From the NCBI GenBank assembly GCA_041739995.1, contig JBGSMV010000047.1:128001-192000 (forward strand): a stretch of DNA of 64,000 nucleotides, written 5' to 3'. A program made the position numbers and the translations under genes. Shown in pieces: positions 1 through 64,000 of the stretch. Position 1 is the stretch's first letter; every line of letters starts with the position of its first letter. Source of the DNA: Bdellovibrionota bacterium (GTDB lineage: Bacteria > Bdellovibrionota_C > UBA2361 > JBGSMV01). The notes beneath the pieces were generated by a model. That model saw only the letters and a program-made list of their open reading frames with translations, did not search any database and was not told where the DNA came from.

Positions 1-10
1 ACACTCTGCT

Positions 11-2272
11 ATGAACACCTCGAATTCTAAGCCATTTCTGCTGTTGTGCAGGGGCTCGCCTCGACAGTTCGTGCTTGGCGCGCTCGGCGTCCTGCTCGTC
101 GTTCTGGCATTGCGCTTCGAAGTGACTCTAAAGCTCTCGTCTCACGCGCTTGGTGGTGCGGAGAGAGATGCGGCTCTTTACCTCTGGCTCACCGAAGTCT
201 GGGCACGAAACCTTTCGCACTTAGAGCTTGGCTCTGCTTCTTTCTTAAACTTACCCGGATTCTTCCCCTACACACTTACCCTGGCGTGGAGCGACAATTT
301 TTTCCTGCCGAGTCTCTTCTCCGGCCTCCTGCATTCTGTCGGCGTTTCCATTCTTGCCGCTTACAATAGCAGCTTACTATTAGCGATGTTCCTTAACGGC
401 TTTTGCACTTTTGTGCTTTGCTTGCGTCTTTCCGGACACACCGCTGCCTCCTTGCTCGGCGGAATCGCCTGGATGTCTAGTTCATTTTTCAGCGCACACC
501 TTGGGCACCCTCAGCTCCAGTTTGCTTTTTGGTTCCCTCTGGGAACTCTCGCACTTCTTAGAGCGATGAGCTCTCGTGTGGCATGGCGCTGGTCCCTCCC
601 TGGGCTCTGTGTTCTTGGCGCATTTCTGACCACAGTGTACTACGCAGTTTTTTTAAGCTTTCTTCTGTTTCTTATAGCAGGACTTATCTGCTTGCTTCGC
701 CCTGGCGCTCTCATGCCTCTACTTCGCGCTCCCGCGCTAGTGTTCGCGAGCTTACCGCTGTTGGGGCTTGTGCCCCTGGCACTTCCTTATCTTGCCGTAC
801 AAGAAGTCTTTGGTTCGCGATTTCTGCATGAACCTTACTTCTTCTCTGCTTCTGCGCTCTCATACTTTTCTGCGTCGCCCTTTAATCTGCTTTTTGGTTG
901 GACTTCTGACTGGAGCCACTCCGAGGGACATCTGTTGGTTGGTTGGTTATCACCCTTCCTACTGGCCTTCGCTTCGAACCTCGCGTTCAAAACTCGTCAT
1001 CTTCGTTGGCTCCTCACCTTCTTATTGCTTAGCATTGGCTTGTGCGCGGCGTTTTCGGCTCCTGGACTGCTGCCCGGCTACGAAACGTGGTTGGACGCTC
1101 TGTGCGCTGTGGGCACCTGGATTTCGCTTTTTGCGATTATCTGGTTCGTGTGGCGACTTGGATTTCTAGAGCGCCTCTCAGGCGCTGCCATACTAACGAA
1201 CCGGGCCTTGCTGGCACTTTTTCTCGCCGGCGCTCTAATCTGCGTGCTTATATCTTTTGGCCCCCGTGGATATCACGAGTCAGGGGGTCTGCCCGGCTTG
1301 GCACTCTATCGTGCGCTTTACGAAGGTTTTCCTGGCTTTAGTGCGGCGCGCGCCATCGGGCGAATTGGCATTCTTGTTCTCTTTCTAAGCTCGGTCGCCA
1401 CCAGCATCGGCTTAGCCTTGTTACTACGACATTTTGCAATTAAGGGCGCTCAAGCAACTCTGCTGTGCGTGTTACTTTGCGGAGTGGCTGTGATTGAACA
1501 GTTCCACCCTCAATATCCGCTAGAACCTCTTCCCCCCGTTCCTGAAATATTCACCACACTCAAGCAATCTGCTCGCTCCGGAGAGAGTGCGCTGATTCTT
1601 CCTTTCTCCGGAGCGCTAAACTCAAAGAATCAGGTTGCTCGTTGGGGCGAGTTCGCACGACTTCAGGTAAACGCGGTGCGTCATGCTCTGAGCACCGAGG
1701 TGCCGGTCATCAACGGCTACAGCGGGCAACGCTCACGCATAATTTATGACTGGCCTGGAATACTAGCCGATTTCCCCGCGCCTCAATCTCTAAGAGTCGT
1801 GAGCGAAGTCGCGGGACTGCGCTGGATTGTAGTTCTCAACATCGACGACCTGAGTACAAAGGTCGAGCAACGCCTTGAGAAGTTCCCAGGCAAGCTGCGG
1901 GTTGCTCACAAAGATAGCGAGGGAAATCTTCTTCTTGAGTTAATGGGGACTAGAGGCGTTGATGTTCCTGGCGCTCAGCTGTTGGTACCCTCATATCCAA
2001 CGGGCGTACTTACTCTTGAACTCTCTGCTGTCCCGCTCTCACACACCAAAACTCTCTCTATTTCCGTGCACGATCGCGACACTGAAGCGACCGTTGCCGA
2101 GCTCACCGTTCCTGCTGACGGGTCTTGGAGCATGCATTCGTTTCGCGTCGGAAGTTCTCATTTACGCAGCAATCCGCTGCGATTGGAGTTGCGCGTGAAT
2201 GACGATACGTCGCCCAGGGACGTGCTCTTTTCACGCAGAACCCTCTACGAGAGCGGCTCACCAGAAACATGA
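11..2272 (+). CDS. Polytopic membrane protein, YfhO-like / putative GT-C glycosyltransferase
   Basis: 753 aa ORF with more than 10 hydrophobic segments and a soluble C-terminal region. Motifs AWSDN, HLGHPQLQ and PVINGYSG resemble YfhO-like membrane proteins. Confidence 0.55.
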   Translation: MNTSNSKPFLLLCRGSPRQFVLGALGVLLVVLALRFEVTLKLSSHALGGAERDAALYLWLTEVWARNLSHLELGSASFLNLPGFFPYTLTLAWSDNFFLPSLFSGLLHSVGVSILAAYNSSLLLAMFLNGFCTFVLCLRLSGHTAASLLGGIAWMSSSFFSAHLGHPQLQFAFWFPLGTLALLRAMSSRVAWRWSLPGLCVLGAFLTTVYYAVFLSFLLFLIAGLICLLRPGALMPLLRAPALVFASLPLLGLVPLALPYLAVQEVFGSRFLHEPYFFSASALSYFSASPFNLLFGWTSDWSHSEGHLLVGWLSPFLLAFASNLAFKTRHLRWLLTFLLLSIGLCAAFSAPGLLPGYETWLDALCAVGTWISLFAIIWFVWRLGFLERLSGAAILTNRALLALFLAGALICVLISFGPRGYHESGGLPGLALYRALYEGFPGFSAARAIGRIGILVLFLSSVATSIGLALLLRHFAIKGAQATLLCVLLCGVAVIEQFHPQYPLEPLPPVPEIFTTLKQSARSGESALILPFSGALNSKNQVARWGEFARLQVNAVRHALSTEVPVINGYSGQRSRIIYDWPGILADFPAPQSLRVVSEVAGLRWIVVLNIDDLSTKVEQRLEKFPGKLRVAHKDSEGNLLLELMGTRGVDVPGAQLLVPSYPTGVLTLELSAVPLSHTKTLSISVHDRDTEATVAELTVPADGSWSMHSFRVGSSHLRSNPLRLELRVNDDTSPRDVLFSRRTLYESGSPET

Positions 2273-2475
2273 ACCCGCAGCCCCGCATGGCGGCATCCAA
2301 GTTTTTGCCAACTCAGCCCGGTCGCAAATTAGTGCCTTATGCACCGAACCCGGTTCTGTTAGGTTCGATTTCGTGACTTTGAGATTCGAAGTCACGGTTT
2401 TTGCCCGGTAGAGAGCCCCTTCGCTGTGCGATGACTACTCTGCAGATGGCGCTGATTCCCAAGGAGGTTTGCCTG

Positions 2476-3483
2476 ATGAAGAGCAACGCACCTCAAACTA
2501 GTGAAAGGAAGACTAGTGAAAAAAAGCGACGTCTCCTTGCTCAGGCGAACCAGCGCGTGCTCCCCGCCAGAAAACAGCCTCGAGGATCCCCAAGCATGAG
2601 TGCTCGACCGCAGAAAAGGCCCTCTTCAACAAGTACTCTCTCGCTCACGGTTCGTCGGCAAGCTCCCCTTTCTCCTCGCGCACTGCACGATCCTGAATCC
2701 CTCGTAGAGGCACTCGCTCATCCACGATTTGAGGCGCACACCGAGATTGAAGTCCCCTACTTTTCTACCCTTGCCCATCTCAGCTCTATGCTGAAACTAC
2801 AAGAACTTCCCTCTCAACATATATTTCAAGCCTATATCCCTGAGAAAAACTTACACGAGATTCTGCTGCGCCTTGGAAGTGCAAGCGCACTCCTTCCCGC
2901 ACTCGAAGCCTCCATGCTTTCACGCGCGCGCCTGCGCCGCACGATTGACCTCTCTACGGATTCCACATCTTCCTCCCGCTATTATCTTCAATTGAAAACG
3001 GCCAAGGGTGGAGGCCTCTCCCGCACCGAGCTCGGAATAGAAATCCCTGCGGCACGGTTTTTTAAACTACTTCCCCTTGCGACCGCAGGAGCTGTGGAAA
3101 AACTGCGCTACATTCAACGCGGCGAAGTCCGAGCAATAAGGGGAAAGATGCACCTGGCCGAGGCGCATTTTGACGTTCTGTTGAACGCTGGCGCGAATAC
3201 AAAGCTTCAAATGAGCACGCGTCGAAGCGCGGAGCGCTCGCCCTTCTCCTTCATTGACGTAGAACTCCCTTCTGCTCAGCTTATTCCTCTGCTTGCAGAG
3301 CCACGACGACATTCCTTTGCATTTCTCTCCTGTGCCACTCCAGTATTGGACCATGAACGCTGGATTCAGAAAGTTACTGGCACGCGCGCAATTGCGCGAA
3401 ATGGCCTACACGATCGCACTTTTAAAAAGGCGTTGCGTCAGCTCACCGCAGGTCTTCCCGCTCCCTTCTCGCCCTCAAAGTAG
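2476..3483 (+). CDS. Divergent CYTH (triphosphate tunnel metalloenzyme)-like protein with basic N-terminal extension
   Basis: AAGGAGG at 2461-2467 precedes ATG 2476. Motif order EIE..QAY..RLRR..LQLK..RTELGIEI..EKLRY..HFD..IDVEL follows the CYTH pattern. Confidence 0.55.
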   Translation: MKSNAPQTSERKTSEKKRRLLAQANQRVLPARKQPRGSPSMSARPQKRPSSTSTLSLTVRRQAPLSPRALHDPESLVEALAHPRFEAHTEIEVPYFSTLAHLSSMLKLQELPSQHIFQAYIPEKNLHEILLRLGSASALLPALEASMLSRARLRRTIDLSTDSTSSSRYYLQLKTAKGGGLSRTELGIEIPAARFFKLLPLATAGAVEKLRYIQRGEVRAIRGKMHLAEAHFDVLLNAGANTKLQMSTRRSAERSPFSFIDVELPSAQLIPLLAEPRRHSFAFLSCATPVLDHERWIQKVTGTRAIARNGLHDRTFKKALRQLTAGLPAPFSPSK

Positions 3484-3540
3484 CATTTCCGTTAAGCATT
3501 GTTTTTGTGGGAAGCTTGCCAAGCGCAACCGCACCCATTT

Positions 3541-3713
3541 GAGCAGTTGAGCCAAAATAGAGGGGGCAAGTTTGCGCATCCGCTAATGTTTTGAGTATCA
3601 CTGATGTCACCCGTTTGGTGAAAGAGGTTCACGCGTAAACTTGACTGCCTCTATAGTAAAACTGGGCTCTTTTGAGGATCCTAAATGGCGCTACTGACCC
3701 ATTTAGGTTGAAG
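3541..3713 (+). repeat. Dispersed structured element, copy 1 (MITE-like or structured ncRNA)
   Basis: Core 3558-3653 is 79/96 identical, ungapped, to the reverse complement of 61487-61582. Segment 3671-3713 is 36/43 identical to the reverse complement of 61426-61468. Arms are TAGAGGGGGCAAGTTTGCGC and GCGTAAACTTGACTGCCTCTA. Confidence 0.85.
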
Positions 3714-3747
3714 CAACGCTTTGGGAAGACCTTAATAGGTAAGCAAA

Positions 3748-4719
3748 ATGGAATACCGCAGACTCGGCCGCTCGGGCATAAAAATTTCTGAACTCTCATT
3801 TGGTTCCTGGGTTACCTTTGATAAGCAAATAGATCTCGATGGCGCCATGCAGTGTATGCGCGTGGCCTACGAAAGCGGGGTTAATTTTTTTGATAATGCG
3901 GAAGCCTACGCCAGCGGTGAGTCTGAGCACATCATGGGCGAGGCACTAAAGAAGCTGGCCTGGCGCCGCGGCTCTTATCTGGTTTCTACCAAGCTTTTTT
4001 GGGGACTTCACAGCGGGCCAAACGAGAAGAACACTTTGAATCGAAAGTATTTACTTGAGGGCATTTCCGGGTCTCTTGAACGCTTACAGCTCGACTATGT
4101 TGATTTGATTTTCTGCCATCGACCAGACGCCAACACGCCGATTGAAGAAACCGTGTGGGCTATGCACGACATTATTGGAAGAGGACAAGCGCTCTACTGG
4201 GGCACTTCTGAGTGGAGCGCGGAGCAAATACGCGAAGCTTTTGAAGTCGCCAAGCGAATGAACCTGCGAGCTCCGGTGATGGAGCAACCCGAATACAATT
4301 TATTCAAGCGCGCACGGGTTGAATCAGAGTATGTTCCTCTCTTTGAACAGTACGGAATCGGCACAACAACCTGGAGCCCGCTCGCTTCTGGTTTATTGAC
4401 TGGTAAATATGCGAATGGCATTCCCGAAGGTTCTCGTTTCTCCCTTAAGGGCATGAGTTGGTTACAGGAACAGTACGCCTCGCCTGCGTATGCTACGGCC
4501 GTTCGCGATTTGGGTGCTATCGCTTCGTCTCTGGGGTGTTCTCTAGCCCAGCTTTCCATTGCGTGGTGTCTTAAAAATCCACACGTGAGCACGGTGATTC
4601 TTGGGGCAACCTCAGTGAAGCAGTTAACTGAGAATCTCAAGTCCCGCGACTGTGTGGCTCTTCTTAAGCCCGAAGTACTGGCGAAGATCCGTGCCATCCT
4701 TATGAAACACCCACTGTAA
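3748..4719 (+). CDS. Aldo/keto reductase (Kv-beta-like subfamily)
   Basis: [51 protein letters not shown]. Confidence 0.93.
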
Positions 4720-5141
4720 TGCGCCAGAAATGTTTCGTCTGTGCGTTGGTGGCGGAGACGGATAGAATTATTGCAATACCGCTTAGAGATTCGCGAAGAA
4801 CAGCTTCTTCACTATATATGAGGTCCGCGCTCCGCTGTCCCTGCTTGTGGCTGAAGACCGCGAGGCAGACTTTTTCTTGTTTAAAAAGTTTCTGGCACTG
4901 TCCTCAACAAGCAATACTCTAAACTGGCGCTCGCTGCCCCTCATCTCCGACCCTTGAATGCGGAATCACCCAGCAAAAGATTTATCGAATGTCGCGCGCA
5001 GGCATATCACAAAAGAGGGCACGTGGTTAGCTGAGAATCTGATACTCGGGGATCGGTTCTGATGCTTCATGCGCATCATCCCTGTAGCCAAGAGAGCATT
5101 GTACGGAAACCTCAGCGCCGCTGCCAGTGAGCTCCAAGCTG

Positions 5142-6611
5142 TTAACTAGTCTCGCTACCCATACTCAAACAAGCATTCAGCGCTTCTCTAAGCGCCTTGA
5201 AGAATAGCAGGCTGTGTGCGCGATCTCCGTCTTTTAGTTCCGTAGACATTTCCAAATAGAGCACGCCAACTTTCTCCTTATTGCCGAAAACTCCAGTGAC
5301 ATGCGCGACCTGTTCGCCATTGATAAAAGCGTTCTCTTGAATAATCGGCGTTTGGTAACTCAAAGCTTCCACTACGGGATGAACCGCCCCTCCCATATTC
5401 GAACAGTTAAGCGCCCTGAAGCGATCAATTGAAACAGCTCCGATCCGCAACATCGGCACCGCTTGCAACTTGCGCTGGTCAATTAAGTAAATACATCCTC
5501 GTTCAAACCCAAGAGCGGGAACCACTTGCTCTGCAAACTCTTTGATAGCAAGGGGAGAAGGGCGCCCCGGTGTCACCGATCGATACAGCTGCTTGAAGAT
5601 GTCCGCGATACCTGGGGGACACTTCTGGGCAAACTGATTATTTTCAAACATGCGCAGGCTTAGGTGGGAGATTGCATCCCTGCGTGCGCCTTCTGGATTG
5701 ATTTCACATTTGAAGCCACCGGGAACAAGAACTCCGTAGCCGGCAGAGTATTGCTCCGCCTGTGCTTGAATGAGCGCTTGCCACTCTGGGCCTAGTTGCT
5801 GCTCCAGTTGCGCCGCAACTTTTGGCCAGCTTGCCAGTGCGGCCGGAAAATATTCAGGATCATGGATCTGCGCCATGACCTCTCCGATCTCGCAAAATTG
5901 GCTAAATTTTTCTGCTTGCTTTGACACGGCAATTCCGTTCATTCCACCGTCTTGGCCAAGCACCGCCCGGGTGTCGGGATGTTCGCACCAATCAAGCGCT
6001 GAGCGCGCACCTAACTCAAGCGGCGAATAGCCTAGAGTGCGCAGCAAGAGAGTCTCAAGGTTGCCCTCGCCTTTCCCTGATGAAAGCAGCGCTTTGGTAT
6101 AAATTCGAGGATAATTCCAGGCGACAAGATTCATTCCAAGCTGTCGAACCGTAGCCAGAAGAAAAGCCTGGTGCGCATCGAGCTTTGAGTGGCTCGCAAG
6201 GGTTTCCGCCGTGGCGGCACTCATGAGCGTCTGTCGAAGTCTCATCAGCTGAGTTTTTTGCGTAGGATCTACGGTGTGAACGCCCACCACTTGCTTGGTT
6301 TGGGATAACAAAGCTTCGAACTTTTCAAGCTCAAGCGACATTAGAACTTCAGCAGGTGAGCGATGCTGCACAGGCCCATCAATCACGCTGCCGACTTGGC
6401 GAAGGCAGTAGGTGAAAAGGCCTAGATCTTTCTTGAGATCCGCAAGCAGCAGGTCGTATCGGTTGCTATAGCTACCATCGCGCACGCGATCTTGTACCAG
6501 TGAGAGCACCGCGCCATTAACCGGAAACCATCCGCGCGCCACGTGTACAAGCGCTTCGTCAATTCCTCGGCGCGCTTCCGAGTCTCGCGGAGTTGTTCGT
6601 CCTGTGTTCAT
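5142..6611 (-). CDS. HDOD-like domain protein with C-terminal GAF-like region
   Basis: DLKKDLGLFTYCL and AFLLATVRQLG match HDOD helices (HD position degenerate), with LGYSPLELGA downstream. C-terminal LGFERGCIYL..VGVLYLE is GAF-like. Confidence 0.55.
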   Translation of the reverse strand: MNTGRTTPRDSEARRGIDEALVHVARGWFPVNGAVLSLVQDRVRDGSYSNRYDLLLADLKKDLGLFTYCLRQVGSVIDGPVQHRSPAEVLMSLELEKFEALLSQTKQVVGVHTVDPTQKTQLMRLRQTLMSAATAETLASHSKLDAHQAFLLATVRQLGMNLVAWNYPRIYTKALLSSGKGEGNLETLLLRTLGYSPLELGARSALDWCEHPDTRAVLGQDGGMNGIAVSKQAEKFSQFCEIGEVMAQIHDPEYFPAALASWPKVAAQLEQQLGPEWQALIQAQAEQYSAGYGVLVPGGFKCEINPEGARRDAISHLSLRMFENNQFAQKCPPGIADIFKQLYRSVTPGRPSPLAIKEFAEQVVPALGFERGCIYLIDQRKLQAVPMLRIGAVSIDRFRALNCSNMGGAVHPVVEALSYQTPIIQENAFINGEQVAHVTGVFGNKEKVGVLYLEMSTELKDGDRAHSLLFFKALREALNACLSMGSETS

Positions 6612-6619
6612 GCGAGGGT

Positions 6620-7243
6620 CTACTTATTTGCTGATTCTTTTACAGTTGCTCGCACAGCCACTTTGCCGTCCTTAACAACTACTTTAAAGGTAAGTTTTTT
6701 GTTGCCGTGCTGTTTTTTGTAATCTTGCGCTCTTTTCAAGAGAGATTCCTTAAAGGCTGAGAAATCGACCTTTGCCGCGGTGCCACTCTGCTTTTCCAGC
6801 GCAGAGCGATACGCATCGAATAAGGTCTTCATGCCTTTGTCAGCGGCTCCTTGTGTGGTCTGGGCATAGGCGGCATCGGTTGCTTGGCGATCTCGCAAGT
6901 TGGCCTTGAATACGTCTTTGCTATACGTGCCCTCTTCGCGCTCTCGAAGCACTCTCTGCCAATAGGTGTGAAGAGTTCCGTAGCGCACTTCGAGCGTGCG
7001 TAACCGATAATTGAGCGCTGAATTTTTGAAAGGCGCTTTCCTAAGTACCCGAATTTTTCTCTTCACCTCGGCATGCGGCTTTTCGGGCGCCAGAGGGAGC
7101 AGCCCGGAAAAGTGCTGCTCAAAGAGCACTCGAAGCTCAGACAACATGACATCGAGCTTGTCGAGCTCGGCTCTCAAGTCCAGCCGCTCGCTCAACGCTA
7201 CGGCTGTTGTAGTCTTGGCAGCTCCTGGCTCTTTCTTTACCAT
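6620..7243 (-). CDS. MXAN_5187 C-terminal-domain-like protein
   Basis: LRVLFEQHFSG, YWQRVLREREEGTY and C-terminal FKVVVKDGKVAVRA match my recollection of this family. Confidence 0.65.
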   Translation of the reverse strand: MVKKEPGAAKTTTAVALSERLDLRAELDKLDVMLSELRVLFEQHFSGLLPLAPEKPHAEVKRKIRVLRKAPFKNSALNYRLRTLEVRYGTLHTYWQRVLREREEGTYSKDVFKANLRDRQATDAAYAQTTQGAADKGMKTLFDAYRSALEKQSGTAAKVDFSAFKESLLKRAQDYKKQHGNKKLTFKVVVKDGKVAVRATVKESANK

Positions 7244-7395
7244 TTGATCTTACTATGCTTTTCGCGCTATTTCGGGGCACCAGGACGCGAGACTTTAGTG
7301 CGTACGAAGCGCCTTTCTGGTTTATCGTTTCCTTTTCCTTTTTAGTTAAGGGGTTTATCCCCGCTAGGAAGGGCTTTAGAGGGTGAAAGGCTTAC

Positions 7396-8823
7396 ATGGA
7401 CACTTTGGGCGTTATAGTTCTTGCTGCCGGAATGGGGCGCCGCATCGGGGCGGAGACCCCAAAAGTGCTGCAACGCACCTCTGAGAACTCTCTGATCGGC
7501 CACGTGCTTGGCGAAGTACTTCCGCTCGCCCCCAAGCTGAGCGTGGTCGTTACCGGATTTAAGCGCGAGCTGGTTGAATCGGAAGTATCAACTTCGTTTA
7601 AAACCGAGTGCGCTAAAGGTTCTGTGCGCTTCGCGGTTCAAGAGCAGCAAAAAGGCACCGGGCATGCAGCACTTTGTGCCAAAGAGTCATTTAAAGATTT
7701 TGTCGGTACAGTTCTTATCCTGTGCGGGGATGCTCCATTAATAAAGCGTTCTTCGCTCGAGCGCTTGCTCTCTTTGCATGCTGAACAAAAAGCTACCGTA
7801 TCGATTTTGAGCGCCGAGCTTAATGACCCCGCTTCGTATGGACGAGTCCTCCGAGAGCCTGCAAGTGCCCGAGTGATTGCGATTCGCGAAGCTCGTGACT
7901 GCTCGCCCTCGGAGCTTCTGGTGCGCGAAGTAAACCAGGGCACCTATGCGGTTGATTCCGCTTTTCTTTGGGCGGCATTGGAACGAGTGACAAACACCAA
8001 TGCGCAAGGTGAGTTCTATTTGACCGACATCGTAGAGGCTGCCGTCTCAGAAGGACAAACTGTAGTCGCCATGCCTTTGCATGATGTGCAAGAAGCTTTG
8101 GGGGTAAACGACGCTTATGACCTGTCGCTCATAAATGCTGAATTGAATTCTCGCCGGGTGCATGCGTTACAGCGCAAGGGAGTTTTTATGTTGCAGCCCT
8201 CTTCGGTTTTTATCGACCCAACAGTGAGCGTTAACCTATCGGTAAAGATTGGCCCAAATGTGCAGCTAAAGGGAAATACGCAGCTTTCAGCGGGCGTCGT
8301 GATAGATGGACAGGCCCTCATTACCGATTGTTCAGTTGGCGAGAATGCGCACTTGAAACTTGGGTTGGTGGCTTCTGGAGCGCAGATTGGCCCCGGCGCA
8401 CAGATCGGACCCTTCGCGCACTTACGCGAAGGCACTGAACTCGCGGCCGAGGTGAAAATTGGTAACTTCGTTGAAACTAAGAAGGCCCGCCTTGCGCGCG
8501 GCGTCAAAGCCTCTCACCTTTCGTATCTTGGCGACTGTGAAGTCGGTGAAGACACCAACATTGGGGCCGGCACTATCACCTGCAATTACGATGGTTTTAA
8601 AAAGTCTGTAACGGTACTTGGTCGAGAAGTGTTTATTGGCAGCAACTCCTCTCTGGTTGCGCCCGTGACAGTAGAAGACGGCGCCACGGTCGGCGCAGGC
8701 TCAGTCATCACACAGAAAGTCACGAAAGACTCTCTCGCGCTCACCAGAGCGCCACAGGAGCAAAAAGACGGCTGGTCAAAAAGAAAGCGTGAACTACACG
8801 CTAAGCAGAAAGCTCGTAAGTAA
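7396..8823 (+). CDS. glmU: Bifunctional UDP-GlcNAc pyrophosphorylase / glucosamine-1-phosphate acetyltransferase
   Basis: VLAAGMG, QKGTGHA, NAQGEFYLTD, hexapeptide repeats, IGNFVETK, HLSYLGD, NIGAGTITCNYDG. Confidence 0.97.
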   Translation: MDTLGVIVLAAGMGRRIGAETPKVLQRTSENSLIGHVLGEVLPLAPKLSVVVTGFKRELVESEVSTSFKTECAKGSVRFAVQEQQKGTGHAALCAKESFKDFVGTVLILCGDAPLIKRSSLERLLSLHAEQKATVSILSAELNDPASYGRVLREPASARVIAIREARDCSPSELLVREVNQGTYAVDSAFLWAALERVTNTNAQGEFYLTDIVEAAVSEGQTVVAMPLHDVQEALGVNDAYDLSLINAELNSRRVHALQRKGVFMLQPSSVFIDPTVSVNLSVKIGPNVQLKGNTQLSAGVVIDGQALITDCSVGENAHLKLGLVASGAQIGPGAQIGPFAHLREGTELAAEVKIGNFVETKKARLARGVKASHLSYLGDCEVGEDTNIGAGTITCNYDGFKKSVTVLGREVFIGSNSSLVAPVTVEDGATVGAGSVITQKVTKDSLALTRAPQEQKDGWSKRKRELHAKQKARK

Positions 8824-8842
8824 CTGAGCGCGACAAAAAGAC

Positions 8843-8900
8843 AAAGACAGGGTCCTAGAAAGACAGGGTCCTAGAAAGACAAGGTCCTAGGAGGCAAGGT
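8843..8900. repeat. 16-bp tandem repeat (AAAGACAGGGTCCTAG x3 plus a degenerate partial copy)
   Basis: Units at 8843, 8859 and 8875 read directly from the sequence. Confidence 0.9.
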
Positions 8901-8964
8901 TCCGCCTTCGCTCTCATGTGCCTGTGCACAGTACCTGCGTCCCAGAGCCTATAGTCACAGACTC

Positions 8965-9096
8965 CTAGGAAAGTAGCTTCTTAAGCTTCACGTCCTTGGC
9001 AGCCTGCTCTTTACGCAGCTTGAGCTGTCGACGCTTCAAAAGCTTGGCGTCGCGAGCGTTTCTCTTGTTCCATGAGATTTTGGTTGGTGATGCCAT
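8965..9096 (-). CDS. Small Lys/Arg-rich protein, 43 aa (absent from the ORF track)
   Basis: MASPTKISWNKRNARDAKLLKRRQLKLRKEQAAKDVKLKKLLS*. AGGGG SD-like sequence lies just upstream of ATG 9096. Co-oriented with and downstream of gyrB. Confidence 0.6.
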   Translation of the reverse strand: MASPTKISWNKRNARDAKLLKRRQLKLRKEQAAKDVKLKKLLS

Positions 9097-9256
9097 AACA
9101 AGCCCCTAAAAAATTCTGTAAGCTGTTCTCGCCCTAAACTTCCAAGCGAGCAAACTTCGAAACAAATCGGCAAAACAAACTAGCGCTGCTTCCCGACACT
9201 ACTGCCCGACAACTACTGCCCGGCGCTATATTCAAAGTTGCTTTAGAAACAGCACG

Positions 9257-11875
<2,619 letters not shown>

Positions 11876-11964
11876 CTATCGCGAGAAGGTTCTAGACAAG
11901 CTCTCAGTGATAATTTCCTCAATAGTATAGCCCGGTTAATGAAAAGAGGTAAAGACGCTTTCAG

Positions 11965-13074
11965 CTATGAATCTCTAGTAATTACTTGCCCTTGCGAGAC
12001 TTCAAAACGTCGTACCGGACGCTCTCCAACAAGCATCTGTGGTGGGGTCGAAACACCCGTCACAAAGACCTGCCGACCGGTTCTTCGAACCTCACTGAGC
12101 AGCGTCGCGGTTCGCGTTTCGTCCAGCTCAGATTCAAAGTCGTCGAGAATAAGCACCGGCAAATCCCCGCGTTCTTCTTCAATCAGATCTACCATCGCCA
12201 GCTTTAGCGCCAACACCAAGCTGCGCGATTGGCCCTGAGAGGCAAAGGATCGAGCATCGTGCCCACCGAGCTCTAAAACATACTCATCGCGGTGTGGACC
12301 AAAGAGACAGGTGCGCTGACGAATTTCTCTGCCACGATTTTCCCCTAAATGTTCAGCAATTTGCTGCACGCTGAGCTCTTCCCCAAGCGAAGGAACAAAC
12401 CGAATGTTAAGAGCGCCGTCTTGTAGGGTCATCTCTGATAGACAAAGCCTGGCGCGTAGCTGAACGCGTTGAACGAACTCAGCACGAGTTGCGGCAAGCG
12501 CCACGCTGTGTCTGGCAATTAACGCATCGCAGGTGTCAAGTGCGGTAAGGTCTGGATTCTTATCCTTTAACACTTTTGATTTTAATCGAACCGCATGATG
12601 AGCCTCGAACAGCGCGGGCGCCACTGAAGGGAAGCAGTCGACTAGGTGCTTATCAAAAAACCTGCGCCTTAGTGCTGGAGCGCCCTTTACCAGCGCAATG
12701 TCGCCGGGCGAAAAAGTCACTGCGAGCAGCCTACCTAGTAACGCGCTTAGGGACGGGAGTGGCTCTTGGTCAAGATAGGCCGTTCTGGAACTTTTCTTTA
12801 CTACAATTCCAATGCGGTAAGTGTCAGCCTGCTGCTGCTTTTGCTCGGTGGTGATTTGGGAAAATACTGAACATTCCCCAGCGCCCCAGCGCGATAGTTC
12901 TTCCACCGAGGAGGTTCTAAAGGAGCGTGCGGTGGCAAGTAGGTGAATAGCTTCGACGAAATTGGTTTTGCCCTGGCCATTAAGGCCGACCAGAAAGTTT
13001 ACTCCTGGACCACAAGAAATTATTCCGTCGTGGAGGTTTCGAAACTGAAAAAATTGAATGTGATCAATGCGCAA
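11965..13074 (-). CDS. recF: DNA replication/repair protein RecF
   Basis: FRN, GLNGQGKTN, SFR, GPHRDE, ASQGQ, LILDDFESELD; lies between dnaN and gyrB. Confidence 0.95.
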   Translation of the reverse strand: MRIDHIQFFQFRNLHDGIISCGPGVNFLVGLNGQGKTNFVEAIHLLATARSFRTSSVEELSRWGAGECSVFSQITTEQKQQQADTYRIGIVVKKSSRTAYLDQEPLPSLSALLGRLLAVTFSPGDIALVKGAPALRRRFFDKHLVDCFPSVAPALFEAHHAVRLKSKVLKDKNPDLTALDTCDALIARHSVALAATRAEFVQRVQLRARLCLSEMTLQDGALNIRFVPSLGEELSVQQIAEHLGENRGREIRQRTCLFGPHRDEYVLELGGHDARSFASQGQSRSLVLALKLAMVDLIEEERGDLPVLILDDFESELDETRTATLLSEVRRTGRQVFVTGVSTPPQMLVGERPVRRFEVSQGQVITRDS

Positions 13075-13149
13075 GTGGTCCTGTCTCGCCGCGTAAAAGA
13101 AATATGCGTTTAGAGATTGGTCCTACTAAACTCACAGAAAATTTCAGGC

Positions 13150-14310
13150 CTATAGTCGCATCGGCATGACGATTGCGATTGAAGACTCATCCTGCTCCGC
13201 AAAGAACTTTCCTGGTCCCACCTCGCCGTTGAGTTCCAAGGTCATCGACTCGCATTCTCCCAGCGCATTCGCCACATCGAGTAAATACCCGGCATTAAAG
13301 CCGATTGTAGTAACGGCGCCATCATAACTAACTGGCAGCTCCTCTGATGCTTCACCTAGTTCTGGTGACGAACTAGAAATTCTTAATGCTCCAGGAGAGA
13401 ACGCGAGGCGTACGCCCTTCTCTCTGTCGGTAACAATCAACATTACCCGACGAAGCGCATGAGTTATCTCGTTGGTGTTCAACGTGGCTCTCACGCCCTT
13501 TTGTTGCGGAAGTACTTGGCTGTAATCAGGATACTGAGCTTCAATTAGACGCGCAGCGAGTTTGAACTCTGCGGTCTCAAGGAGAAAGAATCCTTCAGCT
13601 ATGCCAAACGCTACTTCTTTGTCCCCTTCAAGTTCCAATACACGACGAATCTCTGAGAGCGCCTTGCGAGGGACTATCACCCGACCATCAAACGACAATC
13701 CCGCCACTGGTCTGGTCGCTATCGCCAAACGATGTCCGTCAGTCGCCACCAATCGCAGCAGGGCGGCACCTCCAGAATCTTTCTTCTTCGCTTTGGGAGC
13801 CTTCGCAGATCCATCTACAAGATTCTCAAAACATACCCCATTGAGGTTGAATCTCGTTTCATCGAGAGAAACGGCATAGAGAGTTCTATTTATCATCTCT
13901 AGCAAAGAGCGTGCACTAACCGTGTCCGCTGCCTCACAGGCCAAACCTGGAAGCGTGGGGTACTCTTCAGCGCTCACTCCAACTATCTTGAACTTCGATC
14001 CCTTGGCCTGAACCTCAAGACGCTCTCCTTCTCCAAGGGTAAGACGAACCTCCCCATCAGGGAGCTCGCGAATGATATCAGTAAATACTTTTGCGTTTAC
14101 GGTCGTGCTGCCCCCAGACTTCACTGAAGCTTTCACTTTTGAAACGGCACTCAGCTCAAGATCTGAAGCAGATAACTTAATGCAGCCGGATTTTTGATCG
14201 ACGCTTATTAAAAGATTCGAAAGGATCGGCATTGTGGTGCGCTTTGAGACCGCACTTTGGACAAGTTGAAGCGCCTTACTAAAATCTTCTTTCGATACAA
14301 CAACGTTCAT
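13150..14310 (-). CDS. dnaN: DNA polymerase III beta clamp
   Basis: MPILSN, VATDGHRL, RLIEAQYPDY, IGFNAGYLLD, VMPMRL. Confidence 0.97.
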   Translation of the reverse strand: MNVVVSKEDFSKALQLVQSAVSKRTTMPILSNLLISVDQKSGCIKLSASDLELSAVSKVKASVKSGGSTTVNAKVFTDIIRELPDGEVRLTLGEGERLEVQAKGSKFKIVGVSAEEYPTLPGLACEAADTVSARSLLEMINRTLYAVSLDETRFNLNGVCFENLVDGSAKAPKAKKKDSGGAALLRLVATDGHRLAIATRPVAGLSFDGRVIVPRKALSEIRRVLELEGDKEVAFGIAEGFFLLETAEFKLAARLIEAQYPDYSQVLPQQKGVRATLNTNEITHALRRVMLIVTDREKGVRLAFSPGALRISSSSPELGEASEELPVSYDGAVTTIGFNAGYLLDVANALGECESMTLELNGEVGPGKFFAEQDESSIAIVMPMRL

Positions 14311-14356
14311 ATATTTACCTCACCGATACTTCACGCCGTAATGTTCGGTCTTCATC

Positions 14357-14621
14357 TATTATTAATTAATATATAGTAGCAGTAGTAATAGGCTGTCTTT
14401 TCTCTGTGAAGAAGAACATCAACCAACCAGATTTACGAGCGAATCCTGATATACATCTTGTTGGTAGCACGAGGAAAACATACCTCAGAAATCCACAGCC
14501 TGTGTGTAACAAATAGCCCTTCCCTATCTACAATCTAGTTACACCGGGTCTCCAAGAGCTTTTCCACAGCAATTACCGGAAAAAAATGAGTAATAATAAT
14601 AAGTTAATGTAATTATTCACA
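14357..14621. other. oriC: Chromosomal replication origin (oriC) between dnaA and dnaN
   Basis: AT-rich run at 14357-14375 and six DnaA-trios TAG TAG CAG TAG TAA TAG at 14374-14391 followed by GC. DnaA boxes: TTTTCCACA 14560-14568 and TTATTCACA 14613-14621 (both match TTWTNCACA), degenerate boxes at 14405-14413, 14489-14497 and 14501-14509. Confidence 0.88.
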
Positions 14622-14755
14622 ACGCAGCTCGGTCGTCTCGCCGTATGGGGGAAGCGCACTACTAGGTTCCGTTTTAAGAGCGCGCCCTCAGACTGAAGGA
14701 GTTGTCATCAAAGCCAGATAAAAATCCCAAGAAAAAACTAACTACTGAGCGAAAA

Positions 14756-16483
14756 TTACTGTGCAAGAAGACGGCGCTCAATCTCGCTTACGAGCTCACG
14801 CACCTTCTCATCTGAAGCAACCTTAGTTGAAACCACACCCGCAGCGTGAATCACACTCGAATGATCTCTATTCCCAAAATGCCCTCCGATCTCAGGATAC
14901 GAAGCGGTGGTATGCTTTCGACAAAGATACATCGCTATGTGCCGAGGAAAGGAAAGATTTTTTGTGCGACGCTTCGATATGATCTCTGACACCTTGATTC
15001 CAAAGTGCAACGAAACCGAACGCTTAATGTCGTCAACGGAAATACTGGTCTGTTTTGGTTGAATTAAGGGCTTCAAAGCTGCCGCAGCCGATTCAAGAGT
15101 GAGCTCTATTTTTTGAAGACTTGAGATGGCATGCAGGCGCGTGAGCGCGCCCTCGAGCTCTCGGACGTTCGATGAAATCTTCTCTGCAATGAACTGAGCG
15201 ACGTCTTGTGGTAGCGCAAAGCCATCGAGCGCAGCTTTTCTTCGGATAATAGCCACTCGGGTTTCAAAATCAGGCGCTTGCAAGTCCGCGGTAAGTCCCC
15301 AGGCGAAGCGAGTTTGAAGACGCTCTTCAAGGCCCGGAATATCTTGAGGGATCTTGTCTGAGGTAATTACTATTTGGTGCTTGGCATTATAGAGCGTGTT
15401 GAAGGTGTGGAAGAACTCTTCTTGAGTGCGCTCTTTACCGCACATGAACTGAATATCATCGATGAGCAGCAGCTCAACGTCACGCATCTTGCGTTTGAAT
15501 TCGTCCATCTTGGCGTTTCTAAGCGCCTGAATAAGTTCATTGGTAAATGTTTCTGACGAGAGATACACCACGCGCGCCGTGGGCTGGCGATCGAGCGCCG
15601 CATTTCCAATTGCATGTAAGAGATGTGTTTTTCCAAGTCCTACGCCGCCGTAGATAAAAAGCGGATTATAATTTTTGCCTGGCTCTTCGGCTACGCGCTG
15701 CGCAGCGGCATTACAAAACTGATTGCTGTTCCCGACAACGAAATTTTGAAATGTGTACTTAGGGTTGAGGCCTGCGCGCACGCGACGGTCGTGTACAGAG
15801 ATGCCGCGCACGGAGATGCGAGCTCCCTCAGTTCGCGCTCCTCCAGGCTGTACCGAGCCTTCGACCGAGTTTCCCAAAGAATTTCTAACTTCCGCCCTAA
15901 CAGGAGCTCTTCTTGAAGCAAGAGCTCCCAAGGAAGAGCCAATCGGCGAGAGCCCCCTGCCCTTTGACTCCGCAGAGGCGTCGCTACGACCCGCTGAAGC
16001 GCTCATGCGGTGACCACGAGCACGAGGAGCCTCATTTCCTTTCGATGAAGCATCGACAAGGAACTTCAAACCAAAAGAGTGCGCATCAATTTCTCTAAAA
16101 GCTTCGGCCTCTTGGCGCAATACGCACAGCAACACGTCTGAAAAAGTTCGCTCGACGTGGTTTCTAATGAAGGTTGAAGGAGCTGCAACAACGAATTCTC
16201 GCTTCGAAAGGCTTACTGAAGCTAGGCCAAGCGGGGCGACGTAGGCTGAAAAGAGATGATCGTTCATTTCCCGCCTTAGACGGGTGATGCTTCGAGTCCA
16301 AAGATCTTCGACGCGAGAGGAGGCAAGCCTGTCCCCAGAAGCTTTAATGGCTTCATGCCCAGGGGCAGACGCGGAGTCGACGACACCAGAACCTTGCAAA
16401 AGCAAGCCTGAGCCCGTCGAATCTGAATCCGCAACTTCCGGAATGCCTGAGCTTTCAGTCACCAGCACTTCTCCAAAGATCAA
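14756..16483 (-). CDS. dnaA: Chromosomal replication initiator DnaA (long domain II; exact start uncertain)
   Basis: LNPKYTFQNFVVG, YNPLFIYGGVGLGKTHL, LLLIDDIQF, SNVRELEGAL, RDHSSV. Confidence 0.98.
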   Translation of the reverse strand: MIFGEVLVTESSGIPEVADSDSTGSGLLLQGSGVVDSASAPGHEAIKASGDRLASSRVEDLWTRSITRLRREMNDHLFSAYVAPLGLASVSLSKREFVVAAPSTFIRNHVERTFSDVLLCVLRQEAEAFREIDAHSFGLKFLVDASSKGNEAPRARGHRMSASAGRSDASAESKGRGLSPIGSSLGALASRRAPVRAEVRNSLGNSVEGSVQPGGARTEGARISVRGISVHDRRVRAGLNPKYTFQNFVVGNSNQFCNAAAQRVAEEPGKNYNPLFIYGGVGLGKTHLLHAIGNAALDRQPTARVVYLSSETFTNELIQALRNAKMDEFKRKMRDVELLLIDDIQFMCGKERTQEEFFHTFNTLYNAKHQIVITSDKIPQDIPGLEERLQTRFAWGLTADLQAPDFETRVAIIRRKAALDGFALPQDVAQFIAEKISSNVRELEGALTRLHAISSLQKIELTLESAAAALKPLIQPKQTSISVDDIKRSVSLHFGIKVSEIISKRRTKNLSFPRHIAMYLCRKHTTASYPEIGGHFGNRDHSSVIHAAGVVSTKVASDEKVRELVSEIERRLLAQ

Positions 16484-17128
16484 AATCTACCAAACCCAAA
16501 CCTCTCTTGCCCCCAGTTAGGGGAAAGGCCGAATTTGCCCTGCGACTCTCTGGTCGCCTCATCAGCTCGAGGGGCTATGCAGCCAAAGCCCCACTTTCAT
16601 TACCGCGGCACCTTGCCGCACTTCCGTATTAGAGCTTCAAGTCTTCAAAACAACAGAAGATCCAATCACGCACCAACACAAGAACGTCGCCAGAACACAC
16701 AATACAGTACGCGCGGCTCGCCTACATAAAAGGCACCACGTCACGCAGAAATGCTGCTTTAAACGATTCTAGGCTGAACCAGATTGCAGGAACGCCCAAG
16801 TAGTGAAGCAAACCTCAAAGCCCCCGATCCAATCATGCTCAAACGAGCTGAGGCGCGAGCCTCGAGCGCCGGAGAAAACACATCGAACGGGAGCAATTGA
16901 ATTCGAGCGCTCTCGACGATTCGAGAACACCAAGTACCTAGGTTTCCCATCGATACACATAACCTATAGCAAAAACTAAAACTTAAGCTCAAAAAGCCCG
17001 GAAAAAGACACGAAGCGAGGACAGATGAGCGGAGGGATGCTGCGCGGAGGGATGCTGAGCGAAAAGAAAAAGATTTAATTCGACGCCACATTGAAGACTT
17101 CAACATTTCAGAGGACTTCAGTCTGTCC

Positions 17129-17218
17129 ACTGAGGATATTAACACTGAGGATCTCAACACTGAGGATCTCAACACCGAGGATCTCAACACTAAGGATCTC
17201 AACGCCGAGAGGCTCAGC
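17129..17218. repeat. 15-bp tandem repeat (ACTGAGGATCTCAAC, 5 near-identical copies plus 1 degenerate)
   Basis: Units at 17129, 17144, 17159, 17174, 17189 and 17204, with no spacers. Confidence 0.92.
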
Positions 17219-17601
17219 GCAAGAGAGATAGCTCGGCGCCAATTTGAGAAGTGCTGTAACATCAACTTCGGACTCAAAACGAAAGAAAGAAAGCAGTCTA
17301 ACTGAACTACGTAAGGAAGGAAGTAAATAATGCGCCGAATCATGTATTGAGTGTTTTTTCAAACTCTCAAACAAAACTCATCATCGATTCCCTACGCAAC
17401 ACAAACTTCAAACTTCAAGTTCATGTCGATGTAGCATGCATGTATAGTGAGGACTGAGAACTTTACAAGCGCGAACGAAGAAAAACTTTTTTGTCGTTCT
17501 AAAACAAATGAAATCAAATCTTTCCTTGGTTTCACTTTCGCAAAGTGCAAATCACTTAAAGTAAGATCGACGACAACGGCACGCGAAAGCGTGCGAACAA
17601 G

Positions 17602-18090
17602 ATGCAAATAGCGGAAAATTCAACGACGATTACCATGGATTCGGCACTCGAAATCGAGCGTAGCGCTCGCGTGGTGCTGCGCTGTTCACTTGTCGTCGCA
17701 ATCGGCACCTCTTTTCTTGGGTTGATGGCTTGGAAAGTGGGAGAGTTTCATTATTGGCGCGAGCTGTTTGTTGGAACGTCCTTCATGCTCGCTACCACGG
17801 CCTTCTATAGTGAGTTAGGTCAGACCCTCCTTCTACCAGGACGCAGCCTTATTCGATTGGGGGTGGTTGCTACGCTCAAACTTAGCCTGCTGACAGCGAT
17901 TATACTTCCGATTGTTGCCATCGAAGGCACCGGATACAGCAGTCTTTCGTCTATGTGGTTCGTGATAGGCTTCTTAACGCTTATCCCGACTGGAGTTTTG
18001 CTCGCATGGACGCTTTCTCGCCCGCCTCAGGGAAGTCCAGAAGTGAGAGGACCACAGGGCTCACCGCAAGTGGTGCCCGGCGCCTCTTAG
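17602..18090 (+). CDS. Membrane protein with about four TM segments, probable ATP synthase I-like protein
   Basis: Four hydrophobic segments and position directly upstream of atpB. The sequence itself is not strongly diagnostic. Confidence 0.55.
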   Translation: MQIAENSTTITMDSALEIERSARVVLRCSLVVAIGTSFLGLMAWKVGEFHYWRELFVGTSFMLATTAFYSELGQTLLLPGRSLIRLGVVATLKLSLLTAIILPIVAIEGTGYSSLSSMWFVIGFLTLIPTGVLLAWTLSRPPQGSPEVRGPQGSPQVVPGAS

Positions 18091-18190
18091 TTTCTCCTCT
18101 GCGTTGATTTTGTTTGGTCATTGCTGTAAAAAATCGGGGGCTTAAGCCGTCTCCCGGCTCTTAAATTTGAACTGACTTAAGGCGAACTTC

Positions 18191-18940
18191 GTGGCTGGAC
18201 ATCACACCTACTTTAGCTACCCAATCTCGTCGCTGTACCACGACACTGAAATTAGCAGCGTGCTACCGGATGTGGAGAGATTCGCCTTCGTCGCTTTCGT
18301 TTGTACGGCGTTGCTCTTTATTGGGCTGCGCCTTTCTCGCCGGTTGAAGACCAAAGAGGGACGACAGAACGAGGTTATTCCCCAAAGCTCCCTCAATCCC
18401 TTTTCTCTCTTTGAAGCGAGCGTTGAAATGTTCGCAAAGTTCTATGACACAGTTCTTGGTGGCCATGATGGCCGCCGACACTTGCCGTTCGTTTTTTCCG
18501 TGTTCATTCTCATTTTCACCTTGAACCTGCTCGGGCTTATCCCAGGCTTCCCCTCCGGGACGAACACCGTATGGTTTAACGTAGGCGTTGCTTTAGTAGT
18601 ATTTGGCTACTTCAACACTGTAGGCGTAAAGGAGCAGGGACTCGGGGGGTATCTCAAGCATTTTTGTGGTCCGATACTGCTTCTGGCTCCTTTCATGTTC
18701 GTCCTAGAGATTTTTAGCATCTGCCTTCGGGTGCTCACGCTCAATCTGCGTCTCTATTGGAATATAAAGGCCGACCACGACGTGGTCAGCGTTTTTACCG
18801 ACCTCTTGCCCCCGGGCATTCCAGTAATCTTCTACCTACTGGGAACTTTTGTATGTTTTATGCAGGCCTTTATTTTCTCTACGCTCACAATGGTGTACAT
18901 CCTCCTTGCCTCTCATCACGAAGAGGAGCATCAGCATTAG
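18191..18940 (+). CDS. atpB: F0F1 ATP synthase subunit a
   Basis: NLLGLIPG, essential Arg in LTLNLRLYWNIKADH, MQAFIFSTLTMVY, His-rich tail. Confidence 0.94.
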   Translation: MAGHHTYFSYPISSLYHDTEISSVLPDVERFAFVAFVCTALLFIGLRLSRRLKTKEGRQNEVIPQSSLNPFSLFEASVEMFAKFYDTVLGGHDGRRHLPFVFSVFILIFTLNLLGLIPGFPSGTNTVWFNVGVALVVFGYFNTVGVKEQGLGGYLKHFCGPILLLAPFMFVLEIFSICLRVLTLNLRLYWNIKADHDVVSVFTDLLPPGIPVIFYLLGTFVCFMQAFIFSTLTMVYILLASHHEEEHQH

Positions 18941-19069
18941 TCTGGGCGCGGCACGGTGTGTTCGTAGCGCGGTGTGATGTGGATATTAAAAGTGGCACGC
19001 AGTGGCAAATGTTGCGAAAGCAAATGTTGCGAATGATGGTGCTGATTTAGTGTAATGTTGGAAAAACCT

Positions 19070-19417
19070 ATGAAGAACAAATTAGTAAAGGGCATTAAGT
19101 TCTCCTCAGCTCTTCTTCTCTCACAGTTGCTTGTTGGACAGGCGCTTCTCGCTCCAGGAGTTGCAGTAGCAGCTGACGGCGCAGGCGGCTCTGACAATGG
19201 AATGATTGCGATCGGCGCTGCTATCGCAATTGGGCTTGCCGCTCTTGGTGGTACTCTTAGTCAAGGCCGAGCGATTTCCTCAGGACTTGAAGCCATTGGC
19301 CGTAACCCTTCCGCTTCAGGAAAGGTATTCGTACCGATGCTTCTCGGGTTGGCTCTTATCGAGTCTCTCGTGATCATTTCCTTCGTAATCGCGAACAACT
19401 TGGCTGGTAAGTTCTAA
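19070..19417 (+). CDS. atpE: F0F1 ATP synthase subunit c with signal-peptide-like N-terminal extension
   Basis: GLAALGGTLSQG, RNP loop, LALIES containing the carboxylate. ATG 19070 or 19055. Confidence 0.95.
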   Translation: MKNKLVKGIKFSSALLLSQLLVGQALLAPGVAVAADGAGGSDNGMIAIGAAIAIGLAALGGTLSQGRAISSGLEAIGRNPSASGKVFVPMLLGLALIESLVIISFVIANNLAGKF

Positions 19418-19472
19418 GACACTTAGGCTTAACTGTTAAGTTTTTTGGACTTAGCGAAAAGCGAAAATAGTG

Positions 19473-19503
19473 GGGGCGCTTTCAGTTTTGCTGAAAGCGC
19501 CCC
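19473..19503. terminator. Probable bidirectional intrinsic terminator between convergent atpE and trxB
   Basis: Perfect 13-bp stem GGGGCGCTTTCAG / CTGAAAGCGCCCC with a 5-nt loop. Confidence 0.75.
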
Positions 19504-19537
19504 TGCTTGTTTGCGACTTGCTCTAAAGCACTTAGAA

Positions 19538-20524
19538 CTATTCTTGGCTTTCTAACCAACGCTCAGATTCAATAGCTGCCATACAACCACTGCCGGCAGC
19601 CGTGACCGCTTGTCTAAAGATGTGGTCCTGTACATCTCCGCAGGCGAATACGCCCTCAACGTTTGTCGCGGTTGAATTTGGGCGTGGCGTTAAATACCCA
19701 TTCTCATCCATCTCTAAAGCGCCCTTAAACAACTGAGAGTTGGGCGTATGTCCAATAGCGACAAAGAAAGCATCAGCCTTAACCGTTTCCGTGCCACCAG
19801 AATCTGTTTTCTCTAACTCCACGGACTGAACGCCAGCCTCTTTTGAGCCAGTGATGGACTTAGGTGCTCGATTCCAAAGCATTTCTATCTTTGGATTTTT
19901 TAAGACGCGGTCCTGCATGATTTTCGAGGCGCGCAGCTCATCACGACGATGCACTAACAATACCTTGCTGCCGAAGCGAGTAAGGAAATTGGCCTCTTCG
20001 CAGGCCGAGTCGCCACCACCGACAACCATAATTATCTTTTCTCTAAAGAAGGCTCCGTCACAGGTTGCGCAGGTGGAAACGCCGTATCCCATCAGTTCTT
20101 TCTCTCCCGGAATGCCAAGCAATCGAGGTGCGGCTCCGGTAGCTATAATGAGCGCGTCGCAAGAATATTCAGCACTTGAACCTTTGAGAGTGAAGGGACG
20201 TTTTTTAAGATCGACGGAAGTAATTGTATCCACAGAGATTGTGGTTCCAAAGCGCTTGGCCTGGGCTTCCATGTGCTGCATTAGGTCAGGGCCCATGATG
20301 CCGTCAGGAAAACCGGGGAAGTTCTCCACATCTGTTGTGGTAGTTAGCTGACCGCCAGGAAGTGGACCGTGAACCAGTAATGGCTGTAAATTCGCTCGGG
20401 CACTATAAACGGCTGCGGTTAGCCCTGCTGGACCTGAGCCAAGAATCATTACTTTTCGGTGTTGGATTCCCGCTGCTTTGTTTGATTCAGCCTGGCTACC
20501 CTTGTGGTCTTGAGCTGATGACAT
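19538..20524 (-). CDS. trxB: Thioredoxin-disulfide reductase
   Basis: [48 protein letters not shown]. Confidence 0.97.
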
Positions 20525-20551
20525 GTGCGAAGCTCCTCAGAAGAAAAATCT

Positions 20552-22360
20552 ATGAAGCAAAAGCATAGCAATATAGGCAAGGTCCTCATAGCCAATCGCG
20601 GCGAAATTGCCCGGAGGGTCCAGGCCGCATGCCGCAAGCTAGATATCACCACTGTGGCAGTGGCTTCTGAAGCTGACAAGGAAAGCCTGTTCGCTCGGGA
20701 AGCCGACGAGCTTGTGATGATTGGCCCCCCCGCCCCTAAAGACTCCTATCTATGTATTGAGAAAATCTTAAACGCGGCGCGCTCCACAGGCTGTGACGCG
20801 ATTCATCCTGGATATGGGTTCTTGTCAGAGAGTGCTGAGTTCGCGAGAGCGGTCGAGGACGCGGGGCTAATTTTCATAGGCCCTACCTCTAAGACGATTG
20901 GGTTACTCGGGAGCAAGACTTCAGCGAAAAAACTAGCTCGTGCGGCGAACGTGCCCTGTGCGGCAAGTAGCATTGGGGGGCTCACCGACAAAGAGCTTGT
21001 GAAGGAGGCCAAGCGCATTGGGTTTCCTGTGCTGGTCAAGGCGGTTGCCGGTGGTGGTGGTCGCGGGATGCGCCGAGTGCGAACTGAGCAAGAGCTTGTA
21101 GAGGCACTGCCAAGAGCGCGAGGCGAGGCTAAGAAGTTTTTTTCGAATGAAGACATCTATTTAGAAAAGCTGATCGACATGCCGCGCCATGTTGAGGTGC
21201 AGATTCTTGGGGACTCTCACGGTAATCTTGTGCATCTTGGTACCAGAGACTGCTCGATGCAGAGGAGGCACCAAAAGTTAATTGAAGAGGCCCCAGCCCC
21301 GAACTTGGCCCCAAAACTCCGAGAGCGTCTGCACCAAGCGGCGATAGCAGTAGCGAAGGAAGCGGCATACTCCAATGCCGGCACCGTTGAGTTTCTCGTA
21401 GAAGGCGACCAGTTCTATTTTCTGGAAGTGAACACGCGTATTCAAGTCGAACATCCGGTCACTGAAGCCATTACTGGGCTGGATTTGGTGGAGCTTCAAA
21501 TCAGAGTCGCTAGAGGCGAGAAGCTGCCCTTTGCACAGCGCGATATTGAGTTTAGAGGGCATGCGATTGAGTTTCGAATCTGCACTGAAGATCCTCGCGA
21601 GGACTTTCGGCCAGTAACGGGTCAAATTGATAGAATTGGCGGGCCCGCGTTCCCATGGGTGCGGGAAGACCGGGGAGTGGAGAATGGAACAGTCATTTCA
21701 CCCTATTATGACTCCCTAGTCTCAAAAGTCGTTGTATTGGGGCGCTCACGCGGCGAGGCCATAAATAAAAGCTTAGAATATTTAGATAGTTACGTGCTCG
21801 AACCGCTTCCCAGCACCATTGCCTTCCACAAATGGGCACTCTACAATGCGCGGTTCCGTTGTAGCCCACCAGATATAGGCTACGTCGAACGGGAGTTTTC
21901 TGTTAAGAACGTGTTAGAAGTTGAGGCTTTAGACGTCGAGCGCAGAGTAGTTCTCGAGTCGGGCCGAGGTGACACGCGTCCTTTAGGATACTTAGGACAG
22001 AAGGCTCGCATAACGTCAGTGAATCCATTAGGCGCGGCTCAAAGCGGGAAAACTCCCGGAAACAGCTGTGAAAAACTTCAATTTCAATCGTTTGATTGGA
22101 ATTTGGTGAGTGAGCCTGGATTCGATGGAGTGATTGTGGAAAACGTATATCGTTATCAATCCAAGAAGTTCAATACCTTGTACACCATTGAAGTCTTGCA
22201 CAAACGGGACGGATTTTTCGTGGCCGTTCCGGTGGACTCTGCAGGACGCCGCGCAAAGTCCCAAAGCTGCCGCATGTCGAATGGGCTTAACACCGTGATG
22301 GACTCTCTCATCAATGACGTGCTTGAAATGACGCCTCCGACGGAAATCTTCGCTAATTAA
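20552..22360 (+). CDS. Biotin carboxylase (AccC-like) with unrecognised C-terminal extension
   Basis: ANRGEIA, HPGYGFLSE, GGGGRGMR, RDCSMQRRHQKLIEEAP, EVNTRIQVEHPVTE, YYDSL. No MKM biotinylation motif. Confidence 0.88.
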   Translation: MKQKHSNIGKVLIANRGEIARRVQAACRKLDITTVAVASEADKESLFAREADELVMIGPPAPKDSYLCIEKILNAARSTGCDAIHPGYGFLSESAEFARAVEDAGLIFIGPTSKTIGLLGSKTSAKKLARAANVPCAASSIGGLTDKELVKEAKRIGFPVLVKAVAGGGGRGMRRVRTEQELVEALPRARGEAKKFFSNEDIYLEKLIDMPRHVEVQILGDSHGNLVHLGTRDCSMQRRHQKLIEEAPAPNLAPKLRERLHQAAIAVAKEAAYSNAGTVEFLVEGDQFYFLEVNTRIQVEHPVTEAITGLDLVELQIRVARGEKLPFAQRDIEFRGHAIEFRICTEDPREDFRPVTGQIDRIGGPAFPWVREDRGVENGTVISPYYDSLVSKVVVLGRSRGEAINKSLEYLDSYVLEPLPSTIAFHKWALYNARFRCSPPDIGYVEREFSVKNVLEVEALDVERRVVLESGRGDTRPLGYLGQKARITSVNPLGAAQSGKTPGNSCEKLQFQSFDWNLVSEPGFDGVIVENVYRYQSKKFNTLYTIEVLHKRDGFFVAVPVDSAGRRAKSQSCRMSNGLNTVMDSLINDVLEMTPPTEIFAN

Positions 22361-22673
22361 GCTGCTCTTCCCTGATCTCTTGATTCTGAAGCTTCGTGGC
22401 TGATAGGAGCTCGTGCGTCGTTTTCGTCTGCTTTTTGGACGAACCTCTCCAAGATGCCCCAACCTTTTTAACTCCCTGAACTTGCATATCACAGAGCGGG
22501 CGTATTGCCTCAACCGCCCGTGCGCATTCTGCTGCATAATCACTTTCGCGTGCGCCCTCTTCGCACCCCTGAGTATAAGAATTGGCGCAATGAGGCTGAG
22601 CGGACAAACTAAGCAGGAATCTTCTTAAAACAGAAATCGAATCGTTCGAATTCTAAAAATTGCAATCTTAGCT

Positions 22674-23441
22674 TCAAGCTGGAAGCCGAAAATACGAAGG
22701 AACCTCCGCGGAAACTGCCATCTCCTTATCCTTGAGCGGATGAATGAAGTTTACCTCTTCAGCATGCAGTAAGAACTGCGGCATCGAGGGGTCTTCCACT
22801 GAGCGACCAAGAAAATCACTGAGTAAGTGCTTGCTGCCGTAAAGAGCATCGCCACATAGCGGGAAGCCCAATGCTGCGGCGTGCGCTCGAACCTGATGGC
22901 GTCGGCCGTTTGAGGTAGTGGCCATGGCGAGGCTGCATCCTTTGGGCGGAAAAGCTTTAATCGGCGAAAAGGTACTCTTTGCAGGTTGCGAGCGCTTAAC
23001 CCCGCGCTGAGAGCGATTCTCGAGATACACTCGAACCTTAGTGCCTCTTCGGTACGGAGAGCCAATCGGCGCGTCAATTTCTTGAGGCTCTGAGAGCACT
23101 CCTTCAAGTAGCACCCGGTAGCGCTTAACCACTTGGCTTCCGGCCAGCGCGGCACGGAGCTGATTCCAGGCTTCGCGAGTTTTGGCACCGAGCAGCACGC
23201 CGCTTGTTTCAAAATCGAGGCGCTGCACAAGCCCAGAGTCTTCCGGCTTTAGACCAACATCCCGCAAGTTTGGAAAAATAATAGCGAGAGCCCCTGCGAT
23301 ACTCTCCTCTGGTTTCTGATCTTCAGCAGCAGAATCGGGGCGTGCCACGGAATGGATACGCGCGGGCTTGGAGACGGCGAAGTATGAAGCGTCTTCCCAG
23401 ATGACAGGGAACGGTAGCCCGGCGAAGGTGAGATCAAACAT
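22674..23441 (-). CDS. RluA/RluD-family RNA pseudouridine synthase
   Basis: SKP, QRLDFETSG (catalytic Asp), GRRHQVRAH, GDALYG, LHA. Confidence 0.92.
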   Translation of the reverse strand: MFDLTFAGLPFPVIWEDASYFAVSKPARIHSVARPDSAAEDQKPEESIAGALAIIFPNLRDVGLKPEDSGLVQRLDFETSGVLLGAKTREAWNQLRAALAGSQVVKRYRVLLEGVLSEPQEIDAPIGSPYRRGTKVRVYLENRSQRGVKRSQPAKSTFSPIKAFPPKGCSLAMATTSNGRRHQVRAHAAALGFPLCGDALYGSKHLLSDFLGRSVEDPSMPQFLLHAEEVNFIHPLKDKEMAVSAEVPSYFRLPA

Positions 23442-23474
23442 AGAAAGCCTGTTATTTTAGGGGAAAACCAATAT

Positions 23475-24140
23475 TTAGTGAATCATCATGTCGTCGGGGT
23501 TGTCATCGCCCCCTGCGACTGAGCTTCCATCTTGTGAACGAACTGCAGAAAGTGGCTTTCGCAAGTCGGAAATAACGACTTGAAATTGGGAGGCAAGACT
23601 TCGCTTGTTCACAGAAAGACGTTCAAGAATTTCCGACATCTTCTTGTCGTACTCGTCGAGTGCCCAACGCGGCACGGCCTTCTTACGATTCTTTCCGAGG
23701 GAGTCGCGAGTGGAAGTTGCTTCCATATAAGCTCTCATGAGCTCTCCTCGCGAGTGCACTAAATCTTCAATCACGGCGAGACCAGTAATGGGGTGTCCTT
23801 CCTCTTCAGAGATAGCAATCAATCGCCCGAGGACCCCAATGTGATGTCCTACTACCTGGTCAATGAGCGCTTGGTCTTTGCGAATGTGATCGAAGAAAAA
23901 GGCCGCTTCAATAAGTTTCAATGCTGCCAAGAACTCGCCTTGACGAATCGCGGTATCAGCGCGCTTGAGGTTTTGTTCTCGGCGCTTAAAACGGGCACGC
24001 TCCCCAAGACCACGGGTATTGCCAAAAATAGCAATCCACAAGGACCTGACGAAGGTATAGAGCAGCGCCGCACCCAAAACGGTGAAAATAAGCGCAGGGA
24101 AAAGAAGAGCGATATCAGCAAGCATGAATTTGTTACCCAA
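23475..24140 (-). CDS. Hypothetical protein with N-terminal membrane anchor
   Basis: 221 aa ORF with one N-terminal hydrophobic segment and a helical charged remainder; co-oriented with the pseudouridine synthase. Confidence 0.7.
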   Translation of the reverse strand: MGNKFMLADIALLFPALIFTVLGAALLYTFVRSLWIAIFGNTRGLGERARFKRREQNLKRADTAIRQGEFLAALKLIEAAFFFDHIRKDQALIDQVVGHHIGVLGRLIAISEEEGHPITGLAVIEDLVHSRGELMRAYMEATSTRDSLGKNRKKAVPRWALDEYDKKMSEILERLSVNKRSLASQFQVVISDLRKPLSAVRSQDGSSVAGGDDNPDDMMIH

Positions 24141-24276
24141 ATGGGATACCCTTAGGATACCGTTTAGGCCGACCTAGTTCCAGTGTTCGGATACTTGCGA
24201 CGCGGACGCCCTGTATAGGAGCATAGGCCATAGGCGTACAGGGCCTCTTGGGGCGACAGCGGCTGGTAGGGTTTGA

Positions 24277-24846
24277 ATGACCATGAAACAAGACATCACA
24301 GCACTTTTACAAGAGTCGGCTCAGGTCAAAGCTGCGGTAGCTACCGATCCCGAATTTACCAACACTCTTAGCGCCATAGAGCAAACGTTGCGGGCCACTA
24401 TAGCCTGCGGCGGTACCATCTATGCTTGTGGCAACGGCGGCTCTGCCTGTGATGCCATGCATTTAACTGAAGAACTGGTTGCACGCTTTAAGCGAGAACG
24501 CCCCGGAATTCGCGCCATGCATTTTCTGGATGCGGGCACGCTGACATGTTGGTCAAATGACTACGATTTTCAATCTGTCTTCGAACGCCAAGCGCACACT
24601 TTTTGTAGAAAAGGCGACACGTTGGTGGCGTTCTCGACTTCTGGAAATTCCAAGAATGTGGTCAGGGCGGTTCAAGCTGCCAACGAATTGGGAGCTTCTA
24701 CCATTGCCTTAACTGGGATTGGCGGCGGAGCACTTAAAAATCTCGCGACTCATTGTCTCGAAGTGCCGTCGAAGGCGACTGAGAGAATCCAAGAGGTGCA
24801 TATTACCGTGGTGCACGTGCTCTTAGAGCTTCTTGAGTGCAGTTAA
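24277..24846 (+). CDS. gmhA: Phosphoheptose isomerase (SIS domain)
   Basis: CGNGGSACDAMH, SNDY, STSGNS, RIQEVH. Confidence 0.9.
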   Translation: MTMKQDITALLQESAQVKAAVATDPEFTNTLSAIEQTLRATIACGGTIYACGNGGSACDAMHLTEELVARFKRERPGIRAMHFLDAGTLTCWSNDYDFQSVFERQAHTFCRKGDTLVAFSTSGNSKNVVRAVQAANELGASTIALTGIGGGALKNLATHCLEVPSKATERIQEVHITVVHVLLELLECS

Positions 24847-24980
24847 ATTTACCTCAATTCATGCCCTTAGGCCGGCTATTTATTGCGGGCTTTGGCTTCA
24901 CCGCTTCGTTAACTCACTGAATCTACAGTGACGAACATCACGCAATTTCTGCACACCGAGCCGCTTTCTGGCTGCATCTA

Positions 24981-26399
24981 ATGCAGAGTATGGATTCGAT
25001 CCCTCTAAAAATCCTTGTGGTGCAGGCCCCTCGCCCCGGTGCTTCGCCCTGGCAGCACGTTTTAGGTGACGCCGGGTATGAGGTTACCGCTCTTAGTGAG
25101 ACCAAGCCCGCCGTGCAGGCGCTTGCTTCAGAACATTTCGATATTTTACTGATGGACTTCGGGCTTTCCACGGCGAGCACCCTGGATCTTGTGCGTACTT
25201 GTGCGGCGAACTCACCGCATACTGCGTCCATTGTGGTCGCTGGCGCTGAACACCAAGAGCTCGCCATGCAGGCTTTAAGACTCGGTGCCTCTGATTATAT
25301 CTCCGCCCCATTTCAATCTGACGAACTACTCTGCGCGCTTCGTAAACTTGAGGAGCGCGGGCAATTTAAAGAGAAAGTTCCTGCTCGTCGCGCGAACGCC
25401 GAGAAGAAATACAGCTTCTCCAATATTATCGCTCAGAGCGATGCCATGAAGCAGATCTTCGAAACCGTCAAACGACTGGCGTCTTACAGCACCACTGTGC
25501 TTATTACCGGCGAGTCCGGAACCGGCAAAGAATTGATTGCCCGAGCGCTTCACTACAACTCACCGCGACGAGGCGGTGCCTTTGTTGCGATAAACTGTGG
25601 CGCAATCCCAGAATCCTTGATGGAGTCGGAACTGTTTGGGCACAAACGAGGCGCCTTTACCGATGCCACCAAGGATAAGCGCGGGCTATTAGAGGAAGCT
25701 TCTGGAGGGACGGTTTTCCTCGATGAAATCGGAGAAATGCCACTGCAGCTACAAGTTAAGTTGCTACGCGTCCTACAGGAACAACAGATTCGTAAAGTTG
25801 GAGACGAGCAGGCGGTAGATATTGATATTCGAGTGATTGCTGCCACGCACCGAGACTTGGAAGTAGATGTATATACCAATCGATTTCGTGAAGACTTGTA
25901 TTATCGACTCAATGTGGTTTCCATCCACATTCCTCCCCTAAGAGATCGCCCAGAAGATATTCCGCTGCTAGCCAGATATTTTGTAAAAAAGCACGCCAAG
26001 CGCTTGAACCTTCCCGCCAAGGATCTTTCCGAGCAAGTTTCTGCGGCGCTTATGCGCCATTCATGGAGAGGTAACGTAAGAGAGCTGGAGAATTGTATTG
26101 AACGGGCATTGGTGTTGAGCGAGCAAGAACAGCTAGAAGTCGAAGCGCTGCCGCCTTCTTTAAGAGAAGAATTGCCGGAAGATTCTTCTGAGAAACTTGT
26201 TTGCGACGAAGGAAATCTTTCAATAAAACAGCGCACGCGAGAGCTTGAAGTTCACTTAATTCGTCGAGCACTTGAACAGACCAAAGGCAACCGCACCCAC
26301 GCGTCCAAAATTCTAGAAATCAGCCACCGGGCTCTACTCTATAAACTTAAAGAGTATGGTCTATCAGGCACCAGCGAAGTGGACGAAACGCCTACGTAG
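24981..26399 (+). CDS. Sigma-54-dependent enhancer-binding protein (NtrC family) with atypical receiver domain
   Basis: GESGTGKE, ESELFGH, GAFTDA, FLDEIGE, FREDLYYRLNV, WRGNVREL, C-terminal Fis-type HTH. Confidence 0.94.
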   Translation: MQSMDSIPLKILVVQAPRPGASPWQHVLGDAGYEVTALSETKPAVQALASEHFDILLMDFGLSTASTLDLVRTCAANSPHTASIVVAGAEHQELAMQALRLGASDYISAPFQSDELLCALRKLEERGQFKEKVPARRANAEKKYSFSNIIAQSDAMKQIFETVKRLASYSTTVLITGESGTGKELIARALHYNSPRRGGAFVAINCGAIPESLMESELFGHKRGAFTDATKDKRGLLEEASGGTVFLDEIGEMPLQLQVKLLRVLQEQQIRKVGDEQAVDIDIRVIAATHRDLEVDVYTNRFREDLYYRLNVVSIHIPPLRDRPEDIPLLARYFVKKHAKRLNLPAKDLSEQVSAALMRHSWRGNVRELENCIERALVLSEQEQLEVEALPPSLREELPEDSSEKLVCDEGNLSIKQRTRELEVHLIRRALEQTKGNRTHASKILEISHRALLYKLKEYGLSGTSEVDETPT

Positions 26400-26489
26400 C
26401 AGCTGACCTCGTTCGCCCCATCCCCGCAGTTGCCCTATTTGAACCATGCTTCTAATGTGAATGCTGATTCGACACTCAAGGAGCTGGCA

Positions 26490-27200
26490 ATGGTGAATAG
26501 AAGAACACTTATTCGTAGTGCAGGAGCTGGCATTCTTGCTTCAGCGGCGCTTGGAGTTAGACCAGTGGCAGAGGTGCTCGCGGAAGCTACCAAGCCAGGG
26601 GGAGCTTACAGGTGGGTCTCTAAAGGATTTACACCTCAGTCTCTTGGCAATTGGCCTTCGGATGTCGATCAGCATTTGGCCCTCTATGAAGGCTATGTAA
26701 AAAAATCAAACCAGCTCTTCGAGCAGATGGAAACCGTGAGTCGCGACCCCGCCGAACAGAGCATTACCTACAGCGCGCTTCGAGAGCTTAAAGTTGAATA
26801 TTCATTTGCTGTCGGCGGAGTAAAGAATCACGAAGTGTTTTTTGGAAACCAGCTCTCAGCGCCAAGAAGCAACAACGTACCTGGCAAACGAATGAAGCAG
26901 GCGATTGAGAAGCATTTTGGCAGCGTTGAGCGTTGGGAAGCGGACTTGCGAGCAACCGGGATTTCTGCGCGCGGTTGGGCCTGGCTCGCCCTTGATAGAG
27001 ATACGGGCTCACTGTTCAACTATATTGGTGATGCTCAAAACACCTACCCTATTTGGAACGCAGTTCCCTTGGTGGCCTTGGATATGTATGAGCACGCGTT
27101 CTTCAAAGATTACGGGAAAGATCGCGGCGCATATATCACAGACTTTTTAAAGCGTCTTGATTGGGGAAATGTCGAAAAGCGCTTCACAGAAATTTCCTAG
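26490..27200 (+). CDS. Fe/Mn superoxide dismutase family protein with twin-arginine signal
   Basis: AAGGAG SD before ATG 26490. NRRTLI followed by a hydrophobic stretch. Ligand motifs QHLALYEGY, NHEVFF and DMYEHA. Confidence 0.85.
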   Translation: MVNRRTLIRSAGAGILASAALGVRPVAEVLAEATKPGGAYRWVSKGFTPQSLGNWPSDVDQHLALYEGYVKKSNQLFEQMETVSRDPAEQSITYSALRELKVEYSFAVGGVKNHEVFFGNQLSAPRSNNVPGKRMKQAIEKHFGSVERWEADLRATGISARGWAWLALDRDTGSLFNYIGDAQNTYPIWNAVPLVALDMYEHAFFKDYGKDRGAYITDFLKRLDWGNVEKRFTEIS

Positions 27201-27321
27201 GAGTCTGTGACACAGGCACAGACGACGACGTCCCATCGACTTCTTCCTCGTAGCCTGAGCGAAGGGGGAAGCCTTCTCGAAATCAATGGCAGCACAGGTC
27301 CGTGTGAGCGAAGGCGGAGCT

Positions 27322-29115
27322 TCATCTAGCAGCTGCAAGAGAAATCTTAGGATTGAGCCAGTATCCGTGGTCGCCATAGTCGCCGTCGTCCGCATCGAGG
27401 ATTGCAAGAGTGAGGCGACGTACTCCTGCAACCGAGATATCTACTGTCTGAGGCTCTACGCCTGGATGCATATGGAAGGACTTCCATAGAGGTTTTCCGT
27501 CCCCATATAAAGCAAAAAACAGGGAGGTAGGGGCGCCGGTAGACATGTAATCAGGAACAGCTACTTGTGCTGTAAAGTGCGCCACTCCGTTGGGCAGATC
27601 GTACACAAGTCGGCCGTTGGCATGCACGGCGAAGCCGCTATCGTATTGAGTTCCCTTCACGACCAGAGCTTGATCAAATAGGTTGACTCCACCCCTACTG
27701 GGTCTCCAGGTCCACATCACGCGGTCAGGGGTTATTGGACTTGTTTCTGTAGAGTTTTCAACTGGAAGAGAAAGCGAGACCCGGTCAATGCTGACTTGGT
27801 GCACTCCCGCAACCGCAAGTAGTAGAAGCAATCCAGAAAAGGTGACGCCATAGAGTGCCTGACGCCCCGATAACACCGGCCAGCCCTTTATATCCGATGG
27901 TTGACCACAGAGTTGGCGGGGAATTGCTTCTTCGATGTGCTTCTGGCCGTAAAAATGAAGCGCGGCTTCTCTCATTACTAGAATCAGTAAAATTCCGGCT
28001 AAGAGAGCCGCTGATTTTATTTCGAGCAATGGGTGAAAACCTAATACGTTGGTGTACACGCTTAAGCTCACGAGTTGCTGAACAATCGCTATCCAAAACA
28101 ATCGAGGAAAGAGAAAGACGACGGCAACCGACATTAAATCAGCCGGGAAGAAGTAGCGGTCGTGCATCTTAGGTAGGAGGTATGGGAGCCCCAGCATGCA
28201 GACATAGGTGAGCAGCACCCAAGATTGCGCGCTCATGCGCTTGCGCGAGAGTGTGCCGAGCACAACCCAAACAAGCGCAAAGCTTGCACCGAGCATGAGG
28301 CCGAAAGGCACCAACAAATCATACAGCTTGTCAGGAGTCTGCTGAAAAATGTTGCCATCGGAAAACCAGGTGTAAATCGTTGGAGAGTTAGGAGCGAGGC
28401 TGCGATAATATTCTGCCTGCTGAAAGTAAATGCTAAATAATTCTGCAAAGGGGCGACCTGCTGCAGCTGCCGGAAACAGCGCAATCACATAAACGAGAGG
28501 AGTAAGTGCTATGTGCCACGGGCGCATTTCTCGGCGTAACAGCGCCACCACTAAGACAGGCGCGAAGAATAGAGCTTGTAGCTTAAAGCTTAGCGCAATT
28601 CCGAAGCACACTGCGGCCCAATGACCTTGCCGAATGCATAAGTAATAGGTCGCACCAAGGAGCAGCGTCGAATAAACCACATCGCACTGCCCCCACATTG
28701 AACTATTGAGCAGGACTGTTGGTGTAACCAGAGTAAGAAACACCGCGAGTGCTTGCACCAGCGGAGAACGATAGCGAAGCGCCACGATTCTAAGCATGAA
28801 GAATGCGGCAAGAAGGTCAAACAGAATAGACGGAAGTTTAATTATAAAAAACTCTGGTAGTTGATCGGGCAGTAAAGAGGCCAAGCTAAGAAGATAGAGG
28901 TATGGAGGGTTGTAGTTTGAAAAAGCTCCTCCTAGCGCATTGCGTTCCCCAATTTCACGAATGGTATGTAGCCATGGGATTAGGAACGCCTGCATATCGC
29001 CACTGACGTTCGGGAGCAGGAAAAAACGTAGAGCAAGTCCTAGAACAACACTCACAGCGATGCAGACGTGAGCAGTTATTTTAGGGCGGGAAGTGAGCGC
29101 TGATTCGTAAAGCAT
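27322..29115 (-). CDS. GT-C (GT87/mannosyltransferase-like) membrane glycosyltransferase fused to an NPCBM/NEW2 domain
   Basis: NYNPPYLYL, WGQCD, FKLQA, PKMHDRYF. C-terminal GFAVHA..YDL..DGKPLW..VAGVRRLTL..GDHGYW is NPCBM-like. Confidence 0.75.
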   Translation of the reverse strand: MLYESALTSRPKITAHVCIAVSVVLGLALRFFLLPNVSGDMQAFLIPWLHTIREIGERNALGGAFSNYNPPYLYLLSLASLLPDQLPEFFIIKLPSILFDLLAAFFMLRIVALRYRSPLVQALAVFLTLVTPTVLLNSSMWGQCDVVYSTLLLGATYYLCIRQGHWAAVCFGIALSFKLQALFFAPVLVVALLRREMRPWHIALTPLVYVIALFPAAAAGRPFAELFSIYFQQAEYYRSLAPNSPTIYTWFSDGNIFQQTPDKLYDLLVPFGLMLGASFALVWVVLGTLSRKRMSAQSWVLLTYVCMLGLPYLLPKMHDRYFFPADLMSVAVVFLFPRLFWIAIVQQLVSLSVYTNVLGFHPLLEIKSAALLAGILLILVMREAALHFYGQKHIEEAIPRQLCGQPSDIKGWPVLSGRQALYGVTFSGLLLLLAVAGVHQVSIDRVSLSLPVENSTETSPITPDRVMWTWRPSRGGVNLFDQALVVKGTQYDSGFAVHANGRLVYDLPNGVAHFTAQVAVPDYMSTGAPTSLFFALYGDGKPLWKSFHMHPGVEPQTVDISVAGVRRLTLAILDADDGDYGDHGYWLNPKISLAAAR

Positions 29116-29232
29116 CCGAGGCGGGGCCTAAAAGGGTTTTCGGACCCTATTTTGAAACCCTCGGCGGTTCTCAGCAAGCGATGTTTTAACAGGAAGCAAC
29201 TGAGAATGTGCCGGATCGGCGAGTGGTCACCA

Positions 29233-29688
29233 CTAGAAGGGCTCGTTTTTCGCCAACATCGAAACCTCGATTTCCACACTGCCCAAGATAGGCAGCAATG
29301 AGGGATAGCGCGCCGTGAGCAGCACAAATCCACCAGAGAGCCCTGGGTCGTTCGTAGTGCACTGCGGCATAGAACCGGGGCAAACTCTTAGATGACTTGA
29401 ACTCAGCGCAAGTCCGTAGTCTCGACCACGAGACACGAAGACATTGGCAATCGCGTCTAGTCGTGACGCATTCTGCGCAACTCCGCCTGTTACGGCCTGG
29501 CGGGTTGCGGTGGCCACCGCGTGCTGGAGTGCCAGGCGCTGGTAGTGAAACAGCGAGTAGCTGAGCACGCTGACAACGATAAAGAAACAAGCTCCTGCCG
29601 CGATAGAGAATTCGAACGTAAAGGCTCCGTGCTGCTGACGACTGTGTGCAGTTGTTCCGGCATGGGGACGGAAAGTTACTGCGCTCAT
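29233..29688 (-). CDS. TadE/TadF-like pseudopilin
   Basis: QHGAFTFEF prepilin-like motif, hydrophobic helix, AVATATR, C-terminal KNEPF. Confidence 0.75.
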   Translation of the reverse strand: MSAVTFRPHAGTTAHSRQQHGAFTFEFSIAAGACFFIVVSVLSYSLFHYQRLALQHAVATATRQAVTGGVAQNASRLDAIANVFVSRGRDYGLALSSSHLRVCPGSMPQCTTNDPGLSGGFVLLTARYPSLLPILGSVEIEVSMLAKNEPF

Positions 29689-31175
29689 GTTCTTAACCTC
29701 GGTCGCTTGATAATTTGAAATAAAGCTTTGAAGAGGTTGCTTAGATAGGTTGCATCTGGAGTCTCAAAATACTCTCCGGGCGGAAAAGAGGGACCATAGC
29801 GTGGAATGCATAGAGAGTGTTCTTGATACCCTATTGGCTCGAATGCTGGATCCGCTGGTCCAAGCAAGTTGTTGGTGAGGCGTACGGTGTTGGTGAGCCG
29901 TCTAAATAAATATGGACGAGTGCGAAATTGAATCTGATCTTCTGGTAGCAGGTGTGTCTCGGCACGCTCAGAACAGGTTTGGAACGGGACTCGATCGCCT
30001 TCTTCCATACACCAGTTTTCCCCGGATGCGCCAAGGCCTACCCCAAGCACAGGAATGTTCATAGATCTGAGCAGGTCAGACTGAACGATTGCGGCATAGG
30101 CATGACGTTGGGCACATTCGGGAATGATGGTGTAAGTCCTTCGCCCTGAGGAATCCCTCTCGGCGGTATAGTAGCATGTCGCTGAACTGGCGGCGGAAAT
30201 CGCGGCATATCCGCAATGATGGGAGCCGTTGTTTGGGTTTGGCGCAGGACGATCGTGCGGAGAGTGTGTGGGTGCACCATCAGACATAAGTACGACATAC
30301 CGAGCGACTGATGGGTCAAGATTCGCATTATTGAAAAGACCCCTCGCTAGACTAAGTCCACATGAAATGCAGGTACCGCCGTTTGAGGTAAGTTGATCAA
30401 TAATTCCGTCTTGGCCTGTAATTGGATTGTTGATGGTTTGATCTTTGCAACGACTCTCTCCCGGTAGATCGGAGCAGGGCACAAGAGGCTGGAGCGCGCG
30501 ACTTCCGGCGACAAAGCTGCTGCCGCTGCCGCTGGTGCTTATGCTGTTGAAACCTACCACTCCTATGAAGTCTGTATCATCTAAATCAGCGATAAAGCTC
30601 TTCGCCGCCTGTTTGAGTAGGCAAGCCTTTGTGCAACGCCCGTTGCTCATACGGCAGGCATTCGAAACAGAGCATTCTTGAGAAGCCTTCATGGATCCAG
30701 ATTCATCGAGGACGAGCACCACTGCCACTCTGCGCCCTCCTCCGCCAGCTCTCGCATTAACCACTTCATAGCTCGCCAACTCGGGCAGCAGGGCATGAAG
30801 AATAAAGGTTTGGGCGGGAGTGTCGGCGTTTGCATTGATTTGCCCTCGGTCGACGTTAACGGTTATGGATGATGCCGGACGTGAATCAGTAGCGTCGGGG
30901 TGGTAAATGCCTGATGCCCGCATGTTGGCAATGATAAAGCTAGTAGTAGCTGCCCTGAGAGTGTCATCATCTGAATTGCTACTATCAAGCATGGCCGAGA
31001 TCACCCCTGCATCTACGGCGCGCTGTAAGTAGAGTTGGGTTAAGAACATGTTGCCGGCATCGATTGCAAGTCCCGCGACGGCGAGTAGGGCACTAAATAT
31101 GAGGAATGCGAGCGGAAAGAACGCACCACCTTCGCTTCCACGCACAGATACTTTGCTAAAAAATCGTTGCATCAT
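29685..31175 (-). CDS. TadG-like protein (Tad N-terminal domain plus vWA domain)
   Basis: SEGGAFF plus TM helix, GLAIDAG, LQRAVDAG, MIDAS DESGS, GGT, LMSDG; Cys-rich inserts. Confidence 0.85.
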   Translation of the reverse strand: MMQRFFSKVSVRGSEGGAFFPLAFLIFSALLAVAGLAIDAGNMFLTQLYLQRAVDAGVISAMLDSSNSDDDTLRAATTSFIIANMRASGIYHPDATDSRPASSITVNVDRGQINANADTPAQTFILHALLPELASYEVVNARAGGGGRRVAVVLVLDESGSMKASQECSVSNACRMSNGRCTKACLLKQAAKSFIADLDDTDFIGVVGFNSISTSGSGSSFVAGSRALQPLVPCSDLPGESRCKDQTINNPITGQDGIIDQLTSNGGTCISCGLSLARGLFNNANLDPSVARYVVLMSDGAPTHSPHDRPAPNPNNGSHHCGYAAISAASSATCYYTAERDSSGRRTYTIIPECAQRHAYAAIVQSDLLRSMNIPVLGVGLGASGENWCMEEGDRVPFQTCSERAETHLLPEDQIQFRTRPYLFRRLTNTVRLTNNLLGPADPAFEPIGYQEHSLCIPRYGPSFPPGEYFETPDATYLSNLFKALFQIIKRPRLRT

Positions 31176-32025
31176 AGGCCACCAAACTTTCTGAAAGTTG
31201 AGGTTGATTACCGTACCGTAGACTCGTCTCCGCGATGAAAATGCGTTTTCTGAAGTTGAAGAGCACGAGCAACTCAGGCGATTGAATGATGCGCTCGTTG
31301 TTAAAGCGAGTGACGAGAGTCAGCCTCGAAGCGGCTGATTGTGTTTCCGTCGGACGTCCCACAGGGGGATCTAACGGATTAGTTGACGGGTAGTTGGTGC
31401 AGTCTTCGATGTTGTCGAAATCTATCGGTAAAAGCAGGCTGTTGTGTTCAACAAAAGGGTTGAGTTCTAGGGGTTTGCAGGCAGAAGGAGGGCCGGTAAC
31501 TGGTACAGGCTCTGTTGTCCCTACAGGCTCAATGCTTTCCAACTCCGGGCATGTACAGGTGCAGCCTATACTTTGAGTAGGGCAAAGAGCGCCAGCACTG
31601 TCATAACATGAAAAGGAATTGCAATCGTATGCCGTGACGACGGATGCATAGTTGGAAAGAGAGTGTCCCGAGAGATTATCGAACAGAAATTTTGCCTCGA
31701 CCAAACATGCGTCAACTTCATTCATCGGTGTGGATGAATCGTTTAGTACCGCTCTACAGTCTCGCATGGCATGATTTGCGAGCTCTCGGCTTAAATTTGA
31801 GTTCTCGCTTTTGGCAAAGAGCACGTCAGAGACGGCAGTGACGCCGAAGAGAATGCCAAAAAGAATAGGAACAAATAAAGTGAGTTCAACGAGTGAAGAT
31901 GCGCGCTCTGTGTCTAGAGAGTAGCGATTTGCTACCTTGAACGCTCGTCCAAGGGAGAGCGAATTACGCGAAGAATGCAGAACCCTGCGTATGGGATAAG
32001 GTAGGGGCAACATCAGCAGCTCCAA
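31156..32025 (-). CDS. TadE-like pseudopilin with Cys-rich insert (start uncertain)
   Basis: ASSLVELTLFVPILF motif followed by SRELA; overlaps the start of the TadG-like gene. Confidence 0.7.
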   Translation of the reverse strand: MELLMLPLPYPIRRVLHSSRNSLSLGRAFKVANRYSLDTERASSLVELTLFVPILFGILFGVTAVSDVLFAKSENSNLSRELANHAMRDCRAVLNDSSTPMNEVDACLVEAKFLFDNLSGHSLSNYASVVTAYDCNSFSCYDSAGALCPTQSIGCTCTCPELESIEPVGTTEPVPVTGPPSACKPLELNPFVEHNSLLLPIDFDNIEDCTNYPSTNPLDPPVGRPTETQSAASRLTLVTRFNNERIIQSPELLVLFNFRKRIFIAETSLRYGNQPQLSESLVAYDATIF

Positions 32026-32115
32026 AAGCAGCTTGACCGTTAAGTGCGTAATGTAGCCATGAGTGGCTCATTACTCCGGTAGGGTGCCCCACACCTCTAC
32101 TGAGGAAACCTACTG

Positions 32116-32131
32116 TGCAAGTTGCATGCCT
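32116..32131 (-). promoter_or_regulatory. Candidate sigma-54 (-24/-12) promoter for the Tad pseudopilin cluster
   Basis: Minus strand reads AGGCATGCAACTTGCA: GG-N10-GC with TTGCA, about 90 bp upstream of the first ORF. Confidence 0.55.
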
Positions 32132-32333
32132 GGCGGCTTGTTCAGTCTGCGGGTCGCAGGGAACCGGTTGATAGAGAACTAGGTATTTATCTAGTGAGCT
32201 CGCGAGGCTGGCGGATTTGGTTGAGCAACCTGACTAGGGCCAATTTGCTCTTACGCTCAATGGCGAAGTAACGTTAGGGATATCCTGTTCTGGGTCGCCG
32301 ACGCTCCCCAGAACAAAATGAGTTGGGGTACCT

Positions 32334-33782
32334 ATGCTTCTTCGACGGATCTATGACGAGAATCTAGCTGCGGCCACTTATTTGATTGGCTGTCAGCGAA
32401 CAGGGGAATCTATCTTGATTGATCCTGAGAGAGATATCGACCGCTATCTCTCCATTGCGACGCGTGAGGGGCTCCGTATCACCGCAGTGACTGAAACCCA
32501 TATTCACGCAGATTTCCTCTCTGGTACCAGAGAGGTGGCGGAGCAAACTGGTGCGACCGTGTACGTTTCCGATGAGGGCGGCCCGGATTGGAGCTACCAG
32601 TGGCTAGATAAGAAAGCGTCTGGAGGCTCTTATAAACACGAGCTTTTGAAAGATGGGGCTATCTTTAACGTCGGGAACATTGAATTTAAGGTTCTTCACA
32701 CCCCAGGACACACTCCAGAGCACATCTCATTCCTTGTAACCGACAAGGGCTCCGGCGCTACCGAACCGATTGGAATCGCCTCGGGAGACTTTCTCTTTGT
32801 TGGAGATCTCGGAAGGCCTGACTTATTAGAGACCGCGGCAGGCAGAGTTGGATCTGCCGACGAGTCAGCTCATGTCCTCTATAAGTCTGTACAAAAGCTG
32901 AGGAGTTTGCCCGACTTTGTGCAAGTGTGGCCTGCTCATGGCGCAGGAAGTGCGTGCGGAAAATCGTTGGGCGCGGTGCCGGTCTCAACTATTGGATATG
33001 AGAACCGCTTTAACCCCGCTATCAAATCTGCAACTAACGAAAGGGGCTTCGTTGATTATATTCTAGCAGGACAACCTGAACCGCCGCTCTATTTTGCACG
33101 GATGAAGCGAGAAAATAAGATTGGGCCGAGAATCCTCGGAGCCCTTCCTGAGCCGCGCGCACTCACTCTCTCAGACTTAAAAGGTATCAATACCAAAACT
33201 GACGTTCTGATTGACACGCGTGACTGGTCTCAGTTTCGAGCGGGGCACATTGCAGGATCTTTTTTCCACCCGTTTAACCGAAGTTTTGTTACCGATATCG
33301 GTTCAATGGTTGGGGACGACCCCAAAATCTATTTGATTTGTACTAAGAGCGAGCTCGAAGAGATTTCTCGAAACCTAGTCCGAATAGGCTTGGATCAAAT
33401 CTTAGGTTGGATTGAACCTTCAGCGGTTTCTGAGTTTGCTCAACAGGGAGGCCCGCTGATTAAAATACAAGAAGAAAGCGCGGCAGACCTTCGAAAGAAA
33501 ATTGACGCAGGCTCTGTCCACGTGCTTGATGTGAGAGGATTATCCGAATATCAAGAGGGTCACATTAAAGGGGCGCAACACATCGCGCACACGCGACTGG
33601 CTGGTAAACTGAAGGATGTCCCGACAGAGAAATCCCTAGCCGTTCATTGCAGGAGCGGGGTGCGTGCCTCGTATGCCTGTGCATTGCTGACGAGAGCTGG
33701 GTTCGACGTTATTAATCTTCGTGGCGGGATACTTGAATGGGAAAAGACGGGCTGCCCGACAGAGAAACAAAAAGAGGGGTGA
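32334..33782 (+). CDS. MBL-fold persulfide dioxygenase with rhodanese domains (CstB/Blh-like)
   Basis: ETHIHADF, HTPGHTPEH, GDLGRPDL, PAHGAGSACG, C-terminal rhodanese HCRSGVRA. Confidence 0.9.
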   Translation: MLLRRIYDENLAAATYLIGCQRTGESILIDPERDIDRYLSIATREGLRITAVTETHIHADFLSGTREVAEQTGATVYVSDEGGPDWSYQWLDKKASGGSYKHELLKDGAIFNVGNIEFKVLHTPGHTPEHISFLVTDKGSGATEPIGIASGDFLFVGDLGRPDLLETAAGRVGSADESAHVLYKSVQKLRSLPDFVQVWPAHGAGSACGKSLGAVPVSTIGYENRFNPAIKSATNERGFVDYILAGQPEPPLYFARMKRENKIGPRILGALPEPRALTLSDLKGINTKTDVLIDTRDWSQFRAGHIAGSFFHPFNRSFVTDIGSMVGDDPKIYLICTKSELEEISRNLVRIGLDQILGWIEPSAVSEFAQQGGPLIKIQEESAADLRKKIDAGSVHVLDVRGLSEYQEGHIKGAQHIAHTRLAGKLKDVPTEKSLAVHCRSGVRASYACALLTRAGFDVINLRGGILEWEKTGCPTEKQKEG

Positions 33783-33785
33783 ATC

Positions 33786-34343
33786 ATGAATCAAGCGCTT
33801 GAAGTAGATGTAAATACCGCGAAGCAGTGGATTAGTGACGGCCAGGCCGTTTTGGTGGACGTTCGTGAGAATGATGAATTCGTGGCCGAACATGTTCCGG
33901 GTGCCAAGCTTAACCCACTGTCAATTTTCGATCCCGCAGCTGTTGCACGAGAAGCGAAGGACGGAAATCAGAAAATTCTCTTGATGTGTAGGAGCGGAAA
34001 GCGTGCGAGCGATGCCCTGGTGCGATTAAAGAATGCAACTTCAGCTCAGGCTTACTGCGTGAGTGGCGGGATTGTCGCTTGGAAGAACGCAGGCTTTGAA
34101 ACCAAAGCGCTCGCCAACGCACCCATTTCGATTATGCGGCAAGTTCAGATTGTTGCGGGCTCGTTGGTAGTCGTCGGCATTATTTTAGGCGAAGCCGTCT
34201 CCCCTACCTTTCGCCTTGTTTCAGCCTTTGTTGGTGCTGGGCTTGTATTTGCAGGCGCTACAGGAACCTGTGGTTTAGCGGCAGTGCTGTCTTTCATGCC
34301 GTGGAATCGATGCGTCAGGGACTGCGCGCCTCAAAAGAGTTAA
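33786..34343 (+). CDS. Membrane-anchored rhodanese (YgaP/DUF2892-like)
   Basis: LVDVRE, CRSGKR, GGIVAW, then RQVQIVAG..GLVFAGATGTCG..MPWN. Confidence 0.9.
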   Translation: MNQALEVDVNTAKQWISDGQAVLVDVRENDEFVAEHVPGAKLNPLSIFDPAAVAREAKDGNQKILLMCRSGKRASDALVRLKNATSAQAYCVSGGIVAWKNAGFETKALANAPISIMRQVQIVAGSLVVVGIILGEAVSPTFRLVSAFVGAGLVFAGATGTCGLAAVLSFMPWNRCVRDCAPQKS

Positions 34344-34365
34344 GAGTTAGGAGTTGCAAAATTTC

Positions 34366-34560
34366 CTATCTCTTAACTGGAGAAAGGACATCAAGAACGA
34401 AGTGATGAAAAATTCTTGTCCAGCCATCACTGCCTCGGCGCGAATCACTTCTCGCTACTGCCGAGGCCACATCATTATAGGTATTTCGATAAATAGATTG
34501 CGAGGTCTTGGAAGCGCACCCAGTGGAGATTAGGAGTATAAAGACAACAAGGCATCGCAT
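34366..34560 (-). CDS. Possible small lipoprotein (64 aa)
   Basis: MRCLVVFILLISTG-C has a hydrophobic core and a lipobox-like Cys. Confidence 0.4.
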   Translation of the reverse strand: MRCLVVFILLISTGCASKTSQSIYRNTYNDVASAVARSDSRRGSDGWTRIFHHFVLDVLSPVKR

Positions 34561-34861
34561 AGTGATGATACTATAGCACACAAGGTGCCACTACCGAATG
34601 TTCGCCGCCGGTGATGTGACGACTATGCCTACGAACTTGTTTCCCCCTTAGATCAGTGAAATGACGAATCGTTTTCCTTCTGATGAGCCAAATTCTGCTG
34701 GAGGGTGCTTCTCGAATCTCTTAGAAAGGAACGCTGACACCCGACAAGTTCATACGGCGAACACGGCGCGATCGTCTACGGTTGCATATCGAATCGTGAC
34801 CACGCATCTTTGTACCAGACTCGCCGGCTAATTGTCTGCAAGAGAGGAATGCGAGCACGCG

Positions 34862-35827
34862 CTATGGCAGTGCAGAGAATCCAACCCACGCAGGAGCTGA
34901 GGGTGACGCAAAAATGTAAATGATGGTTCCGAGCGCTAAATACGGGCCAAACGGAAGTTGATACGTCATGCGCTTGCCTGACACTAAGATCAGCAATAAG
35001 CCAAGAACCGAACCCAACAAAGACCCAATGAACATAGTATAGAGCGCTCCGGGTAAACCGAAGAATGCGCCCGTAAGTGCGAGGAGCTTTACATCCCCAA
35101 GCCCAAGACCCTCACGCTTTCGTACGCGATAATAAACTTCCGCAATGAGGAACAGCACGCCGCCACCGAAGGCAACCCCAAGCAGTGAGTCGACGATACC
35201 TGGGGCAAAGGGCCAGCCAAGAATTTCAGTATATTCATTTACGATTGCAAATAGGACTCCAAGAATAGTTCCTGGAATCGAGATGACATCAGGGATGATG
35301 TAGTAGTCGATGTCGATAAAACTTATCACTATCAGCATCGCGCAAAAGAGGAACACGAAAAGAGCGGTCCAGGTGAGACCAAATGCTAAGAGTGAAAGTG
35401 CCGCGGTACTTGCAGACAGGAACTCTACCAGCGGGTATCGAAATGGAATCGAGGTTGCACAGAAGGCGCACTTCCCGCGAAGAAATAACCAGCTTAAGAG
35501 TGGAATATTGTGGTACCAGCAAAGCTGCTTTTGGCATGAAGGGCAGAATGAGCGAGCAGGATACGTCAGAGAGAGTTCGCGTTCTTCGGGCTGCTGCGGA
35601 GCCGATTCTTGAGGATGGGCTTGCGAAGCGGTTTGCGGCGTCGAGTTTTCTTCAGATGCTAGCGCAACGTTTTCAGGGGCACCCTCCCCTCCTTCTTGAC
35701 CTGCTTCTTCTAGCCCCCAATCCGGCGGTCCTTTCTGTCGTCCGTAGGGAATGCGGTAAATGCAGACAGAGAGAAAGCTGCCAATGATGAGACCCAATAT
35801 GATTGTGAAGATGAGAGACATGATCAA
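34862..35827 (-). CDS. pilD: Prepilin peptidase / N-methyltransferase (A24A)
   Basis: GSFLSVCIYRIP, RSFCPSC, NIPLLSW, GKCAFC, RYPLVE, IDID, GLGDVKL, PFGPYL. Confidence 0.93.
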   Translation of the reverse strand: MIMSLIFTIILGLIIGSFLSVCIYRIPYGRQKGPPDWGLEEAGQEGGEGAPENVALASEENSTPQTASQAHPQESAPQQPEERELSLTYPARSFCPSCQKQLCWYHNIPLLSWLFLRGKCAFCATSIPFRYPLVEFLSASTAALSLLAFGLTWTALFVFLFCAMLIVISFIDIDYYIIPDVISIPGTILGVLFAIVNEYTEILGWPFAPGIVDSLLGVAFGGGVLFLIAEVYYRVRKREGLGLGDVKLLALTGAFFGLPGALYTMFIGSLLGSVLGLLLILVSGKRMTYQLPFGPYLALGTIIYIFASPSAPAWVGFSALP

Positions 35828-35840
35828 CTTGAACGAAAGA

Positions 35841-35892
35841 TATTCCTAGAACGGTATTCCTAGAACACTGCTTCCTAGAACACTGCCTAGAG
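35841..35892. repeat. Imperfect 14-15-bp tandem repeat with TTCCTAGAAC core
   Basis: CCTAG cores at 35845, 35859, 35874 and 35886. Confidence 0.85.
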
Positions 35893-36080
35893 CTCAAAAT
35901 CCAGCCTGGAATTCTAGGTAGGCGAACAAGCAAGCTAGCCAACACTGGCGAAGATACCCCCGCACATTCCAGAGGCCCTAGGATGCACCGCTTAGGGCGC
36001 TCTGCCTAGCGGGCATCTTTTCTCAAGGGGGGCGAAAAGCTCGAAATCGAGGCGGAGGAAGAAGGCCACGATGGTAGGGG

Positions 36081-36779
36081 TTAGCCTGCTTTATCGCGGA
36101 GCTTCTGCATAAGCCCACTAAACTCTTCCTTTCGAATGATCCCCGCAAACTCGCTGCGGTAATTGGCAACAAGACCGATGTTTTCAACCACCACGTCGTA
36201 GACTCTCCACTCTCCTTCAACAAATTGCAGCTTGTAATCAATGGGAAACGACTCTCCGCGAGAGGTAACCGTTGTTCTCACAATGGCGCGCGGATACTGC
36301 ACTTTCTCTTTGTCGACCGTGAGCATGTCTCGAGTGGCAGTTTCAACGCGGTCGAGATAGGTAGAGGCGAGAAGCTTAGAAAAGATACGGGAGAATTCAG
36401 CCTGCTCTTCTTTCGTGCGCTTAGGCCATTCAGGTCCAAGTGAGCGCTTCGCCATTTCGTCAAAATCAAAGCGAGGTTCTATGATACGTCTGAGCTCGTC
36501 TCTACGTTCTTTGGTGTGAGCGTCGCCCATCAGCCTTTCGTTGGTAGCAACCACCTGGTCAAGCGTGATTTTCACCTCTTTCAGAGGTGATGTGGCTGCA
36601 GCTTCTTTTTCCTCGGCGGAGCGGTTCTCAACAGTTGAAGCGGCATCAGCTAAAGCAGGTTCTGTGTTTGCGGTGGCAAGCGCGACCAGGGTGGCCAAGG
36701 AAAAAGCAGTGACCAGTGCAGCACGAAGAGGGTTTAAACTAATCACAAAAGGCGCACCCAGAAGTAAGGAAAATTTCAT
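36081..36779 (-). CDS. mlaC: Periplasmic phospholipid-binding protein MlaC/Ttg2D
   Basis: Signal peptide, FDFDEMAKRSLG, IDYKL, WRVYDVVVENIGLVANYRSEF. Confidence 0.93.
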   Translation of the reverse strand: MKFSLLLGAPFVISLNPLRAALVTAFSLATLVALATANTEPALADAASTVENRSAEEKEAAATSPLKEVKITLDQVVATNERLMGDAHTKERRDELRRIIEPRFDFDEMAKRSLGPEWPKRTKEEQAEFSRIFSKLLASTYLDRVETATRDMLTVDKEKVQYPRAIVRTTVTSRGESFPIDYKLQFVEGEWRVYDVVVENIGLVANYRSEFAGIIRKEEFSGLMQKLRDKAG

Positions 36780-36883
36780 AACCAGCTCCGAAAGTACTTA
36801 AAGGAGAAACGAGAGTCTTTCAACGCTTGTTCCTAGACTCGTTCATTAGGGCGAGCTCATTCCCGATCAGACAAGGAAGGGCT

Positions 36884-37783
36884 TTACTTCTCTTCCTCGT
36901 CACCGCTTGTCATACTATGGATGATTTTCCCGATAATATCTTCGAAATCGACTGCTGATTCGGTTTCCGTCATTTTCCCATTTGGAGGCACCATGTCCTC
37001 AGAACCGCCGCGGGAGATCCTCACGTAACGAGCTCCAATGAGACCCTTAGAGCGAATAGCGGCGATATCATCATCTCGTATCTGCACGTCTTTCTGCAGG
37101 CGCATGGTAACAATAGCGGCTGGATCTTCAAAGGTAATGCCACGAACTTCTCCGACTTGTACGCCTGCAATCTCAACGCTCGCACCAATAGAGAGCCCCG
37201 CGATGCTATCAAATTCAGCAAACACATCGTAGGAGTCTGCAGCGTTGAGCTTGAAGCCCTGGCCACCGCCACCGAAGCTGCGAGTAAGATTGCCTACCAA
37301 GTCTTCAATATCCACAGTGGACTCAGTGTCGAGAAGAACCTGCCCCTCTTCAAGCATGGTGCTGGACGCTCCCCGTACAATTTTCACATAACGGTCGCCA
37401 ATGACTCCTTTCGTTCGAATGGCGGCGAGATCGTCAGAGCGAAGCTGAACACCCTTTCGAAGACTTAAAGTCAGGCGCGCTTGAGGGTCATTAAGTGATA
37501 TTGCTGTCACTTCTCCCACCTGTACTCCGGCTATTTCGACTGACGCGCCCTCTTTCAGACCGGCGATATTTTCGAAGTCTGCATATATCGAGTAGCTGCT
37601 TGAGCCAAAGATTTTTAAATCGCCAAGGCCAACAGAAAGGTACCCGGCAGCGGCGACACCAATCATCGTGAATAGCCCAACGAAGAACTCTGTCGAAAAT
37701 GACCGACTAGGCATCGGAATCTGGGCATGGGCGGGAACTTCTTTTGAAGCTACGCCTGGATTACTGGATTTGGATTGGTCCAT
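36884..37783 (-). CDS. mlaD: MlaD-family protein with two tandem MCE domains
   Basis: N-terminal TM (EFFVGLF) followed by two copies of IAGL..GASVEIAGVQVGEV..AAIR.KG.IG.RYV. Confidence 0.9.
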   Translation of the reverse strand: MDQSKSSNPGVASKEVPAHAQIPMPSRSFSTEFFVGLFTMIGVAAAGYLSVGLGDLKIFGSSSYSIYADFENIAGLKEGASVEIAGVQVGEVTAISLNDPQARLTLSLRKGVQLRSDDLAAIRTKGVIGDRYVKIVRGASSTMLEEGQVLLDTESTVDIEDLVGNLTRSFGGGGQGFKLNAADSYDVFAEFDSIAGLSIGASVEIAGVQVGEVRGITFEDPAAIVTMRLQKDVQIRDDDIAAIRSKGLIGARYVRISRGGSEDMVPPNGKMTETESAVDFEDIIGKIIHSMTSGDEEEK

Positions 37784-38510
37784 CTACACTCCCACTCAAG
37801 AACTGCACTACAGCAGGGTTTTTAGAGCTCAGCAACTCATCAGGGGTTCCTTCGCAAATAATGCTTCCCCCCAAAATCATCGCCACACGATCAGAGACTT
37901 GAAATACTTCTGGTAATTCATGACTGATTACCACGCCGGTGAATCCCCAGAGCGCCTTGCTCTCCCGAATCAGGTCGTATACCTCCTGGCCAGTTAAAGG
38001 ATCCAGGCCGGTATTCGGCTCATCAAAAAGCAGCACTTTTGGCTCGGTAACGAGGCTACGAGCCATGCCGACGCGCTTCCTTGTAGCCATGGATATCTGT
38101 TGCGGCAACAGTGAGACGTAGTCTTCGAGGGAAAGCTGGTCAACCACAGCGCACACGCGGCGATGAACTTCCTCGGTGCCAAGGTGCAGGCGTTCTCTAA
38201 GACCGAAGGCGATATTGTCGTAGACCGTCAGTGAGTCAAAGAGTGCTGCCGACTGAAAGAGCACCCCCAGAGACGATCGGATATCGTTCTTGGTGGACTC
38301 AAGGCGCGCCTTTGTGATGCTTCGACCATCGATCAAGATCTCGCCGTCGTCTGGCTGCAAAATGCCCATGATGAGTTTAAGAAGCACGGATTTTCCAACA
38401 CCGCTCGGCCCTACGACCGCAGTGGTTTTCCCAGGAGCGATTTCGAGACTCACGTCCCGTAACACCACCTGAGTACCAAAGCTTTTAGAAATATTTCGGA
38501 CAGAGATCAT
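37761..38510 (-). CDS. mlaF: Mla ABC transporter ATPase
   Basis: GPSGVGKS, LFQSAALFDSLTV, LLFDEPNTGLDP, ISH. Signature position reads ISMAT. Confidence 0.9.
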   Translation of the reverse strand: MISVRNISKSFGTQVVLRDVSLEIAPGKTTAVVGPSGVGKSVLLKLIMGILQPDDGEILIDGRSITKARLESTKNDIRSSLGVLFQSAALFDSLTVYDNIAFGLRERLHLGTEEVHRRVCAVVDQLSLEDYVSLLPQQISMATRKRVGMARSLVTEPKVLLFDEPNTGLDPLTGQEVYDLIRESKALWGFTGVVISHELPEVFQVSDRVAMILGGSIICEGTPDELLSSKNPAVVQFLSGSVDGPIQIQ

Positions 38511-38517
38511 TTAAACC

Positions 38518-39324
38518 TTAGTCCATGAAAGCTCTGGTAAGAATGCTGGTGAGGAAGTAGTCGATCACCAATACCGCGACGGAAGCAGTCACCACACATT
38601 GAGTGGTGGCCTTGTTGACGCCAACTGCACCGAAACCACAGGTGTAGCCTTTGTAGCAAGAAACCCAACCGAAGATGACGCCGAACACCAAAGCTTTGAT
38701 GAGGCCAGAGGAGACATCAGTCATGGTGACCGCAGACTCCATCTGAGAGAGGAATGTTCCTGAACTTAATCCAAGCAATCCAACCGCGACGATGTAGCCA
38801 CCAAAGATGCCGACCACGATGTTCAAAGAGGCAAGAAGCGGCATCGCAACTACGCCGGCCAGAAAACGTGGTACCATCAAATAGCGAATGGGGTCTACGG
38901 CCATGGATCGTAGTGCATCAACTTGTTCGGTGATTCTCATAATGCCGAGCTCAGCAGTGATCGCTGAGCCCGCACGACCGATCACCATGAGAGCAGTAAG
39001 TACCGGGCCAAGTTCGCGAATGAGACTAAGCGCCACGGCAGAGCCGGTGTATGCGGTGGCCCCAAACTTACTCAAGGTGTACTCACCTTGCACGGCGAGC
39101 ACGGCACCGGTGAAGAGACCAATCAGTGCGATGACCAGCGCCGAGTTAGCCCCGATTTGAAGCATTTGTGTCAGAAACAGATGCCAGCGCATCGGTGGGG
39201 TAATGCAGCCGATAATGATTCGAAAGAAGAACACCCAAGATCGCCCCCATCCCTCGAGGATATCGAGCATGAATCTGCCGAGTTTTTCAGTGGCAGTGAT
39301 GGCGGGCGAGAAAGTGCTCAACAT
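38518..39324 (-). CDS. mlaE: Mla ABC transporter permease
   Basis: IRELGPVLTAL, GRAGSAITAELGIMRITEQVDAL, DPIRYL, GVNKATT. Confidence 0.95.
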   Translation of the reverse strand: MLSTFSPAITATEKLGRFMLDILEGWGRSWVFFFRIIIGCITPPMRWHLFLTQMLQIGANSALVIALIGLFTGAVLAVQGEYTLSKFGATAYTGSAVALSLIRELGPVLTALMVIGRAGSAITAELGIMRITEQVDALRSMAVDPIRYLMVPRFLAGVVAMPLLASLNIVVGIFGGYIVAVGLLGLSSGTFLSQMESAVTMTDVSSGLIKALVFGVIFGWVSCYKGYTCGFGAVGVNKATTQCVVTASVAVLVIDYFLTSILTRAFMD

Positions 39325-39412
39325 GGAAGAGTAGTTAATTCAGGAAATAAAATTATTCTGAAATTTCGCAAAGCGGCCTCCGGCTATTCTTCGCCCTTAA
39401 AGCCACTGTTCC

Positions 39413-40027
39413 CTAAGAACCCTGCCCCTTAAATCCAGAGCCCACCACATAGAATTCATTCGAGGTTTTCCTGGTGGCATCCAACTCAGAGCGGCTGACT
39501 TTATTAAACATTGGCCGAATCATTTTGACAAACTGTTCAGCTTCATTGCTTTTAAAAAGTTTGATGATGAGAGTGCCGTCATTTTCAAGGGTTTTTGTCG
39601 CAATGTGAAAGGCCAATTCAGCGCACCCTATGGTGGCGGCGCGGTCGGCCTCTTTGATGCCGGTGAGTTTTGGCGACATATCCGACAAAACTGCCTGAAA
39701 CTTCCCACCGGCGATGCCGAAGGCCTGAGATTGGACATCTTCGTCCGCAGCATCTCCGGTAATCAGGCGAACTTGAGGAAATGGCAGCGGTTCTATAGCT
39801 ACCAAATCTATGCCCACGACTACTCCAGAGCTCCCCACTAGGTCGGCGGCTACTTGAAGCCAGCCACCCGGCCAAGCGCCAAGGTCCAAAACTCGACTCC
39901 CTGGGCCTATGGCTTTAAAGCGCTTGTTAAGCTCAATAAGCTTATAGGCCGCGCGCGACCGAAAGCCTTCTTCCTTGGCCTTGCGATAGAGATGATCGGT
40001 TCGGTTATAACCCCCTGACATAACCAA
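39413..40027 (-). CDS. rlmE: 23S rRNA (Um2552) 2'-O-methyltransferase
   Basis: RSRAAYKL, LDLGAWPGGW, SDMSP, K, SNEFY (K-D-K-E tetrad). Confidence 0.93.
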   Translation of the reverse strand: MVMSGGYNRTDHLYRKAKEEGFRSRAAYKLIELNKRFKAIGPGSRVLDLGAWPGGWLQVAADLVGSSGVVVGIDLVAIEPLPFPQVRLITGDAADEDVQSQAFGIAGGKFQAVLSDMSPKLTGIKEADRAATIGCAELAFHIATKTLENDGTLIIKLFKSNEAEQFVKMIRPMFNKVSRSELDATRKTSNEFYVVGSGFKGQGS

Positions 40028-40300
40028 GCTTTCTATCAGGCCTGTAAAAAAGAGTCATTCCTAGCACCTCAGTTAGTAGCAAAAACCTCGCAGACAATGC
40101 GTCCACGGCCCTTCGATTCGGAGACCCGGAGCGTGCCGCCGCTCGCAAGGACCTCCTGTAATATCAATAACTTCTAGTTATACTCGATACTAGAAAAAGA
40201 CTTGAAGCTTCATCGATTGTTTTGTATAGAATAAGACTAGAAGTCGGCGGGTTTGTAGACGCTGAGTTTGGCAGGGCGTTACGTAATTGTAGGGGCACTT

Positions 40301-40492
40301 ATGTTGTATGAAGTCGATCTAAGCTTGGGTCTTGATGTGTTACTCACCCTTTTGACCGCATTTTACCTGGTTTGGTTGCTGTTCAAGGAAGGCCTGATTG
40401 CGAGGGGTGAAATGTTTAGCCTTGGTGCAGGCAATTTTTATTCTTCAGAAAAGCGCTCTTTGAGAAGTCAGAGGCTAGAAGTCAGAGGTTAG
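40301..40492 (+). CDS. Possible small single-TM protein (63 aa)
   Basis: AGGGG SD-like sequence before ATG 40301; hydrophobic VLLTLLTAFYLVWLLF. The 3' end runs into a tandem repeat. Confidence 0.35.
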   Translation: MLYEVDLSLGLDVLLTLLTAFYLVWLLFKEGLIARGEMFSLGAGNFYSSEKRSLRSQRLEVRG

Positions 40493-40503
40493 AAGCAGAG
40501 GTT
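40463..40503. repeat. 14-bp tandem repeat AGAAGTCAGAGGYT x3
   Basis: Units at 40463, 40477 and 40491 (last has a 1-nt deletion). Confidence 0.85.
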
Positions 40504-40681
40504 AAGCGGTCAGCACTGATAATCTGCACTGCCAGAGAAGCAGCATTAGGGAGTGCGGCGTAGTCATCCCGACATTGTGAGCGCGATCAGCTGACGCGTT
40601 CTTGAAGCTCATTTCAAAATAAGCGTCTAATATATTGATGCACTCTCGCCGCCTCGAGCTATCCTTTTTCACTGGTCAGTA

Positions 40682-40726
40682 TTTCTTGCCTCTATGTTTC
40701 TTGCCGCTATGTTTCTTGCCTCTATC
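40682..40726. repeat. 15-bp tandem repeat TTTCTTGCCKCTATG x3
   Basis: Units at 40682, 40697 and 40712. Confidence 0.88.
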
Positions 40727-41058
40727 CCAGCGGCTTCTCCGGTAATCGCCCACTTCGCAGCTGAATTACTTGTTGTAGGAGTCTCTGCAAACGGGTGGGT
40801 GTCGGACGCAACTTTAATCAAAAACCTTGGATAATAGAGCGTTGGCTGAGAGCAACGGCACTGTTGTTGTGCTTTTCACTATAATGAAGGGCTCGCAATA
40901 AATGGATTTGATTGCCTCGTGAGTGCTAGTTTGGAGGTCGGTAATTGCGTTATGTGGCCGAGTATTTAGGTGCATAATTAGGAGCAACGACCAGCAGCCG
41001 CCTCAGCAAGCAGCTCTTCTGTTCTAGTTCGTTTTCTCGTAGGTGCATAATTTAAATT

Positions 41059-43188
41059 ATGGAAGACACTCTTGCTAATCTCAACGAAGCTCAGCAAAAA
41101 GCAGTAGAGCACTTTAAGGGCCCTATTCTCGTTCTTGCGGGTGCGGGTAGCGGCAAAACGAGAGTGCTCACACGGCGCATCGCGCATTTGATTCTCAAAC
41201 ATCACGTTCATCCCGAGCAAATTCTGGCGGTCACTTTTACAAATAAAGCCACCGAGGAAATGCGCGAGCGCCTCAAGGACATGCTGGGAGACCGCGCAAC
41301 CAATCTCTGGGTTTCCACTTTCCACTCCGCTTGTTTGAAAATACTGAGGAGATCCGCCACAGAGCTTGGGTATCTCAATGATTTCGTGGTGTACGACGAC
41401 CAAGATTCGCGTGGAGTAATGAAGCAAGTTCTTAAGGATTGCTCAGTCGACGATAAGAAATTTCCAATTCAAGGATTCACTAAAGCCTTTGACCAAGCCA
41501 AGAACTCTGTAATCACTCCTGATGAATTCTATCGCTGGGCGTCAGGGAAAACTTCCAGTTGGAAGGGGCACGGCACAGAAGGACTCTCTGTGAGAGGTGA
41601 AGCGATTGAGTATCAGCTGAAGCTCCAAACGGAAGTCTATGGATTTTACCAAAAGGCACTAATGCGAGCGAACGCCATGGATTTTGGCGACCTACTCATG
41701 AATGCCGTGCTGTTGCTTGAGGGGAATCCTGAAATCCGCGCCTTCTACCAAAGGCGATTACAATTTGTGTTGGTGGACGAGTTCCAAGACACCAATGAAG
41801 CGCAGTACCGCTTTATTCGACTCATTTCCGACACGCATCGAAATCTACTGGTGGTGGGAGACGATGATCAGTCTATCTACGCGTTCCGCGGCGCGACGAT
41901 ACGAAACATTCTTGAGTTCGAGAAGGACTACGAGAACACCACAGTAGTAACACTGGACCGAAACTATCGCTCTACCGGCAATATTCTCGAAGCCGCTTAT
42001 GGCGTCATTCGCCACAACAAGTCGAGAAAAGAGAAGAAGCTTTGGACCGACGCTGAGCCTGGCAGCACGCTTAAGCTGTTTGTCGGTGCGGATGAAATGG
42101 AAGAGGCGCAATTCATCGCCGACCAGGTTTCCACTTTTCGTACCAACGGTGGGTCTTTAAAGGACGTCGCAATTTTCTACCGCACTAACGCCCAGTCGCG
42201 CGTGCTCGAAGAATCATTTATTAACGCGGGAATTCCGTACAGAATATTCGGCGGACTACGCTTTTATGATCGCAAAGAAATTCGAGACATTCTCGCCTAT
42301 CTTCGACTTTTGGTTAACGTTTCAGACGATCAAGCCTTTCTCCGCGTAATAAACACACCTCCGCGTGGCATTGGTAATCAAGCGCTGGACTCCATGCAGA
42401 AACATGCACGGCAGCAAAAAGTTCCGCTGCTTGAAGCCGCTCGTGAGCTCTCTCGGTCCAATAAGAAAATAGCGGCGTTTGTGCAGCTTTTTGATCATCT
42501 GCATCAGAAGAGCACAGAAGCACCTTTGTCTGAACTAATTCGCGAAGTGATTGAGAGGTCGGGGTATCGGGCGAAGTTAAAGGAGACCCACGACGCAACG
42601 GCCGAATCTCGCTTGGAAAACTTAATGGAACTCGAAGCGATTGGGCGCGCGGCATCTGGCGCTGGAGAAACTCCATCAGAGAGTCTTCGAATGTTCTTAG
42701 ATAAAATAGCGCTTACCAGCTCGGCAGAGCTTCCAAAAGGCGACGGCACGCTTGGTTCAGATAAGGAGAAAGAAGATCCTGCGAATTCTGTATCTTTCAT
42801 GACTCTTCATCTGGCTAAAGGTCTCGAGTTCCCAATGGTATTTCTTGTTGGATGCGAAGAGGGATTACTTCCGCACTATCGTTCGCTGTATGACCCAACC
42901 GAGTTAGAGGAAGAGCGACGCTTATGTTACGTGGGAATTACGAGAGCGATGCGTGACTTGTATCTCACCAGGGCGATTACTCGTGGGATGTTTGCCATGG
43001 GAGACAGCGGCGGAGGTCTATACCGTGAGCCAAGTCGGTTTCTTAACGACATCCCTCTTGAGCTTCAAGAGCAACTCGGATTCAACCGTGATGCCTGGGA
43101 CAGCTCGGAGGAATGGGACGATGGGGTCGATGTTGACAGCACTCTTGGTGAGGAGTCCATCGGCGAGGAAGTCTGGGACAAAGAGTAG
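41059..43188 (+). CDS. uvrD: UvrD/PcrA-family SF1A DNA helicase
   Basis: AGAGSGKT, TFTNKA, STFHS, DEFQDTN, VGDDDQSIY, NYRS, YRTNAQSR, HLAKGLEFP, EERRLCYVGITRA. Confidence 0.94.
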   Translation: MEDTLANLNEAQQKAVEHFKGPILVLAGAGSGKTRVLTRRIAHLILKHHVHPEQILAVTFTNKATEEMRERLKDMLGDRATNLWVSTFHSACLKILRRSATELGYLNDFVVYDDQDSRGVMKQVLKDCSVDDKKFPIQGFTKAFDQAKNSVITPDEFYRWASGKTSSWKGHGTEGLSVRGEAIEYQLKLQTEVYGFYQKALMRANAMDFGDLLMNAVLLLEGNPEIRAFYQRRLQFVLVDEFQDTNEAQYRFIRLISDTHRNLLVVGDDDQSIYAFRGATIRNILEFEKDYENTTVVTLDRNYRSTGNILEAAYGVIRHNKSRKEKKLWTDAEPGSTLKLFVGADEMEEAQFIADQVSTFRTNGGSLKDVAIFYRTNAQSRVLEESFINAGIPYRIFGGLRFYDRKEIRDILAYLRLLVNVSDDQAFLRVINTPPRGIGNQALDSMQKHARQQKVPLLEAARELSRSNKKIAAFVQLFDHLHQKSTEAPLSELIREVIERSGYRAKLKETHDATAESRLENLMELEAIGRAASGAGETPSESLRMFLDKIALTSSAELPKGDGTLGSDKEKEDPANSVSFMTLHLAKGLEFPMVFLVGCEEGLLPHYRSLYDPTELEEERRLCYVGITRAMRDLYLTRAITRGMFAMGDSGGGLYREPSRFLNDIPLELQEQLGFNRDAWDSSEEWDDGVDVDSTLGEESIGEEVWDKE

Positions 43189-43227
43189 AAACTCCTCCTA
43201 AAACAATTCACTGAGATAGGTCTCCGC

Positions 43228-45765
43228 ATGAGTTCCGAACTCGTTATCGAGAAACGCATACCGGAGCTCCTCGCGTTGCTAAGCGCGAGAAACCAGTTGC
43301 TAGTGAGTGCTCCCCCAGGAGCAGGTAAAACAACAGTCGTACCGTTAAGCCTCTTAGACCAGGAATGGAGTCGGGAGAAGAAGATTCTCCTGCTTGAGCC
43401 CCGAAGAGTTGCAGCGGTGGCGGCGGCAGAATTCATGAGCGAAAGAGCCGGCACTGCTGTAGGCGAATTAGTTGGTTATCGCACCAGAGCAGCATCCCGA
43501 AGTTCATCTCGTACCCGGGTCGAAGTAGTCACCGAAGGAATTCTCACTCGTATGTTACTGGACGATCCGGGACTCGAGGAGTACGCCGCAGTAATTTTCG
43601 ACGAGTTCCATGAACGTAGCATTCATGCCGACTTAGGCTTAGCACTTTGTCTTCAAAGCCAGGAGACACTTAGACCAGACCTGCGGATAGTGATCATGTC
43701 TGCCACGGTGGACATTGCAGAGCTGCAAAAGATGCTTGCCAGTGCCGTGCTGTTTAGCGTCGAAGGTAGGTCATTTCCAGTTGAAGTTACCTATCGCCCA
43801 GTGGTGAAGAGTCTCTCGCTTGAAGAGCAGGTTAGTGCAGCAATTCACCAAGTGTACGCCACACGGAATGGAGATGTTTTAGTTTTCTTGCCTGGACGAA
43901 GGGAAATTCAAGCGGCGCAGCGGTTTCTTGGCAAGAGTCGCGAGTTATCGAACAGCGATATCTGCACGCTTTCAGGGGAAACGCCGATCGGAGAGCAGCG
44001 TGGAGTACTGCGCGGTGCCTCCGCTGAACGCAGAAGAATCATTCTTTCGACTAACATTGCAGAGACTAGCGTCACCATTCCAGGCGTTACTATTGTCATA
44101 GACAGTGGACTGATGCGGGTTTCTCAGCTGGATCATTCAACCGGAATCCCCAAGCTAGTGACGGTTCGCGTGGCCCAGACAAACGCTACTCAGCGCGCGG
44201 GGCGAGCGGGGAGAACCGCACCAGGGGCGTGCGTTCGATTATGGAGTGAAGCCGAGCAGCGAGCACTGCGCCCATTTGGAGAGCCTGAAATTCTCCGCGC
44301 TGATATCGCACCGTTACTGCTTAACCTGGCAGAATGGGGAGTGCGGTCACCGTCGGACTTAAAGTTTCTTAGTCCCCCGAGCGAAGCGGCAGTGGACGAA
44401 GGGTGGCGCCTACTCAATACTTTAGGTGCCGTTGACACCGAGCGGCGCATTACCTCGCTTGGAAAACAAATTGCGCGTCTTGGTGTGCACCCACGTCTGG
44501 GCAGCATGTTGATTCGAGCAAAGCTTGCCGGAGTGTCCGCGGTAGCTTGTGATCTCGCAGCACTTCAAGAGGAGGAAGACTCGCTTCGAAAGAGTGGAGG
44601 TGAGATCGATGTTGCAGCTCGTTGGCATGCCCTGCAACGGTTTCGTGAGCGAGGCGGAGAGAGTCGAGTTTTGGAGCGAGTAGCGCGCAATGCGCAGCGT
44701 TTAGGAGAGAGGGTTAAAAACCTAACCCTTGAGACCTTTCGAGGCGGCTTGGTCGAAGCAGATCTGGATTCAGGCTTATCCGGAGATCAACATCTGGGCC
44801 TTCTTCTTGCGTGGGCCTATCCCGATAGGATTGCCAAAAGACGCGCTGAAAAGTCAGAAGCTTATTTGCTTGCGAATGGGGTTGGAGCGAAGCTCCCTCA
44901 AGGAAGTGCAATGTCGAGGCACGAGTACTTTGTTGCAGCGACTGTGGTCGGTGGGGCCGAGAGAGCAATGGTTCATTTGGCAGAAGCACTTTCGAGCTCC
45001 GATATCGAGACACTGCTTGAGTCAATAGGCACAAGCGAACAACAAACCACGTGGGATTCCAACACAGAATCAGTGCGAGCCTTTGAGGAGGAGCGCCTCG
45101 GCGCTATCTCAGTGCGGCGGCGCTATGTGGAACCTGATCCAGAAAAGGCTACGCAGATTATTCTTGATGTAATTCGGGCAAAAGGACTCGACTTTCTTCC
45201 GTGGTCCAAAGATGCATTGAGCTTAAGAGAGCGAGCTAGTTGGGCGCTCGACAATGGGCTTGTTCCCTTAGAGTTTCCGGATCTTCGCTCTGCATGGTTG
45301 CTAGATAACTTGGAGCACTGGCTTGTCCCGTATTTGGCGAAGGTGTCTTCATTGAAAGAATTAAGAAAGCTCGACATGGGGCAGGTTCTACGCAACTTGC
45401 TTTCTTTTCAGTACGGAGCACTGCTCGAATCGCTCGCTCCCGCCACGTTGGTACTTCCCACTGGCACACACGCGTCGATATCCTACGACAGCGCACCAAC
45501 CATTGAAGTGATGCTTCAAGAGCTTTTTGGAGTGGTGGATAGTCCGTGTATCGCGAATGGCAAAGTGCCCCTGAGCATCGCGCTACTCTCACCCGCGAGG
45601 AGGCCTCTACAGATTACTAAGGACCTAAGATCGTTTTGGACGACCACTTATCAGTCCATTCGCGGAGAGATGCGAGCTCGGTATCCGAAGCATCTTTGGC
45701 CCGAAAAACCCCTGGAATGTGCCCCTCATCGAGGCCCTCGCCGAAAGCCACGAACAGCTACATAG
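43228..45765 (+). CDS. hrpB: ATP-dependent helicase HrpB
   Basis: PPGAGKTT, DEFHERS, MSAT, TNIAETS, QRAGRAGR, LSPARRPLQIT, RYPKHLWP. Confidence 0.96.
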   Translation: MSSELVIEKRIPELLALLSARNQLLVSAPPGAGKTTVVPLSLLDQEWSREKKILLLEPRRVAAVAAAEFMSERAGTAVGELVGYRTRAASRSSSRTRVEVVTEGILTRMLLDDPGLEEYAAVIFDEFHERSIHADLGLALCLQSQETLRPDLRIVIMSATVDIAELQKMLASAVLFSVEGRSFPVEVTYRPVVKSLSLEEQVSAAIHQVYATRNGDVLVFLPGRREIQAAQRFLGKSRELSNSDICTLSGETPIGEQRGVLRGASAERRRIILSTNIAETSVTIPGVTIVIDSGLMRVSQLDHSTGIPKLVTVRVAQTNATQRAGRAGRTAPGACVRLWSEAEQRALRPFGEPEILRADIAPLLLNLAEWGVRSPSDLKFLSPPSEAAVDEGWRLLNTLGAVDTERRITSLGKQIARLGVHPRLGSMLIRAKLAGVSAVACDLAALQEEEDSLRKSGGEIDVAARWHALQRFRERGGESRVLERVARNAQRLGERVKNLTLETFRGGLVEADLDSGLSGDQHLGLLLAWAYPDRIAKRRAEKSEAYLLANGVGAKLPQGSAMSRHEYFVAATVVGGAERAMVHLAEALSSSDIETLLESIGTSEQQTTWDSNTESVRAFEEERLGAISVRRRYVEPDPEKATQIILDVIRAKGLDFLPWSKDALSLRERASWALDNGLVPLEFPDLRSAWLLDNLEHWLVPYLAKVSSLKELRKLDMGQVLRNLLSFQYGALLESLAPATLVLPTGTHASISYDSAPTIEVMLQELFGVVDSPCIANGKVPLSIALLSPARRPLQITKDLRSFWTTTYQSIRGEMRARYPKHLWPEKPLECAPHRGPRRKPRTAT

Positions 45766-45889
45766 TAGTCGAGGCTACAGAAGCACTAAAGTTGGTTTAA
45801 AAAACGGTTAAAAAACAGTGAGTTAGGGCGCCAAAAAGCCACGCATTGCCTAAGTCATATCTGCTAGAATTAGTTACATATTTTTAATT

Positions 45890-48421
45890 ATGGCTGAAGC
45901 CCCGAACCCTAACCTGGCAAGGCTCAAAGGCGCTGCGCCCGTAGAGCTTTCTGACGGCTCGCTCCCTCTGTGGGGAGATGGCGTTCGTGCGTCCGTACCT
46001 GGTACTTCGGTGGGCACTTCGGTCGAGGGTCGCTCGATGGGACCTGGCTTGTCTTCTGGAGTGGACAGCGGAGGAAGCTCCCTCGGCGCTCAAGCTGGAA
46101 GAAACTCATCCGGCACTAGTAGCGGCGGTTCAACAACGTCAGGTACTTCAAGTGCTGCAAGTTCTTCTGGTTATTCCGGGGGCGTGACTTCAGGAGGCGG
46201 TGCTGGCGACAGTGTCGGCTCGTTATCTACTCCCGCAGTGGCACGACCGCAGAATCAAAGTGAAGAACAATCTCGGCAGCCACAAAGTCCTGCGGTTAAC
46301 CCTACTCCTTCAGCTGCCCCGGCTTCTCTTGGCCAAACAGGTTCTTTTGATTCAACGACACTTCCTAGAACCTCAGCGGAGCAACCAGGACAAAACAACA
46401 ACAATGCTCAGCACAGAATTGAACAGGCGCTTCGACCTGACGCTTCAAATGCAGCGCCTGTGGAACGCGCTGCGCCATCTCGGGAGCCTGCACCTCAAAC
46501 TAGCCCCTCACCTGCACGCCCTGAGCAGGAAGTAGCCCGTGCTCGGGAATCGCTTAACCAACAAACGATAGTGGAGCGTCCTGCAGAGCGCTCGACAGAA
46601 AGATCAAAACTAGAGCCTGAGAAATCCATTTATTCTGCACCGACCCTCGCGGAAAAAGAGCAAGCACGACTCTCAGGGCGGGAACGCGAAGCGGTCTCCC
46701 CATCAGAGCGAGTGAGCGCCAGAGACGGAGTTGCCGAGCGGGCACCTGTTGCGCCAGACCGCGTACCGGGTGCCTTGTCTGAGCGAGTTATTGAGAGTCG
46801 GCCCCGAGTCGACAGTGCAACACAATCCAGCGATAGAGAGGCTATTAGAACTCCTCCACAAGTCACTGGCCCAGAGTCTCGTGTGGAACAGCGCACCGAT
46901 ACCCGATCGGCTGAGCCCACTCTGCGCGACCTAGACATTCGGCGACCGCAGGCTACTGAATCAAATCGCGAACCAGTGGCGGCACGGACTGAGCCAATTT
47001 CTCCGCGCAATGTTGAGCGCAACGAAACTCCTCGAAATATCACGCCCACACAACGAGAGTTGCCGGTAGAGCGCAGCGGCGGAAAATCGGGCGAACCTTC
47101 TGTTTCAAGAGCGGAGCCTCAGATTTTGAAGCCTCAAACACGAACTCTAGAAAATCGGCGGCCTCTTTCGCGAGATCCTCAAGCTGGCGAAAGAAATGCG
47201 GCGTCATCAAGTATTCGCATAAGGGATCGTGCACCGAAGACCCGTCAACAATCCGCGGCAATTCCTGGCAAGGGCTCAGAGCAAGCGGTAGCCAAGACCG
47301 GAGTGCGAAGCATTGCAGATAGGATTAAGGAGTTGGCAGGAGTTAAGAGACCGGGCCTTAAAGAACGAGTTACTAAAGAAGGGAAAGACGCCGCTCAAGC
47401 GCGAGCGAAACATCAGATGGACAAAGCGGGACGTGGCACCGCGGGCGATAGACCAGCGCGCGCCTCTGGAGAACGCTCACCCAATTCGCGCGACAGGGGC
47501 ACTGATGTACGTGGTCTAAAAGGGAAAGCTCAAGCAAAAGACGGAAAGATAGATTCTGGAAAATCCTACTCTGACCGAGTTAAGTCAGATACAGCCACTA
47601 AGAATGAGACCAGAAAGGCGGGCTCGGGCAGATCGCTGAGCGACCGAACTACTTCCGAAAAAAGTATCAGAGACGGACAGACTGCAGCCGAACGGCAGGC
47701 TGCGCGCGAAGATCGAACTGCCGGTAGAGTAATAAATGGACAGCGCAAGGACGAAGGAGAGATTTCGCCTGGCGTGAAGCGACTCAGGGAAAGAGCACAA
47801 CAATCCCCGATAAAGCTTGGGAAAGATGGCCTAAGGACTGAAGACCTTGGGGGTCCGCGAGGAATTGATCGGCTGCGCGATCCTGCGTCCAAGGAGCAGC
47901 GTGCTGGTACTTCACTGACGGAACGCGTTCGACAGGGCACAGCCAGTCCAGTGGAGCGAGTAACTCATGAAGTAGTTGAGTTCATGAAAGGAATTTTCGG
48001 CATTCAAGATAACGAACAGGTTGAAGTTCCGAATTCTCTCCAGGAGCAGTCGGGCACCGATCTTGAAAATCAGGAGCTTAAAATCGAAGAAGAAGATTTA
48101 CGTGAAGATCTTGAGCACTCCACTGAAGAGCAGGAGCTTGAACTTGCGCTTAGTGATGGGCAAGTTGCTCGCGTCTACAGTATCAGGGGTAAGGTCGTTG
48201 AATTTGCTTCTGCGAAACCTCTTTCCGGCATTACTGTTGAGTTGGCCGGATATTCCACCTGTCTTACGGATGTGCGTGGTGAATACGTCTTTGAGGACAT
48301 TCTGGAGGGAACGCAATATCAGATTCTAGTGCAACCCTGCGCCTATGACTTCACTCCAGATAGAGTCTCCGGGGTGGTGTCGGGATATGCCACGCACCAC
48401 TTCTTTGGAAAGCAACACTAA
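45890..48421 (+). CDS. Large low-complexity protein with C-terminal carboxypeptidase-regulatory-like beta-sandwich
   Basis: 843 aa ORF. Gly/Ser-rich, then Arg/Glu/Pro-rich, then acidic. Last ~80 aa read YSIRGKV..PLSGITVEL..TDVRGEYVF..Y.I..YDFTP. Extended -10-like TGCTAGAAT at 45862-45870. Confidence 0.75.
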   Translation: MAEAPNPNLARLKGAAPVELSDGSLPLWGDGVRASVPGTSVGTSVEGRSMGPGLSSGVDSGGSSLGAQAGRNSSGTSSGGSTTSGTSSAASSSGYSGGVTSGGGAGDSVGSLSTPAVARPQNQSEEQSRQPQSPAVNPTPSAAPASLGQTGSFDSTTLPRTSAEQPGQNNNNAQHRIEQALRPDASNAAPVERAAPSREPAPQTSPSPARPEQEVARARESLNQQTIVERPAERSTERSKLEPEKSIYSAPTLAEKEQARLSGREREAVSPSERVSARDGVAERAPVAPDRVPGALSERVIESRPRVDSATQSSDREAIRTPPQVTGPESRVEQRTDTRSAEPTLRDLDIRRPQATESNREPVAARTEPISPRNVERNETPRNITPTQRELPVERSGGKSGEPSVSRAEPQILKPQTRTLENRRPLSRDPQAGERNAASSSIRIRDRAPKTRQQSAAIPGKGSEQAVAKTGVRSIADRIKELAGVKRPGLKERVTKEGKDAAQARAKHQMDKAGRGTAGDRPARASGERSPNSRDRGTDVRGLKGKAQAKDGKIDSGKSYSDRVKSDTATKNETRKAGSGRSLSDRTTSEKSIRDGQTAAERQAAREDRTAGRVINGQRKDEGEISPGVKRLRERAQQSPIKLGKDGLRTEDLGGPRGIDRLRDPASKEQRAGTSLTERVRQGTASPVERVTHEVVEFMKGIFGIQDNEQVEVPNSLQEQSGTDLENQELKIEEEDLREDLEHSTEEQELELALSDGQVARVYSIRGKVVEFASAKPLSGITVELAGYSTCLTDVRGEYVFEDILEGTQYQILVQPCAYDFTPDRVSGVVSGYATHHFFGKQH

Positions 48422-48590
48422 GCTTTCAACTGTGACTCTACGGCTTGAAATAATACATTCCTACCATCGAATAATCCGCGCTGCATCGCAGACTTGGTGA
48501 GATCTGAGAGGAATGTCTTGTAAGTTGATCAGAGTTTCGGAATTTTAACGCGGAGAAGTGGAGGTCACGGAGAGGGACTAGCCGGACTCC

Positions 48591-49712
48591 TCAGTGAAGT
48601 CTGATTCCTTGCCCACGTTTGACTACGTGCAGATGCGCCTCTGAATAGTTGCCATTCGGGCCAGTGCTAAAATCAACCCGCCCACTTTCTCCAGGGTAGA
48701 TTACCTTGAGCATTCCGACCTCTGGCCTATTTGGATCTAGTGCGAATGCTTTAAGCAAAGACCGCGCAGCTTCATATCCTTCGACTGCGTTCAGCATCGG
48801 CGCTTTCTTAAACCTGCTCTCAAATCGCGTCACAAAAGCATCACTTGGGGTCCAATCAGTGTAGTAGATCCCCTCACTAAGTTCCTCAGAAACAGATTTT
48901 AGTTTTAGTTCCTCGACAACATTGGAGGTGGTGAGAATCTTTGGATGTAGTCCCAGCTCGCGCAGTCGCTTTAGGATTCGGTCTGCCTGATATCCAAAAA
49001 TAACGGCGTCCGGCCGTTTGACCGAGATCTTAGCCACTTCAGCACGCCAATCCGTTCCCATATCCAGTGAGCGTTGGACCGACACAATTGTGACTCCGGC
49101 TTTCTGAGCCGCTTCGCTCCAGACCCTTTCATAGGCATGGCCCCAATCATTGTCCCAGCTGAGAATGGCCGCTGTTTTTAGCTCCGGATTGAGTTCAAAG
49201 AATCGATCGACGGCATCATGCGCCGAGGCGATGCGCGGCCCAGTGGTGAAAAAATATGGGGACCGTTCGTGTGTAGATTGGTCAATGATAGTGGAGACTA
49301 AGAGCACCTTCGACGATCGCGAAAGTGCGATAAGTGGCGAGGTAAGAAAGTCCCACACATCACCAAGCGTTGCGTCGACACGATCGACGCTCACCAGCTT
49401 TTTGTACGCACTCACTGAACCAGTCGGGTTAGTGCGACTATCCTCTAACATGAGCTCGACCTTGCGGCCAGTCACGCCTCCGGCGGCGTTCGCCTCTTCA
49501 ATGGCGAGTTCCCAACCAAAGCGAGCCATCTCTCCCCAGCCGGCAGCGGGGCCAGTAAGTGAGACTATTCCTCCAACTCGCAGGGGTTTGGAGGCAACTT
49601 CGCTCACCTCAGGCTGCTGCGAACCGACAACCGAGGGAAAGGTTACAATCAGCAAGCTTATGAATAATTTCCAAAATGGTCTTTTCGCTTCAGTCGCAGA
49701 CGTGTCGAACAT
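48591..49712 (-). CDS. Leu/Ile/Val-binding-protein-family periplasmic substrate-binding protein (orphan)
   Basis: N-terminal hydrophobic segment, RVGGIVSLTGPAA, AIEEANAAGGVTGRKVEL..EDS, GYEA. Confidence 0.88.
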   Translation of the reverse strand: MFDTSATEAKRPFWKLFISLLIVTFPSVVGSQQPEVSEVASKPLRVGGIVSLTGPAAGWGEMARFGWELAIEEANAAGGVTGRKVELMLEDSRTNPTGSVSAYKKLVSVDRVDATLGDVWDFLTSPLIALSRSSKVLLVSTIIDQSTHERSPYFFTTGPRIASAHDAVDRFFELNPELKTAAILSWDNDWGHAYERVWSEAAQKAGVTIVSVQRSLDMGTDWRAEVAKISVKRPDAVIFGYQADRILKRLRELGLHPKILTTSNVVEELKLKSVSEELSEGIYYTDWTPSDAFVTRFESRFKKAPMLNAVEGYEAARSLLKAFALDPNRPEVGMLKVIYPGESGRVDFSTGPNGNYSEAHLHVVKRGQGIRLH

Positions 49713-49985
49713 AAATTTCCTTTTTGGCGGAAGGCGTTCAGGATTGCCTGCATCGGTGATAGGTGTTCAGACGCTTTGTGTAATCCAACTTTTGCAGACG
49801 TCCAAGCAGGCGAGGGATAGTTTTCATCGAGGGATTCTATTTATCTCGTGCAGCACTTTTGTGCGATACGATGGACGAAATGGCCGTGAGAACGTCGCGA
49901 AGGCGTTTATAGTCGCTATTGTGGCGAATTCACCTCTCATACAAATTTCCTGATTATATTTTGGAGTAGGGGTAAAATTACAACC

Positions 49986-50176
49986 ATGAGGCGCTATCTA
50001 GCTGAAAAGATTAAAAAAGACCTTACAGAAAAATGGTCTTTTTGGCCGGTCCTCGGCAAGTGGGGAAGACTACGTGTGAGGCGTGGCAACTCACCGCCGT
50101 CAAGGGGCGAGAGTTTCAAACTCCGGAGGGGATTCGAGTGGCGTGGGCACCAGAGTTTCTCAAGACGTTAATTTGA
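49986..50176 (+). pseudogene. Internally deleted, frameshifted remnant of an AAA_14/DUF4143-type ATPase gene
   Basis: MRRYLAEKIKKDLTEK, then after a frame change at the A5 run (50029-50033) MVFLAGPRQVGKTT (Walker A), joined directly to a C-terminus-like TPEGIRVAWAPEFLKTLI*. Confidence 0.75.
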
Positions 50177-50236
50177 GCTATCTGATGGAGTTGATGAAGG
50201 GAAAATGCACACTGCGTGAATAAGCCCTGTCGAATT

Positions 50237-50728
50237 CTAATGCACACCAGGCGCGAGTAACCGCTCGAGCGCGTCGGCTCTTTGGAGCTTGCTTTGTCCT
50301 AAAATTCTTGAGGTCTCGGTTATGTTTGCATCCTTCAAGATTTCCTCAGCCTCAGCACGCAACTGAGAGATCTTGGTCACATCAAACTGACCAGGCAGGT
50401 CTACTTGATCGGCTAGTATGGTGAGTACTCCATCGGAAAAACTACAGAAACCGCCCGATACAACTAAAAGATTTTTTCCTGAAGCTGCTTCAGTCGACAA
50501 AGAGTCGTATTTGAGCAGCCCAGTTCCCAAAATCCCGTTGTAGGAAACGTGTCCAGGAAGAACTCCAATCTCGCCGTCAGCGCCAGGCAGCGAAACGTTA
50601 GAGACTGGCTCTTCAAATAGTAGTCCCAGAGGGGTAATTACCCGCAGAAGGAACCGATCGGAACTTTTATTAGTACTGGTAGTAGTCGAACCCGATGCGC
50701 TCGACTGACCCTCTGCAGGAATCGCCAT
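50237..50728 (-). CDS. atpC: ATP synthase F1 epsilon
   Basis: VITP, LPGADGEIGVLPGH, VSGGF, TILAD. Confidence 0.93.
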   Translation of the reverse strand: MAIPAEGQSSASGSTTTSTNKSSDRFLLRVITPLGLLFEEPVSNVSLPGADGEIGVLPGHVSYNGILGTGLLKYDSLSTEAASGKNLLVVSGGFCSFSDGVLTILADQVDLPGQFDVTKISQLRAEAEEILKDANITETSRILGQSKLQRADALERLLAPGVH

Positions 50729-50768
50729 GTCTATAATTCTCCCAAACTAGCCCGCCATACAGGCGCTG

Positions 50769-52229
<1,461 letters not shown>

Positions 52230-52307
52230 TTATCTCCTAAACGAAATTTTACACTATGTGTTGTTAAAAATGGCCCTGCAGAAATAACACTGCAAAGGCT
52301 GGGTTCC

Positions 52308-53201
52308 TTACTGAACCGCCTCCGCGCCACCAATAATATCGAGCAATTCCGACGTAATTCGTGCTTGGCGAATCTTGTTGTGTTGCAGCTCTAACTTTCT
52401 GCTCAACTGCTTTGCATTCTTTGTCGCAGAATCCATCGCAGTCATTCGTGCCGCAGTCTCACTGGCCTTGGCATCAAGACAATACTGACGAATTTTTGCG
52501 CCGAGAATTCTTGGCATCAATGCAGCGAAGACTGCTGCGATTGAGGGCTCAAACAAGGTAACCCCAGACGCCTTTCCTACGCTGGCTTGCGCTGCTGCAT
52601 CGGCCACAATATTCGGATCAAGCGGAAGGAGTTTTTCCAGCTGTACTTGCTGCGAAATTGCTGAGCGAAAGCGCGTGTACACCACCCAAACCTCGTCGAA
52701 GTCACTCGCACAAAAGCCGTCGCCAAGTTCTCGGGCCACTTCCTCAATTGGCCAAAGAGCGGCACTCTCAGGAAGCTCCTCTAGCGCCTTGAGGTACTTG
52801 TGACTTCGTCGACGAAAGTATTCTGCTGGCTTTTTACCTAAGAGAAACGCAGTAACATCTACTCCTTCAGAGCGCTTCTGGGTCAAGAAGCTCTCAGACT
52901 TCTTATTGACGTTCGAGTTATACCCTCCGCAAAGACCACGCTGACCGCCTACTACGAGCAGTGCGACTTTACGCACACTTGCTCGCTTCTCGAGTAGCGG
53001 ATGCGAGGTCTCGGAGCCTTCAAGTTCAGCTGAAAGCTGGGTAAGAAGCCGGTTAAGCTCGTTCGTATAGTCACGAGAGCTGGCGACCGCGTCTTGCGCT
53101 TTACGCAGCTTCGCCGCCGACACCAGCTTCATGGCGTAGGTGATCTTTTGCGTATTCTTAACCGACCGCAGTCGGCGCTTAATTTCTTTAAGTCCGGCCA
53201 T
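52308..53201 (-). CDS. atpG: ATP synthase F1 gamma
   Basis: KITYAMKLVSAAKL, RGLCGGYN, ARMTAMDSAT, RQARITSEL. Confidence 0.97.
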   Translation of the reverse strand: MAGLKEIKRRLRSVKNTQKITYAMKLVSAAKLRKAQDAVASSRDYTNELNRLLTQLSAELEGSETSHPLLEKRASVRKVALLVVGGQRGLCGGYNSNVNKKSESFLTQKRSEGVDVTAFLLGKKPAEYFRRRSHKYLKALEELPESAALWPIEEVARELGDGFCASDFDEVWVVYTRFRSAISQQVQLEKLLPLDPNIVADAAAQASVGKASGVTLFEPSIAAVFAALMPRILGAKIRQYCLDAKASETAARMTAMDSATKNAKQLSRKLELQHNKIRQARITSELLDIIGGAEAVQ

Positions 53202-53267
53202 AATGCCTTCCCCTCTCTCCCCGGTGCGTTACCTGAGCTGGCGGTGTTTCACCGTGGTGCTCTTTAG

Positions 53268-54872
53268 TTAGGCGTGCGCTGCTGGTGATGATGAAGTCCC
53301 CTTCCCTTTGGTCTCTTTGTGAGGTGTTGCGCCATTCGAAGTGACTGCCGCTTTCGCCTTCATACCCGCAGAGAACTCGGTTACATACGCTGCGATAATC
53401 CTTCGAAGATCCGCGTCGATTTCCTTAGTGAGTTCCTTCTTAGTTCGAAGGGCGTCGAGAGTCTGAGGATGGACATTTGCCAAGTGCGCATGAAGTCCAG
53501 TTTCAAACTCACGCAACTGCGCGGTAGGCAGGTTATCGGTAAGACCGCTCGATACTGCAAGTAGTGAGAGCACCTGCAATTCCACCGGCATAGGTTTGTA
53601 TTGCTCTTGCTTAAGAATCTCGACGAGGCGCTCACCGCGTGCGAGCTGAGCACGAGTGGCGGCATCAAGGTCTGAGCCGAACTGAGCGAAAGCCTGCTTC
53701 TCACGGAATTGTGCAAGGTCAAGACGTAAGGTCCCAGCCACCTTCTTCATGGCCTTTACTTGAGCCGCACCACCTACTCGCGACACTGAAAGACCGACGT
53801 TTACTGCTGGTCTGATACCAGAGTTGAACAAGTCAGCTTCAAGGTAGATTTGCCCGTCCGTGATTGAAATCACGTTCGTTGGAATGTAAGCCGAAACGTC
53901 CGCTTCAAGCGTTTCAATGATCGGCAAGGCCGTCATGGAACCAGCACCCATCGCATCGCTCAACTTTGCAGAACGCTCGAGCAAGCGGGAGTGCACGTAA
54001 AACACGTCTCCAGGATATGCTTCTCGTCCTGGTGGGCGACGAAGCAGCAGCGACATGCTGCGGTACGCAACCGCGTGCTTGGAGAGATCATCAAACACGA
54101 TGAGAACGTGTTTGCCCCTCTCCATGAAGTACTCACCCATTGCACAACCAGAATACGGTGCGAAGAAAGCCAGTGGCGCAGGCTCAGAAGCGGTTGCCGC
54201 TACTATGATGGTATGCTCAAGCGCCCCGTGTTCTCGGAGTTTTTCCACTATCTGAACAACCGACGAGCGCTTTTGCCCAATCGCTACGTAAATGCAGATT
54301 ACGCCATTACCCTTTTGATTGATGATGGTGTCGAGCGCTACCGCAGTTTTGCCAGTCTTTTTGTCTCCGATGATGAGCTCTCGTTGGCCTCGTCCTACCG
54401 GGGTCATGGAGTCAATGGACTTGATACCGGTCTGCATCGGCTCATGCACTGACTTACGCTTTACAATGCCAGGAGCTTTAAGCTCAATTCGGCGAGTCTC
54501 TGAACTCTTGATGTCACCAAGACCGTCGATAGGATTGCCCAAAGCATCCACTACTCGTCCGATCAGAGCGTCACCGACTGGCACCTCAGCAATTTTCCCG
54601 GTGCGTTTTACGGTGTGTCCTTCGCGCACGCGAGTGGTTTCACCCATGAGCACGATACCGACTGAATCTTCTTCAAGGTTCAACGCAACGCCGCGTAGGC
54701 CATCGCTAAATTCAACGAGCTCACCTGAAGCAACTTTCCCAAGGCCGTAGGCCTGACAAATTCCGTCACCTACAGAGATGACAGTTCCTGTTTCTGAAAC
54801 CTCTGCGCCTGCGTCGAAGTTGGCGATGCGTTCTTTTAGAATGCTGCTAATTTCTTCGGCCTTTGTACTCAT
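53268..54872 (-). CDS. atpA: ATP synthase F1 alpha
   Basis: [36 protein letters not shown]. Confidence 0.99.
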
Positions 54873-54964
54873 ACGTTTCTCTTCCTATTTCTTTCCCATT
54901 TTCTGTCGGTTGAACTTTTATCGGCCCAACTTCTATTGAATTAATATTGCGATATATCTTCAAA

Positions 54965-55522
54965 CTATGAGGCAACACCTCGCGCTACTCGCTCAAGTGA
55001 GCCCGACAAGGAGCCGTCTAGAACTGAATCTCCAGCCTGTATAACCATGCCACCGAGCAGGTCTGAATTTTCCGCCCACTCCATCGACACGAGAGACGCG
55101 TACTCTTTCGGCACCTGATTACGGACATCAGTCTCTAGTCTTTGCCGTTCAGCTTCAGAGAGAGGGAACGCGGTAGTGATTTTGAGTCCGAGCGCTTTCA
55201 TAAACTCAGCAATCATTTGGGAGAAGGAGGCAAGTGTTGCCTCAAGCGCGGAGAGCCTTCCGTTGACCAGCATGGTGGCAAGGAAATTTGCGAAGACTGC
55301 GTCTCCAGGGCGCACCAGTTGAGCAACATCCTTTGCAACCGCAGCGCGCGCGGAGGGCGAAACCGCAGGGTTGGCCATAGCTTCTCTTAACTGCTTGTGT
55401 TCTTGAGCAATCTGAACGAGCTGAGACAGAGCATCACGACGACCTTCAAGCTCGTCAGGTTTACAGAGCTCGAATAACGCTCTGGAATACCGTTTTGCTA
55501 TTCTTCCCACACTCTTTGCCAC
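54965..55522 (-). CDS. atpH: ATP synthase F1 delta
   Basis: IAKRYSRALF, LLGGMVIQAGDSVLDGSL; position in operon. Confidence 0.92.
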   Translation of the reverse strand: MAKSVGRIAKRYSRALFELCKPDELEGRRDALSQLVQIAQEHKQLREAMANPAVSPSARAAVAKDVAQLVRPGDAVFANFLATMLVNGRLSALEATLASFSQMIAEFMKALGLKITTAFPLSEAERQRLETDVRNQVPKEYASLVSMEWAENSDLLGGMVIQAGDSVLDGSLSGSLERVARGVAS

Positions 55523-55578
55523 GTCAAAGCCCCACTAAATCTTTTCTAAGTTCTCGCTCTTTAAACCGCCCCAATCCG

Positions 55579-56223
55579 CTACTGCATCATTTGATTTGGC
55601 TGATTAGGAATCAGAGCTTTTACTTTTCGAGCGGTCGAATCTCTAAATTGCTGGTCCGCCTGAAGAGAGTTTTCGCGAACGAGACGCTCGCGCGCCAGCA
55701 GCAATGCCGACTCAATCAGCTCTTCACGCACCATTGACTCCATGGCGCGCAGCTCAGCCGCGGCGGAATCTTGAGCCAATCGCCCGATGCGCTCCACCTT
55801 AAGCTTCGCTTCCTGTTCAATAACTTTTATTTCAGTAACGGTCTCGGCGCTGATCTCTGTAGCGACCCGCTCTAGCTCTGAGCGAACTGAACTTAATAGG
55901 GTTTTGGCTTCTTGCAGCTCAGCTTCTGCAGCAGCCAGAGCTCTTGCACCTGCGAGCACTTTCTCTTCAATTGCAGAGCGACGTGCGGCGAAAGCAAGCC
56001 GGAGAGGCTTTCGAAGGACGAAGAAGAGAATCAGGCAGAAGCAGGCGAAGTTGAAATAATACACCCCAAGCCCGGCAACGAAATCTCCAAGTGGTGGGGG
56101 CGGCGTTGGCCCGTGCCCGCCAGCAGCCAATGCGGGCGAAGCTGATACAAAAAAAGTTGCGGCAATCACGCGGAGGAAAGTTTTGTAGTTCAAGAGATCT
56201 CGTGAGTTTATCAACATATGCAT
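55579..56223 (-). CDS. atpF: ATP synthase F0 subunit b
   Basis: NF..ILFFVLRKPL..RR TM anchor followed by an Ala/Glu/Lys coiled coil. Confidence 0.85.
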   Translation of the reverse strand: MHMLINSRDLLNYKTFLRVIAATFFVSASPALAAGGHGPTPPPPLGDFVAGLGVYYFNFACFCLILFFVLRKPLRLAFAARRSAIEEKVLAGARALAAAEAELQEAKTLLSSVRSELERVATEISAETVTEIKVIEQEAKLKVERIGRLAQDSAAAELRAMESMVREELIESALLLARERLVRENSLQADQQFRDSTARKVKALIPNQPNQMMQ

Positions 56224-56315
56224 TTTTGCGCTGAAAAGAGTCGTAACTGGCCGGTCTTCGCTAATTACAGTCTTCCTTAATTACTCTGCGTTCTCCGACG
56301 AAGCGTCTCGCGAAC

Positions 56316-56774
56316 CTACGCCAACAGCGAACCTCTCGCTTTATCGGCAAACGCTTGTGCGAGCCCATCGGATTCGCGCATCGCCTGAGTGCGGAGCTCC
56401 TTCAATTTGGTTTCTGCCTGGACGTGGGCTTGCTCAAGCGTTTTCTCAGCGGTTGACTCTGCTTGTGCCACTAACTGAGCAGCCGCAGCCTTAGATTTCG
56501 CCACCGCCTCAAACTTAAGTTTCAAATGCTCTATACGCGCATTAGTGACTTGCTTCTCGAAGTTCTCGCGCAAGTCGCTAGCCTCAGCTCGAACAGCGCT
56601 CGAGCGATCCTCGGCGCCGAGTGTGGCCTGCTCTCGTTCGGCAACCAGGTCAGCGAATGGCTTTACCACCCCCATCCCGAAAGTTCTCCAAAACACGAGA
56701 AACATGAGCGACCCGATCGGAATCATGATCGCGTCGATCAGCGTCAAGTCAAACATTTTAAGGATTTCGTTCAT
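56316..56774 (-). CDS. ATP synthase F0 subunit b'
   Basis: TM segment, KPF..ERE, coiled coil; second b-type gene of the operon. Confidence 0.82.
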   Translation of the reverse strand: MNEILKMFDLTLIDAIMIPIGSLMFLVFWRTFGMGVVKPFADLVAEREQATLGAEDRSSAVRAEASDLRENFEKQVTNARIEHLKLKFEAVAKSKAAAAQLVAQAESTAEKTLEQAHVQAETKLKELRTQAMRESDGLAQAFADKARGSLLA

Positions 56775-57014
56775 TCCTATCCCTAGAATTCTGGTCGTCG
56801 ATGCTTAATCGCCAACCTTAGTTTCAGCGACCAAAGTCGCCACACAATTCTTAAATTCTCTCAACCTCAGGCCTCCCGCGCTGCTTCCGGCTATTTGGAA
56901 GTAAATCTTACGGAGCTCTTAGATTCTGCACCACCTAGGCGGGCGTCTGACTAAGGGGTTAATGTCACCAAATCCTAACGAGCATTTGGTGAGCACGGTT
57001 ACTTCAACAAGAGC

Positions 57015-57500
57015 CTAAGCCGTAGCGCCAAGCTTCTCAGAGCCCAATGGTCTTACTGCACTGGACTTGGAATCGAGGCTCTTTGCTGCACCGGCGCCCA
57101 TTCCACTTGCTGTTGCGCCTGAGGCCATCGTCGATTTGCCTTCGAAGATTACCCCCTCTTCTATGCTGAGACTCGTGGTCGAAATATTTCCTACAATGCG
57201 AGCCGGACGTCGAAGCGAAAGTCTCTTGCTTGCAGAAATGTCGCCGTTGACTGTGCCCTTGACGAGAACTTCAGCGCCAGTGATGCGTGCATTGATAACA
57301 GCCGATTCTCCAATCGTCAGTCTATCTTGAGAAATGATTTCGCCTTCGACGTAACCGTCAAGTTCGACTGGTCCGGAGAAGGTTAGAGTTCCCACAACCT
57401 TGGATCCTTTTCCCAAAAAGGCTTCAACTTTATCCGCGGTAGCACCTCCAGCGGTTAAGCTGCTGCTCAAAGAATTAGTTCCCGAAGTTGAATTGGTCAT
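57015..57500 (-). CDS. Bactofilin (polymer-forming cytoskeletal protein)
   Basis: FLGKGSKVVGTLTF..ELDGYVEGEI..LTIGESA..GTVNGDI..IVGNI..LSIEEGVIFEG. Confidence 0.93.
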   Translation of the reverse strand: MTNSTSGTNSLSSSLTAGGATADKVEAFLGKGSKVVGTLTFSGPVELDGYVEGEIISQDRLTIGESAVINARITGAEVLVKGTVNGDISASKRLSLRRPARIVGNISTTSLSIEEGVIFEGKSTMASGATASGMGAGAAKSLDSKSSAVRPLGSEKLGATA

Positions 57501-57861
57501 GGCTGCACGTCCTCAAACTAAAGAACTCAAACTATAGAATCGCCAGAAAGCGAACCAACACAGAAAAAATACAGAAGCGACAAAGCCTCCTTTCTCGGCG
57601 GTAGTAGTCGCTCGCCAAGAAAACCCACGGTCTCGATGACCCACTGTCTCAATGAGCCGGGGAGTATGCTCCTGAGCCTGCATTCTGGCCCAAATAGAAC
57701 CGTGTAAAGGCTATCTGCTACCATTCGAAAAATCAATCGAAGTGGCAGCGAGACTGGCTAAAAATGTGAGTCTTAGCGGTTGCTTGAGAGATAAGGCCTG
57801 TCACGAATGGAAGATTTTTAAGGTCCAATGTGCGAAGGCCTCGTTCCCGAGGGGGAGAGGC

Positions 57862-59079
57862 CTAGGTCTGCTGAGGCGCACGCGAAAGCTGATCTACCAG
57901 ACGGTCTAGCTCTTCTTCTGAGAAGTACTCGATATCGATGCGCCCTCGACCTGACTTCGTATGCAAAATTGAAACCTTAGTCCCAAGCACTCTTCTTAGG
58001 CGGTCAGTTACTTCGGGAAATCGGAGCTGTGAGGTCTTTCCGTTGGAATTCGACAATGAGGCATTGTCTGTATCGAGTACCCCGCTTTTCCTTTTTCCGG
58101 TATCAAGCACGACGACCTTGGCTACGAGAGATTCAAGTGCGCGAACTGAGAGAGCATCTTTAATTACTCGGCGCGCGAGACTTATTTGTGCGGCAGGTTC
58201 ACGCAGAGAAAGAATAGCTTTTGCGTGTCCCATGCTCAGAGCGCCTTGTCGAAGTAGTGCGAGCACTTCTTCGGGCAGCTTCAGTAAGCGCATGAAGTTG
58301 GCGACACTGGCGCGGTCCTTCCCTACCCTTTCTGCGATTTCTGCCTGATTTAGGCCAAATTCTTGAGAAAGTCGTTGGTATGCGAAGGCATGTTCAACTG
58401 GATTCAGGTTTTCGCGCTGTAAGTTTTCAATCAACGCGAGCTCAAGAGTTTCTCTGTCAGAGAGTTCTCGAATGATGACCGGCACCTGTGTGAGTTCAGC
58501 TAACTGCGCAGCTCGCCAGCGACGCTCGCCGGCTACGATTTCATAGCGCACTGCTGAGGATGAAGTGCCCGTCGGGTCGGGGGTAACCGGACGCACTAAG
58601 ATCGGCTGGAGTAGCCCGACAGTTTTTAATGATGAAGCAAGCTCGGAGAGTTCTGCATCGCTGAAATCTTGGCGCGGCTGCTTGGGGTTCGGCGCCAGCA
58701 TCGAGGTGTTTAGGTATTTCACTCCGGACGAAGGGCTTGGTGAGTCGCCTGACTGAGATGATTCAACCGGCGGCGACTGCTTTGATGTCGCGGCGAACGT
58801 GGCTTGAATTTCTTGATTAGGGGCTCTCTCCGCTGCATTGCGGTTGGTCGTGTTACGTTCGAAAGCGGCTCGGTCGAAAGATATGACCTTGTTCTCTTCT
58901 TCCCCAGTTTGAGAATTCTGAATACTGACACTCGGATTTGCGGTCGGCTCAGCAACTATCGAATTAGACTCCGCTTCTTCTACGCTTGGCGTGATTGAGA
59001 CCGGCGGAGCCGAAATAAGAGCGCTTAAACCTCTCCCCAGGGCTGTCCTACCGCCAATTTTGAGTTTTCTATCTGTCAT
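57862..59079 (-). CDS. parB: Chromosome partitioning protein ParB
   Basis: LGRGLSALI, NPKQPR, GLLQPI, IVAGERRWRAA, LIENLQRENL, HTH. ATG 59079 preferred. Confidence 0.97.
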   Translation of the reverse strand: MTDRKLKIGGRTALGRGLSALISAPPVSITPSVEEAESNSIVAEPTANPSVSIQNSQTGEEENKVISFDRAAFERNTTNRNAAERAPNQEIQATFAATSKQSPPVESSQSGDSPSPSSGVKYLNTSMLAPNPKQPRQDFSDAELSELASSLKTVGLLQPILVRPVTPDPTGTSSSAVRYEIVAGERRWRAAQLAELTQVPVIIRELSDRETLELALIENLQRENLNPVEHAFAYQRLSQEFGLNQAEIAERVGKDRASVANFMRLLKLPEEVLALLRQGALSMGHAKAILSLREPAAQISLARRVIKDALSVRALESLVAKVVVLDTGKRKSGVLDTDNASLSNSNGKTSQLRFPEVTDRLRRVLGTKVSILHTKSGRGRIDIEYFSEEELDRLVDQLSRAPQQT

Positions 59080-59115
59080 AACGTTGTTCCACAAACAGTG
59101 TTCGATAGATTTAAA

Positions 59116-59131
59116 TGTTCCACGTGGAACA
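59116..59131. other. parS: parS site
   Basis: TGTTCCACGTGGAACA perfect palindrome (extends to 22 bp, 59113-59134) between parA and parB. Confidence 0.95.
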
Positions 59132-59192
59132 TTTTGTAATATTTGAAATCAGCTCTAGCTTGTTTCCGGCAAACCCTATCAGGCCAATGTTG

Positions 59193-59993
59193 TTAGCTAT
59201 TCGCAGCAACAGATTTACTCTCAGAAGTTAGATTTAGTCGGATTACAAATTCATCAGTAAGACTTAAGTAGGCCTTCGCCCCGGCGGAGCTTGGATCGTA
59301 CAGACAGATTGGCTTCGAGTGACTTGGAGCTTCGGAGAGGCGAATGTTCCTTGGAATTCTAGTCTCCATCAAGAGAGGGCCAAAGTACTGCTTTGCCTCT
59401 GCTTCGACTTGTAGGGAAAGATTGGTGCGGGCATCGAACATAGTCAGAAAGACCCCCAGTAGCTCCAACTTTGGATTGAAGGTCTGTTGAACGAACTGAA
59501 TGGTCTTCATCAGGGCGGTCAGACCCTCAAGTGCGTAGTACTCGGACTGAAGCGGGACGAGCACTCTTTCTGCAGCGCCAAGAGCGTTAAGAGAGAGAAG
59601 TCCGGAAGAGGGAGGGCAGTCTATGAGGATTACCTGATACCGACGCTTCAAGAGCTCCAGCTGAGATTTCAATATGAGCTCTCGGCCTGCCACCTTTCCG
59701 AGCTCGATTTCAATGCCAACCAGGTCAGCGGAAGAGGGGGCTACGTCAAGCCCAGGAATCACTGACGGACGAATGATCTTCTCTAGGGAGGATTTGCCGA
59801 GGAACATATCGAAGAGGTCTTCGCCGGCTTCTCGAAGCTCAACTCCAAGGCCGCTTGTGGCGTTTCCTTGTGGGTCAAAGTCAATCAAGAGAGTTTTTAT
59901 GCCTTTTTGCCCCAGTTCGGCCCCGATGCTTACAGCAGAGGTCGTTTTTCCAACGCCTCCCTTTTGATTTGCGATTGCAATAGTAGTGGTCAC
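59193..59993 (-). CDS. parA: Chromosome partitioning ATPase ParA/Soj
   Basis: NQKGGVGKTT, DFDPQGNATSGLG, IDCPPS, EYYALEGL, IPRNIRLSEAPS. Confidence 0.97.
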   Translation of the reverse strand: MTTTIAIANQKGGVGKTTSAVSIGAELGQKGIKTLLIDFDPQGNATSGLGVELREAGEDLFDMFLGKSSLEKIIRPSVIPGLDVAPSSADLVGIEIELGKVAGRELILKSQLELLKRRYQVILIDCPPSSGLLSLNALGAAERVLVPLQSEYYALEGLTALMKTIQFVQQTFNPKLELLGVFLTMFDARTNLSLQVEAEAKQYFGPLLMETRIPRNIRLSEAPSHSKPICLYDPSSAGAKAYLSLTDEFVIRLNLTSESKSVAANS

Positions 59994-60037
59994 AGCAGAT
60001 TCGTATCATGCGCCTCTGGAGAACTGAAGATGAAAAG

Positions 60038-60053
60038 TGTTCCACGTGGAACA
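60038..60053. other. parS: parS site
   Basis: TGTTCCACGTGGAACA, 45 bp upstream of the parA start. Confidence 0.95.
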
Positions 60054-60221
60054 TTTTCCAATTTAGTGTTCTTTGGCTCCGTGGGCTCTAGAGAGGGCAT
60101 GAATCCTTAAACTCGGGACGGGCAGAGAAATAGACTCAGCCAAGGAGTTACTTCTTGGGAGCCATAGGAGGTACCGTCCATCTTGCAGAAGAACTGCCTA
60201 ATTCGAAAGGAGGTCCAGAAC

Positions 60222-61406
60222 TCAGCTAGCTAGTCTGATTCTAGAATGTACCTCAGAGAAAGCCTTAACTGCAGAGATAATCGCTTGTTCATCAATAGCC
60301 TGAGTGACTATGAACCTAACTGAGCCACTTTGAGATAGCAGTCCGCGGTGTTGAATGGCGTCGACCAATATATTCTTCGAAAACAGCGCGTCAGCATACT
60401 CCATTGCGCGCCCAAACTTATCGCAAGGAATCGTGACCAGCGGGACTGATGGTGAAGAGGAGGATCTGCCTAAGACTTCCGATATCCCACGATCGAGTTT
60501 GAGTGCAGACTCTAAAAGTAACACGCGCTGGACGCTCATCACTTCGGCCAGATCGATAGCTTCGGTTAAAGCGGCGGCTTGGGCAGGGGCAGGGGAACAT
60601 TCCGTTCCAAACGCCCTGGAGCGCTGAGCTACTAGAGCCGTGAGATCAGAAGGGCCGCAAAGTGAGCCCAAAGAGACTCCCGCCAAACACTCTAAGCTAT
60701 TGATATTACATAGAATTTTGGGATTACGCATCGCGTGCGTTTCTTCAAGGAGGCCAGAGCCACGAAGCCCCAAACATCCAATTGCGAAGCTCTCATCCAC
60801 TACTAAATAGGCGTCGTAGCGGTCACACAACTCGAGTAGTGGGGGCAGCTCCAAAACAGAACCCCTCGATCCTGAGACTGACTCAACTACGATAATCTTT
60901 CTTCGTGACTGCGAGGCTCTCTGCAGATCAGCGGAAAGTCTGGAAAGATCGCCGCGTGGAAAAGCTTGGAACGGAGCGTTCACCAAGTAAGAAGCATCAG
61001 CGGCAGGAAGTAAAATATCCTCTTCTGCAAATACTGCGTCGCGCTCACCAACAAGAGAAGTGAGCAGAGAAAGCGCTGCTTGGCTCTTCGACGAAAAAAG
61101 CAGCGCGGCCTCTGTACCGAAAAATTTACTGAGGCGCATTTCAACCAGCAGGTGAGGGCGATAGGTGCCTGATGATGCGCGCGGTGTTGCGGTGCCAACA
61201 CCGTCAGATGCAATGGTCTCTTGTGCGCAGCGTTTGACGCGATCGTTGGAGGCAAGATTCAAATAGTCCCACGAGCTAAAGTCGATGAGCGTGCGACCTT
61301 TGAAATCAACACGACCACTCTTGCGGCGTGCGGCAACATGAAACTCGCGCTTGGGGAACGCACCCCAAAGCGACTCAAGCTCACGTTTAATATCATCTAA
61401 AATCAC
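60222..61406 (-). CDS. Alpha-oxoamine synthase family (BioF/Kbl/SPT) homologue lacking the PLP lysine
   Basis: DFSSWDYLNLA, GVGTATPR, H..E.RL.KF..EAALLF, IVVES, VVDESFAIG. Usual GTxSK position reads NSLEC. GTG 61406 preferred because ATG 61454 lies inside the repeat element hairpin. Confidence 0.8.
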   Translation of the reverse strand: MILDDIKRELESLWGAFPKREFHVAARRKSGRVDFKGRTLIDFSSWDYLNLASNDRVKRCAQETIASDGVGTATPRASSGTYRPHLLVEMRLSKFFGTEAALLFSSKSQAALSLLTSLVGERDAVFAEEDILLPAADASYLVNAPFQAFPRGDLSRLSADLQRASQSRRKIIVVESVSGSRGSVLELPPLLELCDRYDAYLVVDESFAIGCLGLRGSGLLEETHAMRNPKILCNINSLECLAGVSLGSLCGPSDLTALVAQRSRAFGTECSPAPAQAAALTEAIDLAEVMSVQRVLLLESALKLDRGISEVLGRSSSSPSVPLVTIPCDKFGRAMEYADALFSKNILVDAIQHRGLLSQSGSVRFIVTQAIDEQAIISAVKAFSEVHSRIRLAS

Positions 61407-61425
61407 CGGCTTTACCCGTTTGTAT

Positions 61426-61599
61426 CTTCGCCCTAGATGGGGCAGTAGCTCCATCTAGGGTCCTCAAAAATAGAGCAATATTATTATAGAGGCGGTCAAG
61501 TTTGCGCGTAAGCTGCCTTCGTCAAACGGGTGACTTCACTGATACTGAAGCCACTAGTGGCTGCGCAAACTTGCCCCCTCTACTAAATCTTAACTGCTC
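61426..61599 (-). repeat. Dispersed structured element, copy 2
   Basis: Reverse complement aligns to 3541-3713. Perfect 10-bp stem CCCTAGATGG / CCATCTAGGG at 61431-61460. Its 5' edge overlaps the prfB stop codon. Confidence 0.85.
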
Positions 61600-62712
61600 T
61601 TTGAGGGCTCACTCATCAGATACGATTCTATGAACGGGTCGATGTCTCCATCAAGCACGTTATTTACGGCTGAGGTCTCGAAGTCCGTTCTGAGATCCTT
61701 TACTAGTTGATAGGGCTGCATCACGTAAGAGCGAATCTGGCTACCAAAATCAATGGTTTTTCGCTCACCCTGTATAGATTTGACCTTATCAGCAGTTTCA
61801 CGCTGCTGAAGCTCGAACAGTTTTGACCTGAGCGTCTTCATCGCTCGGGCGCGGTTTTTGTGCTGAGAGCGTTCATTTTGGCAGGCCACCACAATGCCAG
61901 TCGGAATATGTGTAATGCGAACGGCGCTGTCCGTTTTGTTCACGTGCTGACCACCAGCACCAGAAGAACGATAGGTATCAGTTTTAAGATCCTTTTCATC
62001 AATCTCAACTTCAACATCATCGTCTAGTTCAGGCGTGACCATGATCGAAGCAAAGGAAGTGTGTCGTCTGGCATTGGAATCAAACGGGGAGATTCTCACT
62101 AAGCGATGCACTCCAATTTCAGAACGCAGATACCCGTATGCAAAATCTCCCTGAATGCTAAGCGCCGCACGCTTAATTCCGGCACCTTCTCCTGGTTGAT
62201 AGTCCAATTCCTCGAGCTCAAATCCTTTGCGCTCCGCCCAGCGGATGTACATGCGCAGCAACATTTCTGCCCAGTCTTGAGCCTCGGTGCCACCAGACCC
62301 GGCATTTATTTCTATGATGGCATGTGATCGATCGAATTCGCCTCGCATCTTGCGAAGGAATTCATGACGTTCGATTTCTTGCGCGAGTTTTTTGGCAGAC
62401 GCAAAGGCTTCGCGCAGCATGTCTTCGTCTTTGGATTCACGCCCAAGTTCTAGAGCAGCAACTGAGTCGCCATACAGTTCTTCGAGACGCAGAAACAAAG
62501 AGATGACCGCTTGAGCTTCCGAGCGCTCTTTCATTATTAGAGCGGCTTTTTCTGAGTTGTTCCAGAGGTCAGACTGTTGAGAGAGGGCTTCTATTTCGGC
62601 AATGCGGTGTTCTTTTGAAGCGACGTCAAAGAAACCCCCTCAGGGCATCCACTCGCCCTCGAAGCTCTTCAAGTTGATTTCGGCATTCATTCGGATCAAG
62701 TAGGTCGACCAT
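61590..62712 (-). CDS. prfB: Peptide chain release factor 2, expressed via programmed +1 frameshift
   Basis: ORF0 from ATG 62712 reads MVDLLDPNECRNQLEELRGRVDALRGFL, ending AGG GGG TTT CTT TGA C. The +1 frame continues DVASKEHR.. into the ORF with SPF and GGQ motifs. Confidence 0.96.
62625..62640 (-). promoter_or_regulatory. prfB +1 frameshift cassette (internal SD AGGGGG plus CTT TGA C)
   Basis: Minus strand AGGGGGTTTCTTTGAC matches the established RF2 autoregulatory site. Confidence 0.95.
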
Positions 62713-62768
62713 TAGGCGAACCGTAACAAAAGTAGGCCAGTTTGCGAAGGGAAGACCGTAGAAGACTG

Positions 62769-63473
62769 CTATTTGCGTTTACTGATGAGGCTGGACGAAA
62801 GCTCTCTATGTTTAGCGAATAGGCGTCGCTCAATGCGACGCATGAGTTCAGCGTCTTTGCGGTCTACTCGCTCGTGGTCGTATCCGAGTAAATGCAGCAC
62901 CCCATGCAGCAACAGCCGGATCAGCTCCTCTCCAAGGCTCCAACCATATCGTCGGCTCTGAACTGCTGCGGTATCCAAGGACACCACAATGTCCCCAAGA
63001 GAGTACTGCACTTCATCAATCGCCAGCTCTCCGTAGTCCTTTGGGGTGACGGTTGGAAAGGAGAGCACGTCGGTAGGCTTGTCCTTCTTGCGGTAGGAAC
63101 GGTTCAGTTCGTGAATCTTTGGATCGCCCACAAAGGAGAGTGAAATGATGCGTACCGACTTAGGCGGAAATGGCAGCATGCCGCGCGTTCGAATGCCGCG
63201 TGGTGCAGGGTGCTCAAGGGAGTAGAGCGCTGACTGAATAAGGCGCCGCAAGACTGAGCGGTCGATTGGCGGTGTTTTTCGCTCACAAACGATGTCGACA
63301 ACCCACGGCGACTTTGGAGTCGCTGGTGGGCGCCGCGCTACGGGCGCTTTCGTTGCCTTTGATGATCTGCGGCTGAATAACTTAGAGCTGCGCCTGAGCT
63401 TTCGCTTTGTGGATAGAGGGGCGGCTCCTTTTCCCTTTCGCCTACGATGGACCGCCCGAGCTGCCTTTGCCAT
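62769..63473 (-). CDS. ybeY: rRNA maturation RNase YbeY with long basic N-terminal extension
   Basis: LNRSYRKKDKPTDVLSFP, LGDIVVS, HGVLHLLGYDH. Confidence 0.93.
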   Translation of the reverse strand: MAKAARAVHRRRKGKGAAPLSTKRKLRRSSKLFSRRSSKATKAPVARRPPATPKSPWVVDIVCERKTPPIDRSVLRRLIQSALYSLEHPAPRGIRTRGMLPFPPKSVRIISLSFVGDPKIHELNRSYRKKDKPTDVLSFPTVTPKDYGELAIDEVQYSLGDIVVSLDTAAVQSRRYGWSLGEELIRLLLHGVLHLLGYDHERVDRKDAELMRRIERRLFAKHRELSSSLISKRK

Positions 63474-63535
63474 AATCGATTGTCTTATAACCTGAGTCTC
63501 TTATCCGAAACTCAGGTTTATACGAACTAGTAAGA

Positions 63536-64000
63536 ATGCGCGAGGATCAAGAAGTGGGAACGAATCAAGAAGTTGTAGAGGAGACCGCTCCAATTGTTCA
63601 TGGGCGTTCCGAGCAAGAGCTCGTGCGCATGAAGAAGCTCGTCGAACTTAGGGAGAAGGGCTTTGGGTTCCCAAACGACGCGAAAGTTACCGCAACCTCG
63701 CGAGTGATCAGGGAGTCCTCCGCAGTTGCTCCAGAAGAAGCGCCTCGCTACACCATCGCCGGACGCATAGTGCAAATGCGCGTCATGGGTAAGGCCACTT
63801 TTGTGCACCTACTAGACGTTGACGGCAAGGTGCAAGCCTACGTTAAGAAAGACGACGTCGGAGAGGATTCATACGCAACTTTTAAGACATTCGATCTTGG
63901 CGACATTATTGAGGTGCGCGGCTACCCCTTTGTTACCAAGACCGGAGAGCCAAGTTTGCACGCTGAGAGCGTTCGATTGCTGACGAAGTCGCTCATTCCT
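63536..64000 (+). CDS. lysS: Lysyl-tRNA synthetase, class II (5' part; runs off the window end)
   Basis: Open frame from ATG 63536: RMKKL..FPN..IAGRIVQMRVMGKATF..KVQAY..DLGDII..TKTGE..LLTKSL. Confidence 0.93.
   Translation, partial: MREDQEVGTNQEVVEETAPIVHGRSEQELVRMKKLVELREKGFGFPNDAKVTATSRVIRESSAVAPEEAPRYTIAGRIVQMRVMGKATFVHLLDVDGKVQAYVKKDDVGEDSYATFKTFDLGDIIEVRGYPFVTKTGEPSLHAESVRLLTKSLIP

Follow-up and report, generated by a model that had tools for sequence, protein, structure and literature searches.

A gene lying between prfB and parA in the window (the whole stretch of 64,000 nucleotides analysed) encodes a protein related to the alpha-oxoamine synthases (AOS) in which the residues expected to hold the PLP cofactor are replaced. 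What can such a protein do, and does it complete another AOS subunit? Eukaryotic serine palmitoyltransferase (SPT) is a known source of dead AOS subunits. Our literature search turned up no description of a bacterial family of dead AOS proteins that stands by itself. The family of the window protein, which has the AOS fold, is named AOSL here.

The AOSL gene and its product

The features of the locus are collected in Table 1. The AOSL reading frame of the window is free of interruptions. Its ATG at 61454, with a GAGGA 6 nt upstream, gives a protein of 410 aa; a GTG (Val17) at 61406 would give 394 aa, near the length of the orthologues (about 385-397 aa), and both starts are possible. The protein matched the Pfam model PF00155 with 53.8 bits (cut-off 19.7), while its scores against the NCBIfam models bioF TIGR00858 (167.7 bits) and Kbl NF005394 (163.1 bits) were far under the respective cut-offs of 426.45 and 460. 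The top match among solved structures was Kbl 7bxp (E 1.3e-30), and the ESM Atlas matches were generic AOS and aminotransferase clusters. Judged by these scores, the AOS homology is well above chance. The full-length, uninterrupted AOS-fold frame between prfB and parA, as read in a preliminary description of the locus, is thus borne out.

Table 1. Features of the AOSL locus in the window
Feature	Position	Strand	Remark
AOSL gene	60222..61454	(-)	410-aa AOS-fold protein without PLP-binding residues; stop codon included
prfB (release factor 2)	61590..62712	(-)	conserved upstream neighbour of AOSL
prfB programmed +1 frameshift site CTTTGAC	62625-62631
parA	59193..59993	(-)	usual downstream neighbour of AOSL
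parS-like palindrome TGTTCCACGTGGAACA	60038..60053	.	AOSL-parA spacer
second parS-like palindrome	59116..59131	.	parA-parB spacer
Trp62-Asp63 codons	61266..61271	(-)	Trp at the Asn column of (S)N(N/D)YLG
Lys123-Ser124-Gln125 codons	61080..61088	(-)	signature (R/K)-x-Q in place of the Gly-aromatic phosphate loop; modelled interface
Leu148 codon	61011..61013	(-)	PLP ring-stacking His column of NHAS(I); reads ILLPAAD
Asp220 codon	60795..60797	(-)	kept Asp; pairs with pyridine N in enzymes
Phe223 codon	60786..60788	(-)	O3'-binding His column of D(E/D)xH; reads DESF
Cys256 codon	60687..60689	(-)	Schiff-base Lys column; T(L)(G/S)K replaced by NSLEC
Glu285 codon	60600..60602	(-)	replaces enzyme Ser/Thr; within modelled interface
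Arg380 codon	60315..60317	(-)	kept Arg; substrate carboxylate binder in enzymes

Cofactor-site residues are replaced and a new signature is conserved

Residues were counted in 229 AOSL sequences and 25 enzymes. Residue-by-residue alignments recovered the three altered motifs of the preliminary description (ILLPAAD, DESF and NSLEC), and its pseudoenzyme reading stands, the Schiff-base column of the window protein holding Cys256 instead of a correctly placed Lys. This column is variable across the family, with K in 1/229 members compared to 25/25 enzymes. The PLP-stacking His is found in 10/229 members, and both PLP His occur together in a single one of the 229.

In AOS enzymes, we take the S-G-aromatic..N loop, the Thr preceding the Schiff-base Lys and a Ser/Thr at the Glu285 column to bind the PLP phosphate, the last of these reaching the cofactor of the partner subunit. 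In AOSL, the loop Gly is R or K in 216/229 members and the loop Asn is V, I or L; the Thr before the Lys column is S, D or G, and the Glu285 column is E or D in 228/229. The Gln125 column is Q in 170 of 173 non-redundant members (98%), and W takes the Asn position of (S)N(N/D)YLG in 198/229. Two columns are kept, the pyridine-N Asp (D in 229/229) and Arg380 (R in 218/229). Three more divergent members bear the same signature. These alignments show that the residues assigned to catalysis are gone and that a new signature is conserved family-wide. With such a site, AOSL presumably binds no PLP.

A remodelled pocket of this kind might also catalyse a different reaction, either PLP-free or with a non-covalently held B6 vitamer or another cofactor. 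Q125 (98% of 173), E285, R/K123, D220, D153 and R380 are conserved beyond apparent structural need, and the dN/dS of AOSL is low (see below), which speaks for this reading. However, the Lys and His columns are the most variable of the site and offer no conserved candidate nucleophile or base, two acidic residues fill the phosphate site, and no metabolic-pathway gene is found among the constant neighbours of AOSL. A new catalytic activity is in our view rather unlikely.

Fold and modelled homodimer

The AF2 model of AOSL has a pLDDT of 93.3 and a TM score of 0.90 to both Kbl and BioF. Modelled as a homodimer, the protein scored 0.92 against 0.01 for the best control, a result that likeness to solved AOS homodimers may explain; the mark it reached is reached by 20/30 proteins solved as pairs of the same chain and by 1/23 solved as single chains. 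Contacts agreed at 97% or more between the homodimer runs, with a partner pLDDT of 91. The modelled interface includes positions 44-47, 105-109, 132, 137, 237, 239-240 and 268-273 (394-aa numbering), and the positions listed are those of the signature residues. AOSL is predicted from these models to form the canonical AOS homodimer.

Nearest enzymes and origin of AOSL

In a tree, AOSL formed one clade (SH-aLRT 100, stem 1.04) that grouped with BioF-type enzymes (support 89) rather than with Kbl, which made a separate clade (SH-aLRT 100). This tree contained no SPT, LCB1 or LCB2 rows, and its BioF rows were those scoring best against the AOSL profile. For all 19 stand-alone Lys-bearing proteins nearest to the AOSL profile, the best NCBIfam model was bioF, with 16 of them above its cut-off. 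The same profile gave near-tied scores in the PDB (BioF/Kbl 227, SPT 225 and Kbl 222 bits), and the central segment, residues 205-300, was closest to solved BioF structures. A BioF-type ancestry is moderately supported by these comparisons.

Of the NCBIfam models, AOSL members also match BioF (TIGR00858) best; BioF is their nearest Lys-bearing relative by profile and tree, and it has the same length, fold and modelled dimer. AOSL differs from it by its score (168 bits compared to a cut-off of 426) and by the replacement of the Lys, of the His pair and of the phosphate loop. Kbl (TIGR01822), which the window protein resembles most among solved structures, is set apart by its own clade; the Kbl encoded in the window's genome has a complete H/D/D/H/K set and 26% identity to AOSL.

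We also considered AOSL as the BioF of a biotin pathway, and rejected it: the protein is under the TIGR00858 cut-off and none of bioB, bioD and bioA was over its cut-off in the window's genome (G000), where bioB scored 42.6 bits (cut-off 225), bioD had no match and bioA scored 256 (cut-off 405). Another genome, G019, encodes AOSL as well as a true BioF accompanied by bioD and bioA.

Comparison with LCB1 and the search for a partner

The preliminary description had raised the possibility of a heteromeric SPT-like enzyme in bacteria, with AOSL as its non-catalytic half. AOSL would then be LCB1-like, forming a heterodimer with a Lys-bearing AOS (Kbl in the present genome) in which it is the dead subunit that completes or regulates one active site, in the way SPTLC1 serves SPTLC2. 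The precedent is SPT1/LCB1, which has no Lys and functions only with SPT2, as stated in PMC6148460. LCB1/SPTLC1 and AOSL share the AOS fold, the absence of the Schiff-base Lys and of both PLP His, and retention under selection. They also share a local N-terminal likeness (N.RVK, GVGT..PR): compared to solved structures, aa 55-125 scored 43 bits with human SPTLC1, 34 with bacterial SPT and 30 with Kbl. SPTLC1 has an aromatic residue at the column of the AOSL Trp, which is Asn in enzymes. Moreover, at least one enzyme-type AOS was also present in 46/50 AOSL genomes.

The LCB1-like motifs noted earlier are thus real at residues 55-125 but not elsewhere, residues 205-300 being nearest to BioF. The whole window protein scored 110 bits with Kbl vs 88 with SPTLC1, and the family profile 227 bits with BioF/Kbl vs 175 and 152 on the LCB1 side; for both, LCB1 was outscored by bacterial Kbl, BioF and SPT. 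The AOSL fold is likewise further from SPTLC1 (TM 0.82, rmsd 6.2) than from Kbl and BioF (0.90). In contrast to SPTLC1, AOSL has no membrane segment, as judged by the absence of any hydrophobic segment (maximum 19-residue Kyte-Doolittle value 1.33; N-terminus 0.08), and no SPT2-like partner. The E or D found in 228/229 members at the position that we take to contact the phosphate in trans would repel the PLP phosphate of a partner. AOSL retains the analogues of SpSPT Asp231 and Arg390, both missing from SPT1 according to PMC6148460.

The genomes offered no suitable partner either. The SPT model NF047599 at E<=1e-110 matched in none of the 124 genomes of the phylum sample, while the positive control matched in Caulobacter and Bacteroides. 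In the window's genome, the sole Lys-bearing AOS paralogue is a bona fide Kbl with its own H/D/D/H/K set. The co-resident enzyme varies between genomes, being Kbl in G000, G001, G011 and G033, ALAS in G005 and G021, and BioF in G019, and these genes lie in housekeeping contexts of their own. Four of the 50 AOSL genomes show no second AOS (G025, G036, G084 and G100, which are 87, 90, 96 and 87% complete), and the same AOS enzymes are present in genomes without AOSL. AOSL has no constant Lys-bearing AOS partner. With no SPT in the 124 genomes and no such partner, the proposed heteromer is not supported, and we consider an LCB1-like role quite unlikely. By profile scores and a tree without LCB rows, AOSL is best described as having arisen independently of LCB1, inside bacterial BioF-type enzymes.

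AOSL lies between prfB and the centromere

The usual gene order is prfB-AOSL-parA-parB, beside the parS centromere, with a bactofilin gene following parB. Upstream, prfB was found on the same strand in 35/40 AOSL loci, and the spacer between both genes is short in many of them. On the other side, parA was found in 30/40 loci and parS-like sites directly downstream of AOSL in 31/40; across loci, the downstream gene is parA, cysE, a PrsW-type gene or one of unknown type. On the minus strand of the prfB-AOSL interval of the window, no terminator-like site was detected, and promoter-like sites numbered 3, for 2.8 expected, an uninformative result. AOSL is probably the operon partner of prfB. According to PMC10547168, parA of B. 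bacteriovorus HD100 has upstream genes described as coding for an unknown protein and for a methyltransferase of rRNA.

Such a context would suit an adaptor acting on the neighbours, with either release factor 2 or the ParABS/bactofilin machinery for segregation as its target. The conserved order prfB-AOSL-parA-parB-bactofilin, the parS-like sites next to AOSL in most loci and the short prfB-AOSL spacing are consistent with this. Nevertheless, housekeeping gene order does not necessarily mean binding, 10/40 loci have no downstream parA while prfB remains, and genome G004 has prfB-parA-parB-bactofilin without AOSL. An adaptor of this kind seems very doubtful to us.

Family range and selection

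The Lys was absent from 125 of the best 150 matches among 1.84 billion representatives, and at 50% identity the family falls into at least 125 clusters. Among the genomes sampled, AOSL is carried by 50/91 of one Bdellovibrionota order and by none of the 33 from other orders. In all 50 carrier genomes it is single-copy and stop-free. Its dN/dS was 0.038-0.084 (five pairs with dS<1.2), compared to 0.014-0.025 for prfB and 0.016-0.052 for parA. AOSL is under strong purifying selection. Still, its evolution is 2-5 times faster than that of prfB and parA, and its orthologues have 28-46% identity to the window copy where those of prfB and parA have 57-79%.

The gene is missing from G004, a genome of the same family in which prfB-parA-parB-bactofilin persists, and is shortened in G012; it is therefore dispensable in some lineages. 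A candidate AOSL remnant in the prfB-parA spacer of G004 was rejected, the tblastn matches, from a tiny database, being weak (best E 5.7e-4) and in the opposite orientation.

The loss of all catalytic residues, the faster evolution relative to the neighbours, the absence from G004 and the shortening in G012 would suit a decaying and functionless BioF paralogue. Such a paralogue is hardly credible given intact single-copy frames in 50/50 carriers, a dN/dS of 0.04-0.08, newly fixed family-specific residues and a confidently predicted fold. The contrary prospect raised at the outset, that close orthologues are intact BioF and this copy is under relaxed selection, does not hold either (K in 1/229 members; dN/dS 0.038-0.084). 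A pseudoenzyme retained among core genes, as first proposed, is supported by the cluster number, the conserved synteny and the low dN/dS.

A proposed PLP-free scaffold with a remodelled pocket

Nearly all cofactor residues of AOSL are lost, yet it is under strong selection beside prfB; its role is thus probably not the ancestral catalysis but something else. The reading that we hold to be somewhat probable is that of a PLP-free, non-catalytic homodimer derived from BioF, with a remodelled interface pocket. The whole fold is kept, together with what is presumably the canonical homodimer. Nearly all PLP-holding residues have been replaced, leaving the Schiff-base Lys column and the two His columns free to vary. 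At the phosphate site there is now a basic side chain along with one or two acidic ones (R/K123, S/D253 and E285' of the other subunit), and a Trp takes the place of a conserved Asn. These strongly conserved new interface residues may plug or re-purpose the old active site, as suggested by the roles of the aligned residues in enzymes and by the modelled interface list. They could provide a salt-bridged filling that stabilises the cofactor-less dimer or, alternatively, a new ligand site in the old pocket. In this view AOSL would serve in binding, regulation or scaffolding instead of catalysing condensations, and would be expressed from the prfB locus, probably together with prfB, beside the centromere.

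Arg380, which binds substrate in enzymes, and Asp220 are preserved and near-invariant, so that some ligand chemistry could survive. A bolder version of the proposal is that the rebuilt inter-subunit pocket (W62, R/K123, Q125, D220, E285' and R380) has acquired a small ligand, perhaps an amino acid or an acyl-thioester, whose binding AOSL uses to regulate a core process linked to its prfB/centromere locus. We regard this as unlikely; if true, it would make AOSL a bacterial enzyme scaffold turned sensor, independently of eukaryotic LCB1. In MocR/GabR-type regulators, a fold-type I PLP scaffold is also used beyond metabolic catalysis; according to PMC5320631, these regulators are PLP-binding and include a GntR domain that binds DNA. 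Unlike them, AOSL has no added domain and no PLP ligands.

AOSL members are labelled in databases as '8-amino-7-oxononanoate synthase', '7-keto-8-aminopelargonate synthetase-like enzyme' or 'PLP-dependent enzyme'. Because of such enzyme names, metabolic reconstructions would wrongly credit genomes with BioF. The family may also be viewed as a natural experiment in which anchor residues stay, catalytic ones drift and new interface residues become fixed, and it would illustrate how the scaffold of a PLP enzyme is re-used once the cofactor is lost.

An AOS-fold protein without the PLP-binding residues

The window encodes an uninterrupted alpha-oxoamine-synthase-like protein (AOSL). Its ATG at 61454 is preceded by GAGGA six bases upstream. 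The upper coordinate in the preliminary description, 61406, is an internal GTG (Val17), and a start there would give 394 aa, near the lengths of the orthologues. Residues are numbered here from the ATG; subtracting 16 gives the 394-aa numbering of the orthologue alignment A1 and of the complex model. AOSL matches Pfam PF00155 with 53.8 bits (cut-off 19.7) and the NCBIfam models bioF and Kbl with 167.7 and 163.1 bits, far below their cut-offs of 426 and 460, and its top solved-structure match is Kbl 7bxp (E 1.3e-30). By sequence, it belongs to the AOS branch of the fold-type I PLP enzymes. Residue alignments confirmed the motif changes described earlier: NHAS is replaced by ILLPAAD, with Leu148 at the column of the stacking His; DExH by DESF, with Phe223 at the second His and Asp220 retained; and TLGK by NSLEC, with Cys256 at the Schiff-base Lys.

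Coordinates of AOSL and associated features
Feature	Location	Strand	Remarks
AOSL gene	60222-61454	-	uninterrupted ORF, 410 aa
prfB	61590-62712	-	programmed +1 frameshift site of the classical type, CTT TGA C, at 62625-62631, AGGGGG before the site
YbeY endoribonuclease ORF	62769-63473	-	234 aa; Pfam domain over residues 110-220 only
parS-like perfect palindromes TGTTCCACGTGGAACA	59116-59131 and 60038-60053		flank parA
ParB ORF as listed	57862-59094	-	410 aa (putative start)
Bactofilin gene	57015-57500	-	PF04519, 91.7 bits; just downstream of parB
Kbl and overlapping 392-aa ORF	L001 (G000:C41) 1471-2718, 2702-3880	-	Kbl: sole Lys-bearing AOS of the window's genome
Shortened AOSL derivative of G012	L062 (G012:C3) 1419-2405	+	329 aa; directly after prfB

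A family with its own residue signature

AOSL is a family and not a one-off. A word-indexed search gave just two full-length relatives with more than 30% identity, neither of which has the Lys. Whole-genome searches of relatives then added syntenic orthologues, 28-46% identical, from many genomes of the window's order. The A1 profile, built from 21 orthologues, was run against 1.84 billion cluster representatives. Of the best 150 matches, 25 have Lys at the aligned column and 125 do not, one of the latter being truncated ahead of that column. Most of the 25 carry the full H/D/D/H/K set, among them four long multi-domain proteins (P0248, P0256, P0257 and P0260). The two exceptions among the 25, P0186 (1741 aa) and P0229, have the Lys and neither His. 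Protein P0122 has both His and a Phe at the Lys column; P0122 and P0229 may be intermediates or reversions. A full-text literature search for bacterial AOS families without the Lys turned up no paper.

Residues at functional columns in 25 enzymes and 229 pooled AOSL sequences
Column	Enzymes	AOSL
Schiff-base Lys	K 25/25	K 1/229
Both His columns	both 25/25	both 1/229
Asp pairing with pyridine N	D 25/25	D 229/229
Arg binding substrate carboxylate	R 25/25	R 218/229
Gly of phosphate loop	G 23/25	R or K 216/229
Asn of (S)N(N/D)YLG motif	N 24/25	W 198/229
Ser/Thr after Lys	S or T 23/25	E or D 228/229

In the 229 AOSL sequences, few columns vary as much as those of the Lys and the two His, and a Gln stands two positions past the loop-Gly column in 170 of 173 non-redundant members. 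In AOS structures, the Ser/Thr after the Lys presumably reaches the phosphate of the other subunit. Since the catalytic residues drift while some of the anchors persist and new residues have become fixed, the pattern is not one of random decay.

Distribution

Counting A1 profile matches of about 300 bits and upwards, AOSL was detected in 50 of 124 sampled Bdellovibrionota genomes, a lower bound; all belong to the 91 of the window's order, and none of the 33 genomes of other orders gave a match. Every copy in the 50 genomes is single and has no internal stop. Genus g6 contributes three genomes whose copies are more divergent (223-229 bits); these share the W/R/Q/D/D/F/E/R signature and have Pro in place of the Lys. 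The shortened derivative in genome G012 retains the signature residues of the N-terminal part (K, Q, P, D) and lacks the central region from DES to the Lys column; it may be a further-reduced form or a decaying one. No AOSL was found in G004, a genome of the window's own family, where prfB is followed after 770 bp by parA and the spacer holds five copies of the parS-like word TGTTCCACGTGGAACA. Given this absence and the shortening in G012, some lineages can do without the gene. Among the 72 matches of the genus-g11 profile search, none carries a cultured species' name, and their sources name them 'KAPA synthetase-like enzyme', '8-amino-7-oxononanoate synthase' or 'PLP-dependent enzyme'.

Selection and gene neighbourhood

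Nei-Gojobori dN/dS, calculated for five pairs with dS <1.2 from ten genomes of one genus, was 0.038-0.084 for AOSL, compared to 0.014-0.025 for prfB and 0.016-0.052 for parA. Purifying selection on AOSL is thus strong, if two- to five-fold weaker than on prfB and parA.

Upstream and on the same strand, prfB is present in 35 of 40 loci, often at very short spacing; among the five exceptions, L006 and L023 are cut by a contig end, while L021, L054 and L055 have at least 1.9 kb without prfB upstream of AOSL. Downstream, parA follows on the same strand in 30 of 40 loci; elsewhere the next gene varies: three loci have one for a serine acetyltransferase and one locus has one for a PrsW-type protease, and that of the genus-g5 loci examined had no Pfam match. 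The constant neighbour is therefore prfB. Because of its +1 frameshift site, the listed 314-aa prfB ORF is the downstream frame only; the gene itself begins with the ATG at 62712. Clusters of the TGTTCCACGTGGAACA word occur in the AOSL-parA and parA-parB spacers of 31 of 40 related loci, and in L006, L008, L009 and L057 the word falls within the AOSL ORF, at its 3' end.

Some features of the adjoining genes were also recorded. The first ~100 residues of the YbeY ORF form a Lys/Arg/Ser-rich extension, and about 120 Ser/Pro/Gln-rich low-complexity residues precede the conserved part of ParB. Beyond the bactofilin gene lie those for ATP-synthase b', b and delta. The sections of PMC10547168 on Bdellovibrio bacteriovorus place bactofilin (bd3904) next to parB, as in the window, in the order rRNA methyltransferase, unknown protein, parA, parB, bactofilin, which differs from the window on the upstream side.

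Relation to LCB1 and BioF

In a quick IQ-TREE phylogeny with 72 rows (39 AOSL, 22 BioF-type, 7 Kbl and 4 ALAS as outgroup; no SPT, LCB1 or LCB2), AOSL forms one clade (SH-aLRT 100) on a stem of 1.04 changes per site. It groups against Kbl (support 89) with the BioF-type rows, which had been selected because, among Lys-bearing proteins, they scored highest with the AOSL profile. For all 19 stand-alone Lys-bearing proteins nearest this profile, bioF is the best NCBIfam model (16 above cut-off), as it is for the other family members scanned, P0121, P0122 and P0229.

AOSL had been proposed as possibly the non-catalytic, LCB1-like half of an SPT-like enzyme. The LCB1-like motifs N.RVK and GVGT..PR are real: they are common to SPTLC1 and AOSL residues 55-125, over which human SPTLC1 tops the solved matches (43 bits; Sphingobacterium SPT scores 34 and Kbl 30). 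This likeness is local, however, residues 205-300 being nearest to BioF, and bacterial enzymes outscore LCB1 both with the whole protein (110 versus 88 bits) and with the family profile (227 versus 175 and 152). The passages of PMC6148460 on SPT1 describe a membrane-anchored protein without analogues of SpSPT His159, His234, Asp231 and Arg390, whereas AOSL retains the Asp and Arg and has no hydrophobic segment.

A partner for an SPT-like heteromer was not found either. The SPT model NF047599 had no match at E<=1e-110 in the 124 genomes, while controls in Caulobacter and Bacteroides were detected. The one other AOS in the window's genome is a true Kbl (653 bits on TIGR01822, cut-off 493); the overlapping ORF has a GxxGxxG motif near its N-terminus and gave no NCBIfam match at E<=1e-30; it may encode an SDR-type threonine dehydrogenase. 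Sister genomes have ALAS, BioF or Kbl instead, the ORFs adjoining ALAS being what we take to be hemB and hemH. Genomes G025, G036, G084 and G100 (87, 90, 96 and 87% complete) yielded no other AOS at E<=1e-30, and the same AOS enzymes occur in genomes without AOSL. The varying co-resident enzymes argue against AOSL being half of such a heteromer.

Nor is AOSL the cell's BioF, since no bioB, bioD or bioA scored above cut-off in the window's genome and genome G019 has a genuine BioF, with bioD and bioA, alongside AOSL.

A modelled homodimer

An AF2 model of AOSL built with A1 (pLDDT 93.3, pTM 0.89) matched Kbl and BioF in Foldseek with TM 0.90, whereas human SPTLC1 gave TM 0.82 and rmsd 6.2. Homodimer models scored 0.92, 0.92 and 0.91 against 0.01 for the best control, values that may show likeness only, as solved AOS homodimers exist; of proteins solved as same-chain pairs, 20 of 30 attain the dimer-score mark, compared with 1 of 23 for those solved as single chains. 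Contact agreement between runs was at least 97%, with a partner pLDDT of 91. The modelled interface comprises residues 44-47, 105-109, 132, 137, 237, 239-240 and 268-273 (394-aa numbering), and thus contains the signature W, D, K, Q and E as well as the positions once held by Lys and His. From this model, a contact between R/K123 and E285' across the subunits is proposed.

Taken together, AOSL is a genuine and conserved pseudoenzyme family, probably derived from BioF, whose loss of the cofactor site is convergent with that of LCB1; the protein most likely works alone as a homodimer.
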